A stretch of 64,000 nt of DNA from Nitrosopumilaceae archaeon (GTDB taxonomy: Archaea > Thermoproteota > Nitrososphaeria > Nitrososphaerales > Nitrosopumilaceae): contig OZ242376.1 in the NCBI GenBank assembly GCA_965209085.1, positions 96,001-160,000 on the forward strand, written 5' to 3'. The position numbers were made by a program, and so were the translations under genes. This document shows positions 1 to 64,000 of this stretch, piece after piece (positions within the stretch are counted from its first letter, which is position 1; the number at the start of each line of letters is the position of its first letter). The notes beneath the pieces were generated by a model. It was not told where the DNA came from. It ran no database searches and saw only the letters and a program-made list of their open reading frames with translations.

Positions 1-370
1 CTAAATTTTTAATTGTTTCAATATATGGATCCATGACAATACCGGCCGTACATATGTCCGAATGTATCAACATGGAAAGTTTTTGTGAAACGCGGGCGGC
101 ATATTTATTCTTTATAAACTGTAAATACCAAATGTTTTCTGTAGGCATATTGTTGCATAGCTGTGTAAACACACTCACACGGTTTTTCTTACGATAACTC
201 CAATTATACAGAGATTTGCTATATAATAACATCAACATCATAATAATTGCTGATAAAAATATCATGAATAACATTAGATGATTCAATCTTATGGATATCC
301 ATAACATAACAAGCATGATTGCAACTAGTACAACCTGTAGATCGGGTTTTTTCCAAATTTTTAGTCGCAT
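1..370 (-). CDS. 5' part of a membrane protein, probably type IV pilus platform protein (TadC/FlaJ/GspF-like); runs off the window edge
   Basis: Not in ORF track. ATG at 370 opens a frame with no stop to the edge: MRLKIWKKPDLQVVLVAIMLVMLW...KLSMLIHSDICTAGIVMDPYIETIKNL. Two hydrophobic helices plus an L..DI..AG...P motif typical of TadC/FlaJ; divergent from a pilin gene. Confidence 0.5.
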   Translation of the reverse strand, partial: MRLKIWKKPDLQVVLVAIMLVMLWISIRLNHLMLFMIFLSAIIMMLMLLYSKSLYNWSYRKKNRVSVFTQLCNNMPTENIWYLQFIKNKYAARVSQKLSMLIHSDICTAGIVMDPYIETIKNL

Positions 371-415
371 ATGACAAAAAATGCTCTTTTTATTTAACAC
401 AAATTTTCTAGTATA

Positions 416-874
416 ATGAACGTACAATATCGTCCCAAAAAAAGAAGAGCAGGGAGTCAAATTTTAGCTGCAGCCATATTGGTAGGTATAACAATTTCTG
501 CCGCTGGAGTATATGCATCTGGAATCATGGATCAAATAAGCACTACCACACAAAATTCTCGGATAAGTATCCAAGAAGTTCAAATAATCCAAGATGATGA
601 TGAAAGGGAATGGTTTGCAGCTACAATCAAAAACGAAGGCGGAGCCGTAATCGAGCAAATTAACATAACAATACAGATCGATAACATCAAAAAAACATAT
701 TCCATCACACAGAACGTAAAGCCAGGACGCAGTATCATACAGGAAATGGTGGAGATTGTCGAAGGTGTAAATTCACCTGATGTAAGTATCGGAGAGTCAG
801 TTCCGGTAGAATTCAAAGTAATCTCTTCAGACGGATCCATATTCAGTAAAATTGAATCCGTCCGCATATCATAA
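416..874 (+). CDS. archaeal type IV pilin-like protein
   Basis: Class III signal peptide (KKRRA-GSQILAAAILVGITISAAGV) followed by a beta-rich domain with TIKNEG motif. Confidence 0.75.
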   Translation: MNVQYRPKKRRAGSQILAAAILVGITISAAGVYASGIMDQISTTTQNSRISIQEVQIIQDDDEREWFAATIKNEGGAVIEQINITIQIDNIKKTYSITQNVKPGRSIIQEMVEIVEGVNSPDVSIGESVPVEFKVISSDGSIFSKIESVRIS

Positions 875-920
875 CTGTATTAATCACTTTTTATTTTATT
901 TTATTTGTATATATTAGAAT

Positions 921-1577
921 ATGACTACATTATCCGATCTTAAGGATCTTTTATGGTTTGAAAATATCAGTCCTCACAACGAACCATTATTTCCATTATT
1001 GGGATTTGGCATGTTGAGCATTAAACAGCTTGGCATATTGGGATCTGGCATTATGCTTGCATGGATAATTTGGCAGAAAACCGGTGATTATTTGGCAATT
1101 ATACCGGCCGTGATTGTCTTGATACTAACAATCAAAAAAGAAAGCGTTATTCCTATAGAAATCAAAATCATTAAAATATTCATATTTCATATTAGTAAAA
1201 ATGAAAAATCTTTGCCACAAATTAAAAAAAATACCGTCAAACACAAAACCAATTCAAAACTTTCAATAGCAAAACAATATCGTATTAAATCCCATATCCA
1301 ACAGAATTTAATCAAAGACGCAAATGCGAGAAATATTCCGTACATATATGATAAAATGTTTAAAATGAAAATACGTTTAGATGATATTGACCAAACAACG
1401 ATCAATTCCCGCGTCCGTATAGTTTTGGACGACATCTTGTATGAAACAGCACGCACTGACAGTAACGGTGAAATTGTAATTAATTTTATACCAGAGAATC
1501 CGGGCAAAAAATTATTACAAATCTATGCAAATGACGATAAACCCGTATACGAAGAAATATTGAATTTTATCAGATAA
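921..1577 (+). CDS. PrgI/VirB3-like membrane protein with C-terminal Ig-like domain
   Basis: E.LF...G.LSIKQL followed by two TM helices and K...IP.E resembles PrgI; C-terminal TDSNGE..I.F.P..PG is Ig-like. Confidence 0.5.
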   Translation: MTTLSDLKDLLWFENISPHNEPLFPLLGFGMLSIKQLGILGSGIMLAWIIWQKTGDYLAIIPAVIVLILTIKKESVIPIEIKIIKIFIFHISKNEKSLPQIKKNTVKHKTNSKLSIAKQYRIKSHIQQNLIKDANARNIPYIYDKMFKMKIRLDDIDQTTINSRVRIVLDDILYETARTDSNGEIVINFIPENPGKKLLQIYANDDKPVYEEILNFIR

Positions 1578-1629
1578 ATATTAGCTCCGCTAGGAGTGGA
1601 TCTAAAAATAAATTAAAAAAATTTGTGTT

Positions 1630-3195
1630 CTATTCGTTTACGTATGCTTGTTCGCCGTGCTGGGCAAGATCAAGACCAATCTCCTCTTCTTTTGGAGTGA
1701 CCCTGATTCCGCCTGGCCATACAGCATCCATGACTTTAAGAATAACAACGGTTACACCAAATGCGTAACCAACTGATATTGCAGCGCCAATTATACTGAT
1801 AGCTTGTTGCTCGTAGCCTTCTGGAGTTCCGGTCCACGCACCAATACCTTCTCCGGTATCCCAAATGTGCGGACTGGCTAGTGTACCTGTAAGAATGGCG
1901 CCTGTGAGGCCTCCCATTCCGTGTACTCCCCAGACATCTAATGCGTCGTCCCATTTGCGTGCGTTCTTGAAAGCGACACATCCGTAACAGACTGTACCTG
2001 CGGCTATACCGATTATGATCGAGGCCATAGGTCCAACCCAACCGGATGCTGGCGTAATTGCCACCAAACCGGCTACAGCACCTGTTGCGGCTCCTACGAT
2101 ACTTGGTTTGCCCGTGTGAGCCCAACTCATAAGTACCCAGGTTACAGCTGCAACGCCAGCGGATGTATTTGTTACCACCCACGCGCTTACCGTAATTCCG
2201 TCAACCATCACTTCGCTTCCTGCGTTGAACCCGAACCAGCCGAACCATAGAATGGATGCACCAAGTACCACCATAGGTACGTTGTGCGGTTCCATTGGAA
2301 CCTTTCCATATCCAAGTCTGCGACCAAGTATCAGGGCTCCCGCCAAAGCGGCGAATCCAGATGAAATGTGTACGACAGTACCGCCTGCAAAGTCTAGAGC
2401 ATACGATGGAGATAGATTTGGATCTAGATCAATTGCGCCTCCTCCGATATATCCGCCGCCCCATACCCAGTGGGCAATAGGATCGTACACGAATGTACCC
2501 CAAAGAAGAACAAATATCACTAGCGCGCTGAATTTTATCCTGTCAATCAAACCGCCAACAATTAGTGCTGGTGTTATGATTGCAAACGTACCTTGGAACG
2601 CTGCGAATAGTGCGTGTGGTACGGTGCCAGGCCATCTATCACTGCAGGCTATTTCAGATTTCATCTGTTGCATTTGATATGCATTGGACCATATATCCCC
2701 GTCACATGCGGTTGGGGCTCCAAGAGGCGCATAGTGCGACACTTGGTTGAATCCGACATAATCTAAAGCACCCATGAACATATTGGCATCATTGTCAATT
2801 GGACCAAACGAGAGGCTGTAACCCCACGCGACCCATTGCCAAGCCATAATACCCATGATGATGAAAGTCATTCCAATAACATTTACTGCGTTCTTTGATC
2901 TTGCAAGACCTCCGTAGAAGAATGCTACACCAGGAGTCATAAACAGTACCATTGACGTTGCCGTTAACATCCATGCGGTATCACCCGTATCGATATAACA
3001 TGGCGTATAAGTACCATCACCGTTGTCTACCCAACATTCGTTGAGATTGCCTGTGTAGATTCCAGAAGTGCCTTTAGTATAACCATCCATTCCGTCGTTA
3101 ATATTTTGTGCAAATGCAGTAGACATTACACCTGTTGATGTAACAACTACTGCGGCTACAAGTAGTAGAGCATACTTGTGGTTTTTATTTCTCAT
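1630..3195 (-). CDS. amt: ammonium transporter (Amt family)
   Basis: DTGDTAW, FFYGGL, DFAGGTVVHISSG, WFGWFGFNAGS, DDALDVWGVHG motifs with twin His. Confidence 0.97.
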   Translation of the reverse strand: MRNKNHKYALLLVAAVVVTSTGVMSTAFAQNINDGMDGYTKGTSGIYTGNLNECWVDNGDGTYTPCYIDTGDTAWMLTATSMVLFMTPGVAFFYGGLARSKNAVNVIGMTFIIMGIMAWQWVAWGYSLSFGPIDNDANMFMGALDYVGFNQVSHYAPLGAPTACDGDIWSNAYQMQQMKSEIACSDRWPGTVPHALFAAFQGTFAIITPALIVGGLIDRIKFSALVIFVLLWGTFVYDPIAHWVWGGGYIGGGAIDLDPNLSPSYALDFAGGTVVHISSGFAALAGALILGRRLGYGKVPMEPHNVPMVVLGASILWFGWFGFNAGSEVMVDGITVSAWVVTNTSAGVAAVTWVLMSWAHTGKPSIVGAATGAVAGLVAITPASGWVGPMASIIIGIAAGTVCYGCVAFKNARKWDDALDVWGVHGMGGLTGAILTGTLASPHIWDTGEGIGAWTGTPEGYEQQAISIIGAAISVGYAFGVTVVILKVMDAVWPGGIRVTPKEEEIGLDLAQHGEQAYVNE

Positions 3196-3216
3196 TGATT
3201 TAAAAACAATAATGTG

Positions 3217-3230
3217 TATATTTAAGATTT
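3217..3230 (-). promoter_or_regulatory. putative TATA box of amt
   Basis: Minus strand AAATCTTAAATATA about 24-30 nt upstream of the amt ATG; a similar CTTAAAT box lies upstream of glnA (about 59135-59149). Confidence 0.4.
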
Positions 3231-3327
3231 AACCCATTTGATCGATAAAAAGAATAAATATTATATAATGCAGTTTTATGATAGTATCATAGAATGATAA
3301 AATTAACATATATGTGCGTGGGCAGTA

Positions 3328-3987
3328 ATGAGCGTGAATAAAGTCTCTCTAGGCATATTTGATACATTCAAGACAAGAGGCACGGATTTAACGGCCAAGG
3401 CCAAACGTCAAAGGGCGATAATATCATCTCTGACAGGCAGTGTTAATCCTGCCGAAAAGACTAGAACCGCTATAACACGCAGAATTACGAAAAGTAAAGA
3501 ATGGAAAAATACCTATTCAGGCGTATTTTTGGATATGGACAAAGTCCTAGTCCCACTAGATTTTATACAGGAACAAGGCAGAATGCCGTTAAATCGCGGA
3601 CCAAAAGCACTTCAAGAAAAAGGCGTACCATACTATGGGCTTACAAGAAAAGGCTCCATTGTAGCTATGGCATTACCCGGAACTGTAAATGTAAAGGCTG
3701 TGCTTGGTGCGTGCTTTATTGGTATGACTAAAGAAGAGCAGGAAATAAAAAATACAATGAATGTATTATACAAGACATCTCCAAAACTAGTAAGACATCT
3801 ATTTGAAAAATATGTTCGGGCGTATTGTGAGGGAAAATTTGAGAGTTTATTGCCCATGAATATTGCCAAATTTGACGGAAACGATGAATTTATGACCATC
3901 CTTGAAGAATTTCTAACCAACCTGCCAAAAATAAGCAAAGATCACAGTACGAAAATTCATAATTTGATACACCAACTCTCAAGTTAA
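3328..3987 (+). CDS. conserved thaumarchaeal hypothetical protein, possible winged-helix regulator
   Basis: 219 aa ORF divergent from amt; PYYGLTRKG resembles a wHTH wing. Confidence 0.6.
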   Translation: MSVNKVSLGIFDTFKTRGTDLTAKAKRQRAIISSLTGSVNPAEKTRTAITRRITKSKEWKNTYSGVFLDMDKVLVPLDFIQEQGRMPLNRGPKALQEKGVPYYGLTRKGSIVAMALPGTVNVKAVLGACFIGMTKEEQEIKNTMNVLYKTSPKLVRHLFEKYVRAYCEGKFESLLPMNIAKFDGNDEFMTILEEFLTNLPKISKDHSTKIHNLIHQLSS

Positions 3988-4025
3988 ACTATACATTAAA
4001 ATCGGTTGTCGACACCTAGTTAAAC

Positions 4026-5066
4026 ATGACATCTGGAACGCAAAAACTCTATGCTGCTGTGAAATCATACAGTCAGAGGGGCAATCTTTTACCAAAGGAA
4101 GATCTACGGGTATTTGCCGAATCAAGAAATTTGGACGAATTGGTCACTAGGATAAAAAACACAAGATATGCCAAAGCTTTTGAAAAAATCACGTTCCCTG
4201 TAACTGCTGAAACATTGGAATCGGTGCTGCGTACGCATTTGGCGGATGTACATTATTCGATATACAAAACTTCTGGAGAACCAGTACTCAAAACGTATTA
4301 TATGAAATTTATGATATGGAATCTAAAAATCATACTAAAGGGCAAAGTCTTGGATAAAACACAAGAAGAATTGGAATCAAAATTAAACCTTCATGCAGAG
4401 GAACTCATATCACAGCGCGATATAGTGTTAAAGGCGCTTGTTGCAAAAGATCTAGACGAGGCGGTTCTTAGCCTTTCAGAAACTATTTTTGGTAAAGACA
4501 TAGAAAAAGCTGTTGCCGCATATAATGAATCCGGCAATATTCAAGTGTTTGATACATACTTTGACAAAGTGTTAACACGGCAGCTTGCACAAGGTAGCAG
4601 AAAAACCTCCGATAGATATCTTTACACGTTAATTTCTATGGATATTGACTTTTACAACATACTGAGTGTCATAAGAGGAAGATTTTGGGGCCTAGATCCG
4701 GAAAAAATACGCGAGCTAATTGAAGGAAAAACCGCTAGTGTTTCACAGTCATTGTTGGATCGAATGATCAACGCAGCTAACATCAATGATGCTTTTGCAG
4801 AATTATCCACAACTCGTTACCGGCACATTTTACCACAAAAAGAAGATGACATGGAGGCAATAGCTGAATTTGAAAGAAACTTTGAAATGATGATATACAA
4901 ATCATCTGCAAACACGTTTACCAGAATGTTCAGCCCATCCACAAGTGTTGGTATTACAAAACTGACCGGATATGAAATACGAAATATTGCCGCAATAGCC
5001 TTTGGTGTAGAACAGGGAATTTCTGCGGATACTGTCATGTTAAAGTTGATCGTGAACCTAGAATGA
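4026..5066 (+). CDS. atpC: A/V-type ATP synthase subunit C
   Basis: AC39-family features: IWNLKIILKGK, DIDFYNILSVIRG, YEIRNIAAIAFG. Confidence 0.88.
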   Translation: MTSGTQKLYAAVKSYSQRGNLLPKEDLRVFAESRNLDELVTRIKNTRYAKAFEKITFPVTAETLESVLRTHLADVHYSIYKTSGEPVLKTYYMKFMIWNLKIILKGKVLDKTQEELESKLNLHAEELISQRDIVLKALVAKDLDEAVLSLSETIFGKDIEKAVAAYNESGNIQVFDTYFDKVLTRQLAQGSRKTSDRYLYTLISMDIDFYNILSVIRGRFWGLDPEKIRELIEGKTASVSQSLLDRMINAANINDAFAELSTTRYRHILPQKEDDMEAIAEFERNFEMMIYKSSANTFTRMFSPSTSVGITKLTGYEIRNIAAIAFGVEQGISADTVMLKLIVNLE

Positions 5067-5311
5067 TCACTCACAGCTCAGGAAACATAACCTCTAAAAC
5101 TTTGTTGGGAATGATTTGGGTAAGCACAATGCTGGCAATGATCTTTGTTCTGCCTGCATTAGGGCTTTTTTATGCCGTGTATGAGATATCTGAGAATCTA
5201 ATTGCAGGTATTGTGTCAGGGTTTGCACTGCATTTTGTCATACTTGGGTTTTCACCAAAAATCTCGGCCAAACTTACCTCGTGGATGTATGGAGATGCCG
5301 TAGATAAATGA
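5063..5311 (+). CDS. small membrane protein
   Basis: Two TM helices; overlaps both neighbours by 4 nt (operon-like). Confidence 0.6.
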   Translation: MITHSSGNITSKTLLGMIWVSTMLAMIFVLPALGLFYAVYEISENLIAGIVSGFALHFVILGFSPKISAKLTSWMYGDAVDK

Positions 5312-5949
5312 TGGGAGATCGGGACTATCGCAGTCTCATAAGAGGTGCATTGGATGCAATAGGAAAGGAAGTGGAGATAAAAATTGATGCCACAGACAAT
5401 AACACAATAGGTATCCATGAAATTACCGGCTGTATACGACGTGCATATTTTAACAGAGTAGATCCACTTGATTATCACCATCAAAGTTTTGGCGAGCTCT
5501 CGGCAGGGTTGTTGCATAAACTGCATTATGGCATAAAAAAAGCTGAATTTGATTTGGGCGAAATTAAATTAATCGGTAGTGCCGATATGATCGTAGATGA
5601 TGCCGTAATATTATTCAGATCCGCAGATGGACCAGTTGAAAATCCACTTGCGACCGACATGCTTTATCTGAATGCGTGTTTATGGATGTACAACAAAAAT
5701 GACGGTGTAATTGTATACATTACAAGTAATAAACAGGAATCCTCATTTACACTTACCAAAAATAAATTCATGTTTAAAGAAACCGTACGCCGTGTGATGG
5801 TACTGCACGATCTATTGGCAAAAAAAAAGATTCCCATACTAGAACCGTCATTGGAATGTTCCGCATGCCAGTATTATCAAAGATGTTATACAAAACAAAA
5901 AATGGGAAAACCAATAACCATAGGTGGTTTAATGGGAATGAAAAAATGA
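5308..5949 (+). CDS. solo Cas4-like PD-(D/E)XK nuclease with Fe-S cysteines
   Basis: N-terminal C.RRAYF, G.AD motif, C-terminal ECSACQYYQRC; no CRISPR array nearby. Confidence 0.8.
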   Translation: MMGDRDYRSLIRGALDAIGKEVEIKIDATDNNTIGIHEITGCIRRAYFNRVDPLDYHHQSFGELSAGLLHKLHYGIKKAEFDLGEIKLIGSADMIVDDAVILFRSADGPVENPLATDMLYLNACLWMYNKNDGVIVYITSNKQESSFTLTKNKFMFKETVRRVMVLHDLLAKKKIPILEPSLECSACQYYQRCYTKQKMGKPITIGGLMGMKK

Positions 5950-5964
5950 TGTTATACTAGACAT

Positions 5965-6075
5965 TTAGTCTAGTGGTTCTTTATGACCGCCACCGCGGAG
6001 TGCAAATGTTACTACTGCAAGTGCAATAGTTACTCCAATTGCCGCTCCGAATGCGCTTATTCCTGCTTCTGCCAT
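5965..6075 (-). CDS. 36-aa single-TM microprotein
   Basis: Below ORF-track cutoff: MAEAGISAFGAAIGVTIALAVVTFALRGGGHKEPLD*, with TTATATA about 25 nt upstream. Confidence 0.6.
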   Translation of the reverse strand: MAEAGISAFGAAIGVTIALAVVTFALRGGGHKEPLD

Positions 6076-6148
6076 GTATAAGGTGCCATGATTTACTCAT
6101 ATATAACTTTGGCAATATTTTACAGATTTCAAAATATAATCATAATTT

Positions 6149-8332
6149 TCAAGAATTGTGATACTTGATGTGCCACATGTTCAAAATCCACCGTATGAGG
6201 CGCCATGTGAGTATTGCACCAACGATTATGACTGCAAATGAATAGAGATCGGGAATATATAACTCACTTTTTTGCATAACCTCAGGTTCGTATAACGCAA
6301 ACGCTCTTCCTCCCCAGATGTTGTATGCTTCAATTAATACTGAATTTTTAGGAGTTGGAATCATACACCTGTTTAAACAATTTACATGAAGGGAATAATC
6401 TGCACCATCAAGTCTGATATGGCGTATATGCCCAAAACCGTCAGGACCGATTATTGTCACACCAGCTTTATTGTCCATTATGCGCAATGTATTGTCAGTA
6501 TTTTGATTTGCAACGTATGTGTGATCTCCGATGTGCGAATATGAACGAATCTTGGTTATGGTTTTTTCTCCAACAGAAAATCGCATGATGTAAGGAGCTG
6601 GTGCCGCATATCCGTCATTTATTGGCATAGAAAAAAAATCATCCATATTGAATGCATTCCATGTTGATATGCGAGGCAAATACAATGTTACATTACCAAA
6701 TGCACTATTTTGGGCCTTTTTTGGATACATGTGGGATAACAACAAATCTCCAATTTCTTTTCCATTAGTATCAAATTCTGATTTGTCACACACATAGTCG
6801 TGCGTGTATGAAACACCTTTCATTCCCAAATTTGGTGTTACATTGATGGATACCGGCACGTCTTCAAGTATTTGTCCATCTGAATTTATTACCACAAGTG
6901 ATATACTGTTACCGAAAAGAACATCCGGATATGCATATTCATAATTAATTATCTTCATACTGTCATTTCCAGCAAATCCATCTGACATGATATTACCTAT
7001 TACTCGTGCGCGTGAATACGCCGGATTTTTCATAATGTCTGATATAGGAAGATCAAAAATTATGCCTCCATAACCTGAACTCACAAACATGGCAGTTTCA
7101 GAATCTTTTGACTCTAAAACATTTGAATCATAATGATCTTTTGTGCAATATCCGATGTTTTCGGGATTTGTTCCGTATGCTTTCGACCAGACCATCTTTA
7201 CATCAACTGGCACTATTTTGTTGATATTCACGGCAGTAGCAACAGAAGAAAAATTGTTGATCTTACTTCGACGGTTCTCATGCACCACAGATTTATCATC
7301 CGGTCCTGAACCTACCGATCCGTTGTAAAACATGGCAATACCGTGACGATTGTCCCAACTTGTAGGTTTTCCATCGGAGAGAACTAGATATGGATATACT
7401 TCAAAGATCGGCTCGTATGTTACAACTAGCACCGTGATTTGTGCATCTTTGAAAGTTATCTCCTTGCCACTCACACTTTGTAGTTTTACTTTGTGCAGTA
7501 TGTCATGATTTCCAAGTAGATATTGATCCGTTGCATTGTATATGGTAATGTCATGACCATATGTGGAATTGTACGTGACTGGCAAAAATCCCTTCAAAGT
7601 AAAACTCAACAAACATTGGGGATTGATGCACATATTGCTAATCGTGGCGTATAATCTTGTATTTTTTTCATATTCTACAAAAAGTGTTTTACTTCTTTCA
7701 TTTTTCCAGTTGTATGATGGAATGGACTGTATGATAACCGGATCCCACACATAATGGGTCCCATCAATATTTGTCGCATTATATCCGTTAGAATCGTTCA
7801 TGAATTTCTTTTCCAAATGCAGGGCAAGCTTTGGATCTGTTACATATATGGAAAGAAAAGACGTTCTAGACACCCAATCATATGTGCAATGTTCTTCGCC
7901 GTCTATAGTGTTACACGTAACTTTCCATCCGCCTGCGGAAAATTTCATGTCTTGTATCCCGATCTGTGCAGGAACGGCAATTTCTGCATGACCTGCAGTA
8001 CAGTAATCCAATCTGCAAGATTTTGAGACATCATCAAAAGTCTTTACCGAATGTTCGTCCTCGTATGTATGCTGACCCAAAACCAAATATTCCGAATTTG
8101 CTGGTTCGTATATTACAGGTTGAAAGCAGGATCCAAGTCCAGGATAATTTGCAATATAGTTGAATGCATCACCTGGATAAAAAGTTCCGTCCGGATTGTT
8201 CCTTTGCTGTCCATTGTATACGGCATGCACTGTTTGTGAAGTTATGCCAAATTCACATGGATACGATGCGCCAAAAACTGTTCCGGGAGCAATTAACACA
8301 ACTGCCGATGTAAAAAATAGCCATGCCTTCAC
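6149..8332 (-). CDS. large secreted, C-terminally membrane-anchored protein of the pilus/VirB4 cluster
   Basis: Signal peptide, Cys/Tyr-rich beta domains, C-terminal TM helix; co-oriented with pilins and ATPases. Confidence 0.7.
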   Translation of the reverse strand: MKAWLFFTSAVVLIAPGTVFGASYPCEFGITSQTVHAVYNGQQRNNPDGTFYPGDAFNYIANYPGLGSCFQPVIYEPANSEYLVLGQHTYEDEHSVKTFDDVSKSCRLDYCTAGHAEIAVPAQIGIQDMKFSAGGWKVTCNTIDGEEHCTYDWVSRTSFLSIYVTDPKLALHLEKKFMNDSNGYNATNIDGTHYVWDPVIIQSIPSYNWKNERSKTLFVEYEKNTRLYATISNMCINPQCLLSFTLKGFLPVTYNSTYGHDITIYNATDQYLLGNHDILHKVKLQSVSGKEITFKDAQITVLVVTYEPIFEVYPYLVLSDGKPTSWDNRHGIAMFYNGSVGSGPDDKSVVHENRRSKINNFSSVATAVNINKIVPVDVKMVWSKAYGTNPENIGYCTKDHYDSNVLESKDSETAMFVSSGYGGIIFDLPISDIMKNPAYSRARVIGNIMSDGFAGNDSMKIINYEYAYPDVLFGNSISLVVINSDGQILEDVPVSINVTPNLGMKGVSYTHDYVCDKSEFDTNGKEIGDLLLSHMYPKKAQNSAFGNVTLYLPRISTWNAFNMDDFFSMPINDGYAAPAPYIMRFSVGEKTITKIRSYSHIGDHTYVANQNTDNTLRIMDNKAGVTIIGPDGFGHIRHIRLDGADYSLHVNCLNRCMIPTPKNSVLIEAYNIWGGRAFALYEPEVMQKSELYIPDLYSFAVIIVGAILTWRLIRWILNMWHIKYHNS

Positions 8333-8343
8333 AGCATATCCAC

Positions 8344-8778
8344 CTATGGAAGATCTATGTCTATTAGATTTGCACCGGAAGTAAGAATCTGCATTGTATC
8401 AGCTGCTACCGCCGCACTCACTCTGACAAGTTTTTTTACAGGTATGAAATTTGCACCGTTAATTTCGTGAATTTCACCAAGAGCATCATATTCATACACA
8501 GTATACGAGGTATTTTCCGAATTAATCCTTACTTGATCTATAATTATAGGAGAAGATCCATAATTGATCAATTCCACGGATGCAGGATTGTTAAAAGTAT
8601 CAATTACCTGTACAAGCTCTGAAATCTGCTCCTTGTACCCATCCATCGTATCCCGCACAGTAACTTTGCCTCCATAAACCAGCTCAGCTGAACTCTGCAT
8701 GATTATCCCCATAGCTATGGCCAACGCCGCGCCCAATGCCATTACGCCTAATATTTCGCTACTTGCGCGTCTTTTCAT
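8344..8778 (-). CDS. archaeal type IV pilin-like protein
   Basis: Class III signal MKRRA-SSEILGVMALGAALAIAM; INYG motif. Confidence 0.75.
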   Translation of the reverse strand: MKRRASSEILGVMALGAALAIAMGIIMQSSAELVYGGKVTVRDTMDGYKEQISELVQVIDTFNNPASVELINYGSSPIIIDQVRINSENTSYTVYEYDALGEIHEINGANFIPVKKLVRVSAAVAADTMQILTSGANLIDIDLP

Positions 8779-9189
8779 ACGGCATTCACAACAGTCTGCA
8801 CAGAAAGCTCCGAGCCGTTAGCTGATTCGGCATTTACATACAGGATGTATCTGCCATCCTTGGTTATTTCCGCATCCACAAAATGACGTTCTTTTAATGA
8901 TTCGCCAGGATCGATATTTCCCAAGGTAATATTTGTGAGATTGTCTATATCGTCATAAAAAAACAAATTTGAAGACACAAGCGTTGATGTACCAGAATTT
9001 ATTATAGTAAATGCAACAAACGCTTTTTGTACATCGTGCATATGATTGTTCTATAAATGAGGAACCTGCCACGGCGGCAGCTATACCTGCTACTGCAACA
9101 AGCATTATAGCGGCAACAAATGTTGAAGTCATTTTTTTGGTTTCCTTTTTGTCGCTGCGGGAAGCATTACTGGTCCCTGTAACACACAC
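8775..9189 (-). pseudogene. frameshifted pilin-like gene
   Basis: Hydrophobic pilin N-terminus (STFVAAIMLVAVAGIAAAVAG) in one frame and pilin body (AFTIINSG...GNIDPGES) in another; switch near 9040. Confidence 0.6.
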
Positions 9190-9398
9190 CTGTCTGTTTT
9201 GTTATCAATAACTCTGACGTGATACAAAATGCCCGACGGCGTTCGAGTTTTTTTGAGCAAATGTATGCTATATTCTGATAACCGAATTATGGAATCTTCT
9301 GCCACTGCAGAGATCATGGCGCCGAGTACTTCGCGTCTTTGGTGTAGCGTCTGGCATAAAACAAGAAAATTTTGTCTGTAGAGAGTTTTTAGATCCAT
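9129..9398 (-). CDS. hypothetical protein
   Basis: 89 aa ORF translationally coupled to the VirB4-like gene. Confidence 0.45.
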   Translation of the reverse strand: MDLKTLYRQNFLVLCQTLHQRREVLGAMISAVAEDSIIRLSEYSIHLLKKTRTPSGILYHVRVIDNKTDRCVLQGPVMLPAATKRKPKK

Positions 9399-11212
9399 TA
9401 TACGCCACCTCTAGTTGGGTTTGTATTGAAAAGTTTCAATTCGTCTGCAGAAGGTCGTATTTGGGCGCGTATTCTGTATCCTTTGGTAAGCAGCAGAGCC
9501 TGACCTTTGCTGAACGTGGAAATTAATTCGACCTCGCGATCGGAGAGCCCTAGAACTTTTTGGGCAAGTTTTGCAGCGTCCGGCTCAAGCCCAAGTATTA
9601 TTTTAAGCCCTGAATTATTTGAAAAAGTACGTCCATATTCATTGGATGTTATATCGTTGGGCTCCTGCGTGATAAATATCCCAATTGCATGGTATGCTCT
9701 GCCCATTCTGGCAATTTCCTCTATTATACGTGAGGTATTTTTTTTCTTAAAAAGACGCCAGCCTTCATCGACAATAATGATCTTTGGGCGTGATTTATTG
9801 GCAGTTAGTACAGTCTTCCAGGCCTTTGCAAAAGTCAGTACGGTTAACATGGAAACCATCGACGAGGGTTTGTTTTTTAAAGAGATTACAGTTCTGTCCC
9901 CAAATTCCTTGTCCCCGTGTATGATTTTTTGCATGTCTGCTGCTATCAGTCTCTGCACATATTTTGAAGCCTTGTTGTTGGAATCAAGTTTTTCATAAAG
10001 TTCTGCAACACTACTGCAATTTTCTGTGGCCGCAAGTATTTCATTACGCGTAGGTGTATCATCTTCGTCAACACCGCATATGTCGGATATAATGTCGGCT
10101 GTATCCACCGTACTGCCAAAAAGATGGAATGGATCAAGATCCATGGTTACATCGCCTTCAAAATTTATCTCGTCAAGATTCCATTTGCTTGCAGGGTACT
10201 CGCCTTTGGGATCAATGATGAAAACCATCGAATCAGGATGGGCGTCAATAAGTCTGGTAAGTATGGTTTTTGCAGTAACTGATTTGCCTTTACCTACTCT
10301 GGCAAGTATCAAAATGTTATAACTGTCCAGAGTAGTATGATCCCAGACTATCGGGGCGCCGGTAGTCATGTTTATCCCTATACAAATACCTCCTGGAGTT
10401 TCAATAAGATCAGATGATGCAAACGGATAAAAAATATTCAATGATCCCAACTCGATGTACAGCTGTTTTCCCCATCCGTTCTCAAGCATGATCTGCTGTT
10501 TTGTAGGAGTCGCATCCCATTTTGTCATGGTGGCAGCGGCACTGGTTTTGAATTGATTTTCACGCACTTTGAGATCTTCAAGCGTATCTGCTTGAATTAA
10601 CGCGTTGCATTCGCACACGAACAGCTGTGTGGCCTGTCTAGCTAGTGCATCCATGGTGGCAAGACCTTTTTCATATTTGTATGCATGGTCCGGAGATCGA
10701 AGTCTTGTAGCACTTAGCATTCCCACATATCTGCGCATTTTTGTAACTGCGCGATCATGTGGAATAGGCGTCAATCTCATGGAAATCATCTCAGAATATC
10801 CCAACACGTTGTAAATCCATGCCGGATATAGCTGGGACGGGAGCCCATACAGCGTATAACATTTGGCAAAAGTGCCATTGGAAAGCTCCAGGTATGAGTT
10901 GCCTGAAACAACCGAATGATGCTCTCTTCGTACAGAATAAAATTTCCTCTCAGAGACCACATGGTGATCATATTCGTCCAAATTGGTATCTAGACTTACT
11001 GGGCTTTCTACAAAAGTCCGGGGCCGAACCAGATTTATTTCCTCAGAACCCATTTGAACCGTAAGCGGTTCGTTGATCATGATGATACGGGTTTTATTTC
11101 TAAGCGTGCGTAAAAATCCCAAATATTTTGCCATCGATTCCATTTTTTTATCATCCGATAGGGTTTCAAAATCAGTAGCGGCAATTTCATAGGAAAATTT
11201 TTGTTCTGTCAT
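9398..11212 (-). CDS. virB4: VirB4-like (conjugative T4SS) ATPase
   Basis: GINMTTGAPIVWD, Walker A ARVGKGKS, IIDPKGEY, Walker B IIVDEGW, R.GR....FITQ, GQALL. Confidence 0.85.
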   Translation of the reverse strand: MTEQKFSYEIAATDFETLSDDKKMESMAKYLGFLRTLRNKTRIIMINEPLTVQMGSEEINLVRPRTFVESPVSLDTNLDEYDHHVVSERKFYSVRREHHSVVSGNSYLELSNGTFAKCYTLYGLPSQLYPAWIYNVLGYSEMISMRLTPIPHDRAVTKMRRYVGMLSATRLRSPDHAYKYEKGLATMDALARQATQLFVCECNALIQADTLEDLKVRENQFKTSAAATMTKWDATPTKQQIMLENGWGKQLYIELGSLNIFYPFASSDLIETPGGICIGINMTTGAPIVWDHTTLDSYNILILARVGKGKSVTAKTILTRLIDAHPDSMVFIIDPKGEYPASKWNLDEINFEGDVTMDLDPFHLFGSTVDTADIISDICGVDEDDTPTRNEILAATENCSSVAELYEKLDSNNKASKYVQRLIAADMQKIIHGDKEFGDRTVISLKNKPSSMVSMLTVLTFAKAWKTVLTANKSRPKIIIVDEGWRLFKKKNTSRIIEEIARMGRAYHAIGIFITQEPNDITSNEYGRTFSNNSGLKIILGLEPDAAKLAQKVLGLSDREVELISTFSKGQALLLTKGYRIRAQIRPSADELKLFNTNPTRGGV

Positions 11213-11268
11213 TAATTACTAAAACATGTGTTACATTTAAGGGAAATATTTGAAAATATTCTTATGTT

Positions 11269-12714
11269 TTAATTTACATATATGCTGGCAAGTATTTTTA
11301 TTATATCTGCATGGTCGGAAATTTTTTCCTGTATGCACCGTTCTAGAAGATTAATCCGTTTTGTGAGATTTTCTGACGCATCTGTGCCGAATTTTTCTGC
11401 AACATCATGTACACGTTTACTCTTGGTTACAAGATCTTCCACACATTCTGTATCATAACGATCATCTGATGTTATATACTTGAACAGAGGTTTGATTTTT
11501 GGATTGTTTGAACCCGGAGTGATCTCGTCTATGCGTAATATTTTGCGGTGAATTTCTTTGCCGCACCGTATCTCCCCCAAATGTACCATGAACCACAAAA
11601 GCACCAGCTGGTTGCGGCTCAAACCGATATCCCTGTCTGTCAGACGCATGCGTGCGTATGTGGGATCTTCTGCATGAAATGTGGCCATACCGCCGTGTCC
11701 GGTGGCGGCAATGTCAAACAATGAATGCACCTCCCCGCTGTTGCGTACCTCTCCAAGAACTATAAAATGTGGACGCATGCGAAGTGCCTCATAGTTTAAC
11801 CGTTGAAGATTAATTGCAAATTTTTCATCTTCATAATCCCCGCGGGTCACAAGCCGTTTCCACCGTTTGTGCGGTATCTGCAGCTCTGGCATGTCTTCTG
11901 CGGTGACTATGATCCATTTTGGATGGCATAAAAACATCAATGCGTTTAGTGCTGTAGTCTTGCCCGCACTGGTGGGACCGACTAGTATGCCAAAAGCGCG
12001 CGCATCAATCATCATCCACAGGTATGCTGCCTGTAATTTTGTCATGGTGCCGTTTTTTATCAAATCAATAACTGTTAGGGGAATCTTAGTAAATTTTCTT
12101 ATGGATATTATAGGTCCGGGCAGGGATACTTTGTCATCGTACGTAATGTGCATTCTATGCCCCTCTGGAAGCCGCAAATTTCCAAATGGTTTTGCATCGG
12201 AGACTGTTTTATGATTGCGTAACATAATGCTCTGCACAAATGCGTTCATATTGTTTTTGGTGCCAAATGACAAATTTGTATCAAGTACAGGATACTTCCA
12301 GCTTTTATGCACTCTGTGCACTATTCCCACGTCCGCATCAAATTTTTCACACGTAATATCTTCTACCTGGCTGTCCTGCATGGGTACGTCTAGTATGCCG
12401 TATCTGAGAATATCACGCTCCAATCTATACCTTAAACCCCTGTAACATTTCTTTATTTTATCGGTCTGCCCGATCAGACTAGCTCGCCGCCATATGTTTT
12501 CCTCAATGTATGCAATAGGATCCCTGGAATCTTTTAGCGGTATAAGTGACTGATACATGTGCATTAACATTTCGCGGTATATTTTTTCGCCTTCAAATGT
12601 TAACATCGGCTCGTGTACGATGTATCTGCCGTCGTTTGTTATGGTAACACTGGACTGCCCTACTTTGTATCTGCTGATAATTTGAACGTTAGGCAGTATG
12701 ACGGATCTGTTCAC
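11269..12714 (-). CDS. type II/IV secretion ATPase (FlaI/TadA/VirB11 family)
   Basis: ISIRKF, Walker A GPTSAGKTT, AEDMPEL, ALRMRPHFIVLGEVR, TGHGGMATFHA. Confidence 0.92.
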   Translation of the reverse strand: MNRSVILPNVQIISRYKVGQSSVTITNDGRYIVHEPMLTFEGEKIYREMLMHMYQSLIPLKDSRDPIAYIEENIWRRASLIGQTDKIKKCYRGLRYRLERDILRYGILDVPMQDSQVEDITCEKFDADVGIVHRVHKSWKYPVLDTNLSFGTKNNMNAFVQSIMLRNHKTVSDAKPFGNLRLPEGHRMHITYDDKVSLPGPIISIRKFTKIPLTVIDLIKNGTMTKLQAAYLWMMIDARAFGILVGPTSAGKTTALNALMFLCHPKWIIVTAEDMPELQIPHKRWKRLVTRGDYEDEKFAINLQRLNYEALRMRPHFIVLGEVRNSGEVHSLFDIAATGHGGMATFHAEDPTYARMRLTDRDIGLSRNQLVLLWFMVHLGEIRCGKEIHRKILRIDEITPGSNNPKIKPLFKYITSDDRYDTECVEDLVTKSKRVHDVAEKFGTDASENLTKRINLLERCIQEKISDHADIIKILASIYVN

Positions 12715-12752
12715 ATTTGTACAAACCCATAATATCTAAAAAGGAAAATATC

Positions 12753-13301
12753 TTAGGATGTTAGAACAAAATCCACAATGTTCTCGCCGCCTGCAGTCAT
12801 TGAGCTTAGAGAATAATATGCCTGTCCTTTTACACGCCAGTCTAAATCCCCATCATTTAGTGATTTCCACAGCTCTTCCTCATTACCGGTGTTCCTAAGC
12901 GTAATAATATCTGATAAACTAGTTGATCCGCCGCCTAGTATGGTAAAATAGTTCGAAGATGCGACAAATCCGTCGGCCCTTTCCCCTATTTGTCCTATAT
13001 GTACGCGGGAGCCGGATTCTGTAATATCATATTTTACAAATTGGAGTATGACCGATTTGTAATTTGGGTTTGAGACTGTAATACGTAGGTTCAGAGTGGC
13101 ATATTTTTCATCCATGTATGAGATGTCAAGCTCTTCTAGATCAAATATGAGCGGTTCAATACTGGCAAGTTTTTGTTCTGAAAATTGGATTATGCTCCCC
13201 TCAGAGACATCGTTGATGACGGCTAGACCTGAAAATCCGATTATGGCTATTATTACAACAAAACCTGCAACCGCTGATCCCACCAAAATCTTGGCATTCA
13301 T
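12753..13301 (-). CDS. conserved membrane-anchored protein (LEA_2/WHy-like)
   Basis: N-terminal TM; LRITVSNPN and YDI motifs. Confidence 0.6.
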   Translation of the reverse strand: MNAKILVGSAVAGFVVIIAIIGFSGLAVINDVSEGSIIQFSEQKLASIEPLIFDLEELDISYMDEKYATLNLRITVSNPNYKSVILQFVKYDITESGSRVHIGQIGERADGFVASSNYFTILGGGSTSLSDIITLRNTGNEEELWKSLNDGDLDWRVKGQAYYSLSSMTAGGENIVDFVLTS

Positions 13302-13484
13302 ACCAAAATCAGATAATGGCTTGTCTTAAATGTTGAGACGATCCTGAGATATTATGCAAGATTGATCTGAAAACATCCGTTAAAGATCAGAATATGCCAA
13401 ATAATCCATCATTTTTTTACCAATGGGCAGAATTTGAATTCAAGAGTTCCACTTTTCACGAGTTTTATAACTGTGGAATAATCC

Positions 13485-13838
13485 ATGAACTGTATGCAAT
13501 ATTTTCAGGCGGTGCAGCAGGGACGACAGAGGGCGGCAAAATCACAAATGATATTGTTTGATATAGCTGGTTTTGCAATGCTTACGCTTACTACTAAAAA
13601 AGTAAATGACAGTTTTGTACCGGTAGGCGAGGAAGATTATGCCGCGGTAATTCAAACCAGGGACGGATACGTTGCCATATTGGCAGATGGTGATGGAAAA
13701 ACAAAGGCGCAGACAAAAGCACTTGAAAAAAATGAGGCCGTGGAGATCTTCAAAAAAGTAATCAAGTCAGGAGTACCGGAATTTAGCGGCGATCAGGTGG
13801 AGATTTGGACGGAAAAATATCCAATAATCCGGGACTAG
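13485..13838 (+). CDS. conserved thaumarchaeal hypothetical protein
   Basis: 117 aa ORF with TTTATA box upstream. Confidence 0.7.
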
Positions 13839-14530
13839 CGCGCGCGTTTTTTCTTTGAGTGAATTATTTCGGTTCCGGCCGTGCCTCCTCTGATTGCGCG
13901 CTCCAAAACCGCAGTATCGGCTTTTAGTATGCGGGTTTTTATCCGCGAACGCTCTATTACCTTGAGTGCAACAATATCCATCAGATCATATCCGCCTGCA
14001 ACCGTATCCTCGTGTGCTAGCATGTTACGTAATTCACGCAGGTCGATTTTTTGGATTTTTTTGGCATTTTTGTATACCTTGGGGTCCTTGTCATACACGC
14101 CGTTCACATCGGTTGCATTGAGAAATTCAGACGCCCTTATTTTTTCAGCTACAAGGGCGGCCGTTCCGTTTGTACTTTGACCCGGATGCAGTCCGCCGGC
14201 AACCACTACAAGACCGCTTTCAACAGCATGCTGTACTTCGCGCAGGGTGGTGGGAGGATGCGTGTATGCTTTTTTGCCAATCGCGCATATCAAAAGTTTG
14301 GCGTTGAGTCTTGAAACCTCTATTCCAAGCTCGTCCAACGTGGATTCATCCGCGCCCGAATTCCTTGCATGTACTATGTAATGGCGGGCAATCTTGCCTC
14401 CTCCGGCTATTGCAATGGGCTGACACACCCTGCTGATTTTTACAAGAAATGAGGCAAATTTTTCAATCAAAGCGGGATGTTCGGGATCAAAGATGCTGCC
14501 TGAGAGTTTTATCACTATTCTTTTTTTCAC
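13835..14530 (-). CDS. pyrH: UMP kinase
   Basis: [31 protein letters not shown]. Confidence 0.95.
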
Positions 14531-15771
14531 GAGCTATTCCCCTCTCCAAGCGCACTGCCGGCTATAATTTCAACTTTGTCTCGTGCCTCATGCGTGGCGT
14601 ATATGCGAGTTATGTTTAGAAATTTTGAAAGTGCGGAAACTAGGGGTATCTTGGATATTCCTAGCATTTGGGAATTTTTTGAGCCATCGGATTCGGTAGA
14701 GACCAAAACCACCGACTGCTCCTCCTCACTAAATGTCGTAACCGGAATGGCCGGAGCTGCGGACATGTCTATAAACACCTGATCCTTGTCCACTTTGGCT
14801 CTTTTTGCAATATCGGATATAATCTCGTCTGCTGGAACACCCATGGTGGCATCGCCGAATTTTTCATATACGCATTTGAAAAGTTTTCTATTCTGATAAT
14901 CCCTGGTGTATGATTTGGCCTTTACAAGATCCGGCGTGTCCGCATCCATGGATAAAATACGGTAAAGAAGAATCTCATCGGTAAGTTCAAGATATTCTGA
15001 AATATCCATGGAATCAAGGCACAGCCTGCTAGCCGAAAGTCTGACCGCTTCGGCAAGCATTACTTCTGCTGCACGCACTGTCTTGTGAAAATAAACCGCC
15101 TTGAACATCTGATAACGCGAATGCATCATGGATTCAAAAGAATGCAGTGCGGATTTTTCAATTGCGAGTCTGTTCCTACTAATGTCCAACGAGTCAGTTA
15201 TGCGCCGATGATCGAGCTTTCCGTGCTCTACTCCGGTAAAATAACCATCACGCAGCAGATAATCCATCATATCCGCGCTCAAATATCCTGAGAGAATCTC
15301 GGTCATGTGCCTGCTTGCATTACCTCCACCAAACGCCGTAGATGCAATCTCTCTTGGATCGTATCCTGCCGAAGAGATCGACTCTGCAATTTCCGTAGTC
15401 TCTATTATCTTTCTGCCCATCTCTTCGTGCGAGGATCTGTCTGCAAAACCTAGCGTTTCAAACATGTGGGAGAATGGTCCGTGTCCTATGTCGTGCAGCA
15501 GCCCTGCTAACCTGAGAATTCCTATTTTATCAGAATTAATTGCACCTTTTTCCACGAGGGCGCATCCTGCCATATCTGCTATGTGCATCACACCAAGCGA
15601 ATGCTCAAACCTAGTATGCTGTGCCCCCGGATAAACAAGATACGTTGAGGAGAGCTGTCTGATGCGGCGCAATCTTTGAAATGCGGGATTGCCGATTAGC
15701 TTTTGTTCCGCTTTATTGGCGCGCACAAAGCCGTGTATTGGATCAATTATGTCCAGCGAGTCCGAATTCAA
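14527..15771 (-). CDS. HD-domain phosphohydrolase (dNTPase/SAMHD1-like)
   Basis: [45 protein letters not shown]. Confidence 0.92.
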
Positions 15772-16355
15772 GAACCCATCTCTTCCTTTACAATGAACAA
15801 TACCCGCTCGTGCACTTTTTTACGGTCCATTTTTGCGTCTATTATTTTCCAATGTTTGCGTTTTGCAACCGTTTTATACATGCGGGAAACTTTGTGGATA
15901 AAACCCCCGTCGCGTTCAAATCTGTCGCGTCCGGCATCCTTGCGCCGGAACGATTCATCCTGTGTCACATCCAGCAGTATTACCAGGTCTGATTTTGGCA
16001 GACCCTCGTCCAAACTTTCCAACCATGATTCGTTTAATCCGTTGGCCATGCCGTACACTAGGTTTGAATGGTAATATCGGTTCATTATTACAACAGAGCT
16101 CTCTTTGGCAGCCTGCCGTATCTTATCTGCTAGTTCCCATCTGTTGGCAGACATCAGACAGTGAATTACCTGTGGCATCGGCGCGCATTTGCCGTTTAGA
16201 ACATTTTTGATAACCTTGCCTACCGGAGTTGTGTAATCTGGAAAACTAAACGCCGAAACCTGCATTCCTCTAGCACCCAGAGCCTTTGCAAGCATGGCAG
16301 ACTGGGTTTTCTTCCCCGCCTGATCGCCGCCTTCTATGGATATGATCAACGGCAT
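15768..16355 (-). CDS. tmk: thymidylate kinase
   Basis: IEGGDQAGKKTQ, ANRWE, NRYYHSNLVYG. Confidence 0.93.
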   Translation of the reverse strand: MPLIISIEGGDQAGKKTQSAMLAKALGARGMQVSAFSFPDYTTPVGKVIKNVLNGKCAPMPQVIHCLMSANRWELADKIRQAAKESSVVIMNRYYHSNLVYGMANGLNESWLESLDEGLPKSDLVILLDVTQDESFRRKDAGRDRFERDGGFIHKVSRMYKTVAKRKHWKIIDAKMDRKKVHERVLFIVKEEMGS

Positions 16356-16383
16356 ACCATCATGGTGTAGGAATTAAAGCCTA

Positions 16384-16937
16384 TCAGGAGCCGCCTGCGG
16401 CATATTCGGATAAATCCCTGGCTATCTCCTCATAATGTGAACGGGGCTTGCCTATCTTTTCCAGGTAATCATTTTCAGTCTTGTCTAGTTCTGCACCAAC
16501 TTTTTTAGAGCTGTTCGCTAGGCGCATGTTAGCCATCATAAAGAGCCGATTGTTTTCCTTCCAAAGATGATCGGTAACGTGTTTTACATACATCTTCATG
16601 TCGGCAATTAAATTATCCGGACTGCAGGATTTTAGATAGTTGTCTGCGGATTTTTTCACACTCTTTGCTATCTGCCGAGTTTTTTCATGCTCCATTAACA
16701 TTACACCTATCGGACCCATGTTGGTTGGCATTCCTGATTCTGTCAGTGCCGGGAAAAGTGTTTTTTCTTCTTTTGAATGGTGGCATGCGCCGGTAAAATT
16801 TGTTGCAAAGTCCATCACCTGCATTAGAATTGATTCTGGTACGATTGTACCGCCGCGAAGCACACAAGTACTGTGGTTTCCACTTTTACCACTTTTTCTA
16901 CAAGATCATGATCGCGCCGCAACGATGCTGTGGACAC
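16384..16937 (-). pseudogene. hemerythrin-domain protein, frameshifted near 16863
   Basis: GTG at 16937 gives MSTASLRRDHDLVEKVVK (first His) in one frame; HHSKEE, EHE, HLWKEN are in another; span 554 nt is not a multiple of 3. Confidence 0.7.
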
Positions 16938-17052
16938 GGATGAAATATTGGCGCAGGGTATTATTAATTTTTTTTAAAATCCGGAAAAATGTGCACAGTA
17001 TAAACTCATACCTGTAAAAATATTGGCGTATGTTACCGGCATTAATTTGAAA

Positions 17053-17328
17053 TTATTTATTTGCCAGGTTATTTAATTTTACAAATTTCCAAATTCTCTT
17101 GATCATTTCGCCTGGAGGTAATGGTTTTTTACCAAAGATCTGCTCGGCGCTCTCTTTTCTGCCTGCAAAACTTATCGCGTATCCTCCGAATCCTCCCCTT
17201 TTACCGGTGGATTTTTTGGTTGTTTTTGTTTTGGATTTTGTAACCATTTTTATTTTAGATTTTGTAACCTTTTTTGCTTTGGATTTTGTTGTTGCTTTTG
17301 TTTTGGTTGGTTTTTTACTAGTTGCCAT
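17053..17328 (-). CDS. Lys-rich basic protein with C-terminal SWIB/MDM2-like segment
   Basis: K/T/S-rich tail; IFGKKPLPPGEMIKRIWKFVKLNNL resembles the SWIB core. Confidence 0.6.
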   Translation of the reverse strand: MATSKKPTKTKATTKSKAKKVTKSKIKMVTKSKTKTTKKSTGKRGGFGGYAISFAGRKESAEQIFGKKPLPPGEMIKRIWKFVKLNNLANK

Positions 17329-17358
17329 CGTATGAATATTCGATAGTAAGTATATAAC

Positions 17359-18015
17359 TTAAAGCTTTGAATACTTTAAAACCATCTCATCTCCGTGCCT
17401 AACAGCTTTTTTCAGTACAAATTTTGCGGATTTTATTATGCTCCCAAAACCTGTTCCATCAACTAGTGTGGGTGCCGTGCGGCCTCCGAGCAGGCGGGGC
17501 GAGATTGTAATCGTGATATTGTCCACAAACCCCCTGCTGACAAATTCCCAGTTTGTTTTCCCGCCGCCTTCCAACAAAACCGTTTTAATTTTTATTTTCC
17601 ACAGCCTGTATAACAGCAGTGGAATGCTGACCCGATCCACTCCTGCAACAATCACGTTTACTCCAAAGCTTTCAAGTTTCAAACGGCGTGATTTAGAAAT
17701 CTTTGAGGACGTTGCAACAATAGTGGGAATAACATTTGCGGTTTTTATGACGCGCAAAGACAGTGGCAGCGTTCCGCGCGAATCAATTATTATGCGTATG
17801 GGATTTTTCCCTCTTACGTGTCTTACGGTAAGAATTGGATCATCGAGTACGGTCGTACGCCATCCTATCAGTATTGCATCATGTTTTGTCCTAATTTTAT
17901 GCAGCCTTTTTACATCATCACGGGATGAAAGTTTTGAATCGCCGCCTATGCTTGCAATCTTACCGTCAAGTGAAATTGCCGCACTGAGTGTAATTTTTGG
18001 CCTAGATCTCACCAT
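17359..18015 (-). CDS. arfC: 2,5-diamino-6-ribosylamino-4(3H)-pyrimidinone 5'-phosphate reductase (RibD C-terminal/ArfC)
   Basis: AISLDGKIA, DDPILTVR, LLEGGG. Confidence 0.9.
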   Translation of the reverse strand: MVRSRPKITLSAAISLDGKIASIGGDSKLSSRDDVKRLHKIRTKHDAILIGWRTTVLDDPILTVRHVRGKNPIRIIIDSRGTLPLSLRVIKTANVIPTIVATSSKISKSRRLKLESFGVNVIVAGVDRVSIPLLLYRLWKIKIKTVLLEGGGKTNWEFVSRGFVDNITITISPRLLGGRTAPTLVDGTGFGSIIKSAKFVLKKAVRHGDEMVLKYSKL

Positions 18016-19192
18016 GAACTATTTTACCTCCTATCATGACAGCTTTGATTGACGAGCTAGATGTCCGATGGACCAGCGCCGCATACGGATCGTGAATCGG
18101 TTCCAAATCTATGGAATGTTTTTCCACTAGTACGCAGTCTGCCAGTTTTTCCGATTCAATGGAACCAATTCCTCTCTTGAGAATCTTACCGGCGTTTACC
18201 GTAGCCATCTTTAGTATATGTCTAGGATCCATGGGCTTCCTGTACGAGGCCATGGTTGCCTTCCATAAATAATCCATCTCGCGGAACATGTCCGGCGAAT
18301 TTACCATCACATTGTCTGTCCCAATGGCAATATTACAGCCTGCATTGGCCATCTCACGCACGTCCGGCAACCCTTCTGCTAGTACCGCATTGGCTCTTGG
18401 ACACACTACAATGCCTCGGGTTTTTTTTGCCGCTAGTTTCAGGTCCGCCCTTGATGCCTGCGTCATATGGACCAGAAAATCCGGCCATAGTCTGAGTGCG
18501 CGTATAATCTCGGATTTACCCGTTATTTCCCTGGATGTTTTAACGCTATCCTGCGTCTCCATGCAGTGTATGGCGCGTATCTTTGGAGCTTTTGAATACG
18601 CCTGGAGCGTTGCATTGCTGTGTTCGTTGGCACCGCTTATGCCAATCCCGTCACATTTTTTCAACAGTTCTACAAGATCCTGTGCATGTTCGGCAGCTGG
18701 CGCACGGTTTTGCCGTATCTCATGCATATCCTGGTAAAGATTTAGCCGCCCCAAAATTATGGTGCGTATGGGAATTTCCGATATGGCTTCGCGAAGCAGA
18801 TTTACTCCGGATAATCCATCTTCCCTAAAATCCACAAACGTGGTAATGCCGTTTTTTATCATGCTCATGCATGATGCGCGCATAAAAGTTGCAAGATGTT
18901 TTGGGTTAGTTTCCGCAAGTATTCTGGATTTTATTCCGTGTACCGGGTGCACTCTTGAATCAACTGATGCGCCCAGGGCAATATCCTTGCCAATGGAATC
19001 GCCCACGTGCGTGTGCGAGTTTATAATGCCTGGCATTATGAGCAAACCTTCGCAGTCCACGGATGTTTCAGATGCACCTGCGTGTATGCTTGGACCTATG
19101 CGGCCAAATCTGCCACGTACGATTTTGATGTTGGTGGATTCAACATAGCGCAGCTCTTTGCCGATTAGCGCACTTGCATTTTTTAAGAGCAA
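18002..19192 (-). CDS. metal-dependent amidohydrolase
   Basis: PGIINSHTH, IHCME, LVHMT, IGTDN, ATVNAG. Confidence 0.9.
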   Translation of the reverse strand: MLLKNASALIGKELRYVESTNIKIVRGRFGRIGPSIHAGASETSVDCEGLLIMPGIINSHTHVGDSIGKDIALGASVDSRVHPVHGIKSRILAETNPKHLATFMRASCMSMIKNGITTFVDFREDGLSGVNLLREAISEIPIRTIILGRLNLYQDMHEIRQNRAPAAEHAQDLVELLKKCDGIGISGANEHSNATLQAYSKAPKIRAIHCMETQDSVKTSREITGKSEIIRALRLWPDFLVHMTQASRADLKLAAKKTRGIVVCPRANAVLAEGLPDVREMANAGCNIAIGTDNVMVNSPDMFREMDYLWKATMASYRKPMDPRHILKMATVNAGKILKRGIGSIESEKLADCVLVEKHSIDLEPIHDPYAALVHRTSSSSIKAVMIGGKIVHGEI

Positions 19193-19932
19193 GGCAGCTC
19201 ATATACCCTGGGATTTTCCGCACCAGAATCCCTAATCTTTCGTATGGTATCAAGAGATTTTGTGGCAAGGCATGCTGCCTGACGGGATGTTTTGGCCGTT
19301 CCTATTCCGCAGTTGAGAATTATTCCGCGCTCTTTTTTGATTTTATCGATAAATTCAACTGCTGATTCTTTTGCATCAGGAGAGGATACGACCATGAAAT
19401 TATCCCCGCCCATAAAAAAAGCAAGGGATTCTTTTGCCTTGAAAAACTCCAACATGTACGCGTACAGTCCGAATATGGCAGATGTGGTGTCATACGGGGA
19501 AAGTTTTTTTTGTGATTCGGTCAAATTGTCCACGTCAAGATGCATTATGGTTACAGCAGAGTCCCCGCCGCACGTTTTTCCGTAAATACTGTCGTTTTCA
19601 TCGCCGGACTGTGCGGTTTTTCTTGCCTCGTATGCGACAATATTTGCCCCGTATGGAGTATTGGCACATCCTATGGAAAAAGAGAGTTTTGTACGGGGAT
19701 CATACGTCTGTTTTTTTATCATTTCATGTCCCTGAATGTCAAGTCCGTTTGTTACGGCAAAAAATTCATCTGCCCGGTTGGAAAATACAAGAGAGTTCTT
19801 TTTGGAAAAATACTCTTGTAAATTTTTGTACAATGTAGCCTGCAGCATCTGCAATACGTGTTCCCTGTCGCTACCTAGTGTAAGGGTCCACGGTCCGTAT
19901 CCTGTTATTTTTGCAATACACAACTGTATCAT
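19183..19932 (-). CDS. arfA: GTP cyclohydrolase III
   Basis: GYGPWTLTLGSDRE..LQ.LQ, FMGGDNF. Confidence 0.9.
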   Translation of the reverse strand: MIQLCIAKITGYGPWTLTLGSDREHVLQMLQATLYKNLQEYFSKKNSLVFSNRADEFFAVTNGLDIQGHEMIKKQTYDPRTKLSFSIGCANTPYGANIVAYEARKTAQSGDENDSIYGKTCGGDSAVTIMHLDVDNLTESQKKLSPYDTTSAIFGLYAYMLEFFKAKESLAFFMGGDNFMVVSSPDAKESAVEFIDKIKKERGIILNCGIGTAKTSRQAACLATKSLDTIRKIRDSGAENPRVYELPCS

Positions 19933-20345
19933 GCTTTTACCCTCTTTAGCTCTGAATGTAATTTTATCGCAGCCTCCACTGCGCGTTCGGCCACCGGTCT
20001 GATGCGTGCGTAAGCCTGTCTTTCCTGCATGCCCGGACCGCTTATTCCAAGAGTCACCGGTTTGCCGTATTTTATCGAAAGTTCTGTAAGGGATTTTGCC
20101 GTAGAATTTGCAATAACTTCATCATGCTTTGTCTTGCCGCGTATTATGGCCCCAAGCGTGACCACTGCGTCAACATCACTCCTCTGAAGCAGCGCATCAG
20201 CTATCAGGGGCATATCATATACGCCTGACACATGGCTTGTAACCGATACTGTAATCTTTAGGGACTGCGTTTTTTCACACGCTGCCAAGAGCATGCGGGA
20301 TGTTATCTCGCCGTTGAATTCGGAAACAATAATTGCAATCTTCAC
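19929..20345 (-). CDS. ribH: 6,7-dimethyl-8-ribityllumazine synthase
   Basis: IIVSEFN, LGAIIRG.TKHD, KPVTLGI. Confidence 0.95.
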   Translation of the reverse strand: MKIAIIVSEFNGEITSRMLLAACEKTQSLKITVSVTSHVSGVYDMPLIADALLQRSDVDAVVTLGAIIRGKTKHDEVIANSTAKSLTELSIKYGKPVTLGISGPGMQERQAYARIRPVAERAVEAAIKLHSELKRVKA

Positions 20346-20348
20346 AAT

Positions 20349-21014
20349 TTACACCCTTGCGTGCTCTAACAGCTCAGCTCCGTTGACAAACGGAATTCCG
20401 TTTTGTTTGGCATATTTTGCAGCTTTATCAAAAGAGAGCGCCGAATATGTCTGCGCGTCCATCATCTCGCAGATCAGGGCTGCCGGAGATAATCCTGCCA
20501 ATTTTAGCAGATACACAGACATTTCAGTATGTCCGCGTCTTTCTGCAAGCATACCCTTTGAAGCAAGCAGCAGCGGCAGATGTCCTGGTGTGACAAACGA
20601 GGATACAAATTTTTCTTTCAAATCCGACATGCCGTACAGTTTTGCAATTTCACGCGCGGTATGGGCCCTGTCACTGTCCGTTATACCAGTATACGTACTG
20701 CGATGGTTTACATGTATTGAAAAAGAAGGCCGATCCCCGTACGGAGCACTGCTCGGAATCATTTTGCGCGATTGTGAATCCAGCGATTCCTCTAGTATCT
20801 CATGCATGTATTTTAGACCCATCTCTTTGCCGAATTGGCCGTCAAGTGCAAGACACACAAGACCGCCGCCGTGCTGGCGCATTCTAGCTATATGTTCCGG
20901 TTCTACCATTTGGGCTGCAACAACCATGTCAATCTCGTTCTCGCGTTCCTTTGAATCATACAGCAGTATGAACTCGCCGTGCTTTAGCGATTCAATGGCA
21001 TGATCAAGTGTCAT
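20349..21014 (-). CDS. ribB: 3,4-dihydroxy-2-butanone-4-phosphate synthase
   Basis: D...RENE.D, TGITDSDRA, PGH, R.GHTE, ICEM; start moved to MTLDHAI at 21014. Confidence 0.93.
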   Translation of the reverse strand: MTLDHAIESLKHGEFILLYDSKERENEIDMVVAAQMVEPEHIARMRQHGGGLVCLALDGQFGKEMGLKYMHEILEESLDSQSRKMIPSSAPYGDRPSFSIHVNHRSTYTGITDSDRAHTAREIAKLYGMSDLKEKFVSSFVTPGHLPLLLASKGMLAERRGHTEMSVYLLKLAGLSPAALICEMMDAQTYSALSFDKAAKYAKQNGIPFVNGAELLEHARV

Positions 21015-21085
21015 GCATGATATTGTCCTGATTTGGATTATAAAGCTAACTAGGATACTGGTCATTACCAAAATATTGGTAGAAA

Positions 21086-21670
21086 TTATGCCCCAAGAAC
21101 ATATTTTCCAAGTATATCCGTCTCGATGTTTACCTTGTCTCCGGTCTTTTTGTGCCGAAAGTTTGTGATCTGTACGGTATGCGGTATGAGGCATACGGAC
21201 GCCTTTGTTCCCTTTACGTCAGATATGGTTAAACTGATGCCGTCAACTGCTATGGAACCTTTTTTGACCATAAATTTGGCAAGTGATTTTGGAATCTCAA
21301 ACCAAATGCGTATCTGACCGGGCTCTTTAACAATTTCCCTTATGATGCCCGTGCCGTCCACATGTCCTAGAACAAAATGACCTTCCATTCTGCCGCCTGC
21401 CTTTACACTGCGTTCTATGTTTAACAGCTCTCCTGTTTTTAGCATACCTAGTGATGTATTTTTTACAGTCTCATCAATCATTTCAAAATTACACGCATTG
21501 CCAATCCGTTTGATTACCGTAAGACACACGCCATTAAGCGCGACACTTTGTCCCGTTTTGAGTCCCTTTGAATGCGCGCCCAAATCCACGGAAATTCCTA
21601 TCGTGCTGCGGGTTTTTGTTTTGCCCATTTTTTTCACTTTTCCGGTTCCTTCAACTATTCCAGTAAACAC
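21086..21670 (-). CDS. ribE: riboflavin synthase (bacterial-type alpha chain)
   Basis: Canonical MFTGIVE start (GTG at 21670), NGVCLT, GHFVLGHVD, KGSIAVDGISLT. Confidence 0.95.
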   Translation of the reverse strand: MFTGIVEGTGKVKKMGKTKTRSTIGISVDLGAHSKGLKTGQSVALNGVCLTVIKRIGNACNFEMIDETVKNTSLGMLKTGELLNIERSVKAGGRMEGHFVLGHVDGTGIIREIVKEPGQIRIWFEIPKSLAKFMVKKGSIAVDGISLTISDVKGTKASVCLIPHTVQITNFRHKKTGDKVNIETDILGKYVLGA

Positions 21671-21777
21671 TGCCAAATACGGCATCTAATTACTATAAAA
21701 TTATTTGCAGTTGCCAAAGGCGTTTTCACATAGGATCTGCATCCTATGGGAATTTTATTTCACATAGGATGGCATTC

Positions 21778-22197
21778 TTACGGGACATTGCGTACAAATT
21801 TTCTGTTATTGCGGTATGCATCAAGATGCAACAGGCCAAAAATTACCGCAATAGTGCCCGCATATCCGAAATTCAGAAATCCGGACACCACAACTGTAAT
21901 GAGTGCCATAAACCCCAAATCCACTAGTGCCTGTACGGGAACGGCGGCCAAACCTAGTCTAGCATGCAGCGGGAAAAATATCATATTACTCTCGTAACGC
22001 ATCATGCGCTTGTTGAGAACCGTATACACAGCATCACATGAAAAACATACAAACCATACGAGAAAAAACCCCACAGTAACCGCAGGCGGAATCCGTATGT
22101 CATAATGGCCTAGAAGAATCAGCATCGCCGGAATGCATGCGGCTATGGGGAGGGCAAATACGATCTTTTTATGCCTGCGATCCATGCTGACCCGCAT
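21778..22197 (-). CDS. membrane protein (DUF5658-like)
   Basis: Four TM segments with D..YT......E.N motif. Confidence 0.5.
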   Translation of the reverse strand: MRVSMDRRHKKIVFALPIAACIPAMLILLGHYDIRIPPAVTVGFFLVWFVCFSCDAVYTVLNKRMMRYESNMIFFPLHARLGLAAVPVQALVDLGFMALITVVVSGFLNFGYAGTIAVIFGLLHLDAYRNNRKFVRNVP

Positions 22198-22504
22198 GCC
22201 GTTCTTTCACCCATTCGAGCTTTATTATCCCAATTATTCCGCCAACCACAACCATTACGCCTCCTACAAATTTCAATGCAGTGGAGGCCTGTGTCCACAT
22301 CGCCGCCCATGAGGCCGGGACGTTTTGCGGATTGCTAAAATCCACATCCAAAAACCATTCTATGGTTTCAGGAAGAACGGCTATTATGATCCCAGATATT
22401 ATGGAGCTTGATAATATTCCCATCCATTTCCCTTTGTCCTCTTCACCAACCATTGTTTTCTCATACATACAAAAAACAGTATATGCGGCGCATTTAAGAG
22501 ACAA
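22169..22504 (-). CDS. small hydrophobic protein, possibly VirB2/TrbC-like pilin
   Basis: Amphipathic helices GKWMGILSSSIISGIIIAVLPETIEWF and ALKFVGGVMVVVGGIIGIIKL. Confidence 0.4.
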   Translation of the reverse strand: MSLKCAAYTVFCMYEKTMVGEEDKGKWMGILSSSIISGIIIAVLPETIEWFLDVDFSNPQNVPASWAAMWTQASTALKFVGGVMVVVGGIIGIIKLEWVKERHAGQHGSQA

Positions 22505-22510
22505 TTTACC

Positions 22511-23257
22511 TTATTCTGACAAAAAATAATCTATTCTCGGCTGACCCGCAGCCGGCGCGTGTCTTGCAGCTGCAATATCGGCAGTTACCATCTCACGGGT
22601 TAGGGATGGCAAAAGCATGTAGAAACGTTTACCATTTTTTATAATTTGAACGGTCGGAAATCCTACAATCATTCTTATTTTTTCTTTTTTTGCCACTATT
22701 CCTTCGCAGTCTCCGCTCTGATCCTGATATTCTATCTGATGGGATCTTTTACGAAGATCCTGATTCTGTACAAAATACGGATTTACCGTAACATACAATC
22801 TCCGTGCAGCATCGTACCAGCAGTCGTGCCAGACAAATTCATCTGATACGGATGCCGGAACTTTGTTTGAACGGATTTGGCAGCGCATGGCTTCATCGTC
22901 TGGAGAATTACTTTGTCCTGAACGCGTTTTTTCAAATTCTCCTTTGGCAGAGAATATTCTCTCATACACGCCATCTGATCCTTTTGTTGTAATATCCAAA
23001 CTGCCATCTTTGCCTGATGATTCAATCCATTTTATACACAATCTGCCACCACTGGAGTCTTTTATGCTGGAAATCTCCGGATACGACAGATCCAGTATGG
23101 CTCCGGTTTTGTGCGTGTGTACGGCAAGTCCCAAATTTGTCACAATAATTACCCCGTCACCGTATTTTGATCTTGCAGGAACGGTAAACAGCTCTTCTTC
23201 TCCACGGTTTAGCGGTTTCATGGCATCCAAAGGATTGTTTGCATAAAACCCCGTCAA
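22511..23257 (-). CDS. hypothetical protein with PH-like N-terminal domain
   Basis: L..GEE...G...VTN.G.....I.Y.EI..I pattern. Confidence 0.5.
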   Translation of the reverse strand: MTGFYANNPLDAMKPLNRGEEELFTVPARSKYGDGVIIVTNLGLAVHTHKTGAILDLSYPEISSIKDSSGGRLCIKWIESSGKDGSLDITTKGSDGVYERIFSAKGEFEKTRSGQSNSPDDEAMRCQIRSNKVPASVSDEFVWHDCWYDAARRLYVTVNPYFVQNQDLRKRSHQIEYQDQSGDCEGIVAKKEKIRMIVGFPTVQIIKNGKRFYMLLPSLTREMVTADIAAARHAPAAGQPRIDYFLSE

Positions 23258-24426
23258 TTGGCGCGTAAAATATCCGAGACTGCCAGATATTTCAAACTTG
23301 CAACAAATTCCTCATCTGTCACAAGTCCTGAGGCCCACCATCCTGCACTGCTGCGAACCCAGTCTGGCGCCAAAAGTGCCCCGCCGTGCTTTCCTACAAG
23401 ATATGCGATACTCGTAGAAAATTCCGTCGAATTTATCTGCCCAAAAGCCCACATTTTTGCCCCTTCCCGTATCCTTTGAGGTATGACATCGTATACGGCA
23501 TCCGGATCAAATCCGCTTATGACAAGCGTTCCGGCAGTTTGCGGTTCCACGTTAAAGGCAACGTGCCAGCTTCCAAACTCATCAACACTTTGAATGAATT
23601 CAATTGGTTCGCCGTCTATATTCAGATCAAATTTTTCTGCATCGTTGTATTTTGGAAATTCTATATTGATGCTTTCATGCAGCGGCCATCCGCCGGCTAT
23701 GGTAATTGAAAGCTCTGTATTCTCGCTGTTAAATTCTGGGTATGCCAACAGCAGTCCGGAATTGTATCTTATGGGAAAAGTTTCTTCGGATCTTTGAACA
23801 TTGAGAAAAATTATGGATAAATCGCCAAGACCAAAGCAGCTGTAATATTGAACATTTTCTGATACTGCCGCATCAGGATACATTGCAAAATTACGCACCT
23901 CTCCTGGCATCATGTATGTTATTGGAATCTCATTTGAAACCACATCTAGCGGTACATGGTTTTCATCATGTGCCACTGCCACCAGCTCTACATGTTTTGC
24001 CGGCACGTCCCCGGAATTTACAATGCGGCCTGTAACATGTCCGTCAGGATGAACAACGAGTGTCTCATCATATATGACCTCCACCTGCGGGGAATGGGAC
24101 ATTCCGCTAGTGTGTTCTGTGCGTATGTTGGATATTTTTGGAATTTGTCCCTTTGTATCATATATGGGAATTTTAAAGGGCATCTCACTGTTTGGCTTTA
24201 TGTTATGCGTATAGGCAGTTGTCTCTACAACCGTATTGCCGTATTCTACCTGTACGGTTACGGCGGCAAGTGCATTGTAATTGCCGGAATTTTTTACCAC
24301 GCCGATCAGATTGTATGTCCCGTCTTGGCCGTAAAAACTAGAAACACCGTGTTCAACTTTTACATCAGCAAAAGCTGGAATCATAAAAAAAGGCGTAAGG
24401 GCAAGCAGTATCATGATTGTACGCAT
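23254..24426 (-). CDS. secreted protein with FxLYD-like Ig domains and thaumarchaeal W..AGWW C-terminal domain
   Basis: Signal peptide; G.V.NSG...PG...F repeats; PDWVRSSAGWWASG. Confidence 0.75.
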   Translation of the reverse strand: MRTIMILLALTPFFMIPAFADVKVEHGVSSFYGQDGTYNLIGVVKNSGNYNALAAVTVQVEYGNTVVETTAYTHNIKPNSEMPFKIPIYDTKGQIPKISNIRTEHTSGMSHSPQVEVIYDETLVVHPDGHVTGRIVNSGDVPAKHVELVAVAHDENHVPLDVVSNEIPITYMMPGEVRNFAMYPDAAVSENVQYYSCFGLGDLSIIFLNVQRSEETFPIRYNSGLLLAYPEFNSENTELSITIAGGWPLHESINIEFPKYNDAEKFDLNIDGEPIEFIQSVDEFGSWHVAFNVEPQTAGTLVISGFDPDAVYDVIPQRIREGAKMWAFGQINSTEFSTSIAYLVGKHGGALLAPDWVRSSAGWWASGLVTDEEFVASLKYLAVSDILRAN

Positions 24427-24436
24427 TAGCGTACCA

Positions 24437-24643
24437 CTATGACCATGACTCTGGATTTTTTTTCCAAACCCGTTTTCCGTCTATAAACACGGAATCTTCT
24501 TCTTCAAATACCGTGTGCCATTTACCGTTGGTGGGGAAAATTTTGTCCATCTCAGTTACCTTGGTAGGAGTCGGACGTACGTTCATCAAGGCGCCCCATT
24601 TCATGTTTGGAATTTTTGGCATTATCTCGTTAATATCGCGCAA
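24437..24643 (-). CDS. conserved small thaumarchaeal protein
   Basis: 68 aa ORF in operon. Confidence 0.7.
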   Translation of the reverse strand: MRDINEIMPKIPNMKWGALMNVRPTPTKVTEMDKIFPTNGKWHTVFEEEDSVFIDGKRVWKKNPESWS

Positions 24644-24644
24644 T

Positions 24645-26288
24645 TTATTGACCCACTCTTAGTACACCGTTTTCTATAAGATATTGCAAAGCTCCGACAA
24701 ACGTCTTATCATCAATCTCTCCTGTTGCCCACCATCCGGCGTTTGACTTTACCCATTCGGGTATCTCACTGCTGGATGATTCTCCCTGCAAGGTTGCAGG
24801 TATTATGATTACCTCGCTGTTTATGAGATATTTGATTGCCGTAACAAACGTCTTATCGTCAATCTCTCCTGTTGCCCACCATCCGGCGTTTGACTTTACC
24901 CATTCGGGAATCGAAACCTCTACTTGTTTGTTTTCAACACCCGCACCTACCTCTATTATTGTTGAACCAATGCCGGCGTATTTTGGATCAAAGTCAAGTC
25001 CGATTGTGCCCTGTCCATAAATCATAACATCTAATCTGTACGTCTTCTCGTCTGGTATGTTTAACACCTGTGTGTCTATTACCTCAAAAGCTAGTATTTC
25101 AGAATTTTGCGATATAATCGTGTTTGATTCATGTTCTGAAAGAATGTATGCATATCTGATATTGGGCAAGGCTTCGTCCTGGAAGCCAAAGAATGTAATT
25201 TCAAACGGTATGTCCTCGCCTGAACTGTACGAGGAATCCCATGAAACGTCCATAGTTACACCATTCTTCTCCATGGTATTCGCGTCTACCAAGTAGGAAC
25301 TAAGTATGTTTTTTGATACTGTTGAACCGGGTACTAGTCTGAAATTCATCACGTCCTGTTCTTCGTGTTCGGAACCTAGAATGTCGTTTATGCGTTTTAA
25401 TTCATCTCCAATAACCAAAAAGTGAATCACATTTACATCCTCATGGGTATATGGATCAAAACTCAACACGCCGTGATTTAACTCAACTCCGTCAACGTAT
25501 CCCTTGAATTGTCTTTCTCCGTTATATGGGGAAAACGTTTTTGGAATCTGTATCTCTTCGTGAACTATTGCTACCTGTTCAATATAGTCCGGAGACCAGT
25601 CAAACGGCATGCTGAAAGATATTGCATCGTTGTTCCTGTCATACTTTAAATTTTCAATCTTGTCATAGTATGTCTTTACCACCACGTCTAATTCCGCCGT
25701 GGCAGTCTGTACACTAAAGATCTGTTTTTGAGCCACACTGACAAACGTCTCGTAAGAGAGGGTTTCTGAAAGCAAAGTTCTTGGACTTGTGGCAGCTTCA
25801 ATGTCCACACGTATGTTGTACAGTCCGCCTTTGTCAAATAAAGGTCCTTTGATAACCAGCTTTTCTCCGGCGCGGGCATAAAGAGCACCCGGGGCTGAAG
25901 GATGTTCTGCTCCATAATATTTGGTGCATTTTGAGGGTTTTGGTTCATTACAGTCGTATGTCGGGCGCACAATAATATCCAAATTTCCGTCAACATCATA
26001 ATAGAAATTTCTTGCAAGCAGTTTGTTACTATGCCATACTTCCATTCTGTACGTCACTTTTTCGAAAGTCTGATTTGTATCCAAATTAAAGAACCGTATG
26101 TCCATATTTGCCTCACTAATTTCACCTATGGTAAGATCCCAGGGTGTTATACTGGTGCTCACCGTCACGTTTTGACCGAAAAAACTAATTGGAGGTGCAA
26201 CGTCGCCACCCAATCCGTGGCCTGCCGCATCTCCTATAAGAAACGGGCATATGGCAAACATGAAATATGCAAAGAGTGTCATTTTCAT
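24645..26288 (-). CDS. secreted protein with two IPEWVKSNAGWW C-terminal repeats
   Basis: Signal peptide then HGLGGD; duplicated C-terminal domain. Confidence 0.8.
   Translation of the reverse strand: MKMTLFAYFMFAICPFLIGDAAGHGLGGDVAPPISFFGQNVTVSTSITPWDLTIGEISEANMDIRFFNLDTNQTFEKVTYRMEVWHSNKLLARNFYYDVDGNLDIIVRPTYDCNEPKPSKCTKYYGAEHPSAPGALYARAGEKLVIKGPLFDKGGLYNIRVDIEAATSPRTLLSETLSYETFVSVAQKQIFSVQTATAELDVVVKTYYDKIENLKYDRNNDAISFSMPFDWSPDYIEQVAIVHEEIQIPKTFSPYNGERQFKGYVDGVELNHGVLSFDPYTHEDVNVIHFLVIGDELKRINDILGSEHEEQDVMNFRLVPGSTVSKNILSSYLVDANTMEKNGVTMDVSWDSSYSSGEDIPFEITFFGFQDEALPNIRYAYILSEHESNTIISQNSEILAFEVIDTQVLNIPDEKTYRLDVMIYGQGTIGLDFDPKYAGIGSTIIEVGAGVENKQVEVSIPEWVKSNAGWWATGEIDDKTFVTAIKYLINSEVIIIPATLQGESSSSEIPEWVKSNAGWWATGEIDDKTFVGALQYLIENGVLRVGQ
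24697..24908. repeat. 65-bp near-identical direct repeat (24697-24761, 24844-24908)
   Basis: One mismatch between copies; encodes the PEWVKSNAGWWATGEIDDKTFV repeats. Confidence 0.9.
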
Positions 26289-26379
26289 ATATAATATAAC
26301 TACAAATACGCATATTTACTTATCGCAAGTATCTACGTACCAAGCGAGGATTTTTAACACCATCATAGTAAGATTTTGC

Positions 26380-27207
26380 ATGAAACCGGCGTTATTTTTA
26401 CTAGCATTTGTCCTGCTCTCGTCTCTTACACTAGGAGTAACATATGCGGAAAAACTTTCTACTGAAAAAGGAACACTTGACGTAAATCTTGCCGTAGAGA
26501 TTTCAGAAAATAATCCTGTGCAATCAAAATTAAAAATTGATTTTATAAATCCCGTTACGGGAAATGTGCAGGAACATATTGACTATATGATTACAATATT
26601 TGACCAATCGGAAAATACCATATTTGGTCCGATACCGCTGACCCATACGTCGGTAGGTTCGATTACAATACCGGTGGAAATAGATCAAAGCATGGAACAC
26701 CGCGTATTGGTGGAAGTGTTTGGAATATTGTTTCAGCCAATAGACAAAGAAGCTGTTGTATTTACAATAAACGACGCGACAGCACCAGAACCTGAGGATG
26801 GGGGATGTTTGATTGCCACCGCAGCGTACGGTTCAGAGCTTGCACCCCAGGTCCAACAATTGCGGTATGTGCGGGATACAATATTACAAAATTCCGATGC
26901 CGGATCCGCATTTATGACATCGTTTAACACCATATACTATGCATTCTCACCTGCCGTGGCGGATTTTGAAAGAGAGAATGAACTCTTTAGGGATATGGTT
27001 CGAGCATATATCACTCCTATGATCTCAACCCTTTCCGTCATAGAAAGTGCTGATTCTGAAGCAGAGATCATATCATATGGAATAGGAGTGATATTGTTAA
27101 ACGCAGCATTATACATTGCAATACCTGTAATAGCGGCCACTCTAATATACAAAAAGATCTCAAAGCTAGTACGTGAGACTAGGTTTTACGCTCCAAAACA
27201 CGACTAA
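26380..27207 (+). CDS. CFI-box-CTERM surface protein
   Basis: Signal peptide from MKPALF (ATG 26380); GGCLIATAAYGSELAPQVQ; C-terminal TM. Confidence 0.85.
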   Translation: MKPALFLLAFVLLSSLTLGVTYAEKLSTEKGTLDVNLAVEISENNPVQSKLKIDFINPVTGNVQEHIDYMITIFDQSENTIFGPIPLTHTSVGSITIPVEIDQSMEHRVLVEVFGILFQPIDKEAVVFTINDATAPEPEDGGCLIATAAYGSELAPQVQQLRYVRDTILQNSDAGSAFMTSFNTIYYAFSPAVADFERENELFRDMVRAYITPMISTLSVIESADSEAEIISYGIGVILLNAALYIAIPVIAATLIYKKISKLVRETRFYAPKHD

Positions 27208-27251
27208 ATTATAATGCATGGTTTTTATAAAAGTCAGATTTAATCCATATA

Positions 27252-28118
27252 ATGAATATAAAGACAATAGGAACACTGTTTGTTTTATTTTCTTTGATTT
27301 CCGGAATTGGCATAACACAAGCATACGGTGATCATAGTATGGCATCTGTAAGTATTCCTTCAGGAAGTAGCGTTCAAGGGTGTGAAGAAACTAACGAGTG
27401 TTTTATACCATATGAGGTTACAGTTGACAAAGGCGGAGAAGTAATTTGGACAAACGATGACACTGCTGTTCATACTGTCACTAGCGGCAGTGCCGCTAAC
27501 GGTCCAGATGACGTATTTGATTCTTCCATAGTAAGCCCTGGTGCAGAATTCAGCTATATACCAACTAATGATGGCACATTTGATTATTTCTGTATAGTCC
27601 ATCCATGGATGGTTGGAATAGTTACAGTTTTAGCTGAAGGTATGGATGACATGATGATCCCAGAGACCACACCGGCAGTAATGATGAGCCAGGATGGTGA
27701 TTATATGATCAAAGTTTACCCTCATACAGAACCAGTTGCAAATGAAATGTTTGCCTTTACAGTAGTTGTGACAGACTCTAATGATGGCGAAACCGTACAC
27801 CTAAACTATGACGTAATGGCAATGCAAGACGGTCAAACCGTACTAGAAAAATCAGAAATTCACGCGCATCAAGGCATGAAAAAACACATAACATCCATGC
27901 TCAATTCAGATTCTCCTGTTACCGTTTCAATAACACTGCAAGGATTTGGCGTAGACATGCAAGACAAGAGTGATCGTACCGGTCCAATAGGTGAAACTAT
28001 AGAATTGAACATTGTTCCAGAATTTGGTACAATAGCTATACTAGTACTAGCAGTGGCAATCATATCAATAGTCGCAGTCACTACAAAATCTAGATTAAGC
28101 ATAACACCAAGACTTTAA
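27252..28118 (+). CDS. plastocyanin-like blue copper protein with PEFG-CTERM
   Basis: W.N.D...HTVTSG, YFCIVHPWM, VPEFG plus TM. Confidence 0.92.
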   Translation: MNIKTIGTLFVLFSLISGIGITQAYGDHSMASVSIPSGSSVQGCEETNECFIPYEVTVDKGGEVIWTNDDTAVHTVTSGSAANGPDDVFDSSIVSPGAEFSYIPTNDGTFDYFCIVHPWMVGIVTVLAEGMDDMMIPETTPAVMMSQDGDYMIKVYPHTEPVANEMFAFTVVVTDSNDGETVHLNYDVMAMQDGQTVLEKSEIHAHQGMKKHITSMLNSDSPVTVSITLQGFGVDMQDKSDRTGPIGETIELNIVPEFGTIAILVLAVAIISIVAVTTKSRLSITPRL

Positions 28119-28169
28119 TTAAAATAATTATTTATTTTTTTACAACACTTACCGTAGGTACGTCATAAT

Positions 28170-28787
28170 TTATTTTCTTTTAATCATGGCTATAACAGCC
28201 AATATGACACCTGCAATTCCAAATGAAATTCCAAATATTGCCAAATCATATGCTGCACCTGCATCGTTATCAGTTTGTACGTTTGAGGTCATTTCGCGTA
28301 CTTGTTGTTGCAAGGCCGACATTGAAGATTTTAGCGCCGTTACATCCTGATCCGATCCTCCTTTGGATGCAGGAAAATCCAGTACGGCGGTACCTTCTAC
28401 ATCTTCTATTGGAACAATTATGTCCACATCAACCCCGTTTACCATGCCTGAAAATTCTACAGAATACGAACCTGTTTTGGTGGGAATTACAGATGCAAAA
28501 TAATGTCCTGGCCGGGATTCAGAACCAACGTCAAGTATCTTTTTTTCACCGCCAAATATTGCAGTGGCGAGCATGTTTCTGAACGCGTTTTTAACTCCCG
28601 AGGAAACACCTTTCACATCCCCCGGCTCGGTTACTTGTATTACAAAATCATTACGCAGGCCCACTATTGGGGGCTCTATGCCCCAACCAATTTCTATATC
28701 ATACTGGTCTACGGAAACGGTGGTGTGCGCAGCAGCTGCGGGAATGGAACAGACCAGTACAAGCAGAAGGGGCGCAATAGTGCGCAT
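28170..28787 (-). CDS. membrane-anchored secreted protein of the copper cluster
   Basis: Start MRTIAP at 28787; AAAH mature N-terminus, coiled coil, C-terminal TM. Confidence 0.75.
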   Translation of the reverse strand: MRTIAPLLLVLVCSIPAAAAHTTVSVDQYDIEIGWGIEPPIVGLRNDFVIQVTEPGDVKGVSSGVKNAFRNMLATAIFGGEKKILDVGSESRPGHYFASVIPTKTGSYSVEFSGMVNGVDVDIIVPIEDVEGTAVLDFPASKGGSDQDVTALKSSMSALQQQVREMTSNVQTDNDAGAAYDLAIFGISFGIAGVILAVIAMIKRK

Positions 28788-28843
28788 GAATAAACGACTA
28801 TTGTATGGAATTTTAACATTATGATTGGACGTTTTAAATTGTC

Positions 28844-31615
28844 GTGACCATAACTGGTACCATGATGAGGATAATCCCCATACTATTCTTATTGACTGTG
28901 GCAGTACCTGCATCGGTCTTGGCACATCCGTTTACCGAGATAACCGTGCCAGAGCAGTTCTCAAACGCTCCGGAAGGAACGGATCGCATAATAGTTACAT
29001 ATTCTGAAGCCATCGAGATTGACTTTAGTTCCCTAAAGGTGTATGATGGTGGAGGATTACAGATAGACGAACGCAATACCGCATATTATGACGGTATCAA
29101 CTCACTTGTGGTCACCACCAAACCCCTCAAAGAAGGCGTGTATACGGTTACAAGCAAAGTGCTCTCACGAGTGGATGGGCATCTGGTAAATTACGCGTTT
29201 GTTTTTGCCGTGGGGGGCGCAAAAATTGATCCAGCACTTTTGGATGATAAACCCAATGCGGAACTTGTCTATTATCCTGAAGCTGCTGCAATAGTTCCAG
29301 GATACATTGGACAGACTATGATACTGGGAGGAGTTATCATGTCGTTTTTTGTATGGAAATTGTACAAAGGAAAAATCGATGATGCAGATCTAATTGAAAA
29401 ATATCGCGGAAAATTCATGTCGTTTACGGGGGCAGGTCTTATTGCAGTGCTAGCTTCGGACATATTCGTACTTGCAGTGCACAGCTTTAGGCTTGAAGTT
29501 GGGGCATTGGATTCATTACAGACCACGTTTGGAGCTACATGGATCCTAAGATTTTCCATTACCATAGCCATGTTAAGTCTGTGGTTTGTAATGGAAAAAA
29601 AGACAATTTTCTCGCGTAAAAGTTTTGTTCCCCTGCTGATACTCTCCCTTATTCTAGTTGCTACCACCACAATGACGGGACACGCAACGGCAAGCGAGAA
29701 TACAATTGCCATGGTTCTTGACTATATGCATAATTTAGTTGCGGCAGTTTGGATTGGCGGTGTAATTTTTCTAGCATATTGTTTGTTTCCGGCATTAGTT
29801 GATTTACCAAAGACTGCGGTTGCATCTATTCCGCAATTTTCCATAATTTTTATAGCCGCGTTGGGAGTACTCATAGTTACAGGACCGTCATTGTTGTGGC
29901 TGTTAGAAGATGATCTAGATTCAGTCGTTTCATCCACATACGGCGTGTTAATAGCAATAAAAATAATTATTGCATCTGCCATGATAATAATGGGGGCATA
30001 TGCACAATTTTTTGTACAAAAAAAACTCCGTTCAGGCAAATGGAACAGTCATTTTGCATACAAGAAACTGCAAAAATCATTGCGTATGGAAGCTGTACTA
30101 GGATGCGTTCTTCTTATAGCTGTGGCATTGCTTGTAAACGGAACCCTTCCTGCCGGGGAAGTTTCCGCACTAAAAACTGATCAGAGCGTTTCGTACGGAC
30201 TGCAGACAACGGAGTTTGCCGGCGATCTGCGGTTTGAAATGGACATATTCCCGTATACAAGCGGAAACAACGTCATATCCGTATCCGTTACGAATCTAGC
30301 CGGTGAGCCGGTAGAAGATCTTGATAAAATAAAAATCAAAATATCAAACCCTCAGCGTGGAATTTCTCCTATTACCATAGAACAAAACTCTCAGGACACA
30401 AGCAGTTTTGAAGGAGAGGCTACGTTTGGATTTGCCGGAGAATGGCAGCTGGAAATTGAAGCACAAAGAACATCTAGCGCAAATGAAGCTGTATCGGTAT
30501 TTTTGAACATTAAACCTAGATTAGACGCGATAAAAACAGAAATTACCGAGTTTGAGCTGCCTAAAACCTCTCAACCTCTTTACGTGATATATGGATCAGA
30601 TGACAATGTCTGGCTTAGTGATCCGACGGCACCAAGAATATGGAAATTTTCTACACAAAACGAAGAATTTTCCGAATATGTGCTAGAAGGTAATTCTACC
30701 ATTACCTTGGAAGAGGATGCAAATGGTCTAATTTGGTTTACGGATATAAAATCTGGCACCATCGGCTCACTCAATCCGGATAATGGCACGGTACAAACAT
30801 TTACTTTACCAAAATTATATCCGTTAACACAAGACAATTTTCCCATATCGCTGGAATCACATGAGGGAAAGATATGGGTAACTGTCATAAACAAAAATGC
30901 AATTTTAAAACTTGATCCAAAATCCGAATCTTGGGAAGAGTTTATACTTCCAACTGAAAACTCTGGCCCGTTTTCACTTAAAGCTGATAATACGGGAAAA
31001 CTTTGGTTTACACAACAGTCGGTTGGACAGCTTGGTTTTATCGATATGAAAAGCGGAAATATTGTTGAATTGAATTTGGAAACATTGGTGGTTCCTGAGA
31101 CCATAACAGTTGGTAAAGACGGTACTATATGGGTGGCAGAACACGGAGAAGGTGGCGGAATAGCTGTCTATAACCATGTTTCAGGAACGCTCAAAAAAAT
31201 TCCTTCTCCATCATATTCGGCACTTGCAAACAGCGCAGTTTTTGACAAATATGGCAACGTCTGGTTTGCACAGCATACGGTTGATAATCTGGCAGTATAT
31301 GATCCACAGTCAGGGGCAGTCATGACCGTACCCATACCTACAAACCAATCGTGGGTACAATTTACAGCAGCTGGAACGGACGGTGATATCTGGTTTGTAG
31401 AACAAAATGCAAACAAATTGGGCAGGATGATCGTTTCCGAAGGAATTCCATCAGGTCCTGCTCCACAGCGTCAATCACAAGAAGGAACATCTAATCTTGC
31501 AACAGTTGCAGGTCCTCTTATGGCCGCGGGCATGGTGGCAACTTCGCTCTTTTTTGTAAAAGCAGTACATGACAAAAGAAAAACTGATCTTCTATTCAAA
31601 AACGGATCATTCTAA
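28844..31615 (+). CDS. CopC/CopD copper protein fused to YtkA-like and Vgb-like beta-propeller domains
   Basis: AHP N-terminus, VLSRVDGH (CopC); GHA, H..AAVWIGG (CopD); repeated G..WF propeller blades. Confidence 0.88.
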   Translation: MTITGTMMRIIPILFLLTVAVPASVLAHPFTEITVPEQFSNAPEGTDRIIVTYSEAIEIDFSSLKVYDGGGLQIDERNTAYYDGINSLVVTTKPLKEGVYTVTSKVLSRVDGHLVNYAFVFAVGGAKIDPALLDDKPNAELVYYPEAAAIVPGYIGQTMILGGVIMSFFVWKLYKGKIDDADLIEKYRGKFMSFTGAGLIAVLASDIFVLAVHSFRLEVGALDSLQTTFGATWILRFSITIAMLSLWFVMEKKTIFSRKSFVPLLILSLILVATTTMTGHATASENTIAMVLDYMHNLVAAVWIGGVIFLAYCLFPALVDLPKTAVASIPQFSIIFIAALGVLIVTGPSLLWLLEDDLDSVVSSTYGVLIAIKIIIASAMIIMGAYAQFFVQKKLRSGKWNSHFAYKKLQKSLRMEAVLGCVLLIAVALLVNGTLPAGEVSALKTDQSVSYGLQTTEFAGDLRFEMDIFPYTSGNNVISVSVTNLAGEPVEDLDKIKIKISNPQRGISPITIEQNSQDTSSFEGEATFGFAGEWQLEIEAQRTSSANEAVSVFLNIKPRLDAIKTEITEFELPKTSQPLYVIYGSDDNVWLSDPTAPRIWKFSTQNEEFSEYVLEGNSTITLEEDANGLIWFTDIKSGTIGSLNPDNGTVQTFTLPKLYPLTQDNFPISLESHEGKIWVTVINKNAILKLDPKSESWEEFILPTENSGPFSLKADNTGKLWFTQQSVGQLGFIDMKSGNIVELNLETLVVPETITVGKDGTIWVAEHGEGGGIAVYNHVSGTLKKIPSPSYSALANSAVFDKYGNVWFAQHTVDNLAVYDPQSGAVMTVPIPTNQSWVQFTAAGTDGDIWFVEQNANKLGRMIVSEGIPSGPAPQRQSQEGTSNLATVAGPLMAAGMVATSLFFVKAVHDKRKTDLLFKNGSF

Positions 31616-32939
31616 ATCTGCTTAATACTGCCGATGTTGTAATTGCTATTGCAAGCACCAACAACGGTGCTCCAAGCTCTGGAATAACGACCACACCAAA
31701 TTCTGTTTCCTGTCCGGTCCCACGTATGTCCTCAAAGCGTATTACGGTCGGCCCGGTCTGTCCTTTGGCAAAAGTATATTCTTCATAATCTCCTCCAACT
31801 ATCGCCGTGCCTGATGTTTTGTATATCTCATTACCTGACTGTATTATTATAAAATCATATGATGAATGCCTCAGAGGTTCCCCTGTAGATCCATCTCTGA
31901 TTGTAAAAATGAATTTGGTCTTTTCTTCCTGGGATATTTCAAGAGGTACCCATGACAGATCGATCTGAAATTGCTCATCACGCGTGGTTGCAATAAAGGG
32001 AAATTTTATCTTATCGCTTATATCCAAAGTAAATGCAATCTCATCGGATATTTTATCTGTTTTTTCCATGATATTTTTTATATATTGCAGGTGATCTCCA
32101 AGTAAAACAAAGTGTATGATTCGATAGTCTTCCTTTGTATAATCGTCTATGATAATTGAGGATTTAAAAAGATCTATGCCATTGGCGGTACCCGTATATC
32201 CTGGACTATAAAATTCTGTAAAATTCTTTGGAAATCTAACTTCTATGTGAACCACGGGTATGTGTGATATCGTTCCATCGTTCCAATCAAAAGGAATTTG
32301 TAGATAAACTCGTTTTTCTTTATCATCATATTCAAAATCTGTTACAATATCAAAATATGAATGTGTTTCAAATTTTACAACATCTCCGTTTGAATCATGT
32401 ACCATATGCGTGGCATCTTCTGCAACGCTTACATCAGTCCGAAATATTTTATCACCATCCAATGATCCGTTTATCCACAAAGCATTCTCCACACCAATTT
32501 TAAACGTGTACAAACCTTTCAAACCAAGTCCTTCCCCCTTTAGAATAATTTCATCATTGTCTTTGGAACTCCATACGCCAGTAAATTCATCAAAAACCCC
32601 GTCGATTTTAACTGATTCTTTTCCTGGTTCCATTACAAATCTTAAAACACCTTCAGGCGCAAGAAAACGTTCATGCAGCAAACTTTTTCCATCACGCTGT
32701 AATTCTACAAGAAGCGTAACATCACCCACCGTTTTCTCAGAATTTCTTTCTAATACCATTATGATGACTTTTTCCTCTCCTGCAACATTTGTTATTTCTG
32801 TGGATATCTGGATTTTTTTATCTCCAATTTCAACAATTCTGGCAGTATCGATATCTATGCCGTGACCCCATGCGATCCCAGGTGACAAAATCAGTAATGT
32901 GGTGGTAACTAGCATGACATATGATAAAACGTGTCGCAT
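31596..32939 (-). CDS. secreted PEFG-CTERM-type protein
   Basis: Signal peptide, HG start, VIPELG plus TM; paralogous to 24645-26288. Confidence 0.8.
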   Translation of the reverse strand: MRHVLSYVMLVTTTLLILSPGIAWGHGIDIDTARIVEIGDKKIQISTEITNVAGEEKVIIMVLERNSEKTVGDVTLLVELQRDGKSLLHERFLAPEGVLRFVMEPGKESVKIDGVFDEFTGVWSSKDNDEIILKGEGLGLKGLYTFKIGVENALWINGSLDGDKIFRTDVSVAEDATHMVHDSNGDVVKFETHSYFDIVTDFEYDDKEKRVYLQIPFDWNDGTISHIPVVHIEVRFPKNFTEFYSPGYTGTANGIDLFKSSIIIDDYTKEDYRIIHFVLLGDHLQYIKNIMEKTDKISDEIAFTLDISDKIKFPFIATTRDEQFQIDLSWVPLEISQEEKTKFIFTIRDGSTGEPLRHSSYDFIIIQSGNEIYKTSGTAIVGGDYEEYTFAKGQTGPTVIRFEDIRGTGQETEFGVVVIPELGAPLLVLAIAITTSAVLSRFRMIRF

Positions 32940-32953
32940 ACTGCAAAATACGG

Positions 32954-33880
32954 CTATATGCCGCCCTCGTTTAACAATAGGGACAAAAGAGCTGCTCTTG
33001 TATATATGCCATATTCTGCCTGTTTGAAGTATTTTGCATGCGGTGTTGAATCTACGTCAGATGATATCTCGTCAACTCGGGGAAGCGGATGCATGATTAT
33101 AGCATCGTTTTTCATTTTTTTGAGCATGTCAAGACCAATTATGTAGCTACCCCTGACTTTGAGATATTCTTCTGCATCGGGAAATCTTTCTTCTTGTATC
33201 CTTGTAACATATACAACATCCAAATCATCAATTCGTTCTTCAAGGTTGGAGGATTCTGTAAATGAAATCTTTTTCTTTATCTCATATACGGAATCAGTAC
33301 GTATTCTCAAGGATTCTGGAGATATTAAATGTACTTTTACATTATAATTTCCAAGTGCTTGTAATAACGAATATACGGTACGACCATATTTCAGATCTCC
33401 AATTATGCCGATTGTCAGACCGTCGATTTTACCTTTTTCACGGCGTATCGTAAACAAATCTTGTATTGCTTGTGTGGGATGTTCTTCTGTGCCACTTCCA
33501 CCGTTTATCACAGGTTTTGGGGAAACATCCGCGGCAAATCTGCTTGAACCGTCTAGTGGATGACGCATTACCAATACGTCCGAATAAATTGACATCATTC
33601 TTACCATGTCGGAAAGACTTTCTCCTTTTTTTGCTGATGATGATGCAACATTTGATATTCCCAATGAAGTACCTCCAAGAAGCGCTATTGCAGATTTAAA
33701 ACTCAGACGTGTTCTAGTACTAGGTTCCAAAAAAAGATATCCAAGTATTTTCCCTCTGGCCACTTCACGTCGTTTTGCTGGATCCATGTCCATAATACGT
33801 TCTGTCGTATCAAAGATGGTCTCAAAACCATCTTTGTCTATGTTACGTACCGAAATTATGTCTTTTTGATAAAACTCCAT
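32954..33880 (-). CDS. pyrB: aspartate carbamoyltransferase catalytic subunit
   Basis: EPSTRTRLSF, HPTQ, GDLKYGRT, RIQEER, MHPLPR. Confidence 0.97.
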   Translation of the reverse strand: MEFYQKDIISVRNIDKDGFETIFDTTERIMDMDPAKRREVARGKILGYLFLEPSTRTRLSFKSAIALLGGTSLGISNVASSSAKKGESLSDMVRMMSIYSDVLVMRHPLDGSSRFAADVSPKPVINGGSGTEEHPTQAIQDLFTIRREKGKIDGLTIGIIGDLKYGRTVYSLLQALGNYNVKVHLISPESLRIRTDSVYEIKKKISFTESSNLEERIDDLDVVYVTRIQEERFPDAEEYLKVRGSYIIGLDMLKKMKNDAIIMHPLPRVDEISSDVDSTPHAKYFKQAEYGIYTRAALLSLLLNEGGI

Positions 33881-33949
33881 TATAACACAAAACCAAGTAG
33901 CGTAATATACGACTTTTGCATCGTATTGGGCATGAAAACACTGTATAAT

Positions 33950-34027
33950 CGATTATATGCATAATTGATCAAATTCACAATTTTTACGAATAAAAATGAC
34001 TGATTTGAATAATTATGCATACGATCT
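33950..34027. mobile_element. 78-bp palindromic mini-element related to the IS110 ends
   Basis: 33957-34020 is close to the reverse complement of 61649-61712; bounded by AAT on both sides (33947-33949, 34028-34030). Confidence 0.7.
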
Positions 34028-34069
34028 AATGAAATAAACTCTTAACCTATAACTGTCTGTACGAATTAA

Positions 34070-34996
34070 ATGGTAGATCCCATATACACTGACGCATTAA
34101 TATACGCTAGTTTGCTTGCAATGCTGGCCATTGGACTTACATTGACCTACATTACAACTCGAGTGCCAAATTTTGCACATGCTTCAATAGCTATGATTGG
34201 CGCATACATTGCGCTCATTATTACAAGAATTGTTGATATTAATCCATACATTTCAATTCCAATATCATTTGTTGTTGCCGGTATGGTTTCTCTTGGATTA
34301 TACACGTTTGTACTAAAACCTTTGATACGTCGGAACGCTTCAAAAGCAATTCAAATGATATCTACCATTGCATTTGATCTGATCTTGATAGGAGTTTTGA
34401 ATGTGCTTGCCGATTATATTGTAACCACGTATAAAATACCATCTAGAGAATTTACACTTCGTGGATATGATTTAGCAGTAGGTGATGCCCCAATGATACT
34501 GATAGTTGCACCAATATTGATTGCTTCATTGGCGTTTGCATTACATATCATGCTTCGTAAAACAAAATTTGGAGTGTCTATGAGAGCAGCGATAGAAAAT
34601 CCAGATTTGGCACAGGTGGTTGGAATCAATATAAATATTATTTATGCGGTTTCATGGTTTTTGGGTGGAGCAATGGCTGGAGTTGCAGGAGCGTTAATGT
34701 CATTATGGTTCCAGGGAGATCCGAGTCTTGGAATTACCATAATGCCTAGCATATTTGCCGCAAGTATAGTTGGTGGATTTTCTAGCATATATGGTGCAAT
34801 AGCCGGAGGCATGTTGATAGGCCTAACGGAAATACTTGGAACTAGATTTCTTGCCAGTGAACTTGGTACGTGGATAATATCCTACCGTCCATTAATTCCT
34901 CTAATATTCATAGTTATTACAATAATGATCGCCCCCAATGGTTTGGCTGGCATAAAATTGAAGGAGGTTGCAAAACGCATTGGTATTAGAAAATGA
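34070..34996 (+). CDS. livH: branched-chain amino acid ABC permease
   Basis: AIGLTL.Y......NFAH, KTKFGVSMRA..ENP.LA..VGIN. Confidence 0.92.
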   Translation: MVDPIYTDALIYASLLAMLAIGLTLTYITTRVPNFAHASIAMIGAYIALIITRIVDINPYISIPISFVVAGMVSLGLYTFVLKPLIRRNASKAIQMISTIAFDLILIGVLNVLADYIVTTYKIPSREFTLRGYDLAVGDAPMILIVAPILIASLAFALHIMLRKTKFGVSMRAAIENPDLAQVVGININIIYAVSWFLGGAMAGVAGALMSLWFQGDPSLGITIMPSIFAASIVGGFSSIYGAIAGGMLIGLTEILGTRFLASELGTWIISYRPLIPLIFIVITIMIAPNGLAGIKLKEVAKRIGIRK

Positions 34997-36017
34997 AATC
35001 GTATTTTTTGCTGATTTGATGGCAATATATGCAATATATCTAATCATCAACACCAGCTTGAATTTGGAATTTGGCTTTGCTGGCATTCCAAATTTTGGTA
35101 AAGTTTTGGCAGTGGCAGCGGGTGCATTCGTCGCAGCATCAATTCCTGGAAGAATGTTGGTAGCGATGGCAGGAATAGAAGGTGATTATATACGGGATAA
35201 TTTTAGAATAATTTCCGAAGTTAACATATGGCTTGTAGATAATACTGGAATTGGCATTATCGTGTTTGTTCTAACTTTGGGGATAGCTGCAATCATTGGT
35301 AGTATAATGGGACTTGTTTCATCATATCCTGGAATCCGATTACGTGGAGATTATTTGGCAATTGTTTTACTAGCACTAGGCGAGGGTATACGAATAATTG
35401 GCAATAATTATGCCCCGCTTGTTGGAGGATCAATTGGAGTACACATACCTGATCCACTTTCATTTTTAGCAGGAGATTTGAGATTTCCAATTGCAACGGT
35501 GGCACTTGTAGGTATTGCGGCAGCAGTCTATCTATATGTGCGGCGTGTAACTAGATCCCCCCTTGGCAGATTGCTGAGATCTATAAGGGATGATGAAACG
35601 GCCGCCGAAGCTTTAGGTAAGAACATAAAATCAGCACGCATAAGAACCATCATGATGGCTGCGGCACTTGCTGCAGTTGGCGGAGCACTTTATGCGTTTT
35701 ATGTAGGAAGTACCATAGCATTTGCATACGATAGACTGAGCTGGACGTTTTGGCCGTTTGTTATGATTATAATAGGAGGTCTTGCTAACAACAAGGGCGT
35801 ATTAATAGGTACATTGGTATTTGTCACAATGCGTAAAGTAATAATTTACTTTAAAGAATATTTGGAAAATTTTGTCCCGTTTGACGTAATATGGTTAGAA
35901 TATCTTTTATTAGGAACAATATTGATTATAGTACTAATATACAGACCGCAGGGAATATTCCCAGAAAAACCAACCAAAACTCTACCAAATTCCAAAAAAA
36001 CTTGGTGGCGTAATTAA
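34968..36017 (+). CDS. livM: branched-chain amino acid ABC permease
   Basis: SLNL.FGFAG..NFG, RLRGDYLAI, SPLGR..R.IRDDE.AA.ALG, RPQGI; exact start uncertain. Confidence 0.92.
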   Translation: MQNALVLENEIVFFADLMAIYAIYLIINTSLNLEFGFAGIPNFGKVLAVAAGAFVAASIPGRMLVAMAGIEGDYIRDNFRIISEVNIWLVDNTGIGIIVFVLTLGIAAIIGSIMGLVSSYPGIRLRGDYLAIVLLALGEGIRIIGNNYAPLVGGSIGVHIPDPLSFLAGDLRFPIATVALVGIAAAVYLYVRRVTRSPLGRLLRSIRDDETAAEALGKNIKSARIRTIMMAAALAAVGGALYAFYVGSTIAFAYDRLSWTFWPFVMIIIGGLANNKGVLIGTLVFVTMRKVIIYFKEYLENFVPFDVIWLEYLLLGTILIIVLIYRPQGIFPEKPTKTLPNSKKTWWRN

Positions 36018-36035
36018 CCGTCAAAAATGATTGTG

Positions 36036-36695
36036 TTATTGTACCTGTACTGTACCAATCATCCATGGATGGACTATACAATAATAGTCATACATGCCAG
36101 AATCCTCAAACGTATATTCAAATGTAGATCCTGAGAGAAATAAACTGCTGTCGAAAATACCATTATGGCCTTCTGATACAGTACCACTTGTCACAGTATG
36201 CGCGGATACATCATCGTTACTCCATGTTACAGTTCCACCAGAAATTACTTCTGCATTGAACGGTGCAAAACATTCGTTTGTTTTAGCACATGCGGGAGTA
36301 GCAGAACCTGAGGGTATTGATACAAACGCTGTGTCACCAACATCATTTTTTTCACTTTCCATCATCTCCTCTTCCATCATTTCACTTTCCATCATCTCTT
36401 CCATCATCTCCTCTTCCATCATTTCACTTTCCATCATCTCTTCCATCATCTCCTCTTCCATCATTTCACTTTCCATCATCTCTTCCATCATCTCTTCCAT
36501 CATCTCCTCTTCCATCATTTCACTTTCCATCATCTCCTCTTCCATCACAAAATTCTTGTTCATTTCAATCATGGATAATGGTACACCTGATGGTATGGAA
36601 TCCGGCGATGCGACAATTAATGCCAAAATACCTAAAACTAGAACGCCCATAATACTTGCTAAACCAATCTCAAATTTACCCATATCAAACTCCAT
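36036..36695 (-). CDS. membrane-anchored cupredoxin with Met/Glu-rich linker
   Basis: N-terminal TM; HTVTSG, YYCIVHPWM. Confidence 0.9.
   Translation of the reverse strand: MEFDMGKFEIGLASIMGVLVLGILALIVASPDSIPSGVPLSMIEMNKNFVMEEEMMESEMMEEEMMEEMMEEMMESEMMEEEMMEEMMESEMMEEEMMEEMMESEMMEEEMMESEKNDVGDTAFVSIPSGSATPACAKTNECFAPFNAEVISGGTVTWSNDDVSAHTVTSGTVSEGHNGIFDSSLFLSGSTFEYTFEDSGMYDYYCIVHPWMIGTVQVQ
36351..36547. repeat. coding tandem repeat of 12-15-bp units (MMEE/MMEEE/MMESE)
   Basis: Repeated TTCCATCATCTC and TTTCACT units. Confidence 0.9.
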
Positions 36696-36754
36696 TATTC
36701 AGGGTTTGATAAAGTTTAGGTATGCAAATGACAAATCATTAACGAACGAACGAA

Positions 36755-37066
36755 TTAATTTCCTTTGGAGTCTTCTAATTCTGCTATATCTCCAAGATTA
36801 TCGTACGCTACACGATTCTTATCGGTTCTGATACAATAATCTGATTTTGTCTTTTTGGCTGTTATTCTTTGACCAATAATCCATGATTTTGAGCTTTTTG
36901 TTATGGTGTGATATACCATGCCTTTTTTTATGTTGGATGCAACCATTGCCCTCTCTACAAGTTCACCTTCTTCAATAGCACCTCCGGTATCTTTGTGTTG
37001 TCGGAGAAGATTGATTTTGTGATCTGAACCGTAGGATACGGCGGATACTAGATAAACAACAGTCAT
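36755..37066 (-). CDS. DUF3892-like protein
   Basis: C-terminal IRTD.N....DNL..I motif. Confidence 0.6.
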   Translation of the reverse strand: MTVVYLVSAVSYGSDHKINLLRQHKDTGGAIEEGELVERAMVASNIKKGMVYHTITKSSKSWIIGQRITAKKTKSDYCIRTDKNRVAYDNLGDIAELEDSKGN

Positions 37067-37114
37067 CTCTACGGCATGGCGTTATTCACCTCGTTATAAA
37101 ATTAATGCGTGATC

Positions 37115-38467
37115 CTATAGATTTGTCACGTTTATTTTGTCCATAGACGGAATTTTGGCCAATTCAAATCCTTCTGGCCACTTTCCTGGCGGCACCGTGG
37201 CATCAAAACCGGTTTTGGCAGTTTTTAGTGTTTTTTGATTACTGGACGGATCCAAACTCGAACCTCTGATATTTTTGAGTATTAGTAGATCCTTATCAGC
37301 TTGGAATCTAGTAGCTAATGCATATTCAACCTCTACAGCAGAATCTGGATTAATGTCAGAATCAACTATTATGACACGTTTTAATGATCTGTGAATATTG
37401 AATGTCTCTTTGATGATTTTTTTTGGTTCGCCAGTCTTTGGTTTTTTTCCTAGCTGCACTACTGCGTGCATCCAGTTGGAACCCCCATCGGTAAGCGAAA
37501 CTCTGCATACTGATGAAAAAGATTTTTTTAACATGATATTGAGTTTTGCTTCCGCCGGCATGCCCATCAAAAGCCGGTGTTCTGCATATCCGGACAATAT
37601 GTCATGAAACAGTGGTTTGTTTCTAAAATACAATCTGTCCATCTCTATTACCGGTTGCTGACGTTTGTGATCATACGTCCGAAGCATTTCTACCATCCAT
37701 TCCGGGTGGGTTTTCTTATTCATGATGCGGCCTTCAATCACAATTTCTGCGCCGGAAGGAACGTACATTCCAGAATAAGGACATTTTGTAACTTCGAGAT
37801 TATTTCCTAAAAGTGCGTTGGCAATTCCCATCTCATCTTTGCCCCATTCTTCTTGGTATGCGCCAGCTATGGAGACGGCCGGATGCACTCCAATCGTAAC
37901 TGCTATGCGGAGATCTTCGCCGTGTTTTTTTGCATTCATAAAACATCTGTGTAGATGCCTGTCCTCGACCATTCTGATTGTCATATGTTTTTTATCTATG
38001 GGCATGATTCTGTGAAATGATGAATTTTGTTCTCCAGTTTCTGGGTTTTTGGCGTACACGATGGATGATGTAACAAATGGTCCAGATTCTTTTTCAAAAT
38101 GCTTTATCACAGGTAAAGCCGACAAGTCTTTGGAAGAATTTTCCATAAATTTGCCCGATTTTACAATCTTTGGTTTTTTACTTTTTTTGACTGCTGCAGA
38201 CATTGTTTTATGTATGTGTTCAGGGTTTGATCCAACTGCTTGGGCGAATCTTTTTCTTGTGCCAACCAAATTGGAAACTATGGAAAATTTTGAATTCTTG
38301 ACATTATTAAAAATTAGAGCTTCGCGGCCGTCAAATTTAGCAGTAATTGCGGCAATTTCATATTTTGTTGAAACTTGTTTTTTTATGATACGTACATCTT
38401 TTGTCTTTGATACAGACGCAAGATATTTTCTAAGATCAGACACTGCGAACCGCCTCTGCAATTTCAC
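37115..38467 (-). CDS. UbiD-family decarboxylase
   Basis: SDLR.YL, AEIVIEG, A.ATRFQAD.D, GSSLDPS, KTGFDAT. Confidence 0.92.
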   Translation of the reverse strand: MKLQRRFAVSDLRKYLASVSKTKDVRIIKKQVSTKYEIAAITAKFDGREALIFNNVKNSKFSIVSNLVGTRKRFAQAVGSNPEHIHKTMSAAVKKSKKPKIVKSGKFMENSSKDLSALPVIKHFEKESGPFVTSSIVYAKNPETGEQNSSFHRIMPIDKKHMTIRMVEDRHLHRCFMNAKKHGEDLRIAVTIGVHPAVSIAGAYQEEWGKDEMGIANALLGNNLEVTKCPYSGMYVPSGAEIVIEGRIMNKKTHPEWMVEMLRTYDHKRQQPVIEMDRLYFRNKPLFHDILSGYAEHRLLMGMPAEAKLNIMLKKSFSSVCRVSLTDGGSNWMHAVVQLGKKPKTGEPKKIIKETFNIHRSLKRVIIVDSDINPDSAVEVEYALATRFQADKDLLILKNIRGSSLDPSSNQKTLKTAKTGFDATVPPGKWPEGFELAKIPSMDKINVTNL

Positions 38468-38783
38468 CCATTAACATTTTTGCACATTCTGTATCAAGTT
38501 CCCGTGTGAAGTTTGCTGATACAACCGCGATACCATGCACGGAAGTACTTGTTCTTTCGGCTATCATCTTGAGAAATATTTCATCCTTTTTGGCAGGTAT
38601 TACCGAGGTTGTAGCAGGAATAGATCCTGTTGCCACTGAGACAAACATGGATCCAAGTCTTGGTCTGTTCTCGCCCTCTGAAATTGAGACAAATCTTCCA
38701 TTTTCAAAATCTATTATATGAATGGAAAATGTACGATCGATAACACGAACAATCTTTGATGAAAAATAATCCGATTTACTCAC
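38436..38783 (-). CDS. conserved protein (proteasome assembly chaperone PAC4-like)
   Basis: F.NG.F.SISE...RLGS..VS pattern. Confidence 0.5.
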   Translation of the reverse strand: MSKSDYFSSKIVRVIDRTFSIHIIDFENGRFVSISEGENRPRLGSMFVSVATGSIPATTSVIPAKKDEIFLKMIAERTSTSVHGIAVVSANFTRELDTECAKMLMGEIAEAVRSV

Positions 38784-38799
38784 GTTTAATGTGTGTTGA

Positions 38800-39045
38800 T
38801 TATACCTTTAAGGGTACTGCTGCCTCTACTTCGTTATTTGTCTCTTCTACTCTAGCGCGCAATTTTGCTTTGTATTTCAAATTGCGTGGTTTTGTACGAA
38901 GTCTGTATCCGCAACACGGACACCAAAGACCTTCCCATTTGATAAAAATCTCACAGATTTGACAACGTCTTTGCCCAGATGCGTATCTTCCAGTTCCAAC
39001 TGGTTTTTGTGCTTTGTATCTAATACAGATGCCTTTACATGTCAT
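38800..39045 (-). CDS. conserved thaumarchaeal zinc-finger protein
   Basis: CKGIC, RCQICE, CPCCG.RLRTKP. Confidence 0.85.
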   Translation of the reverse strand: MTCKGICIRYKAQKPVGTGRYASGQRRCQICEIFIKWEGLWCPCCGYRLRTKPRNLKYKAKLRARVEETNNEVEAAVPLKV

Positions 39046-39245
39046 TTATATCACATAGTATAATACTTGTAACTATATAAGCATGGAGAAATAATTTTTA
39101 CATAAAAAACATCATTTTTTACGAAAAATTCGTATTGTGAAATATAACATTATCAGTTTCATCATAAATAATCAAAATGATCAAATAATTATGCATTATA
39201 TTTTTACACTAAAAAATATTCAGTATACGCGCAAAATTAAGCATT

Positions 39246-40517
39246 TTATGATTTTTTACGCTTTTTTATAACAACTAATGTTCCGGTAATGACAAGTGCT
39301 GCTAGCAATACAAACAAAGCTGTAACAGTCGTATCATTTTCGTTATTGCTCACAGGTTCGGGAATCAATATTGTAGAATTGTGAACAACGGTAGTTTCGT
39401 TTCTAATTCCATCCTTGTATCTGACATCAATTTTAATTTCATGACTGCCGTACCTTGGAGCTCCGTTAAATTCTATGGGCATGTTAAACGGTACGGGAGA
39501 ATCTGTATCAATATCATCTATAAATTGCGTATTACTTTTTATGTTTGATCCTTCACGCGGGTTGATGGTGACAAATGTAAACAACGCTTTCTCATTTCCT
39601 TCATTAAGTATCTGTCCTATGATTGTCTGTTTATCTGATATGTCTATCACATCTATTCCATATATGTACAAATCAACTAGTCCCTGTACGTATATGTCTA
39701 CAGTCCTTTCCACATTTTGGATTACTCCCTGCGCGTCAAAATATTTTATGTCCAGTGGAAGTTTGATAGTTTTACCCGCAAGGTTACCTGGCACGTATAC
39801 ATTTGTAGTAATATTTTTGATCCCTCCGGCATTTATGTTGCCTACATTCCAACTACTCTTAAAAATTACCATGTCTGAAGATTTGCTGTATTCTTCATTC
39901 TCTCCAGATGACGGAGCCCGCAGAGTTGCTACAATACCGCTAGCTGAAGATGATCCTGTATTTTCAATACTTATCACTATGTCATTGTAGTTTAATGATG
40001 ACACAAACGGTTTTACCGCACTTGCATCAATTATGCTTCTTCCCACAAGTTCAAAACTAAACGTAAACAATTCTGTCCGCTGTCCGGTTTCACGCAGCCT
40101 AGAATACTCTGTCTTTACAGTTCCCTTGTATTTTCCTATTTTTGTTTGTTCTCCAACATCCGTATAGAAAGTCAGTGTAATGTGTTCTCCTGCTTTTACA
40201 TTGGCTTCTGCATTCGCTCTAATCATGGACACGCTAGATCCTACAGGACCAAAATTTATCGGCATTACAAGATCGCCGGTCAGTCCGACAATGTCAGAAT
40301 TACCCACGTTTGCCAAAACAACGGTAAACGGTACGTGAAAATCTCCCGGCTCTATCTCCATTTTTTCCTCAACTGTTCCAAAATATGCATCAAGCAGCTT
40401 TATTCCAGTATACGTTCTCTCATACGGCGATTCCCCTGTGGGCAGTTGTGCCGTTACAGCCTGTGTACCAAGCAAACCTGATGCTAGTACTGTCAATGCA
40501 AGTATTTTGAGAATCAT
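39246..40517 (-). CDS. COG1361 S-layer-like Ig-domain protein
   Basis: Signal peptide, repeated N.G Ig modules, C-terminal TM plus basic tail. Confidence 0.75.
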   Translation of the reverse strand: MILKILALTVLASGLLGTQAVTAQLPTGESPYERTYTGIKLLDAYFGTVEEKMEIEPGDFHVPFTVVLANVGNSDIVGLTGDLVMPINFGPVGSSVSMIRANAEANVKAGEHITLTFYTDVGEQTKIGKYKGTVKTEYSRLRETGQRTELFTFSFELVGRSIIDASAVKPFVSSLNYNDIVISIENTGSSSASGIVATLRAPSSGENEEYSKSSDMVIFKSSWNVGNINAGGIKNITTNVYVPGNLAGKTIKLPLDIKYFDAQGVIQNVERTVDIYVQGLVDLYIYGIDVIDISDKQTIIGQILNEGNEKALFTFVTINPREGSNIKSNTQFIDDIDTDSPVPFNMPIEFNGAPRYGSHEIKIDVRYKDGIRNETTVVHNSTILIPEPVSNNENDTTVTALFVLLAALVITGTLVVIKKRKKS

Positions 40518-41221
40518 GCGACGCTCTCCTGCATATTTGAAGACGTATCGTTTGAAATTTTCCCATCACTTATCGTTATGATTCTGTCTACTTTGCCAAA
40601 CTGCTTTTCATCATGTGTTACGATAATAAACGTGCAGTCAAGCTTTTTCGCTATCGATTTCATCAAATTTACCACGTCTCTAGAATTGACTGAATCCAGA
40701 TTTCCAGTAGGCTCATCTGCAAGTATGATTGACGGGCGATTTATCAACCCTCGTGCTATGGCAACACGTTGCATCTGTCCTCCGGATATGGAATTTGCCC
40801 GTTTGTATGCTTGATTTTTCAACCCTACTTTGTTTAACAGATCAAGTGCGTCGCTATGGGCGCTATCCTCGTTTTTAGCTATCTGTCGGGGAAGTATGAC
40901 GTTTTCTATCACGGTCAGATCCGAGAGCAAATTTGAAAATTGAAATATGAATCCAATTTTTTTATTGCGGAATTCGGATATCTGATCTTCATTTAGTTTT
41001 CCAGAATCCATTCCGTCTATGCATACAACTCCTGAAGTAGGCCGATCAAGCATGCCCATGATGTTAAGCAGCGTGGATTTTCCAGAACCTGAACTGCCAA
41101 CAATCAACACAAACTGTCCTGATTTAATAGACAACGATATGTCATTTATGGCGTAAACTTTGGCGTTTCCTTCTCCGTATATTCTTGATACAGACTGGAT
41201 GTCCAAAACCGTTTTAGACAT
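40514..41221 (-). CDS. ABC transporter ATP-binding protein (LolD/MacB type)
   Basis: GSSGSGKST, ISGGQMQRVAIAR, ADEPTGNLD. Confidence 0.95.
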   Translation of the reverse strand: MSKTVLDIQSVSRIYGEGNAKVYAINDISLSIKSGQFVLIVGSSGSGKSTLLNIMGMLDRPTSGVVCIDGMDSGKLNEDQISEFRNKKIGFIFQFSNLLSDLTVIENVILPRQIAKNEDSAHSDALDLLNKVGLKNQAYKRANSISGGQMQRVAIARGLINRPSIILADEPTGNLDSVNSRDVVNLMKSIAKKLDCTFIIVTHDEKQFGKVDRIITISDGKISNDTSSNMQESVA

Positions 41222-42401
41222 TACGCATCGCCTCTACGGGCAGTAGTTTTGTGGCTCTAAATGAAGGATATAGTGAAGCTATTATGGCCAATACAAAAGC
41301 CAAAACCGCAGTTTGTATAATTTTTGTCCAATTATAACTAACTTCCAATGGAATACTGCCTGCAAATGTCATGTTTGTCTCTTTTGCGTATACGGTATAC
41401 CCAAGTCCTGCTGCGGTACCTATGCCCGCACCTATGGCACCTATGAGCATTCCTTGTATTAAAAATATCATCATAATGTCAGAACGTTTTGCACCTATGG
41501 CACGTATTATCCCCACTTCGCGCGTCTTGCTGTTTACTAACATCATCTGTATGGTTACTATGGCAAAGGCAGCAGACATCATGCCAAAATAACCAATCAT
41601 GTTTATCATTGCAATACCGGAACGAAATCCTGCAAGCTGTTTCTCGGCAGATTCTTCAATAGTTTCAGCTTTGTAATCGGCATCACCAAACGCTGCAATA
41701 AATTGATTCTTTACCTCGTCTGCATTTGCAGAATCTTCAAGTTTTACCATGATCGAACTGCTGTGTCCATCGCGCTCCATCATACTACGCAAAGTATCAA
41801 TATGCATAACCGCGCTATAATCAAAACCCTGACCTCCGGGAGATTCAGCAATTCCTGAAACTATAAAACTACGTTTAACATCAATACCGTACCTGTTTGT
41901 GACGTTTAACAAAACTCTGTCTCCCACTTTCAGGCCTCCCAAATCATCCGTTATTGCTGAACCAAGAGTAATGGAATTGCGTGCAAAAACATACTGTCCA
42001 TCAGAAACGGTCTGATGTGCAGTTGAAACCTGAATATCGTGGAAAGGATCCACACCGACCAGTGAAACTTGATTCAATTCATACTCTTTCCCAAAATTCG
42101 ACGTCACCAATGTGCCCGTACTGTACAGACGGGAAGAGGCTGCATCCACCTCCGGAATGCGGTTAAACCAATTGATTAAATATATATCTGATTTTGTAAT
42201 GTAATCTTTTTTACTGGTAATTAGTACATCGCCATTGGTATAGTCTGATATGTCTCGTACAATGGCATCAAATAATCCCTGAAATATTACAAAATTTACA
42301 TGTATTACAAGTATGCCTATGGTTACAGCTAAAATGGCTCCGGCAAGACTGCCTCTTTTATTAAAAAGCATTCTAGCCGCAAGATTTACTTTATAATTCA
42401 T
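41214..42401 (-). CDS. ABC transporter permease (LolE/FtsX type)
   Basis: REVGIIRAIGA, YPS.RA..L.PVEAMR. Confidence 0.92.
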   Translation of the reverse strand: MNYKVNLAARMLFNKRGSLAGAILAVTIGILVIHVNFVIFQGLFDAIVRDISDYTNGDVLITSKKDYITKSDIYLINWFNRIPEVDAASSRLYSTGTLVTSNFGKEYELNQVSLVGVDPFHDIQVSTAHQTVSDGQYVFARNSITLGSAITDDLGGLKVGDRVLLNVTNRYGIDVKRSFIVSGIAESPGGQGFDYSAVMHIDTLRSMMERDGHSSSIMVKLEDSANADEVKNQFIAAFGDADYKAETIEESAEKQLAGFRSGIAMINMIGYFGMMSAAFAIVTIQMMLVNSKTREVGIIRAIGAKRSDIMMIFLIQGMLIGAIGAGIGTAAGLGYTVYAKETNMTFAGSIPLEVSYNWTKIIQTAVLAFVLAIIASLYPSFRATKLLPVEAMRNV

Positions 42402-42493
42402 TGATGGCGAAAGCTATTATGAGATATAATAATGATCTCATGCATTGTTTCCATACAGATAAGATAATTATATGATAATATCTGAATCATGCT

Positions 42494-43006
42494 GTGAGAA
42501 AAAAAATCTATTCGGGCAGAATTATCGATTTGTACAGATATGACATAAAATTGGAAGGAAGGAAAGTTAGACGCGATATCATAGTCCATCCGGGAGCATC
42601 TGCTATAGTTGCATTTGATTCAGAAGGCAAAATTATTCTGGTAAAACAAAACAGATTCCCGCATGGCCGTGTACTGGAAATTCCTGCAGGAACCCTTGAA
42701 AAAGGAGAAACTCCCATGCAGTGTGCTAGACGGGAACTGCTTGAAGAAACAGGATACGCTGCAGGACGTCTGAAAAAACTGATCTCGTATCATCCTACCG
42801 CCGGCTCAAGCACGGAAATCATACATTGTTACGAGGCTCTAAATGCCAAAAAAGTTTCATCATTAAAGCTTGATTCGGATGAATTTATCACCGTGAAAAA
42901 AATGGACCTGGACAAACTTATCCAAATGATAAAAGCAGGAAAAATTACTGATTCAAAAACCATATGTTCTGTTATGATCTATGCTGCAAAAAACAGCCTA
43001 CTCTAA
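42494..43006 (+). CDS. NUDIX hydrolase (ADP-ribose pyrophosphatase-like)
   Basis: Nudix box PAG.LE.GE....A.REL.EETG. Confidence 0.92.
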   Translation: MRKKIYSGRIIDLYRYDIKLEGRKVRRDIIVHPGASAIVAFDSEGKIILVKQNRFPHGRVLEIPAGTLEKGETPMQCARRELLEETGYAAGRLKKLISYHPTAGSSTEIIHCYEALNAKKVSSLKLDSDEFITVKKMDLDKLIQMIKAGKITDSKTICSVMIYAAKNSLL

Positions 43007-43039
43007 CTCCTGGCAAATCATTTTTAACACCAAAGAGGT

Positions 43040-43813
43040 TTGATTACTTTGATGGACACTGACGAGATATTGAATTTTTTGGCATCGGGAAAAATTTCCA
43101 CCCAGGAGGCCAAAAAAATGCTTGCCATGCGGCATATTGAAAAAATTGGAGATTTTGCCCGTCTTGATATCGGAAGACACAACAGAAACGGCTTACCGGA
43201 AGTTGTTTATGCTGCATCCAAACCGTACGAACAAATATTAGCAATCACCAAAAAAATCCTTGAATCTTCAGGATTCGTACTTGTGTCAAGATTGAAAACG
43301 GATCACGCACAAGCAATGACAAAGTTTGCAGATAATTCGGGAATAAAATACAGTGTGGGAAAAAATACCACTTCAATGCTGTTTTATACAAAAGATACGA
43401 ACGTGAAAAAACGTGGCACCGTGGGTATAATGGCCGCAGGTACATCGGACATAGGGGTGGCAGAAGAAGCCCGCCTAATGTGTGAGGCCATCGGATGCAA
43501 TACCGTATGCGCCTATGATGTTGGTGTTGCAGCATTGCATAGACTGCTAGACGCAGTAAAAGAGATGATTGATAGCAACGTAGATGCAATAATAGCGGTT
43601 GCAGGGATGGAAGGATCCATGCCTACTGTTGTATGCTCCCTGACAAACATTCCAGTTATAGGAGTTCCAAGCTCGGTCGGATACGGCCATGGAGGCTCCG
43701 GTGAGGCGGCCCTCTCGTCGATGCTTCAAAGCTGCGCTGCGGGTCTTTTAGTTGTAAACATAGACAATGGCATAGGCGCAGGTGCATCTGCGGCTAACAT
43801 TGCACGTAAATAA
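43040..43813 (+). CDS. larB: nickel pincer cofactor biosynthesis protein LarB
   Basis: AGTSD..VAEEA, DVGVA..HRL, PSSVGYG, VVNIDNG; start probably a few codons downstream. Confidence 0.9.
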   Translation: MITLMDTDEILNFLASGKISTQEAKKMLAMRHIEKIGDFARLDIGRHNRNGLPEVVYAASKPYEQILAITKKILESSGFVLVSRLKTDHAQAMTKFADNSGIKYSVGKNTTSMLFYTKDTNVKKRGTVGIMAAGTSDIGVAEEARLMCEAIGCNTVCAYDVGVAALHRLLDAVKEMIDSNVDAIIAVAGMEGSMPTVVCSLTNIPVIGVPSSVGYGHGGSGEAALSSMLQSCAAGLLVVNIDNGIGAGASAANIARK

Positions 43814-43846
43814 TATATAGATAGCCGTGGAATTTTATTCATACTT

Positions 43847-45424
43847 ATGAACGGAAAGAGAATTGTTCTTACTGCCGATCGCAGTTTGATGACCAATTAT
43901 CGTGGGAATTTTTTATACGGATTTATTGCATGCGGCCCGTACGAAGTTCTTCCTGAATGGGTATTTGACAAAGTTTTTTGCCCTGCCGTTGAAACGGATC
44001 CGACTACCGGAGAGGCAAAAGTAGCCCAAGTGGGACTTCGTAGAATAGAGAGCGCGCTATTACAAGGTTATGATAAAAAAGACGTTTTTATTGCAAATCC
44101 AGAACATCTTGAAAAATCCATAGGCCCGGATACAAAAGTCGTCGGAATTAACGTAATGGATCCGCTTGGTATGGCACCTGTTACCACTACAATGTCTCCT
44201 GAAAAACTCTCCTATGTGGCAATGAAATTTAAAAAAATGTGCGCTGTTATTATTCAGCTAAAGAAAAAATACAAATTCCATGTGGCGGTGGGAGGAAACG
44301 GAGCATGGGAGCTTGCAAAACCAGACCGCATGAAAATACACGGAATTGATACAGTTGTTGTGGGAGAAGCAGACGAACTTGCACTGGATCTTTTTGGAGA
44401 CATGGAAAAAGGCGATGCGCCAGACCTGATGAATTGTTTTGTCAAAAACATACAAAACATACCAGTCATAGAGGGTCCGACGGTAAATTCGCTTATAGAA
44501 GCAATGCGGGGCTGCGGCAGAGGCTGTGATTTTTGTGACGTAAACAAACGTTCCAAAAAAGATCTACCAGTAGATCGGCTCAAATATGAAGCACAAATAA
44601 ACTTGGATTATGGATTTGATTCCATTTGGCTCCATTCTGATGAGATGCTTCTATATGGTTGCGATAACCGGGACTTTATTCCAAACAGTGATGCAATAAC
44701 CAATCTTTGGAGCAACCTCAAGAATTTAGGAGCAAATTTTGTGGGCACAACACACATGACGTTCTCAGGAGTTGCAGCCGATCCGGAACTAATGCACAAA
44801 ATATCCACAATAAACCAGCAGGAAAAAGACAACCGTTGGCTTGCCACAAATCTGGGAATAGAGACAGTCTCACCTCCAATGGTAAAAAAACACCTTGGTG
44901 TCAAGACAAAACCGTTTTCTACAGATGAATGGGGAAGCGTAGTAATCGAAGGTGCAAAAATACTCAACAAAAACCACTGGTTTCCCGCTGCAACAATAAT
45001 CATAGGATGGCCAGATGAGACACCCGATGACGTACAGGCTACGATAGACATGTTAACTGATTTTAAAACCATAAACTTTAGAGGATTAGTGGCACCGTTG
45101 CTGTACCAAGACTTTGGAGAGAAAAATTCAATGCACTTTGGAAATCTCAACGAAGCACAGTTTACCCTCTTTTGGAGGTGCTGGGAAAACAATCTGCAGG
45201 TGATAAATGACATTATTCCGATTATACTCAGAAACAAATCATACGGACCGCCCATGAAGATCTTCATGTATGGAATAATCAAAGCTGGAACATGGGCCAT
45301 AATGAGATATCTGCGCGGATTGTGCAAAGATTTGTTTAACGGCAGAACTCCTGAAGAAATTATAGATAAATATACGCGGAGCCGATCCGTTTCATCTCAA
45401 AAAATTATAACTAAAAAGTTATAG
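43847..45424 (+). CDS. B12-binding radical SAM protein
   Basis: RGCGRGCDFC motif; GE.D B12-domain segment. Confidence 0.9.
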   Translation: MNGKRIVLTADRSLMTNYRGNFLYGFIACGPYEVLPEWVFDKVFCPAVETDPTTGEAKVAQVGLRRIESALLQGYDKKDVFIANPEHLEKSIGPDTKVVGINVMDPLGMAPVTTTMSPEKLSYVAMKFKKMCAVIIQLKKKYKFHVAVGGNGAWELAKPDRMKIHGIDTVVVGEADELALDLFGDMEKGDAPDLMNCFVKNIQNIPVIEGPTVNSLIEAMRGCGRGCDFCDVNKRSKKDLPVDRLKYEAQINLDYGFDSIWLHSDEMLLYGCDNRDFIPNSDAITNLWSNLKNLGANFVGTTHMTFSGVAADPELMHKISTINQQEKDNRWLATNLGIETVSPPMVKKHLGVKTKPFSTDEWGSVVIEGAKILNKNHWFPAATIIIGWPDETPDDVQATIDMLTDFKTINFRGLVAPLLYQDFGEKNSMHFGNLNEAQFTLFWRCWENNLQVINDIIPIILRNKSYGPPMKIFMYGIIKAGTWAIMRYLRGLCKDLFNGRTPEEIIDKYTRSRSVSSQKIITKKL

Positions 45425-45742
45425 ATTTGCCATTGCAGCTTCAGCCAACGTGTTTCGTTTTGGCTTTATGCATATAAAATAGGCTTTGTCTGCGCGTTCG
45501 ACAGATTCTACATTTTTGTATTCTCGTGTGGACATGTCAAATTCGTATATTCCGGATTTTAGATCCTCTTTTGCATACAGGACAAGATATGATTCGCCTG
45601 TAGCGGGACTAAGCGGAATAAATGACATGACATTTCCCTTGTATGCAGTTATTGGCATTGTATTTTTCATTGGAGGTGCGGCTGAAACAAGATACAGGAA
45701 GAGATCGCCAATGTTCTCAAATTCTTCATATTCTATTTTCAT
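45419..45742 (-). CDS. conserved hypothetical protein
   Basis: 107 aa ORF. Confidence 0.7.
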   Translation of the reverse strand: MKIEYEEFENIGDLFLYLVSAAPPMKNTMPITAYKGNVMSFIPLSPATGESYLVLYAKEDLKSGIYEFDMSTREYKNVESVERADKAYFICIKPKRNTLAEAAMANL

Positions 45743-45777
45743 ACCTGATATATGATTCCTTGCTGTATAAATTTTTC

Positions 45778-45808
45778 GTATGAGGTCAGGTATGAGCTGA
45801 CCTCATAC
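45778..45808. repeat. minimal copy of palindromic repeat family A
   Basis: Perfect 12-bp inverted repeat GTATGAGGTCAG / CTGACCTCATAC around a 7-bp spacer. Confidence 0.85.
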
Positions 45809-45867
45809 AATTTTTCTTGATCTCATTTGAGATGATTTTCTGAACCGCAATTCTCGTATTTTTGAAC

Positions 45868-46917
45868 CTAAACACTAGAACGCTTGAGGATCTTTCTAGC
45901 TCCATATGCTGCACCTATTGGAGTTCCAACATAGATGCCAATATTGAGGGCAATAACAGAGATTCCTAGGGCAAGTACGCTAGAATCAGTATCCTCAGCT
46001 AGATTCATTATGCTAAGAGTGGATATCAAGGGAGTCAAAAATGCACCCACTGCAGATGCAAATGCCGGACTTTGACGCTCCCAGTCGGCTATTGTCGGAG
46101 AAAATGTGTAATAGAATGTGTTAAAACTTGACATGAATGATGTTCCAGAAGATGTCTCCATCAAAGTATTGTCGCGAATTTCTCTAAGCATTTGTATTTG
46201 TGGTGCAAGTTCTGTTCCGTATGCGGCAGTTGCTATGAGACAACCTCCGCTATTTTCAGAACCTGTATCATCCATTGCAGCTATACAACGTGTACCATCC
46301 CATTCAGTACCTGTACCACAAATGCTAGTACATTGACCGTCTACAAATTGCGTACCATCGCCACATATTGAAACACATTCGTCACCTTTTTTGACTTCTC
46401 CGGCAGCACACGTTATTTCCTGAGTGGGTGGAGTTACCGGTTCTATTATCTCAGGAGGTGTTACAGGTGGCTCTGGAGCGACAGGCTCAACTTTTTCTGG
46501 TTCCGGTTCCGGCGGTGTTAGTTCAGGCTCTGGTTCGCTGGAAACAATTTCAAAAGTTGCTTCAGCGTTCTGTACGCCATATGCTACTCTTACAGTATAT
46601 TCGCCAGATTTTGACAACAAGGCACTGCCTGTTTTTACTGTGATAGTATTAGGTACTTTGAGTGTTATGTTATTTGGGTTTATTTGATCAAGATATGCTA
46701 GGTTATCATTAGAATCTGTGATAGTAAAAGTCAATGCATTGTGATATGGCTCTGAATGTTTCTGCAAAACTGCAGTAATCCATATTTTATCTCCAGCAGA
46801 GTAACTTGCCTCATCTGTTTCAACAGTGAGTGTTGCTTGTCCATATGCTGCAGATATGCCAAATACCATTGATAATGATAAAAATACAATTGTCATCCTG
46901 AGCGTTCTGGTACGCAT
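45868..46917 (-). CDS. CFI-box-CTERM surface protein with Pro-rich linker and Cys-rich repeats
   Basis: Signal peptide, TD..SY..GD Ig domain, PEPE linker, CG.GT....G.C repeats, GGCLIATAAYG. Confidence 0.85.
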   Translation of the reverse strand: MRTRTLRMTIVFLSLSMVFGISAAYGQATLTVETDEASYSAGDKIWITAVLQKHSEPYHNALTFTITDSNDNLAYLDQINPNNITLKVPNTITVKTGSALLSKSGEYTVRVAYGVQNAEATFEIVSSEPEPELTPPEPEPEKVEPVAPEPPVTPPEIIEPVTPPTQEITCAAGEVKKGDECVSICGDGTQFVDGQCTSICGTGTEWDGTRCIAAMDDTGSENSGGCLIATAAYGTELAPQIQMLREIRDNTLMETSSGTSFMSSFNTFYYTFSPTIADWERQSPAFASAVGAFLTPLISTLSIMNLAEDTDSSVLALGISVIALNIGIYVGTPIGAAYGARKILKRSSV

Positions 46918-46949
46918 ACAAGTTTTAATCCATCTTTTAGTATTTATTA

Positions 46950-48242
46950 TTATTGGTGGATAGTTTTACGCTTCTTATATGAAATATCACGCATAATGCG
47001 TTTTGCACCATTTACAGTAATATCGCCATTTTTTACCATTTTTTTTGCAACCATTGAAACTTTGTCCGAATGGACGCCGGCAGTGACTGCTATGTTACGG
47101 GCATGTAATCCCATATGGCCTCGTTGTATGCCGTCAGTAGCTAGTGCCTGAAGCGCGCTGAAATTCTGGGCAAGACCTGCAGATGCTATAATACATCCCA
47201 ATTGACGGGCGGACTTGGCCTTGGTAATTTTTATGCATACGCGTGCGGTGGGATGAACTGCCGCTATTCCTCCTATGATCCCTACCTGCATGGGCATCTC
47301 TATAGTACCTTTGAGATTGCCTTTGGCATCCTTTGACCATGTGGTGAGTGGCTCATATCTGTCATTTCTGCAGGCATACGCCCCGGCAGCAGCCTCTAAA
47401 GCACGACCGTCCTGACCGGTGGCATTTGCAATAGCAGTCACAGCGTTCATCACTCCTTTGTTATGGGTAACGGCTCTGTTGACGTCATATTGAGCAAATT
47501 CGTAGGCACGAACCATGTCGTCTACTATGCGATTACCTCCAATCAAATCACTGCGAAATATTGCACTTGCACGGGCAATACGGGTGGTCGAATAATTTGA
47601 AAGAATACGTAACAATGCCCTCCCCCCAGTCAATTTTTCAAGCATTGGCGATATTGCCTCACACATTGAATTTGTCACATTTGCGCCCATGGCGTCTGCC
47701 GTATCCACTAAAATCTCTACTATCAGCATAGGGCCAGACGGAGGATCTAACCTATGCGTCGAGATCTTTATGGCTCCTCTGTTCATTTTTGAAAGTGTAC
47801 GGCTTTGCTTGTTTGCCACACGCAATATTTTCAAAGTCGATTTTCTGATCTCATCTGATGCTGATTTTAGATTTTTAATTTTTAAAAGCTGGATTTGACC
47901 AATTACATGAGACGGACCACATTCAGCCTTGAATCCTCCAGAAGCACGGGCTATCTTGGCTCCCCGTGAGGCAGCCGCTATAACTGATGGTTCCTCTATG
48001 ACCATTGGCACTAGATAGTCACGTCGATTTATTGTAAAATTGGTGGCCACACCCATAGGCAAGGCAAACGTGCCTATGGCATTTTCAACCATGAGATCCG
48101 CTTCTGTAAATCCTATGCCTCCGACAGAACATAAAATATCAACCTCTGCCATGTTTAGTCCTGCAAATTTACGTACGATTTCCAATCGTTCATCATGGGT
48201 TTTTTTGTGCATGCCAGAAATGGCCGAGCTCTTTACAACCAA
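46950..48242 (-). CDS. hmgA: hydroxymethylglutaryl-CoA reductase (class II type)
   Basis: ENAIG, PM..EEPSV.AA, DAMGAN, THNKG.MN, GIQRGHM.LHA. Confidence 0.93.
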   Translation of the reverse strand: MVVKSSAISGMHKKTHDERLEIVRKFAGLNMAEVDILCSVGGIGFTEADLMVENAIGTFALPMGVATNFTINRRDYLVPMVIEEPSVIAAASRGAKIARASGGFKAECGPSHVIGQIQLLKIKNLKSASDEIRKSTLKILRVANKQSRTLSKMNRGAIKISTHRLDPPSGPMLIVEILVDTADAMGANVTNSMCEAISPMLEKLTGGRALLRILSNYSTTRIARASAIFRSDLIGGNRIVDDMVRAYEFAQYDVNRAVTHNKGVMNAVTAIANATGQDGRALEAAAGAYACRNDRYEPLTTWSKDAKGNLKGTIEMPMQVGIIGGIAAVHPTARVCIKITKAKSARQLGCIIASAGLAQNFSALQALATDGIQRGHMGLHARNIAVTAGVHSDKVSMVAKKMVKNGDITVNGAKRIMRDISYKKRKTIHQ

Positions 48243-48500
48243 TCAAAACATACATGTGTCGAATAGTATAAAAGCATACAATATTTTTAATACAATATGA
48301 ACCTGCACAAAGGTAAAAACGCTGGGTACAACCTCATAATTAATTATTATATTAGATTTTAATATTAATATATATTATAAAATAAGTAATATGCTAAAAA
48401 AACTATTGGATATATGAATATATGTTGTATCTATAATATTAAAAATATCCATGATAAAAATGATAAACTGTGCCTAGAATAATTGTAGCAAATACCCCCA

Positions 48501-48868
48501 CCTATTCAGATAAAATATGGGTAAAGAATCACATTGACCAATACTCCATTTACTGCATCCAAATTGGATGATTCTGATCTATTTTGATAATTTGGTGTTT
48601 TACTGGGTCATTTTTTTACCTTTTTTGCCCACCCCTATTCAGATAAAATATGAGTAAAGAATCACATTGACCAATACTCCATTTACTGCATCCAAATTGG
48701 ATGATTCTGATCTATTTTGATAATTTGGTGTTTTACTGGGTCATTTTTTTACCTTTTTTGCCCACCCCTATTCAGCTAAAATATGGGTAAAGATCACTTG
48801 ACCAATATCCAATTTACTGTATACAACTTGGATGATTTTAGATCTATTATGATAATATTGGTGTTTTA
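48501..48868. repeat. 133-bp tandem repeat, about 2.8 copies
   Basis: CCTATTCAG at 48501, 48634 and 48767; copies 1 and 2 nearly identical, copy 3 diverged and overlapping a gene end. Confidence 0.92.
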
Positions 48869-49407
48869 TTGAGCCGTTCTTCACCCTTTTCAGTAAGCGA
48901 ATATACATATGGTTTGATTCCAGCATGCCGCTGAACTAAACCGTCGGCTGACAGCTTTTTCATGAGTCGTGATGTATGTTCTCTTGTTTTTCCTATTGTG
49001 ATTTGTATATCACGTGAAGTCATTGATTTATCTGTGATTGTGTGTAATATCACATCAATCACATCACTATGCCTAAAAACAGGCGCGACTGGGGTGATTA
49101 TTACCTGGGATTTCTCATTTTTTTTGCCCTGTTCCGTCTCTGTAGGCACGATTGATGGTTTTTTTGACTCTATCATTTCAGATTTAGGCACGTTTTCTAA
49201 ATCAATTGTATCTAGCCTTATCTTTAGGTCGATTAATTGCCGTTCATAGTATTCTAAACGCTCTAATTGTGCAGGATCTTTATGTATTTTTTTAGTATTT
49301 ACATACGTTTTTACCTTAAAATATGCAATTATAATTATAAAACCAACTAAAAATATGACTAAACCAGTTAGAACACTTGCAGCATCTGGTAACTCCACTA
49401 TCATCAC
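48847..49407 (-). CDS. membrane-anchored winged-helix DNA-binding protein
   Basis: N-terminal TM, coiled coil, C-terminal TSRDIQ...G.TREHTSRLMKKL..DGLV.R....PY.Y.LTEKG. Confidence 0.8.
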   Translation of the reverse strand: MMIVELPDAASVLTGLVIFLVGFIIIIAYFKVKTYVNTKKIHKDPAQLERLEYYERQLIDLKIRLDTIDLENVPKSEMIESKKPSIVPTETEQGKKNEKSQVIITPVAPVFRHSDVIDVILHTITDKSMTSRDIQITIGKTREHTSRLMKKLSADGLVQRHAGIKPYVYSLTEKGEERLNKTPILS

Positions 49408-49517
49408 ATATTTTGTGATTATGTTACAAATTACTGTGATGAATGATAATTATTCACACATTGCGTTGATATTATTGTAGCATATATCACTATAATATAT
49501 CATATATATGTATAATA

Positions 49518-49904
49518 TCACGAATTACATGCTCGTTTTACTATAAGATCTATGACACGCATCACTTCATCTTCCTTTTCTGGAAAAATATCACTATCTT
49601 TTAAAATATCAATCTGTTTTGATAAATCAATTATCACGTTCATATCACTATATTTTATCACACCTAAACTCAATAAAAGTGCCTGTGTATAGTAAAAACT
49701 GGCTAATTTTGTTCGTACTTGCGCAAGTTGTCTATAGTATGCACCTCTAGTTATGTTGAACTCTGTTTTTGATATGCCCTTGTAATTACTTAAAATTTCA
49801 ATTTGTCGCTCTGTAAACAATGATTTTTTAGCCAATTCATGTATTATATGATTAAAATTTACATTTTGATTATCACTCATAGCTATATAGATCTGTATAC
49901 CCAC
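49518..49904 (-). CDS. conserved hypothetical protein, probable HTH
   Basis: SLFTERQIEI...ITRGAYYRQ..Q.R.K. Confidence 0.65.
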   Translation of the reverse strand: MGIQIYIAMSDNQNVNFNHIIHELAKKSLFTERQIEILSNYKGISKTEFNITRGAYYRQLAQVRTKLASFYYTQALLLSLGVIKYSDMNVIIDLSKQIDILKDSDIFPEKEDEVMRVIDLIVKRACNS

Positions 49905-49942
49905 AATTAAACTTTAAACATAGATCAATGTTCATCTGATAC

Positions 49943-50698
49943 ATGGCTATAGGAAGCGTAGAAAACAAGCTTATTTCCGATCTAAAGAAAAAGAAATGTC
50001 TTGTATTTGTTCTAATTGATTCTGAAATTGCTAATGCCAGTGTATCCGTACGTTTGGCAAAAGATTCAGAGGCTGCAGGCGCATCTGCTATTTTGGTAGG
50101 AGGTTCTACCGCAACGGATCAGTTAGGCATGGCCGAGACCGTTAAAAAACTCAAAAAAGCGGTTAAAATTCCAATAATTCTATTCCCAGGTAACATTACA
50201 GGTGTGGTTCCGGACGCTGACGCTATTCTCTTCAGTTCCCTCTTAAACTCAGAAAATCCATACTATATCTCACAGGCACAGGTTCTTGGCGCCCCTAATG
50301 TGATTAGATACGGTCTAGAATCACTCCCTACTGCATATCTAATCATCGGAGAAGGTACAACTGCATGGTTCATAGGCAGTGCTAGGGGCATCCCATTTGA
50401 AAAATCTGGTATAGCAGCGGCGTATTCAATGGCTGCTAGATGTCTAGGAATGAGATTTGTGTACCTGGAAGCAGGATCCGGCGCATCCGAAAGCGTAAGA
50501 CCAGATATGATCAAGACGGTTCGAAAATCTTTTGACGGGTTCTTAATAGTCGGTGGAGGCATAAAGGACGTAAAAGGAGCCAAAAAAATAGCCGATGCTG
50601 GAGCTAACGCAATCGTACTTGGAACAATGCTTGAGAAAAAGAATCAAATACAAAAACTTGCAAACATTGTAAAGACGGTCAACGGTTCTAGACGGTGA
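49943..50698 (+). CDS. geranylgeranylglyceryl phosphate synthase
   Basis: LID, ILVGGS, LFPG, SLLNS.NPY, YLEAGSGA, VGGGI. Confidence 0.93.
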   Translation: MAIGSVENKLISDLKKKKCLVFVLIDSEIANASVSVRLAKDSEAAGASAILVGGSTATDQLGMAETVKKLKKAVKIPIILFPGNITGVVPDADAILFSSLLNSENPYYISQAQVLGAPNVIRYGLESLPTAYLIIGEGTTAWFIGSARGIPFEKSGIAAAYSMAARCLGMRFVYLEAGSGASESVRPDMIKTVRKSFDGFLIVGGGIKDVKGAKKIADAGANAIVLGTMLEKKNQIQKLANIVKTVNGSRR

Positions 50699-50699
50699 T

Positions 50700-53600
50700 T
50701 TGGTGGCCACTAATGCTGCAATTGAATCCATAAAGACCATCAATGCCCCTGATTATTACATCAAATATTACAGTGATTTAGCAGTCCAAACTGAGGAAAT
50801 ATACGAACATATGGCCAAGGCAAAATCCGTTCTGACCGATATCACATCATCCATTGAACCAAAAATTGCATATGATTTGGCAGACAGAGTGGCAAAAATG
50901 CACGACATAGATGATATAACCGAACCAATCAGAAGCCTGCTTGAAGATCATGGAAAAGAATCCGCCGCCATGATACTAGCAAAGGAATTGGCTCTAGGAA
51001 AATATCAGCCAAAAGATACAACCCTTGAAGATCGTCTAGATTTGGCCGTCCGGGTAGGTTTGGCCATTGTAACAGAAGGCGTTACCATTGCACCACTGCA
51101 AGGAATATCTGAAATACAGATACGTAAAAACAAAGACGGTTCAGAATATCTTTCAGTGTCCATAGCAGGTCCTATGCGTTCTGCAGGAGGTACAGAATCT
51201 GCCGTAACCATGCTTATTGCAGATTCTGTGAGAAAAACCGTAGGTCTTGGAGCTTATCAGGCAAACTCATTTGGTGATGATGAAACAGGTCGTTTTGTAG
51301 AAGAGCTTCGTACATACGAACGTCAGGCCAGTAGTTTTCAATTTCACGTACTAGACGAGGATATTGTAACTGTAATATCACATTTGCCTGTAGAAATTGA
51401 TGGACCTAGCACCGATCCGTATGATGTTATTAATCACAAGGGTATGACAAGAATAAAGACGGATCAGGTAAGAGGCGGAGCACTAAGGGTGTTAAACGAT
51501 GGTCTCATAGGCAGATCAAAAAAGCTGTTAAAACGCATAGAAAAATACGATATGGATGGCTGGGATTGGCTCAAAGATCTAAAAGGTGCGGTACAGTCCG
51601 GAGATGAAGAAGACGCCTCATCAAAACGGATGGACGAAGTCATAGTGGGCAGATCAGTTCTTTCAACCCAATATGGCAGCGGCGGTTTTAGATTGCGGTA
51701 CGGCCGTGCATGCAATACTGGTTTTACTGCAATGGGATTTCATCCTGCAATACCGGAAATTTTGGATCATACCATAACAGTTGGAACACAGGTAAAGACG
51801 GACATACCGGGAAAAGGTGCTGTGGTAGCCATGGTGGATTCAATTGAAACTCCGATTGTATTACTCAAAAACGGGGACGTGATCAAAATTCGTGATGCGT
51901 TGCATGGCAAAAAAGTGCGCAATCAAATCAAAAAAATATTATATCTGGGCGATGTTTTAATTTCATTTGGAGATTTTCTAGAAAATAATGCAAAAATGAT
52001 ACCAACTGGGTATGTTGAAGAATATTGGGTTGAAGAACTGCGGTTAAAAGACAAAGATTTAGCCATAAAATACGCGCGAACAGCCCCAACACTGGATAAT
52101 GCCCTGGATATGTGCTCCAAATTGGGAATAGCACTGCATCCAAAATACCTCCATTACTGGGATCAGATAGACAAGAATGACCTCCAAAATCTTCTCTCCC
52201 CAGTAGAATCAAATCCACAAAAGATAGTTTTTGAACAAAATGCAAAAAAAGTACTAGAAAAAATCGGCATTCCACATACAATATCACAGTCACATATAGT
52301 GTTAAAAGACGATGATGCTCGTATACTGTATCATCTTTTATACAAACACTCTGTATCCATCTCTGAAAAAGATAACGTACTTGAAACAATATCAAAATCA
52401 TCTGGTATAACATTACGCACAAAATTTTCCATTTCTGTAGGAATACGAATAGGGCGCCCTGAAAAAGCGGCACCACGAAACATGAAACCTGCCGTCCATT
52501 GTCTCTTTCCAGTAGAAAAAACAGGTGGTCCTACACGTGATATCACAAAATCCGCAAAACGCAACGATTTTTATGCTAAAATATCTGATCGTGTATGTCA
52601 ATCTTGCGGTAAAGAATCACTGGCAATCAAATGTAATAATTGTGGTGAAAAAACTTTCATACTATACAAATGTAAACGATGCAATAAAACTGCGGATGAA
52701 TCATTTTGCAAGGATTGTAATAAACCAATTTATGCATATTCAAATAAAAAATTTCCACTAAAAGATTTTCTTATAACCGCACAAAGTACAGTAAATCTTA
52801 GGGCAAAATCTCCACTTAAAGGAGTTGTTGATCTTATCAGTAAGGAAAAAATTGCAGAACCACTTGAAAAAGGATTAATTCGACAATATTATGATCTTAC
52901 CGTATTCAAGGATGGAACCATAAGATATGATGCTACCAACACACCTATTACACATTTTAGACCAAAATGGATTGGTACTAGCATTAAACATCTCAAGGAT
53001 CTAGGATACACAAAAGACTACAAAGGCAAGGATCTGATCAGTGATGATCAAACCGTGGAAATAAGAATACAGGATGTCATAATCCCCTTGGATTGTGCAA
53101 AACATCTGATTAATATCTCCAAATATGTGGACATGGAGCTTGAAAAGATCTATGACATGTCGCATTTTTACAACATTTCAACACCAGAAGATCTGTTGGG
53201 ACATCTTGTAATTGGTCTTGCACCCCATACTTCGGTTGGCATAACGGCTAGAATCATCGGATTTACTGACACTCAAACGTGTTTTGGCACTCCCAATTGG
53301 CATTCTGCAAAACGTAGGGATGCTGATGGCGACGCAGACTCGATAATGCTTTATGCTGACGCATTGTTGAATTTTTCAAGAAAATTCCTCTCTGATAAAA
53401 TTGGAGGATTGATGGATGCTCCCCTGCTTATACAACCATTAGTGCTTCCACACGAATCACAACCGCAGGCGCACAATTTGGAAGTGGTGGAAAAATTTCC
53501 CATTGAATTTTATAAAACAACGGAACTGATGCCAAAAGCATCCGATGTAAAATCCGTTACAATGGTAAAAGATCGTTTGGGAAAAAGAGAAATGTATTAC

Positions 53601-54071
53601 GGATATGATTTTACTCATGATACGTCTATCATTGCATCTTCTAAATCCCGTTCTGCATATGCAACTCTTACATCGGTACCTGCCAAACTGGATTTACAAA
53701 TAAAAAATGCTGAAATAATAAATGCAGTAGATCCAAACAAAACTGTTTCCAACATTGTCTCCACACATTTGGTTCCAGATATTATAGGAAACCTCAGAGC
53801 ATACAATAGTCAGATCTTTAGATGTACTAGCTGTGATAGAAAATACAGGCGGCCTCTACTTTCTAAAAAATGTGTATGTGGTAATACTCCAATAGGAACG
53901 ATAAGCAGAGCTGGCGTGGAAAAATATTTGGGATTTGCCATTAGATTGGTGGATAAATATGATGTAGGAATTTACCAACGTGGTAGAATACATACTTTGG
54001 CAGATGAGATTAAACTTGTTTTTGGTGAATCTTCAGGTGATCAATCACTTCTTTCAGATTTTGAAAATTAA
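50700..54071 (+). CDS. polC: DNA polymerase D large subunit (DP2)
   Basis: AGPMRSAGGT, GGFRLRYGR, RIGRPEKA, KRRDADGDAD, Zn fingers; no intein. Confidence 0.97.
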   Translation: MVATNAAIESIKTINAPDYYIKYYSDLAVQTEEIYEHMAKAKSVLTDITSSIEPKIAYDLADRVAKMHDIDDITEPIRSLLEDHGKESAAMILAKELALGKYQPKDTTLEDRLDLAVRVGLAIVTEGVTIAPLQGISEIQIRKNKDGSEYLSVSIAGPMRSAGGTESAVTMLIADSVRKTVGLGAYQANSFGDDETGRFVEELRTYERQASSFQFHVLDEDIVTVISHLPVEIDGPSTDPYDVINHKGMTRIKTDQVRGGALRVLNDGLIGRSKKLLKRIEKYDMDGWDWLKDLKGAVQSGDEEDASSKRMDEVIVGRSVLSTQYGSGGFRLRYGRACNTGFTAMGFHPAIPEILDHTITVGTQVKTDIPGKGAVVAMVDSIETPIVLLKNGDVIKIRDALHGKKVRNQIKKILYLGDVLISFGDFLENNAKMIPTGYVEEYWVEELRLKDKDLAIKYARTAPTLDNALDMCSKLGIALHPKYLHYWDQIDKNDLQNLLSPVESNPQKIVFEQNAKKVLEKIGIPHTISQSHIVLKDDDARILYHLLYKHSVSISEKDNVLETISKSSGITLRTKFSISVGIRIGRPEKAAPRNMKPAVHCLFPVEKTGGPTRDITKSAKRNDFYAKISDRVCQSCGKESLAIKCNNCGEKTFILYKCKRCNKTADESFCKDCNKPIYAYSNKKFPLKDFLITAQSTVNLRAKSPLKGVVDLISKEKIAEPLEKGLIRQYYDLTVFKDGTIRYDATNTPITHFRPKWIGTSIKHLKDLGYTKDYKGKDLISDDQTVEIRIQDVIIPLDCAKHLINISKYVDMELEKIYDMSHFYNISTPEDLLGHLVIGLAPHTSVGITARIIGFTDTQTCFGTPNWHSAKRRDADGDADSIMLYADALLNFSRKFLSDKIGGLMDAPLLIQPLVLPHESQPQAHNLEVVEKFPIEFYKTTELMPKASDVKSVTMVKDRLGKREMYYGYDFTHDTSIIASSKSRSAYATLTSVPAKLDLQIKNAEIINAVDPNKTVSNIVSTHLVPDIIGNLRAYNSQIFRCTSCDRKYRRPLLSKKCVCGNTPIGTISRAGVEKYLGFAIRLVDKYDVGIYQRGRIHTLADEIKLVFGESSGDQSLLSDFEN

Positions 54072-54074
54072 TCT

Positions 54075-55400
54075 TTAACGCAATCGAATATATTCATATC
54101 CTCCAGTTTTTTGATCAAAACAATATTTTACCTTTTGATAATCACGTCTAAATGATTTTACTTGGCGAAGTATTTTCTTTGGATCTGCATTATGTATTAT
54201 AATTTTTGCTAGAAATGAAGCAATCTCGATCATCTCAGATTCTTTCATACCAAGCCTTGTAATCTCTGCGACACCCAGTCGTATACCGCTGGGGTGAAAG
54301 TAATTGCGTCCTGCCTTGATGTCTCCTGGTATAAGTTGCCTATTTACTATAATGTTGGATTTTTCAAGTATGTGCTCTGCTTTCCCGCCATCTGAATATT
54401 CTAATACGTTTACAGCTATCTGGTGTGATTTTGTAAATCCTTTAGATTCGCCTAAAACCTTGAAACCTTGACTGCTCATTTCCTGTGCTAGAGCCTTTGC
54501 ATTTTTGATTACTTGTTTTGCATAACCTTTACCAAATTCTAACGCTTCTGTAAATGCCACTGCTTTTGCTGCCATGTGGTGTATGTGATGATTACTTGTA
54601 AGACCGGGGAACGTAGCTTTTTTAATTATTTCTGAATGTACATTTTTTGCCAAAACCAATCCGCCCTGTGGACCAAAAAGTGTTTTATGAGTGCTCATTG
54701 TTAACGTATCGGCACCTTCTCTTATTGGATCCTGAAATTCTTTACCAGCTATCAAACCCGCCACGTGAGCTGCATCATAATTTATGTGCATATCATATCC
54801 CTTTAGAAAATCTGCTAGTTCTTTTACGGGATGCGGAAATAAAAATAGTGAACCGCCAAACATGGCCATTTTTGGAAGTCGTCCTTCTTTTTTCAGAGTT
54901 TTTACTTTTTGTTTGGTTTTATCAACATCTATTGTCATCTCTTGTGCGTCAAACGGATAATACTCTATGTCAAGACCGTGCACTAGTCCTGCGGTTCCAA
55001 AATGCTCTTTTTTTCCGTGTGATATGTGACCACCTGCAGGTATGGATGCAGTAAGCATTATGTCTCCGGGATTTGTAAATCCTGAATATACTACAAGATT
55101 TGCAACCACGCCGGATATTGGTCTTACATCGGCAAATTCTGCACGAAAAAGTTTTTTTGCAAGCCTTATGCACTCAAACTCAACTTTATCTATATAGGTA
55201 CATCCTGCATAGACGCGTTCACCTGGCCAGCCTTCTGCATATCGGTTACCAAAATCGGATATCAACGCTTCTCTTACTGCTGGACTAGGCACATTTTCAC
55301 TAGCGATCAGTGGAATAGATTCAGAAAACCATTTGTTATGATCCTTTAACATTGAAAATATCTCAGAGTATGATCGCTTGTTCGCAGATTTTGTACTCAT
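54075..55400 (-). CDS. glyA: serine hydroxymethyltransferase
   Basis: LIASEN, RYAEG, DAAH, STHKT..GPQGG. Confidence 0.96.
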   Translation of the reverse strand: MSTKSANKRSYSEIFSMLKDHNKWFSESIPLIASENVPSPAVREALISDFGNRYAEGWPGERVYAGCTYIDKVEFECIRLAKKLFRAEFADVRPISGVVANLVVYSGFTNPGDIMLTASIPAGGHISHGKKEHFGTAGLVHGLDIEYYPFDAQEMTIDVDKTKQKVKTLKKEGRLPKMAMFGGSLFLFPHPVKELADFLKGYDMHINYDAAHVAGLIAGKEFQDPIREGADTLTMSTHKTLFGPQGGLVLAKNVHSEIIKKATFPGLTSNHHIHHMAAKAVAFTEALEFGKGYAKQVIKNAKALAQEMSSQGFKVLGESKGFTKSHQIAVNVLEYSDGGKAEHILEKSNIIVNRQLIPGDIKAGRNYFHPSGIRLGVAEITRLGMKESEMIEIASFLAKIIIHNADPKKILRQVKSFRRDYQKVKYCFDQKTGGYEYIRLR

Positions 55401-55506
55401 TCATTCTACATGATATAAGCTGATTTAAAACTCCTACCAATAATCACGATAAATCATGTCTCAAATTGAGCAACTGGGCAAAATATCAAGGATCGGACAA
55501 ATATTG

Positions 55507-55587
55507 GTATGAGGTCACATCATGCCTAGAATTTACGCAATAAATGAAGATGTAGGCACAAAATAGCACGAGGTGCTGACCTCATAC
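55507..55587. repeat. intact 81-bp palindromic repeat family A (empty IS110 target)
   Basis: GTATGAGGTCA...TGACCTCATAC termini, inner TGCCTA/TAGGCA stem, loop GCAATAAATGAAGATG. Confidence 0.9.
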
Positions 55588-55635
55588 AAATATTGATAAA
55601 AAACGTATAATAAGGCTATTTACCTACCTGTAAAT

Positions 55636-57315
55636 ATGAGTAATGTCCATGCAACTAAGTCAAATATGCCTGTAATCTTGCTTAAAGATGGTACAAATGA
55701 GATCAAAGGCCGTGAAGCCCAAAGAAACAACATTGCCGCATCTAGAATAATCTCCGATATTGTAAAAACCAGCTTGGGTCCTAAAGGGATGGACAAAATG
55801 CTGGTAGATTCTCTCGGTGATGTGACAATCACAAACGACGGGGCCACAATTCTTAAAGAAATAGATGTTCAGCATCCTGCAGCAAAAATGTTAGTTGAAA
55901 TTGCAAAAACCACGGATAACGAGGTAGGTGATGGTACTACTTCTGCGGTGGTTCTTGCTGGAGCATTATTAAACAACGCCGAATCTTTGATAATAAAAAA
56001 TGTACATCCTACCATTATTGTAGATGGCTACAGAAAAGCAGCTAAAAAAGTCAAACAATATCTTCAAGATATATCTGAAACCGTGACGGCAAATGATACG
56101 ATAATTCTCACAAAAATTGCCAAAACATCAATGCAGACAAAATTGGTTCAAAAAGATTCGGATATGCTGGCAGAAATTATAGTAAAAGCAATTATTTCCG
56201 TATCTGACAAAGTGGCGGATAAATTCGTAGTTGACATTGATGATATCAAAGTAGAGAAAAAAGCCGGAGGTTCAATAAAAGATTCTCATTTGATACAGGG
56301 AATAATTTTGGACAAAGAAATTGTTCACGGAGGAATGCCTAAAAAAATAACAGGAGCAAAAATAGCTCTAATTAATACTGCTTTGGAAATAAACAAAACT
56401 GAAACAGATGCAAAGATAAACATCACAAACCCACAACAAATACAATCTTTTCTTGAAGAAGAAAATCGTATGCTCAAAAACATGGTGGACAAAGTTATCG
56501 GTTCGGGTGCTAATGTTGTATTGTGTCAAAAAGGCATTGATGATATGGCACAACATTATCTGGCCAAAGCCAACATAATGGCATTAAGACGTATTAAAGA
56601 AAGTGATCTGACAAAACTTGCTAGAGCTACAGGTGCTCGCATAGTTACAAATTTGGACGATCTGTTTGAAAAAGATTTGGGAACCTCCGAAATTGTAGAA
56701 GAACGAAAGATCGAAGAAGATCGTTGGGTCTTTGTTGAAGGCTGCAAACAACCAAAATCCGTCACGTTGCTACTTAGGGCAGGTTCACAAAAAGTAGTAG
56801 ATGAAGTGGAAAGATCTGCCCATGACTCACTAATGGTGGTAAAAGATGTCATGGAATCACCGTTTATCGTGGCAGGAGGAGGAGCTCCGGAAATATATGC
56901 TTCATCAAAACTACGTAACTGGGCCAAATCACTTGAAGGCAGAGAACAGCTGGCAGTGGAAAAATTTGCCGATTCCCTTGAAGTAATTCCATTGGTTTTG
57001 GCTGAAAGTGCAGGACTTGATCCGATAGATACGATAACATCCCTTAGATCAAACCAACAAAAAGGAGAAAAATGGATTGGAATAGATGTTATGAATGGAA
57101 AAATTGGCAACATGAGTAACAGTAGCATAATTGAACCCCTAGCTGTAAAACACCAAATTGTTTCAGTAGCTGCAGAAGCTGCATGTATGATTCTCCGTAT
57201 AGACGATGTTGTCGCCACCGCAAAATCAGCTGGACCCCCTCCTTCTCCTGGAGCCGAAGGCGGAATGCCTCCTGGTATGGGAGGAATGCCTGACATGGGC
57301 GGCATGGGAATGTAA
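55636..57315 (+). CDS. thermosome (group II chaperonin) subunit
   Basis: SLGPKGMDKML, TNDGATIL, GDGTTS, GGM tail. Confidence 0.97.
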   Translation: MSNVHATKSNMPVILLKDGTNEIKGREAQRNNIAASRIISDIVKTSLGPKGMDKMLVDSLGDVTITNDGATILKEIDVQHPAAKMLVEIAKTTDNEVGDGTTSAVVLAGALLNNAESLIIKNVHPTIIVDGYRKAAKKVKQYLQDISETVTANDTIILTKIAKTSMQTKLVQKDSDMLAEIIVKAIISVSDKVADKFVVDIDDIKVEKKAGGSIKDSHLIQGIILDKEIVHGGMPKKITGAKIALINTALEINKTETDAKINITNPQQIQSFLEEENRMLKNMVDKVIGSGANVVLCQKGIDDMAQHYLAKANIMALRRIKESDLTKLARATGARIVTNLDDLFEKDLGTSEIVEERKIEEDRWVFVEGCKQPKSVTLLLRAGSQKVVDEVERSAHDSLMVVKDVMESPFIVAGGGAPEIYASSKLRNWAKSLEGREQLAVEKFADSLEVIPLVLAESAGLDPIDTITSLRSNQQKGEKWIGIDVMNGKIGNMSNSSIIEPLAVKHQIVSVAAEAACMILRIDDVVATAKSAGPPPSPGAEGGMPPGMGGMPDMGGMGM

Positions 57316-57366
57316 TGTTGTTAGATAACACTCAAAGTTTATTTGTTAATTAAAAAATGATACACC

Positions 57367-57645
57367 ATGATTGAATCTGAACGCATAAAAAAATTTGTCA
57401 CGTATGCATATCTGCTGGCGTTCTTTGCTTTCGTTGCGGGAGTTTTTAACCCACTAACCAATCCAAACGCAGATTCAGTAGCAGTTTTAATCGGTGTGGC
57501 AGTATTGATAGTGGGTCTTGTAGGAGGAATACAGCTGTATCAAGCTGTAACTATGGAACAAAACCGTATGATTCGACTCATTGGAGGATTTGGACTCATT
57601 GGAGGATCCCTTTGGGGTATATTCTGGGTAATAAACCCAAATTGA
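57367..57645 (+). CDS. small membrane protein
   Basis: Three TM helices. Confidence 0.7.
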   Translation: MIESERIKKFVTYAYLLAFFAFVAGVFNPLTNPNADSVAVLIGVAVLIVGLVGGIQLYQAVTMEQNRMIRLIGGFGLIGGSLWGIFWVINPN

Positions 57646-57646
57646 A

Positions 57647-59107
57647 TTACACGTCAAAATAGAGATAAAATTCATGTGGGTGAGGTCTGATTGATATTTC
57701 CTTTTGATCTTTGCGTTCTAGATCTATCACTTTGTCTAATACCTCGTTGGATATGACTGGCTTTAGAAATTTACGATCACTTTCAAGCTCGTCTAGTGCT
57801 TCACCAAGGTTGGCAGGTAATATTTCAATATTGCGTTTTTCTCTCTCATTTTTACTCATCTTGAATATGTCCTCCTGTACGGGTTCTTTCGGATCCATCT
57901 TTTTCCTAATTCCATCAAGTCCTGCAGCTAGAACCGCAGCGAATACAAGATATGGATTTGCTGAGGGGTCTGGAGCTCTAAACTCTAGTCTCTTTAGATA
58001 TGCGTACCCTTTTCCTTTGAAGTGTCTTGGTACACGCACAATTGCAGAACGATTACTGCCGCTCCATGCTATGTAAACCGGAGCCTCATATCCTGGCACT
58101 AGTCTGTGATATGAATTTGTAGTGGGATTGCTGATTGCACACAAAGCTTTTGCATGATCTAGTATGCCTCCACAAAAATACAGCCCAATCTGACTCAGTT
58201 CCATACTTGCATCTATATCAAAGAACGCGTTGGCATCATTCTTCCAAAGACTTACGTTTGTATGCATGCCGGAACCAGAATCCATTGATATGGGTTTTGG
58301 CATCATGGTGGCAATTTTGTTGAATTTTTTTGCAACATTTCGGATTACAAATTTGTAGGATTGTGTTGCATCTGCAGCATTGGTAAGTCCGTCATATCTT
58401 ATGTCAATTTCACATTGTCCGGCAGTAGCTACCTCGTGATGATGATTGTCACATAAAATACCAAAATTTTCATTTAAAATGTTTACACATTCATTTCTAA
58501 ACGGAGTTAGTGTATCAGAAGGAGTGCTTGGATAATATCCTTCCTGCAGACCCATGGGATATCCATTGCCTTCTTGACTCCACGGTGCTTCTACGGATTC
58601 TATCGAATACGACTGTCCTTTGTAAGGAGTAAGTACGTCCCAATGTACCTTGTCGAAAACAAAAAATTCAACTTCTGGTCCCCAGTTACTTGTATCAAAA
58701 CCTTCTTCTTGCACATATTTTTCAGCTCTTTGTGCAACTCCTCTAGGATCATTTTGTAATCTACCTCTGTCCTCTCCCCAGTATACATCGCATAACAATC
58801 TTGCCGTTTTGTTTTCTGTTAGCCAAGGAATAATTGCAAATGTGTTTGGATCCGGTTTTAGTATCAAATCCGAATCATGTATACTGGTAAATCCAACTAT
58901 GGATGAACCGTCAAGCTTTGGCAAACCATCCTTCATTTGTTCTGGAGTAAACGTATTTGCAGAGATCGTCGTATGGTGAAAACGCCCCGTAAGACTCGTA
59001 AACTGTAGATCGACAAATTTTATGTTTTCATGCTGGATTGCCGCAAATACCTCATCTGATGAGTACTTTATTGGTACCACTTTTCCGTGATTTACTCTAT
59101 AAGGCAT
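57647..59107 (-). CDS. glnA: glutamine synthetase type I
   Basis: DGSSI.GF, HHHEVA, MPKP...SGSGMH, RLVPGYEAP, LEFRAPDP. Confidence 0.97.
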   Translation of the reverse strand: MPYRVNHGKVVPIKYSSDEVFAAIQHENIKFVDLQFTSLTGRFHHTTISANTFTPEQMKDGLPKLDGSSIVGFTSIHDSDLILKPDPNTFAIIPWLTENKTARLLCDVYWGEDRGRLQNDPRGVAQRAEKYVQEEGFDTSNWGPEVEFFVFDKVHWDVLTPYKGQSYSIESVEAPWSQEGNGYPMGLQEGYYPSTPSDTLTPFRNECVNILNENFGILCDNHHHEVATAGQCEIDIRYDGLTNAADATQSYKFVIRNVAKKFNKIATMMPKPISMDSGSGMHTNVSLWKNDANAFFDIDASMELSQIGLYFCGGILDHAKALCAISNPTTNSYHRLVPGYEAPVYIAWSGSNRSAIVRVPRHFKGKGYAYLKRLEFRAPDPSANPYLVFAAVLAAGLDGIRKKMDPKEPVQEDIFKMSKNEREKRNIEILPANLGEALDELESDRKFLKPVISNEVLDKVIDLERKDQKEISIRPHPHEFYLYFDV

Positions 59108-59154
59108 ACGTATCTTTATTCAATAATATATGGCTATAATTTAAGGATTAACTG

Positions 59155-59721
59155 ATGGCAGACACAAAAATCACCATAAACTCGATCTATATGACTTTAC
59201 AGCGTGAGGCTGAGAATGATTCTATTCAGGAGCTTCCACGTAATTATTACCAGTCAGCATCAACGGTTTTAGGAACCATGGCGAAGGAAAAATATGATGG
59301 CATAGAAGGGATATTGAATACACGGTTTTTCACTATCGCATCAGAACTTGCAGCATTACTTTTGCACATAAGACTTGAAAAAGTATTAAACGATCCAAAT
59401 ACCGATAAAATAAATCTCTTAGACGTGGAAAAATTTATTCTAGATTCCAATACGGACATGAATGCCAAAAAAAACATGATTATAACTGGAGTGTTACATG
59501 GCAAATTCAAACTTCTTGAATCAATTGCCACTGCTCAGAAAACCAAACCCATGTTAATACGGTTTCTGCAGGATTCAGAACAAATTATTGGAGCAGACAT
59601 GGCAAAATACGGGCCGTTTAAGGCAGAAGATGTAGCTTCAGTTCCATATGATAACGCACAAGCATTTATTGGTCAAAAAATTGCTTCAAAAGTCATTATT
59701 GATGAAGACCAATCGAGCTGA
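59155..59721 (+). CDS. GINS complex subunit (Gins51-like)
   Basis: Helical A domain (R..K) plus B domain IIGADM..YGPF..EDVA..P..NA. Confidence 0.8.
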   Translation: MADTKITINSIYMTLQREAENDSIQELPRNYYQSASTVLGTMAKEKYDGIEGILNTRFFTIASELAALLLHIRLEKVLNDPNTDKINLLDVEKFILDSNTDMNAKKNMIITGVLHGKFKLLESIATAQKTKPMLIRFLQDSEQIIGADMAKYGPFKAEDVASVPYDNAQAFIGQKIASKVIIDEDQSS

Positions 59722-59736
59722 TGTTGCATATCTCAC

Positions 59737-60003
59737 ATTGACGTAGATGTAATTGATTTTCTTTTAATCACGATATATCCGGTCGCAGGTCTTCTTGGAA
59801 TTGAAATAATTTTTAGAATTGTAAAAGGATCTCAGTGGTTAAAATTATCAATACAAGGATTGCTCTCACTTGCTTTTGCAATTGCATATGTAGTTTTGAT
59901 TACAGCACATTGGCTCACAGCAATAGTTTTAATTGCGCTGGCTATAGCATTATTTTATCAGTCAAAAAGATCCTTGTTGCATCCTGGCAAATCTCCTTAC
60001 TAG
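59737..60003 (+). CDS. 3-TM membrane protein with apparent ATT start, missed by ORF track
   Basis: Frame (I/M)DVDVIDFLLITIYPVAG...AHWLTAIVLIALAIALFYQ...KSPY* fills the GINS-AN1 gap and overlaps the AN1 stop by 4 nt. Confidence 0.65.
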   Translation: MDVDVIDFLLITIYPVAGLLGIEIIFRIVKGSQWLKLSIQGLLSLAFAIAYVVLITAHWLTAIVLIALAIALFYQSKRSLLHPGKSPY

Positions 60004-60218
60004 TTGCGGCCAAAAATTCTACTCAAAAATCCTTTTTTTGGACCGCCGTCTCGAATTATTTTTTTTCCACCAAACTTTTTTGATCTGATTTGTGTTAATT
60101 TCACACAACGGTGATCCTCTGGCAACCTATGTTCTGTACAAAAGGGATCTTTACAGTAATTACACTCAAATGGCATATCGATCATATCTCCACAATACGC
60201 ACACGGTTTTTCAAGCAT
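60000..60218 (-). CDS. AN1-type zinc finger protein
   Basis: CAYC....MPFECNYC...FC.EHRLPE.H.C. Confidence 0.9.
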   Translation of the reverse strand: MLEKPCAYCGDMIDMPFECNYCKDPFCTEHRLPEDHRCVKLTQIRSKKFGGKKIIRDGGPKKGFLSRIFGRN

Positions 60219-60399
60219 ATGGTTTCATTTGAATAATCTGCCTATTAAACATCTAGACCATTTTGACGTATGAGGTCACGTCATGCCTAGAATTTATGCA
60301 ATAAATAGACCGTATCCATGTGAATACTTTTTAAAGGTTTCTTGCTTTTTTGTGTCATGCGGTATGGCTTTCGCTATGTGTCTGGTTCCAACCAAAAGA

Positions 60400-60515
60400 T
60401 AAAAGACATCTATCCATTCGGGATTTAATCCCACAACCATCTTCATCTACATGTTAAAGCTTACCGCAGTTATGCAGCCGGGGTAACATCCCCAAAGTCT
60501 AACCCGCGGTTTGTT
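60400..60515 (-). ncRNA. candidate bridge/seek RNA
   Basis: Two nested stem-loops holding exact matches to the target junction (60438-60446) and the element end (60495-60502); G.U pairs favour the minus strand. Confidence 0.55.
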
Positions 60516-60518
60516 GCT

Positions 60519-61640
60519 TTAACGATGATGTATTTCAAATTCACTCCTATCCTTTAGCATACGAAATATGATATCCAGCATCTTGGCCGCTGCTGCAACT
60601 TTGGCCTTGGATGATCCTCTCTTTTTTGCAAGACGCCGGTAAAATTCAGAAATGTTACTCTCTGATGCAAATCGGACATGTGTGGTAACAGCTTCCACCA
60701 ATGCCCACCGCATCATCCTGCTGCCTCTTTTTGTTATATGTCCGTGATGGACCACATCTGCTGAATTACGAACCGATGGGGCAAGACCCGCATATGATTT
60801 GAGTTGTTTTGGTTCAGAAAATCTCTCAACTCCATCAATCTCTGCTGCCAGTATCAATGAAATAAAATCACCTATGCCAGGTATTATCTTGAGCAACATT
60901 GCATCCTTGTTTGAACAGGATGCGTTGTGTACCTTTATGTTTGAGTCTGCAATTTTTGTATTAACGAATCCAATAGAATCCAAATATCCGTTTATACGGT
61001 AATCCTTTAGAGAACGCAGTTTTCTATTGTATGTAAGCGTAAATGTTGCTCCAAAGATCTTTATCCCTCCCTGTAATAAAATTCCATGTATTTTGTTTTT
61101 TAGAGTTGTCCTTGTCTTGACAAGACTGTCGCGATATCGTACAAGTTGCCGTTGTTCCACTATGTCCTTGTTTGAGACATGACAGAGGGATATGTATCCG
61201 CATCGTAACAGATCTGCAAGTGTTACAGCATCCCTCTTGTCGGTCTTTTTCTTGGATGCGGCGATGATTTTTGTCGCCCATGGATTTGACAATACGACAT
61301 TATAACCCATTTTATCTGTCATGTATCGATATAGACCGTACCATACGGATGAAGATTCCATTACGATTTTTGCATTTTCAGGTACGCTTGATCTGAAGAA
61401 TCGACTGATGGACTTGTTTTCATTTTCAATCCTCTCATTAAAAATCACTTTGGCTTTTTTATCCATCATTGCAACTTGAAGAAATTTCTTGTGAACGTCC
61501 ATTCCAACAAACATATTCTTCCCAGAATATGTGGTAATCTGTTTGTTTGCATTTGGATCTTTTTTAGATGATTTACGTTTCGGTGATACGGATCGTTTGA
61601 CATTCTTACAACCATCTGTGGTCTTAGAAGCTCTCTTCAC
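60519..61640 (-). CDS. IS110 family transposase/recombinase
   Basis: DEDD residues (GMDVHK, MESS, KTDKRDA), IPGIG, YAGLAP...SA, ARK-like AAKML; alternative start at 61514. Confidence 0.95.
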   Translation of the reverse strand: MKRASKTTDGCKNVKRSVSPKRKSSKKDPNANKQITTYSGKNMFVGMDVHKKFLQVAMMDKKAKVIFNERIENENKSISRFFRSSVPENAKIVMESSSVWYGLYRYMTDKMGYNVVLSNPWATKIIAASKKKTDKRDAVTLADLLRCGYISLCHVSNKDIVEQRQLVRYRDSLVKTRTTLKNKIHGILLQGGIKIFGATFTLTYNRKLRSLKDYRINGYLDSIGFVNTKIADSNIKVHNASCSNKDAMLLKIIPGIGDFISLILAAEIDGVERFSEPKQLKSYAGLAPSVRNSADVVHHGHITKRGSRMMRWALVEAVTTHVRFASESNISEFYRRLAKKRGSSKAKVAAAAKMLDIIFRMLKDRSEFEIHHR

Positions 61641-61772
61641 ATATGGTTATGCATAATCGTTCAAATTGGTCATTTTTATTCGTAAAAATTGTGAATTTGA
61701 CCCATTATGCATGAAGTCTAATGAAGATGTATGCATAAAATAACACGAGGTACTGACCTCATACATTTTGAC

Positions 61773-61853
61773 ACGTAAGTTTATGCTGTGCCTATAATTT
61801 ACACGAAAAATCAAGATCTAGGCACAAAATAAGACTGGGCGTTGACCTCATAC
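61773..61853. repeat. degenerate tandem copy of repeat family A
   Basis: TGCCTATAATTTAC...AAGATCTAGGCACAAAATA...TGACCTCATAC. Confidence 0.75.
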
Positions 61854-61948
61854 ATTTTGATAGAAATTGCATGCGTGGTCATTTTATATCTGATAATTCT
61901 AGGCGACATTATATCGTTATATCCAAATATGCCGTTATCACAGATAAT

Positions 61949-62692
61949 ATGATGTTAAAGGATAAAGTGGCAATAATAACCGGTGCAAGTAGCGGCATTG
62001 GACGAGCTACTGCCATCGCACTAGCCGGCCAGGGTTGTAAAGTGGCCATTGGAGCTAGAAGAACATCCAATCTTGAAAAACTACAAGATGAAATTGAAAA
62101 ATCCGGTGGACAGGCTTTTGCACAAAAGCTTGATGTTTCTGATAGACATAGCTGTGAATCATTTGTAAAAGAAGTTTTAAAAAAATGGAACGAAGTGGAC
62201 ATACTGGTAAACAATGCTGGTCTTATGCCGTTGAGTTTTTTTAAGAATTTAAAATATGACGAATGGGATCAAATGATCGACGTAAACATAAAAGGTGTTC
62301 TCTACTGTACCGGCGCGGTCATTAATCACATGAAATCCAAAAAATCTGGTCATATTGTAAATATTTCATCCGTTGCAGGAAGAATTGTTTTTCCTTCTGG
62401 CAGTGTTTATTGTGCTACAAAACATGCCGTAACCGCATTAAGCGAAGGACTTCGTCAGGAATTTAGCGCACGTTCGAACATACGTGTAACATGCATAGAA
62501 CCTGGTGTTGTGGCAACAGAACTAACCCACACTATAACCGATGAATCCTTGAAAGATTTTGTCGATAAAGCAAAAACCATGGAATCTCTTTCAGCCGATG
62601 ATATTGCAAAAGCAATTGTATATGCCGTGGATTCCCCTATGAATGTAAACGTAAACGAGATTCTCATAAGACCTACTACGCAGGAGCGTTAG
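61949..62692 (+). CDS. short-chain dehydrogenase/reductase
   Basis: TGASSGIG, NNAG, YCATK; start moved to MMLKDK. Confidence 0.93.
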   Translation: MMLKDKVAIITGASSGIGRATAIALAGQGCKVAIGARRTSNLEKLQDEIEKSGGQAFAQKLDVSDRHSCESFVKEVLKKWNEVDILVNNAGLMPLSFFKNLKYDEWDQMIDVNIKGVLYCTGAVINHMKSKKSGHIVNISSVAGRIVFPSGSVYCATKHAVTALSEGLRQEFSARSNIRVTCIEPGVVATELTHTITDESLKDFVDKAKTMESLSADDIAKAIVYAVDSPMNVNVNEILIRPTTQER

Positions 62693-63407
62693 GTTCTTCC
62701 CACTGCCATTTGTAATTAATGTAGGAATCTGAACGATTTTGATCGAATACTATTATTGTCATCGCTGAAAATTCTTTTCCCTTTAGATCGTCAACACGCC
62801 CGGTAAATGCCGTCTCTTTGTCGGTAGTTAAATTTTCAAAAACTGTAACTTTGATGGATTTGGTGTTAATATTGTTTTTTTCCAAATACATTGCAATTTC
62901 TGATGGCATAAAGTGTTTTTCCGGCATTTTGGGCCAAGGTCTAGGAACAAGAATCACGTTCATACCATTCTCCAAAGTTTGGCACAATTCCTTCTTTTTT
63001 TCCTCTATGGATCCGGTTACATGCATTGTAATTATCCTGGATTTATCTAGAGGTACGTGCGTTTTTGCTGCCGCAATCTGTATAGAGCTTATGCCAGCAT
63101 GCAATTCAACATGATCAAAAATCTCCACTAGTCTGTCTATCACTTCGGATTCTGAAAAATTAACATCTCCAGTAAATGGTATGACCAATGTTTTATTTCC
63201 CAATGTTTTTTTGGCTTTCTGATACGCCTCTTCTTGATTTGACATTGTAATTATCACAGTTTCTTTTCCTACAAGCAGATGTTTTATCGTATCCAGCGTA
63301 TACTGATAACCTATTACCATGTCGCAATTTCTAATAATTTTTTCAACTTTTACAGTTACACAATCAGGTGATCCTGGACCAACTCCTACTGCAAAAACAT
63401 TGACCAA
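62676..63407 (-). CDS. cbiE: cobalt-precorrin-7/precorrin-6Y methyltransferase CbiE
   Basis: VGVGPG, TGD..FS, GISS.Q.AAA, FENLT. Confidence 0.85.
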   Translation of the reverse strand: MVNVFAVGVGPGSPDCVTVKVEKIIRNCDMVIGYQYTLDTIKHLLVGKETVIITMSNQEEAYQKAKKTLGNKTLVIPFTGDVNFSESEVIDRLVEIFDHVELHAGISSIQIAAAKTHVPLDKSRIITMHVTGSIEEKKKELCQTLENGMNVILVPRPWPKMPEKHFMPSEIAMYLEKNNINTKSIKVTVFENLTTDKETAFTGRVDDLKGKEFSAMTIIVFDQNRSDSYINYKWQWEEPNAPA

Positions 63408-63408
63408 A

Positions 63409-63900
63409 TTATTTGGTCACCATTCGTCGGTTATTAATAAATTGTACAAATGGACTCCAATCAACTTTCATAAACTTTGTAGGCTCCTTGACAGGATATT
63501 TTACCCAATCTTGCGCCACCGAATATTGGTGTTTTTCATTTTTTCCGTTTTTTAAATATTCTACAGTTAACACACTACCCCATTCTTTTTCATCATATTC
63601 CAAATTTAGTATATCATTGAAAGAAAGAATTGTATTTTTAGGATTTTTTTGATCAATGACTAGATCTTTTTCATCATATCCATCATGATGTATCATTGTA
63701 TCTTTTGATTTCATAAAAATAAGAGCTTGGCGCTGAGTAATTGCTTTCCACCATTTTATTTTGGCAGTTGTTTTGTGTATAAATGACAAATGCTTGTCGG
63801 TAAGAATTAGCATACCTTCCCTGCCTCCGATGGACAGGAATTTCTTTGATTCTCTCCATATGGAGACTACGTGAGCTCTAATTTCTTCATCATTTTCCAT
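63409..63900 (-). CDS. conserved hypothetical protein (PH-like)
   Basis: G.L.LTDKHL.F pattern. Confidence 0.65.
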   Translation of the reverse strand: MENDEEIRAHVVSIWRESKKFLSIGGREGMLILTDKHLSFIHKTTAKIKWWKAITQRQALIFMKSKDTMIHHDGYDEKDLVIDQKNPKNTILSFNDILNLEYDEKEWGSVLTVEYLKNGKNEKHQYSVAQDWVKYPVKEPTKFMKVDWSPFVQFINNRRMVTK

Positions 63901-64000
63901 AATGAAATCTCATACATAACGTGTTAAAAACTAATTACTCCAAATCTGGCATTATGATTCTGATTTGTATTATTATACGGCATAACTACGTTAAATAGGC

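Follow-up and report, generated by a model that had tools for sequence, protein, structure and literature searches.

Where an IS110-family insertion sequence (IS) lies in the middle of a palindromic repeat, what has been inserted into what? The question arises in the genome of a Nitrosopumilaceae archaeon, within the 64,000-nucleotide stretch of DNA analysed here (the window), in which a 1413-bp block (60307-61719) divides one copy of an 81-bp palindromic repeat and is bounded by AAT on both sides. The original prediction read the whole block as one IS110 element, recombined at an AAT core in the loop of the repeat. The sequences that it quoted are correct, both for the intact repeat (55507-55587) and for the flanks (left to 60306, right from 61720), with AAT on either side. 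The idea that a multi-copy palindromic repeat is being targeted also holds, but the prediction assigned target, boundaries and core wrongly. We put at roughly 85% the reading that the locus consists of an IS110-family IS inside a 78-bp MITE (MITE-B), which lies in turn inside the 81-bp repeat (MITE-A), with the IS directed to its site by a guide RNA.

Three nested mobile elements

The block is composite, made up of an IS (60316-61647) and an outer 9 + 69 nt that together form MITE-B, and empty sites are found in the genome at all three levels of nesting. By window position, the parts are:

55507-55587, intact MITE-A ('REP-A') with terminal inverted repeats GTATGAGGTCA...TGACCTCATAC, the empty-site reference for level 1
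33950-34027, solo MITE-B in the same window, IS-free, with ATT on both sides (genome 129950-130027)
60268-60306, the 39 nt of the split MITE-A copy to the left of the block, reading ...TTTATGCAATAAAT at 60306; its final AAT (60304-60306) is one of the two copies of the MITE-B target duplication
60307-60315, MITE-B tip AGACCG plus TAT, the TAT (60313-60315) being one copy of the IS core (ATA in transposase orientation)
60316-61647, minus strand, IS110-family (IS1111-like) element of 1332 bp, with TAT flanks at 60313-60315 and 61648-61650
61648-61650, the other copy of the core triplet (plus-strand TAT)
61651-61719, remaining 69 nt of MITE-B, comprising the hairpin body and the GAAGTCT tip
61720-61722, second AAT of the MITE-B target duplication; from 61720 the right flank reads AATGAAGATG
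61723-61764, the 42 nt of the split MITE-A copy to the right of the block

Level 1 is MITE-A, the palindromic repeat singled out in the original prediction; entry of MITE-B into its centre gave the two AATs (level 2); and the IS lies inside one MITE-B inverted repeat, between ...ATTATGC-ATA and CGGTCT (level 3). At this locus either MITE-B came first and the IS followed, or a MITE-B already bearing the IS moved in.

The 39 nt and 42 nt on the two sides reconstitute the full 81-bp repeat. Uninterrupted copies of MITE-A number 22 in the genome (each covering at least 68 of 81 nt), all with a contiguous centre, and the intact copy in the window, folded as DNA, reaches -14.3 kcal/mol (z = -4.3) with AAT in its central unpaired region. 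Other MITE-A copies have duplications of 8-9 bp. A 1.64-kb insert in another MITE-A copy was considered as the parent transposase and rejected; it encodes a SocA/Panacea-domain protein.

MITE-B occurs at 44 loci in the genome, 36 of them solo and eight adjoining an IS. Because the outer 78 nt of the block occur alone, in one case identical over 78/78 nt, AAT is the target duplication of MITE-B and not the IS110 core that it was taken for; the IS core is ATA, and the IS itself runs from 60316 to 61647. It was MITE-B, and not the IS, that entered the 81-bp repeat, by what appears to be DDE-type transposition with A-N-T duplication. That the whole block (60307-61719) is nevertheless a single IS110 element, with an AAT core in the loop of the 81-bp repeat as its preferred landing site, is highly improbable. 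AAT does bound the block on both sides and the intact repeat would serve as its empty site, but the outer 78 nt have their own A-N-T duplications at the 36 solo loci, and two IS copies (c4 and c5) have no such outer parts and are located in the ends of a different element, IS-X. Furthermore, the flanks of the other IS copies, to which the original prediction looked for confirmation, place 0/16 downstream and 0/11 upstream junctions within the 81-bp repeat.

Identical triplets, read by gapless projection, flank 18 of the 36 solo MITE-B copies (AAT 8, ATT 7, ACT 1, AGT 2); among random 78-bp intervals, triplets match in 2.4% and A-N-T triplets in 0.22%. The insertion sites share a weak motif (Y at -1 in 18/21, R at +1 in 19/21), which reflects the site choice of the DDE element and not that of the IS. 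Judged by its domains, DDE_Tnp_4 (PF13359, 3.2e-21) and HTH_Tnp_4, IS-X is a co-resident IS5-family IS, on which the NCBIfam IS5 models score below their cut-offs. It has inverted repeats of ~17 nt and A-N-T duplications, and identical triplets flank 12 of its 23 near-full copies in the genome. Three-base-pair A-N-T duplications are habitual in IS5 subgroups, and IS-X resembles those IS5-family elements with 3-bp duplications and MITEs in its two domains, its inverted repeats and its duplications. MITE-B has the same terminal inverted repeat as IS-X (AGA-NNN-T-ATGCAT-AAT) and the same 3-bp A-N-T target duplication, so that the DDE transposase of IS-X most probably mobilised it in trans.

MITE-B could alternatively have arisen by deletion from a long-ended IS110 variant and be moved by the DEDD transposase, with A-N-T as the IS110 core. 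It does correspond to the block with everything between the two IS repeats removed, and AGACUU, a 5' variant of the guide described below, complements the AAGTCT tip. We find this barely credible, however, as the same tips and A-N-T duplications bound the 23 DDE_Tnp_4 IS copies and other MITE families, unoccupied ...ATGCAT-A-NNNTCT sites are plentiful, and the second loop of the predicted RNA would not read a MITE-B devoid of both IS repeats.

The IS and its landing site

The IS within MITE-B has the following features:

60519-61640, minus strand, predicted transposase of 373 codons, starting at a GTG inside the upstream repeat
60316-60324, minus strand, downstream-end inverted repeat, TTCACATGG in transposase orientation
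61636-61647, minus strand, upstream-end inverted repeat, ACCATATGTGAA in transposase orientation
60327-60336, minus strand, TATA-like CTTTAAAAAG in the downstream end, in conserved columns

The reading frame from 61640 to 60519 is identified by its profile matches as an IS110-family transposase, in agreement with the original prediction: the N-terminal RuvC-like DEDD domain (PF01548, 7.3e-28) and the C-terminal Transposase_20 domain (PF02371, 1.3e-21) are both above cut-off, and NF033542 gives 219 bits (cut-off 140). Its conserved catalytic part begins at an ATG (61514). D50, E97, D136, D139, P290, S291 and S295 are invariant in 7/7 aligned relatives, and the Ser motif is GL(A/V)PSVRNSA, with SA and not SG in this copy. 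Non-coding DNA amounts to 203 nt downstream of the transposase and, upstream, to 7 nt (to the GTG) or 133 nt (to the ATG at 61514).

The boundaries of the IS were set against an IS-free MITE-B (genome 1111177-1111254) and an IS-X end (genome 855435), and all other IS copies in the genome have the same ends. The inverted repeats, CCAT(AT)GTGAA (9 matches and a 2-nt indel), lie 0-1 nt from the core. Empty sites have a single ATA and filled sites have one on either side of the IS, so there is no true target duplication. A circular form of the IS would be expected to have the junction ...TTCACATGG-ATA-ACCATATGTG... (equivalent to ...CACATGG-ATA-ACCATATG...). The junction GAAGTCT-AAT-AGACCG put forward originally is wrong, because MITE-B, and not the IS, was inserted in the 81-bp repeat. 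We infer that CTTTAAAAAG could act as a promoter; in the circle it would precede the GTG of the upstream repeat by ~22 nt. Among the assembled contigs of four runs, a kind of data that misses rare forms, neither a circle back-joint nor a MITE-only allele was found. One contig joint that skips 1416 nt (X4, depth 4.4) was considered as an empty allele and set aside; its flanks belong to the MITE-A copy at genome 1641079.

The landing site of the IS is the terminal inverted repeat ...ATTATGC-ATA-NNNTCT of the IS5-type IS and its MITEs. Across the genome, 17/17 downstream and 11/12 upstream IS junctions are at the same position in the same type of inverted repeat (the junction pattern gave 24 matches, 17 of them IS copies, the other seven being excluded by the coordinates of IS copies). 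Downstream, the IS is followed by NNNTCT and then A(A/T)T in 15/17 cases, the other two reading AGGTCC-ATT and ACTCT-AAA; upstream, A(T/A)TATGCAT precedes the IS in 11/12. Within MITE-B the IS lies 6 nt from the tip (9 nt with the core triplet), which its downstream end faces. Eight junctions have MITE-B as their host and three have full-length IS-X, and the genome contains 105 unoccupied tips of the targeted type. When c4 is compared with the unoccupied IS-X end at genome 855435, the left 60 nt are identical and, by inspection, the right continues AAACTCT-AAT. Two copies deviate: the upstream junction of c7 is outside any recognisable repeat, and c6 has no matching duplication. In related genomes with a related IS, the tip motif exceeds its control in G001 (57 vs 3), G042 (80 vs 1) and G041 (4 vs 0). 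The copies c1-c3 are all in the ATA-containing arm of MITE-B and not in its ATGCAT-G arm, a class with 45 unoccupied tips.

An IS-bearing MITE-B might also have moved into the 81-bp repeat as a composite, with the IS-X DDE transposase acting on the MITE-B tips, in which case level 3 would precede level 2. The copies c1, c2 and c3 are indeed the same composite with their own matching triplets (AAT, ATT and AAT), and their MITE parts differ by 1-2 of 72 nt. However, the IS splits the inverted repeat 9 nt from the tip, which should impair transposase binding there, and divergence is discordant: in the copy at genome 1623121 the MITE part is 98.6% identical to that of the present locus and the IS fragment 89.6%. 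The IS also adjoins the MITE body in both orientations (3 and 5 copies) and is found in full-length IS-X ends. Together, the discordant divergence, the two orientations and the IS-X hosts fit repeated independent targeting by the IS, and composite movement is regarded as unlikely.

A predicted guide RNA with two loops

By analogy with seekRNA and bridge RNA, the ~200-nt region downstream of the transposase would give rise to an RNA with two internal loops, with the following predicted parts:

60404-60521, minus strand, core of the bridge/seek-type RNA, with P1 (which includes the stop codon), P2, target loop, P3, Px, donor loop and P4
60494-60503, minus strand, target loop 5' segment GUUAGACUUU, complementing the top strand over the last core base, the NNNTCT tip and the first bases of the MITE duplication
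60469-60479, minus strand, target loop 3' segment GGCUGCAUAAC, in the same sense as the left target TGC and the core ATA (plus AC of the IS)
60433-60444, minus strand, donor loop 5' segment GAAGAUGGUUGU, of which AUGGUUGU pairs with ATA-ACCAT (core and upstream IS end) with one G-T wobble
60408-60419, minus strand, donor loop 3' segment GAAUGGAUAGAU, of which AUGGAUA is in the same sense as the downstream IS end ATGG and the core ATA

RNAalifold, run on an alignment of 18 of the 22 family representatives, predicted 21 pairs, and 13 of these show compensatory changes; helix P3 was noted by eye and is absent from this output. A search of 59800-62200 against Rfam (E-value mode) returned no family match, which means only that no curated model fits. 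In the proposed mechanism loop 1 would read the target and loop 2 the joined IS ends in the same geometry, and the DEDD/Ser recombinase would exchange strands at ATA.

The RNA was compared with the DNA beside each IS in an unbiased 7-mer map of 22 IS families. From the 70 elements kept, L097, L099, c3 and L084 were left out of the loop comparisons and of the map, and L031 and L038 additionally of the map, on account of truncated or duplicated non-coding regions. The 3' segment of loop 1 matches the DNA on the left side of the IS in 15.7 families (1.1 with swapped flanks). Two neighbouring bins each have 7.1 families in which the 5' segment of loop 1 is antisense to the DNA on the right side (vs 0.2). 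The 3' segment of loop 2 matches the IS end in 9.7 families (vs 2.4). For a third, target-reading part of the RNA, the map holds only scattered matches and the tandem-duplication artefacts of L077 and L095/L017. As far as the aligned sequences go, loop 1 matches the host repeat, RNA and DNA covarying across the 22 relatives, and loop 2 matches the IS's own ends.

Guide variants and tips also pair up within this genome, AGAGUU with AACTCT tips (c4, c5 and f561) and AGACUU with (A/C/T)GGTCT tips (c1, c2, f1682, f1168 and f1642). At the locus studied here, the 5' guide makes four Watson-Crick pairs, one wobble and one mismatch over the six tip bases CGGTCT. There are misfits as well: c3, f675 and f728/f959 have AGACUU beside CTCT-type tips, and f557 fits poorly. 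A reading of the 6 nt beside the IS repeats as IS 'extensions', with loop 1 as the donor loop, was rejected on the evidence of the unoccupied ...ATGCAT-A-NNNTCT sites.

One further match had favoured a single IS110 element aimed at the 81-bp repeat. Nine nucleotides of downstream RNA, AUGAAGAUG, complement the flank CATCTTCAT, and 0.7% of 50,000 random A-N-T sites reach 9 nt. However, the first two bases of this 9-mer belong to helix Px and the others to the donor loop, and AUGAAG, which is most of it, is kept in most of 17 aligned relatives despite their other flanks. One 9-nt match over 23 sites is not unexpected (~15%), and it is treated as chance.

Known systems and wider meaning

The closest known case is that of IS4321/IS5075 in Tn21-family repeats, reportedly described by Partridge and Hall in 2003, and aiming at transposon ends is already known in bacteria. 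As here, a DEDD-transposase IS with inverted repeats of its own near the ends, and with a long non-coding region downstream of its gene, enters the inverted repeat of an unrelated transposon at one fixed position and in one orientation. In contrast, the present IS resides in an archaeon and targets the repeat shared by an IS5-type IS and its MITEs; its own repeats abut the core, whereas in IS4321/IS5075 they lie 7 and 3 bp inside.

PMC11187229 mentions IS4321 target logos and describes the IS1111 group as having sub-terminal inverted repeats of 7-17 bp with 7- and 3-bp terminal extensions; those of the present IS, at 0-1 nt from the core, differ from these published ends. In IS1111 seekRNAs, as here, the segment complementing the top strand comes first, according to that paper. 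The seekRNA systems of ISEc11, ISPa11 and ISKpn4, as presented there (PMC11187229), likewise have a downstream non-coding region, a top-strand-complement segment before the bottom-strand one, retargeting through guide changes, and multi-copy repeats (REP and attC) among their targets; in the present case, by contrast, both loops are known from sequence alone. The IS621 bridge RNA (PMC11208160, PMC11208158) likewise has a target loop and, after it, a donor loop, both with two core-including segments, and IS621 has the same DEDD + Ser active-site residues; AC after UGCAUA may be a counterpart here of its handshake bases. In contrast, the IS621 RNA lies upstream of the gene and not downstream, the strand order of its segments is the reverse, and its core is CT (2 nt) and not ATA. 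No repeat-targeting IS110-family element of Nitrosopumilaceae was found in the literature searched; elements of this kind may appear in the IS tables that supplement PMC11208160 and PMC11187229.

For annotation, the boundaries of IS110-family elements in these archaea are best set from empty host-repeat sites. A tempting misreading is corrected, as the apparent IS110 'core' and repeat target are the duplication and body of a DDE-driven MITE. Work on bridge recombinases gains a natural series of 22 related pairs of guide and target from ammonia-oxidising archaea, in which retargeting along one repeat can be followed. The locus adds an archaeal example of transposon-in-transposon targeting and opens no new principle.

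With slightly less than even odds, we suggest that the Nitrosopumilaceae have an IS1111-like clade that is parasitic on other transposons and builds the promoter of a leaderless mRNA by forming a circle. The guide loop of each lineage would be tuned to the repeat tip of a co-resident IS5-type IS or MITE, and in related lineages the cut would be shifted along that repeat (six bases further inward in L010/L016, and likewise in L065). In the circle, the TATA of the downstream end and the GTG of the upstream repeat would come together as an archaeal promoter for a leaderless transposase mRNA, and the protein made from it would carry a conserved basic N-terminal tail. If this is true, such a clade would disable its host elements and gain a harmless multi-copy home.

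Three nested elements at one locus

The observation at 60268-61764 is real, and is explained by three nested elements on the single contig (1.69 Mb, 41% G+C) that carries the window. The sequences quoted in the original prediction were correct on re-reading, and AAT does stand on both sides of a 1413-bp block, the whole of which had been taken as one IS110 element.

Features of the locus (window coordinates)
55507-55587: MITE-A, intact palindromic copy, 81 bp
60268-60306 and 61723-61764: MITE-A, split copy
60304-06 and 61720-22: AAT, two copies, the duplication made by MITE-B
60307-60315 and 61651-61719: MITE-B, around the IS
60313-15 and 61648-50: TAT, two copies, core triplet of the IS
60316-61647: IS110-family IS proper, boundaries from empty-site comparison
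Within the block, minus strand: 373-codon ORF with DEDD_Tnp_IS110 and Transposase_20 domains

The ORF scores 219 bits against the NCBI IS110 model (cut-off 140). A degenerate, MITE-A-like second copy lies at 61775-61855, 10 bp past the interrupted MITE-A.

The first 9 nt and last 72 nt of the block form a 78-bp near-palindrome, the IS5-type miniature transposon MITE-B. It occurs at 44 loci in the genome, 36 of them solo and eight adjoining an IS copy. Half of the solo copies (18/36) have identical flanking triplets, every one A-N-T, against 2.4% matching triplets and 0.22% matching as A-N-T at random 78-bp intervals. Our initial working model, in which MITE-B was a deletion derivative of the IS, with 6-nt IS 'extensions' outside the IS repeats, was dropped. 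MITE-B is the block minus exactly the repeat-to-repeat stretch of the IS, one solo MITE-B is 78/78 identical to the outer parts of the block in a family that overall diverges by 5-13%, and MITE and IS parts diverge discordantly in some copies (98.6% versus 89.6% at genome 1623121). A search for the joined 'extension' sequence found dozens of unoccupied ...ATTATGCAT-A-NNNTCT sites followed by A-N-T. These are spread over several repeat families, the longest of which is IS-X (1355 bp; DDE_Tnp_4 and HTH_Tnp_4 domains), with identical A-N-T flanks in 12 of 23 near-full copies. The inverted repeat and duplication are common to MITE-B and IS-X.

Side-by-side comparison with empty sites settles the IS boundaries. 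The MITE-B hosting the window copy (c1) is identical to a solo copy at genome 1111177-1111254, and another genomic copy, c4, is located in an IS-X end otherwise identical to the unoccupied end at genome 855435. In both, the insert begins ACCATATGTG... and ends ...TTCACATGG; ATA is single in the empty site and flanks the insert on both sides. By this comparison the IS spans 60316-61647, not 60307-61719 as proposed; its core is ATA (TAT on the plus strand), and the AAT given that role is the MITE-B duplication. Contigs from four runs, which break at repeats, contained neither an empty allele of the locus nor a circle junction.

Target repeats and copy integrity

MITE-A had been put forward as the target, but among the seven longest copies found by a BLAST search of the block against the genome, flank inspection placed none besides c1 in MITE-A. 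The genome holds 22 uninterrupted MITE-A copies, several flanked by 8-9 bp duplications, and MITE-A is therefore itself a MITE. At another locus (genome 1531382-1533101) the ends of a MITE-A copy are separated by 1.64 kb containing a 165-aa SocA/Panacea-domain ORF (PF13274, 8e-24) and a 118-aa ORF without family assignment. No transposase was found between these ends, which therefore bracket small cargo, possibly a toxin-antitoxin-like pair.

The IS does land in repeats, as predicted, but these are the inverted repeats of IS5-type IS and MITEs. Its hosts are MITE-B (8) and full-length IS-X (3). Of 17 downstream junctions (in transposase orientation) found by junction pattern, 15 continue with NNNTCT and A(A/T)T and two with near-variants, and A(T/A)TATGCAT precedes 11/12 upstream junctions, the exception being copy c7. 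Orientation is constant, with the downstream IS end always facing the repeat tip. Invasion by the IS110-family element is specific in both site and orientation, and strikes inverted repeats belonging to an IS5-type IS and to its MITEs. A full IS-X copy also lies inside an IS110-family copy (genome 559669-561068, between its positions ~576 and 580), so both IS types interrupt each other. The transposase frame is open only in c1 and c2; c3, c6 and c7 have frameshifts, and c4 and c5 have an in-frame TGA in common.

Predicted guide RNA and transposase start

The 203 nt 3' of the stop codon are predicted to fold into P1, P2, an internal loop, hairpin P3 and helix Px (GGAU/AUCC), followed by a second internal loop, hairpin P4 and a GNRA hairpin. 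RNAalifold on 18 relatives gave 21 pairs, 13 with compensatory changes; P3 was not among them and was recognised by eye only. We gathered related loci, 80 of them in Nitrosopumilaceae genome records and 30 in near relatives, and mapped 7-mers between the non-coding region of each element and the DNA beside its own repeats (22 families; family-weighted counts, with swapped flanks as controls). The loop-1 3' segment matched the left flank in the same sense (15.7, control 1.1), the loop-1 5' segment matched the right flank in antisense (two adjacent bins at 7.1 each, control 0.2), and the loop-2 3' segment matched the IS end in the same sense (9.7, control 2.4); the map held no additional consistent peak. 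Given the empty-site boundaries, loop 1 would read the target and loop 2 the joined IS ends, and the guide is likely a downstream bridge/seek-type RNA. IS1111 seekRNAs are reported to place the top-strand complement segment first (PMC11187229), as does the window element; this order is the reverse of IS621 LTG/RTG (PMC11208160).

The 5' target segment of c4, UUAGAGUUU, is complementary 9/9 to A-AACTCT-AA. That of c1, UUAGACUUU, has one wobble against A-CGGTCT-AT and two mismatches in its AT(T) triplet, or one mismatch if paired with the AAT triplet of c2. A C/G difference in this segment tracks GTCT versus CTCT tips in eight copies within the genome and fails to in c3, f675 and f728/f959. After UGCAUA come two bases, AC, that correspond to the IS, not the target, and may play a part similar to that of the handshake bases reported for the IS621 bridge RNA (PMC11208158).

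One RNA stretch, AUGAAGAUG, has 9-nt complementarity with the MITE-A flank, a match reached by only 0.7% of 50,000 random A-N-T sites. We judged it to be chance, because Px takes up its first two bases and the donor loop the remainder, the greater part of it (AUGAAG) is conserved across most of the 17 aligned relatives, whose flanks are different, insertion at that point belongs to the MITE rather than the IS, and one match of this kind would be no surprise among 23 scored sites.

On the minus strand at 61515-61640, a frame is open from a GTG in the upstream IS repeat (..PYV..) to the conserved M-x-VG-x-D-x-HK start, giving a Lys/Arg/Ser-rich stretch of 40-70 residues. It is open in 6/7 aligned relatives (seen in L002, L003, L004, L010 and L017), and a basic N-terminal tail of the transposase may be translated. 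The downstream end carries (C/T)TTA(A/T)AAA (60327-60336, minus), conserved in all 18 aligned relatives, which in a circle would stand ~22 nt upstream of this GTG. This is the archaeal TATA-to-start spacing, and suggests that the circle junction would build a promoter for a leaderless transposase mRNA.

Related lineages

The same type of inverted repeat hosts related IS lineages. CGGTCT-AAT follows the IS in L003/L093 and TGCATAAAGTCT-AGT in L065. In L010/L016 the sequence that follows is ATGCATA(A/C)GGTCT, six bases further in, and their guides match the shifted site (CUUGUGCAU and CGUAUGCAU). The tip motif is abundant in relatives' genomes (57, 80 and 4 occurrences versus 3, 1 and 0 for a reversed-pattern control). 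Two further sets of related IS copies, from two other genomes, L031-L042 with L076 (OZ250170 records) and L043-L055 with L094 (CBDFGF records), are bordered on a single side by DNA that is conserved but diverged over ~35-40 nt, in one set the palindrome GGTGATCnGATCAC; these may be tips of other repeats used as targets.

A second IS110-family lineage in the genome (666535, 730169, 857773 and 1173449; protein ~60% identical) is interrupted by TAA in each of its four copies, which are identical to one another for over 30 nt past the downstream repeat. A 44%-identical relative (L098) on one 1.3-kb contig labelled Campylobacterales, in an otherwise archaeal clade, could reflect either misbinning or a transfer.

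Bacterial IS1111-group elements, IS4321/IS5075 among them, are already known to invade inverted repeats with site and orientation specificity, and the window element is therefore an archaeal addition to this behaviour.

Follow-up and report, generated by a model that had tools for sequence, protein, structure and literature searches.

An IS1111-like element of an ammonia-oxidising archaeon and its putative two-loop guide RNA, with guides that appear to match the terminal repeats of an IS5-like element and its MITE

Introduction

Among described systems, the closest counterparts of the element analysed here are the IS1111 elements ISEc11, ISPa11 and ISKpn4 with their seekRNAs (Siddiquee et al. 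2024, PMC11187229). As outlined in that work, the RNA is encoded in a long non-coding region downstream of tnp, a complement of the top strand lies 5' of a complement of the bottom strand with the two overlapping at the insertion point, close relatives are redirected by changes in their guides, and the targets are repeats or other mobile elements. The present locus resembles the IS1111 elements in each of these respects, and a variant of the GL-P----S motif described for them (PMC11187229) can be read in its ORF. A second point of reference is the bridge RNA of IS621, which according to the accounts in Durrant et al. 2024 (PMC11208160) and Hiraizumi et al. 2026 (PMC13626964) has two loops with two guides each; these take opposite strands around a 2-nt core, the bottom strand being paired by the left guides and the top strand by the right ones (PMC11208160). 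The same arrangement is found here, as is the combination of RuvC-like DEDD and Tnp domains in the recombinase.

Two further cases bear comparison. ISPpu9 of Pseudomonas putida is, as presented in PMC12288879, likewise an IS110-family element that sits in repeats and has a small RNA gene downstream of tnp; it is bacterial and has extra solo copies of the RNA gene, whereas the solo RNA pieces seen here look like 5'-truncated copies. An earlier IS110-family case also homes to the terminal repeat of another transposon, with a different host and a different victim; in the present case the victim appears to be an IS5-like IS together with its MITEs, and the guide-target pairing can be read directly.

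IS110 recombinases are known from archaea: one survey gives a figure of 662 (10.1101/2024.06.21.599552), and haloarchaeal members are mentioned as listed in ISfinder (PMC11187229). A literature search at listing level, combining IS110 with the names of ammonia-oxidising archaea, returned no guide-RNA paper, and the one paper in it to name IS110, in a single place, was PMC3379541; the supplementary bridge-RNA lists of PMC11208160 and PMC11187229 may include archaeal relatives. Here we analyse an IS110-family element within a 64,000-nucleotide stretch of archaeal DNA (the window), for which an earlier note, made from the letters of the sequence, had proposed a bridge or seek RNA.

Results

The recombinase gene and its relatives

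The host genome is a 1.69-Mb single contig encoding archaeal AmoA, and the host is therefore an ammonia-oxidising archaeon. An intact ORF on the minus strand (61640-60519) encodes a 373-aa recombinase and begins with a GTG start codon within the left inverted repeat. Its product matches PF01548 at 7e-28 and PF02371 at 1e-21, has the N-terminal DEDD/RuvC-like domain and the C-terminal Tnp domain of IS110 recombinases, and scores 218.6 bits against the NCBIfam model NF033542, 'IS110 family RNA-guided transposase' (cut-off 140). The earlier description of the locus as an IS110-family, IS1111-like element of an ammonia-oxidising archaeon is borne out. ISCro4 and IS621 (8wt6, E 6e-6) are the relatives with solved structures in the PDB. 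At the putative catalytic D, E, D and D and the conserved Ser of the Tnp domain, pairwise alignment to ISCro4 gives the correspondences GmDV/GIDV, mE/ME, ktDkrDa/KTDAVDA and nSa/eSG, with residue roles taken from the literature, and the ORF carries the motif GLAPSVRNSA, an SA variant of the IS1111 motif GL-P----S(t)G.

The recombinase is 373 aa long, or 331 aa without an N-terminal extension (IS1111: 330-350 aa). In 40 of 42 distinct left ends, the GTG that occupies positions 10-12 of the left repeat shares the frame of the DEDD domain and reads into it without a stop, so that the 373-aa form with its basic 42-aa extension is probably real.

Homologous recombinases occur in 10 of 61 related genomes and in 41 of 401 genomes of the same family, the latter tally including the unpublished genome G251, whose sequence was left out of the analysis. 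The nearest plasmid-borne relatives are haloarchaeal, at ~36% identity. The genome of the window (G000) itself holds about nine long IS copies and many fragments, with 20 matches to the RNA model described below. At least seven 5'-truncated pieces in G000:C1 keep the RNA gene and the right end, for example 1681678-1682160, 556772-557250, 1642551-1642943 and 1168577-1168961, as well as 675613-675997, 728323-728601 and 959195-959473. A second IS lineage with ~57% protein identity is present in the same genome (G000:C1:666534-667795, 856512-857691 and 1172187-1173450). Its copies have a different target loop and the right target TACTGCGG..., one flank follows all three, and one of them sits within an IS5-like element.

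Nested insertions and the ends of the element

The earlier note had placed the left end of the element at 61719-61721 and had read ATGAAGATG as its target junction. Comparison with other genomic copies leads to a different reading of both. At many other places in the genome (e.g. g899213-899293), the sequences 60268-60306 and 61720-61765 adjoin one another, overlapping by 3 nt, so that 61719-60307 is an insertion into an older repeat. This insertion is composite: both of its tips are the ends of a ~90-bp palindromic MITE, for which we list 25 solo copies, each with a 3-nt A-N-T duplication. By comparison with these copies, the left part of the MITE that holds the IS ('U') occupies 61650-61719 and its right tip 60307-60312, both on the minus strand; the latter reads CGGTCT, which would be the right target of the IS. 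The MITE is flanked by an ATT duplication at 61720-61722, with its partner at 60304-60306 (no strand assigned). One half of the older repeat, at 61720-61765 (likewise without a strand), contains ATGAAGATG, and the other half lies at 60268-60306; ATGAAGATG is the site at which the MITE, and not the IS, entered the older repeat. The older repeat is ~85 bp long and occurs at many genomic places, a second copy adjoining at 61789-61860. The MITE is also found at 33957-34021 of the window and has a weak taY-ANT-Rta site preference.

The boundaries of the IS itself follow from the solo MITEs, which read ...GATTATGCA-TA-CGGTCT-ATT, where the window reads ...GATTATGCA-TA-ACCATATGTG...(IS)...CACATGGA-TA-CGGTCT-ATT. 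This places the IS proper at 61649-60313 and a TA at each of its junctions. Its inverted repeats measure 12 bp on the left (TAACCATATGTG, 61638-61649, minus strand) and 10 bp on the right (CACATGGATA, 60313-60322, minus strand); the first two bases of the former (61649-48) and the last two of the latter (60314-13) are the TA core. From these comparisons the element appears to be a 1.34-kb IS of IS1111-like layout, at about 61649-60313 and with core TA, and what had been taken for its left end is the end of the MITE.

Two other IS copies in the same genome, c4 and c5, occur without the left part of the MITE and directly abut full copies of an IS5-like element. This element (G000:C1:244429-245783, locus L132) is 1355 bp long, is present in more than 20 copies genome-wide, encodes a 384-aa DDE_Tnp_4/DDE_Tnp_1 transposase, makes an ATT duplication and has terminal repeats containing TTATGCATAA. 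The end sequences of the MITE are the terminal inverted repeats (TIRs) of the 1355-bp element, which is likely both the source from which the ~90-bp MITE derives and the chief victim of the IS110-family element.

A covarying RNA structure behind the recombinase gene

Directly 3' of the recombinase ORF, the minus strand at 60528-60398 matches a covariance model over its full length (1-130) with 103.9 bits (E 7e-24), and the 5' end of the RNA overlaps the stop codon TAA at 60521-60519. The same downstream architecture recurs behind the recombinase ORFs of relatives, and RNAalifold on 41 downstream sequences yields 22 pairs, 14 of them with compensatory change. The covariance model has 78 matches in 91 sources. 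In the resulting alignment, which was fitted to the model and comprises relatives of one family that are not independent, 93.0% of cells are paired, as against 35-44% when partners are slid by 1-3 columns; compensatory change on both sides is seen in 19 of 26 pairs, and 0 of 500 shuffles attain any of five measures. This covariation upholds the earlier proposal of a two-loop guide RNA downstream of the ORF, and we regard the bridge/seek-type RNA at about 60528-60398 of the minus strand as real on comparative grounds.

The structure comprises two domains on the minus strand. A putative target-binding domain (60453-60523) has an outer stem (60523-16/60460-53), a stem at 60509-05/60467-63 and an apical stem at 60493-90/60483-80; a putative donor-binding domain (60404-60448) has a basal stem at 60448-44/60408-04, in which covariation pairs AGAUG with UGUCU, and an apical stem at 60432-28/60424-20. 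The donor-domain helices (4 and 5) are 98% and 97% paired, and the weakest helix is the apical stem of loop 1, at 71%. The short strings from which the earlier note had built its stems are all present: ACAT (60406-09), ATGT (60451-54), GGGAT/ATCCC (60420-32) and CATCTTCAT (60438-46) in one loop, ACCGC (60463-67), GCGGT (60506-10) and GGGG/CCCC (60480-93) in the other, besides TATCCAT and TTATGCA. Of the proposed stems, the model recovers three (helices 2, 3 and 5), namely the ACCGC/GCGGT stem and the apical stem of each loop, the pairing of ACAT with ATGT has no comparative support, and the layout had missed the 8-bp outer stem formed by 60453-60460 and 60516-60523, which overlaps the stop codon.

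For the minus strand, single-sequence folding gave z scores of -1.78 and -1.87, and for the plus strand -2.08; with values of about -1.8 to -2.1 on either strand, it is not informative. The Rfam 15 covariance models gave no match at E<=1 over 59500-62500, and a search for RNA sequencing runs that contain the stretch yielded none. Within a sample of the phylum, 4 of 151 genomes have matches to our model, all of them in the family of the window (3 of 19 plus the genome of the window), and under strict filters 131 genomes from other families of the phylum gave none. A 50-aa minus-strand ORF (60294-60446) overlaps the guide RNA; the RNA-type covariation argues against its being coding.

Loop 1 as the variable, flank-matching loop

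Across relatives, loop 1 (the 5' loop, 60509-60463) is variable and loop 2 (the 3' loop, 60448-60404) nearly constant. The 5' side of loop 1 holds the candidate right-target guide (GGUUAGACUUU, 60494-60504, minus strand), the complement of the top-strand sequence that immediately follows the element on its 3' side. The candidate left-target guide (GGCUGCAUAACU, 60468-60479, minus strand) lies on the 3' side and equals top-strand TGCA, the TA core and AC, the last being the first two bases of the element. To score guides against sites, we used 70 distinct pairs with 44 distinct guides, taking the best of 12 registers in a 9-nt window; 4570 pairs of guides with sites of unrelated elements, treated alike with respect to register, served as controls. 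The right guide matched its flank at 8 or more of 9 positions in 40 of the 70 pairs (0.15% of controls) and at 7 or more in 54 (3.0% of controls), with 16 sites at 6 or fewer. In a single fixed register the signal is much weaker and bimodal (mean 4.79/10 versus 3.39), because the loop boundary shifts by 1-2 nt. For the left guide, identity over the six bases outside TA averages 3.44/6 against 1.28 in controls, falling from 95% at -1 and 76% at -2 to 22% at -6. Left-target recognition thus appears short, extending ~1-4 nt beyond TA.

The right guide of the window copy fits its own site, CGGTCTATT, only moderately, at 6 of 9 positions by Watson-Crick pairing, or at 8 of 10 by hand with two wobbles. 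As a guide, UUAGACUU (60502-60495) would have as its ideal site A-AAGTCTAA next to TGCA-TA; a better site for this guide, TGCATAAAGTCTAA, occurs once in the genome. On the matches across relatives, we assign loop 1 as the variable, target-binding loop; its target in this genome is the terminal repeat of the IS5-like element and of its ~90-bp MITE.

This assignment reverses the one made previously, in which the AAGTCTAA loop was the donor loop and the CATCTTCAT loop carried the target guide; covariation with target sites across homologues is carried by the former loop and not by the latter, where the segment in question is conserved in relatives whatever their flanks. The earlier note was right that AAGTCTAA stands at 60495-502 and is identical to 61714-21. 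The identity arises because the left terminal repeat of the MITE is an inverted copy of the real target at 60312-60304, and this 8-nt match is no chance event but a target guide meeting the inverted copy (left TIR) of its real target (right TIR). The 9-nt match between CATCTTCAT and ATGAAGATG, by comparison, is read as chance. A 9-mer shared with the RNA region is found in 3.0% of 200,000 random 40-nt genomic windows, or in 0.7% if it must abut a fixed junction, and matches of at least 8 nt occur within 120 nt at 7 of 67 distinct insertion sites, at scattered positions and on both strands. The complement of CAUCUUCAU (60446-60438) lies partly in the basal stem of the conserved donor loop and partly on the 5' side of that loop, and the DNA matching CATCTTCAT lies 80 nt from the left repeat of the IS, beyond the MITE, in the older repeat. 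The earlier note had been unable to find all four canonical guides; with the loops assigned as above and below, all four segments can be identified.

Guide changes among near-identical elements follow their flanks. In genome G376, three copies whose ORFs are 94.6-95.3% identical have three different guide pairs, each fitting its own flanks. Two copies in G001 are 99.3% identical, and their right guides differ exactly as their targets differ. In G000, window-type and c4-type copies, 97-98% identical, likewise differ in guide and target. Near-identical elements thus appear to be naturally re-aimed via changes in their guides.

Target DNA or terminal extensions

Five observations say that the sequences matched by loop 1 are target DNA and not terminal extensions of the IS. 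In the genome of the window they exist without interruption, as ends of the MITE and of the IS5-like element; 80 ends have the form GATTATGCATA+6+ANT (AACTCT 17, AGGTCT 15, CGGTCT 8, and others), and their tip variants fit ...GACUUU and ...GAGUUU, both of the guide variants present there. In genome G395, an unrelated ~110-bp MITE has the right-hand sequence as its end, which occurs in 34 distinct contexts, 30 uninterrupted and 4 occupied; 26 of the 30 uninterrupted ends (counted by eye) have TAA(C/T) directly before the motif, and the four occupied sites read ...CACATAGA-TA-A(C/T).... Copies with identical guides have differing, imperfectly matching flanks. One IS copy in G395 lies inside the RNA gene of another copy, exactly at the DNA of the left guide (L047:2691-2820, L096:901-1030). 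Finally, the strand geometry is that of IS621 under the target-DNA reading only. A further copy in G395 is joined at donor-guide DNA, which mimics the right repeat.

Loop 2 and the ends of the element

The 5' side of loop 2 contains a candidate donor guide (AAGAUGGUUGU, 60433-60443, minus strand) complementary to the top strand of the left repeat (A-TA-ACCAT), and the 3' side (60409-60419, minus strand) carries a 7-mer equal to that of the right inverted repeat (IRR). In 57 of 74 RNA matches, the 3'-side 7-mer equals the IRR 7-mer of the same element, in six variants, and most of the remainder differ at the last base only. On the 5' side, left repeat and loop change together, giving the compensatory sets ACCAT/AUGGU, ACTAT/AUAGU, ACCGT/ACGGU, GTCAT/AUGAC and ATCAT/AUGAU; in most relatives, this side pairs with only ~5 nt of the left repeat and leaves the core unpaired. 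Since loop 2 is conserved and covaries with the inverted repeats of its own element, we assign it as the probable donor-binding loop. A possible handshake guide was also considered: on the 3' side of loop 2, the two bases that follow the core were compared by eye with those that begin the right target, and the idea was dropped as no consistent match emerged.

A TATA-like box (TTTAAAAA, 60328-60335, minus strand) lies 12 nt upstream of CACAT and reads outward across the right end. The motif is present in 31 of 43 distinct right ends, at the same distance in 29 of 43. In the predicted circle junction, ...GGATA + ACCATATG..., the joined ends would place this box ~30 nt before the GTG and would form an archaeal promoter for a leaderless recombinase mRNA. 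At the left end, a box (AGATGGTTGT, 61608-61617, minus strand) is identical to the 5' side of loop 2. It lies ~35 nt in from the left end, in DNA that codes for the N-terminal extension, and is an inverted partner of the left repeat. Among 31 distinct elements, box and loop share identical 6-mers in 18, 5 of 6 bases in 10 and 4 of 6 in 3 (an eye count without a control); the 6-mers are of roughly a dozen different kinds, and the encoded residues change with them. We tentatively suggest, as a doubtful but specific proposal, that the left-end box is a third recognition or control site that covaries with the donor loop and acts alongside a junction-built TATA promoter with leaderless mRNA.

Discussion

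We consider it very probable that the structure downstream of the recombinase gene is the guide RNA of an IS1111-like element, with loop 1 addressing the target and loop 2 the donor. In the mechanism we propose, loop 1 would pair with DNA on both sides of the insertion point: its 5' side with the top strand on the right, and its 3' side with the bottom strand on the left, the latter across the TA core and two bases into the element. Loop 2 would bind the donor, both of its sides reaching the TA core. The RNA is predicted to be made, to bind the recombinase and to direct recombination via a circular intermediate.

The arrangement put forward in the earlier note runs the other way: a target loop at 60406-54, whose complement of CAUCUUCAU points to ATGAAGATG, a donor loop at 60463-510 pointing to 61714-21, and an element spanning 60304-61722. 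It accounts for the two exact matches, of 9 and 8 nt, found where the composite insertion meets its surroundings, and empty-site comparison does show 61719-60307 to be inserted relative to the older repeat. Yet the composite is nested, its two ends are common to 25 solo MITE copies, and c4 and c5 carry the IS without the left part of the MITE. The supposed target guide is moreover conserved despite unrelated flanks and lies partly in a covarying stem, no positional match is seen at the other 66 sites, a match of this kind arises by chance at a rate of 0.7-3%, and the supposed donor loop is the variable one that tracks the flanks; we therefore hold this arrangement to be very unlikely. About as little credence is due to the idea that the structure is a 3' UTR, a terminator or an mRNA-stability element of the recombinase gene, devoid of guide function. 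It adjoins the end of the ORF and overlaps its stop codon, it has no match in Rfam, and RNA production and protein binding are things we infer; but loop sequences, and not the stems alone, track the flanking DNA and the inverted repeats, and the recombinase family has been shown to use such RNAs.

Slightly less remote, though still improbable, is a reading in which loop 1 is the donor loop, the 5-10 nt outside the repeats are terminal extensions, and the MITE is an internal-deletion derivative of a long IS. IS1111 is described with 7-bp and 3-bp extensions beyond subterminal repeats (as set out in PMC11187229), the MITE ends equal the ends of the composite, and the match of each copy's loop 1 to its own flanks would also be given by co-evolving ends. 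Against this, the same ends are the TIRs of the independent 1355-bp IS5-like element with its own DDE transposase and more than 20 copies, the 'extensions' vary among 97-99% identical copies with identical guides, and in the second genome an unrelated MITE, found 30 times without the IS, has the right 'extension' as its TIR. Such a reading would also make the strand geometry opposite to that of IS621 and leave no variable loop for target choice. We dropped it because uninterrupted targets exist, the MITE has an independent IS5-like parent and loop 2 is conserved, and retain the assignment of loop 1 to the target and loop 2 to the donor.

By protein and RNA features, the element belongs to the IS110 family, and it appears to work like the IS1111-type seekRNA and IS110 bridge RNA systems. 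Two loops with two guides each, as in IS621-type RNAs, are found here, loop 1 on statistical evidence and loop 2 by covariation with the left and right inverted repeats. The target loop of IS621 is the 5' loop. Several traits set the present RNA apart from that of IS621: it lies in the right end of the element instead of the left, the order of guides within the loops is swapped, as Siddiquee et al. report for IS1111, the core is TA rather than CT as IS621 is described, and the inverted repeats are long. No Rfam or sequence similarity was found between the guide RNA and the IS621 bridge RNA.

The element also departs from textbook IS1111: terminal extensions are absent, the core is TA, the start codon lies within the repeat, and there is a left-end box. 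IS1111 elements have subterminal repeats of 11-13 bp with 7-bp and 3-bp extensions; here the uninterrupted targets leave no extension, and the repeats begin at the TA core, whereas those of IS1111 lie 7 or 3 bp inside (according to PMC11187229). Its host is archaeal, its recombinase is lengthened at the N terminus by 42 aa from a GTG within the repeat, and its left end contains a copy of one donor guide. Further, a conserved second loop matches the repeats, where the short seekRNA is described in PMC11187229 with target matches only. If the proposal for the left-end box held, it would be a role without description in bridge or seek systems; the box might offer the bottom strand to the donor loop as a second docking site, or might serve as a decoy, in DNA or RNA form, that balances excision against insertion.

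The known mechanism is unchanged by this element. What the comparison offers is a testable archaeal model of a bridge or seek RNA, with four putative guides, a TA core, exact ends and 44 natural guide variants. Tool builders may find in it a recombinase and RNA that are compact, come from a new lineage and use a TA core. For the annotation of such loci, it illustrates that single-copy junction matches can mislead guide assignment when insertions are nested. An RNA-guided element that appears to home to the repeats and MITEs of another transposon family would have implications for policing or parasitism among the mobile elements of small genomes.
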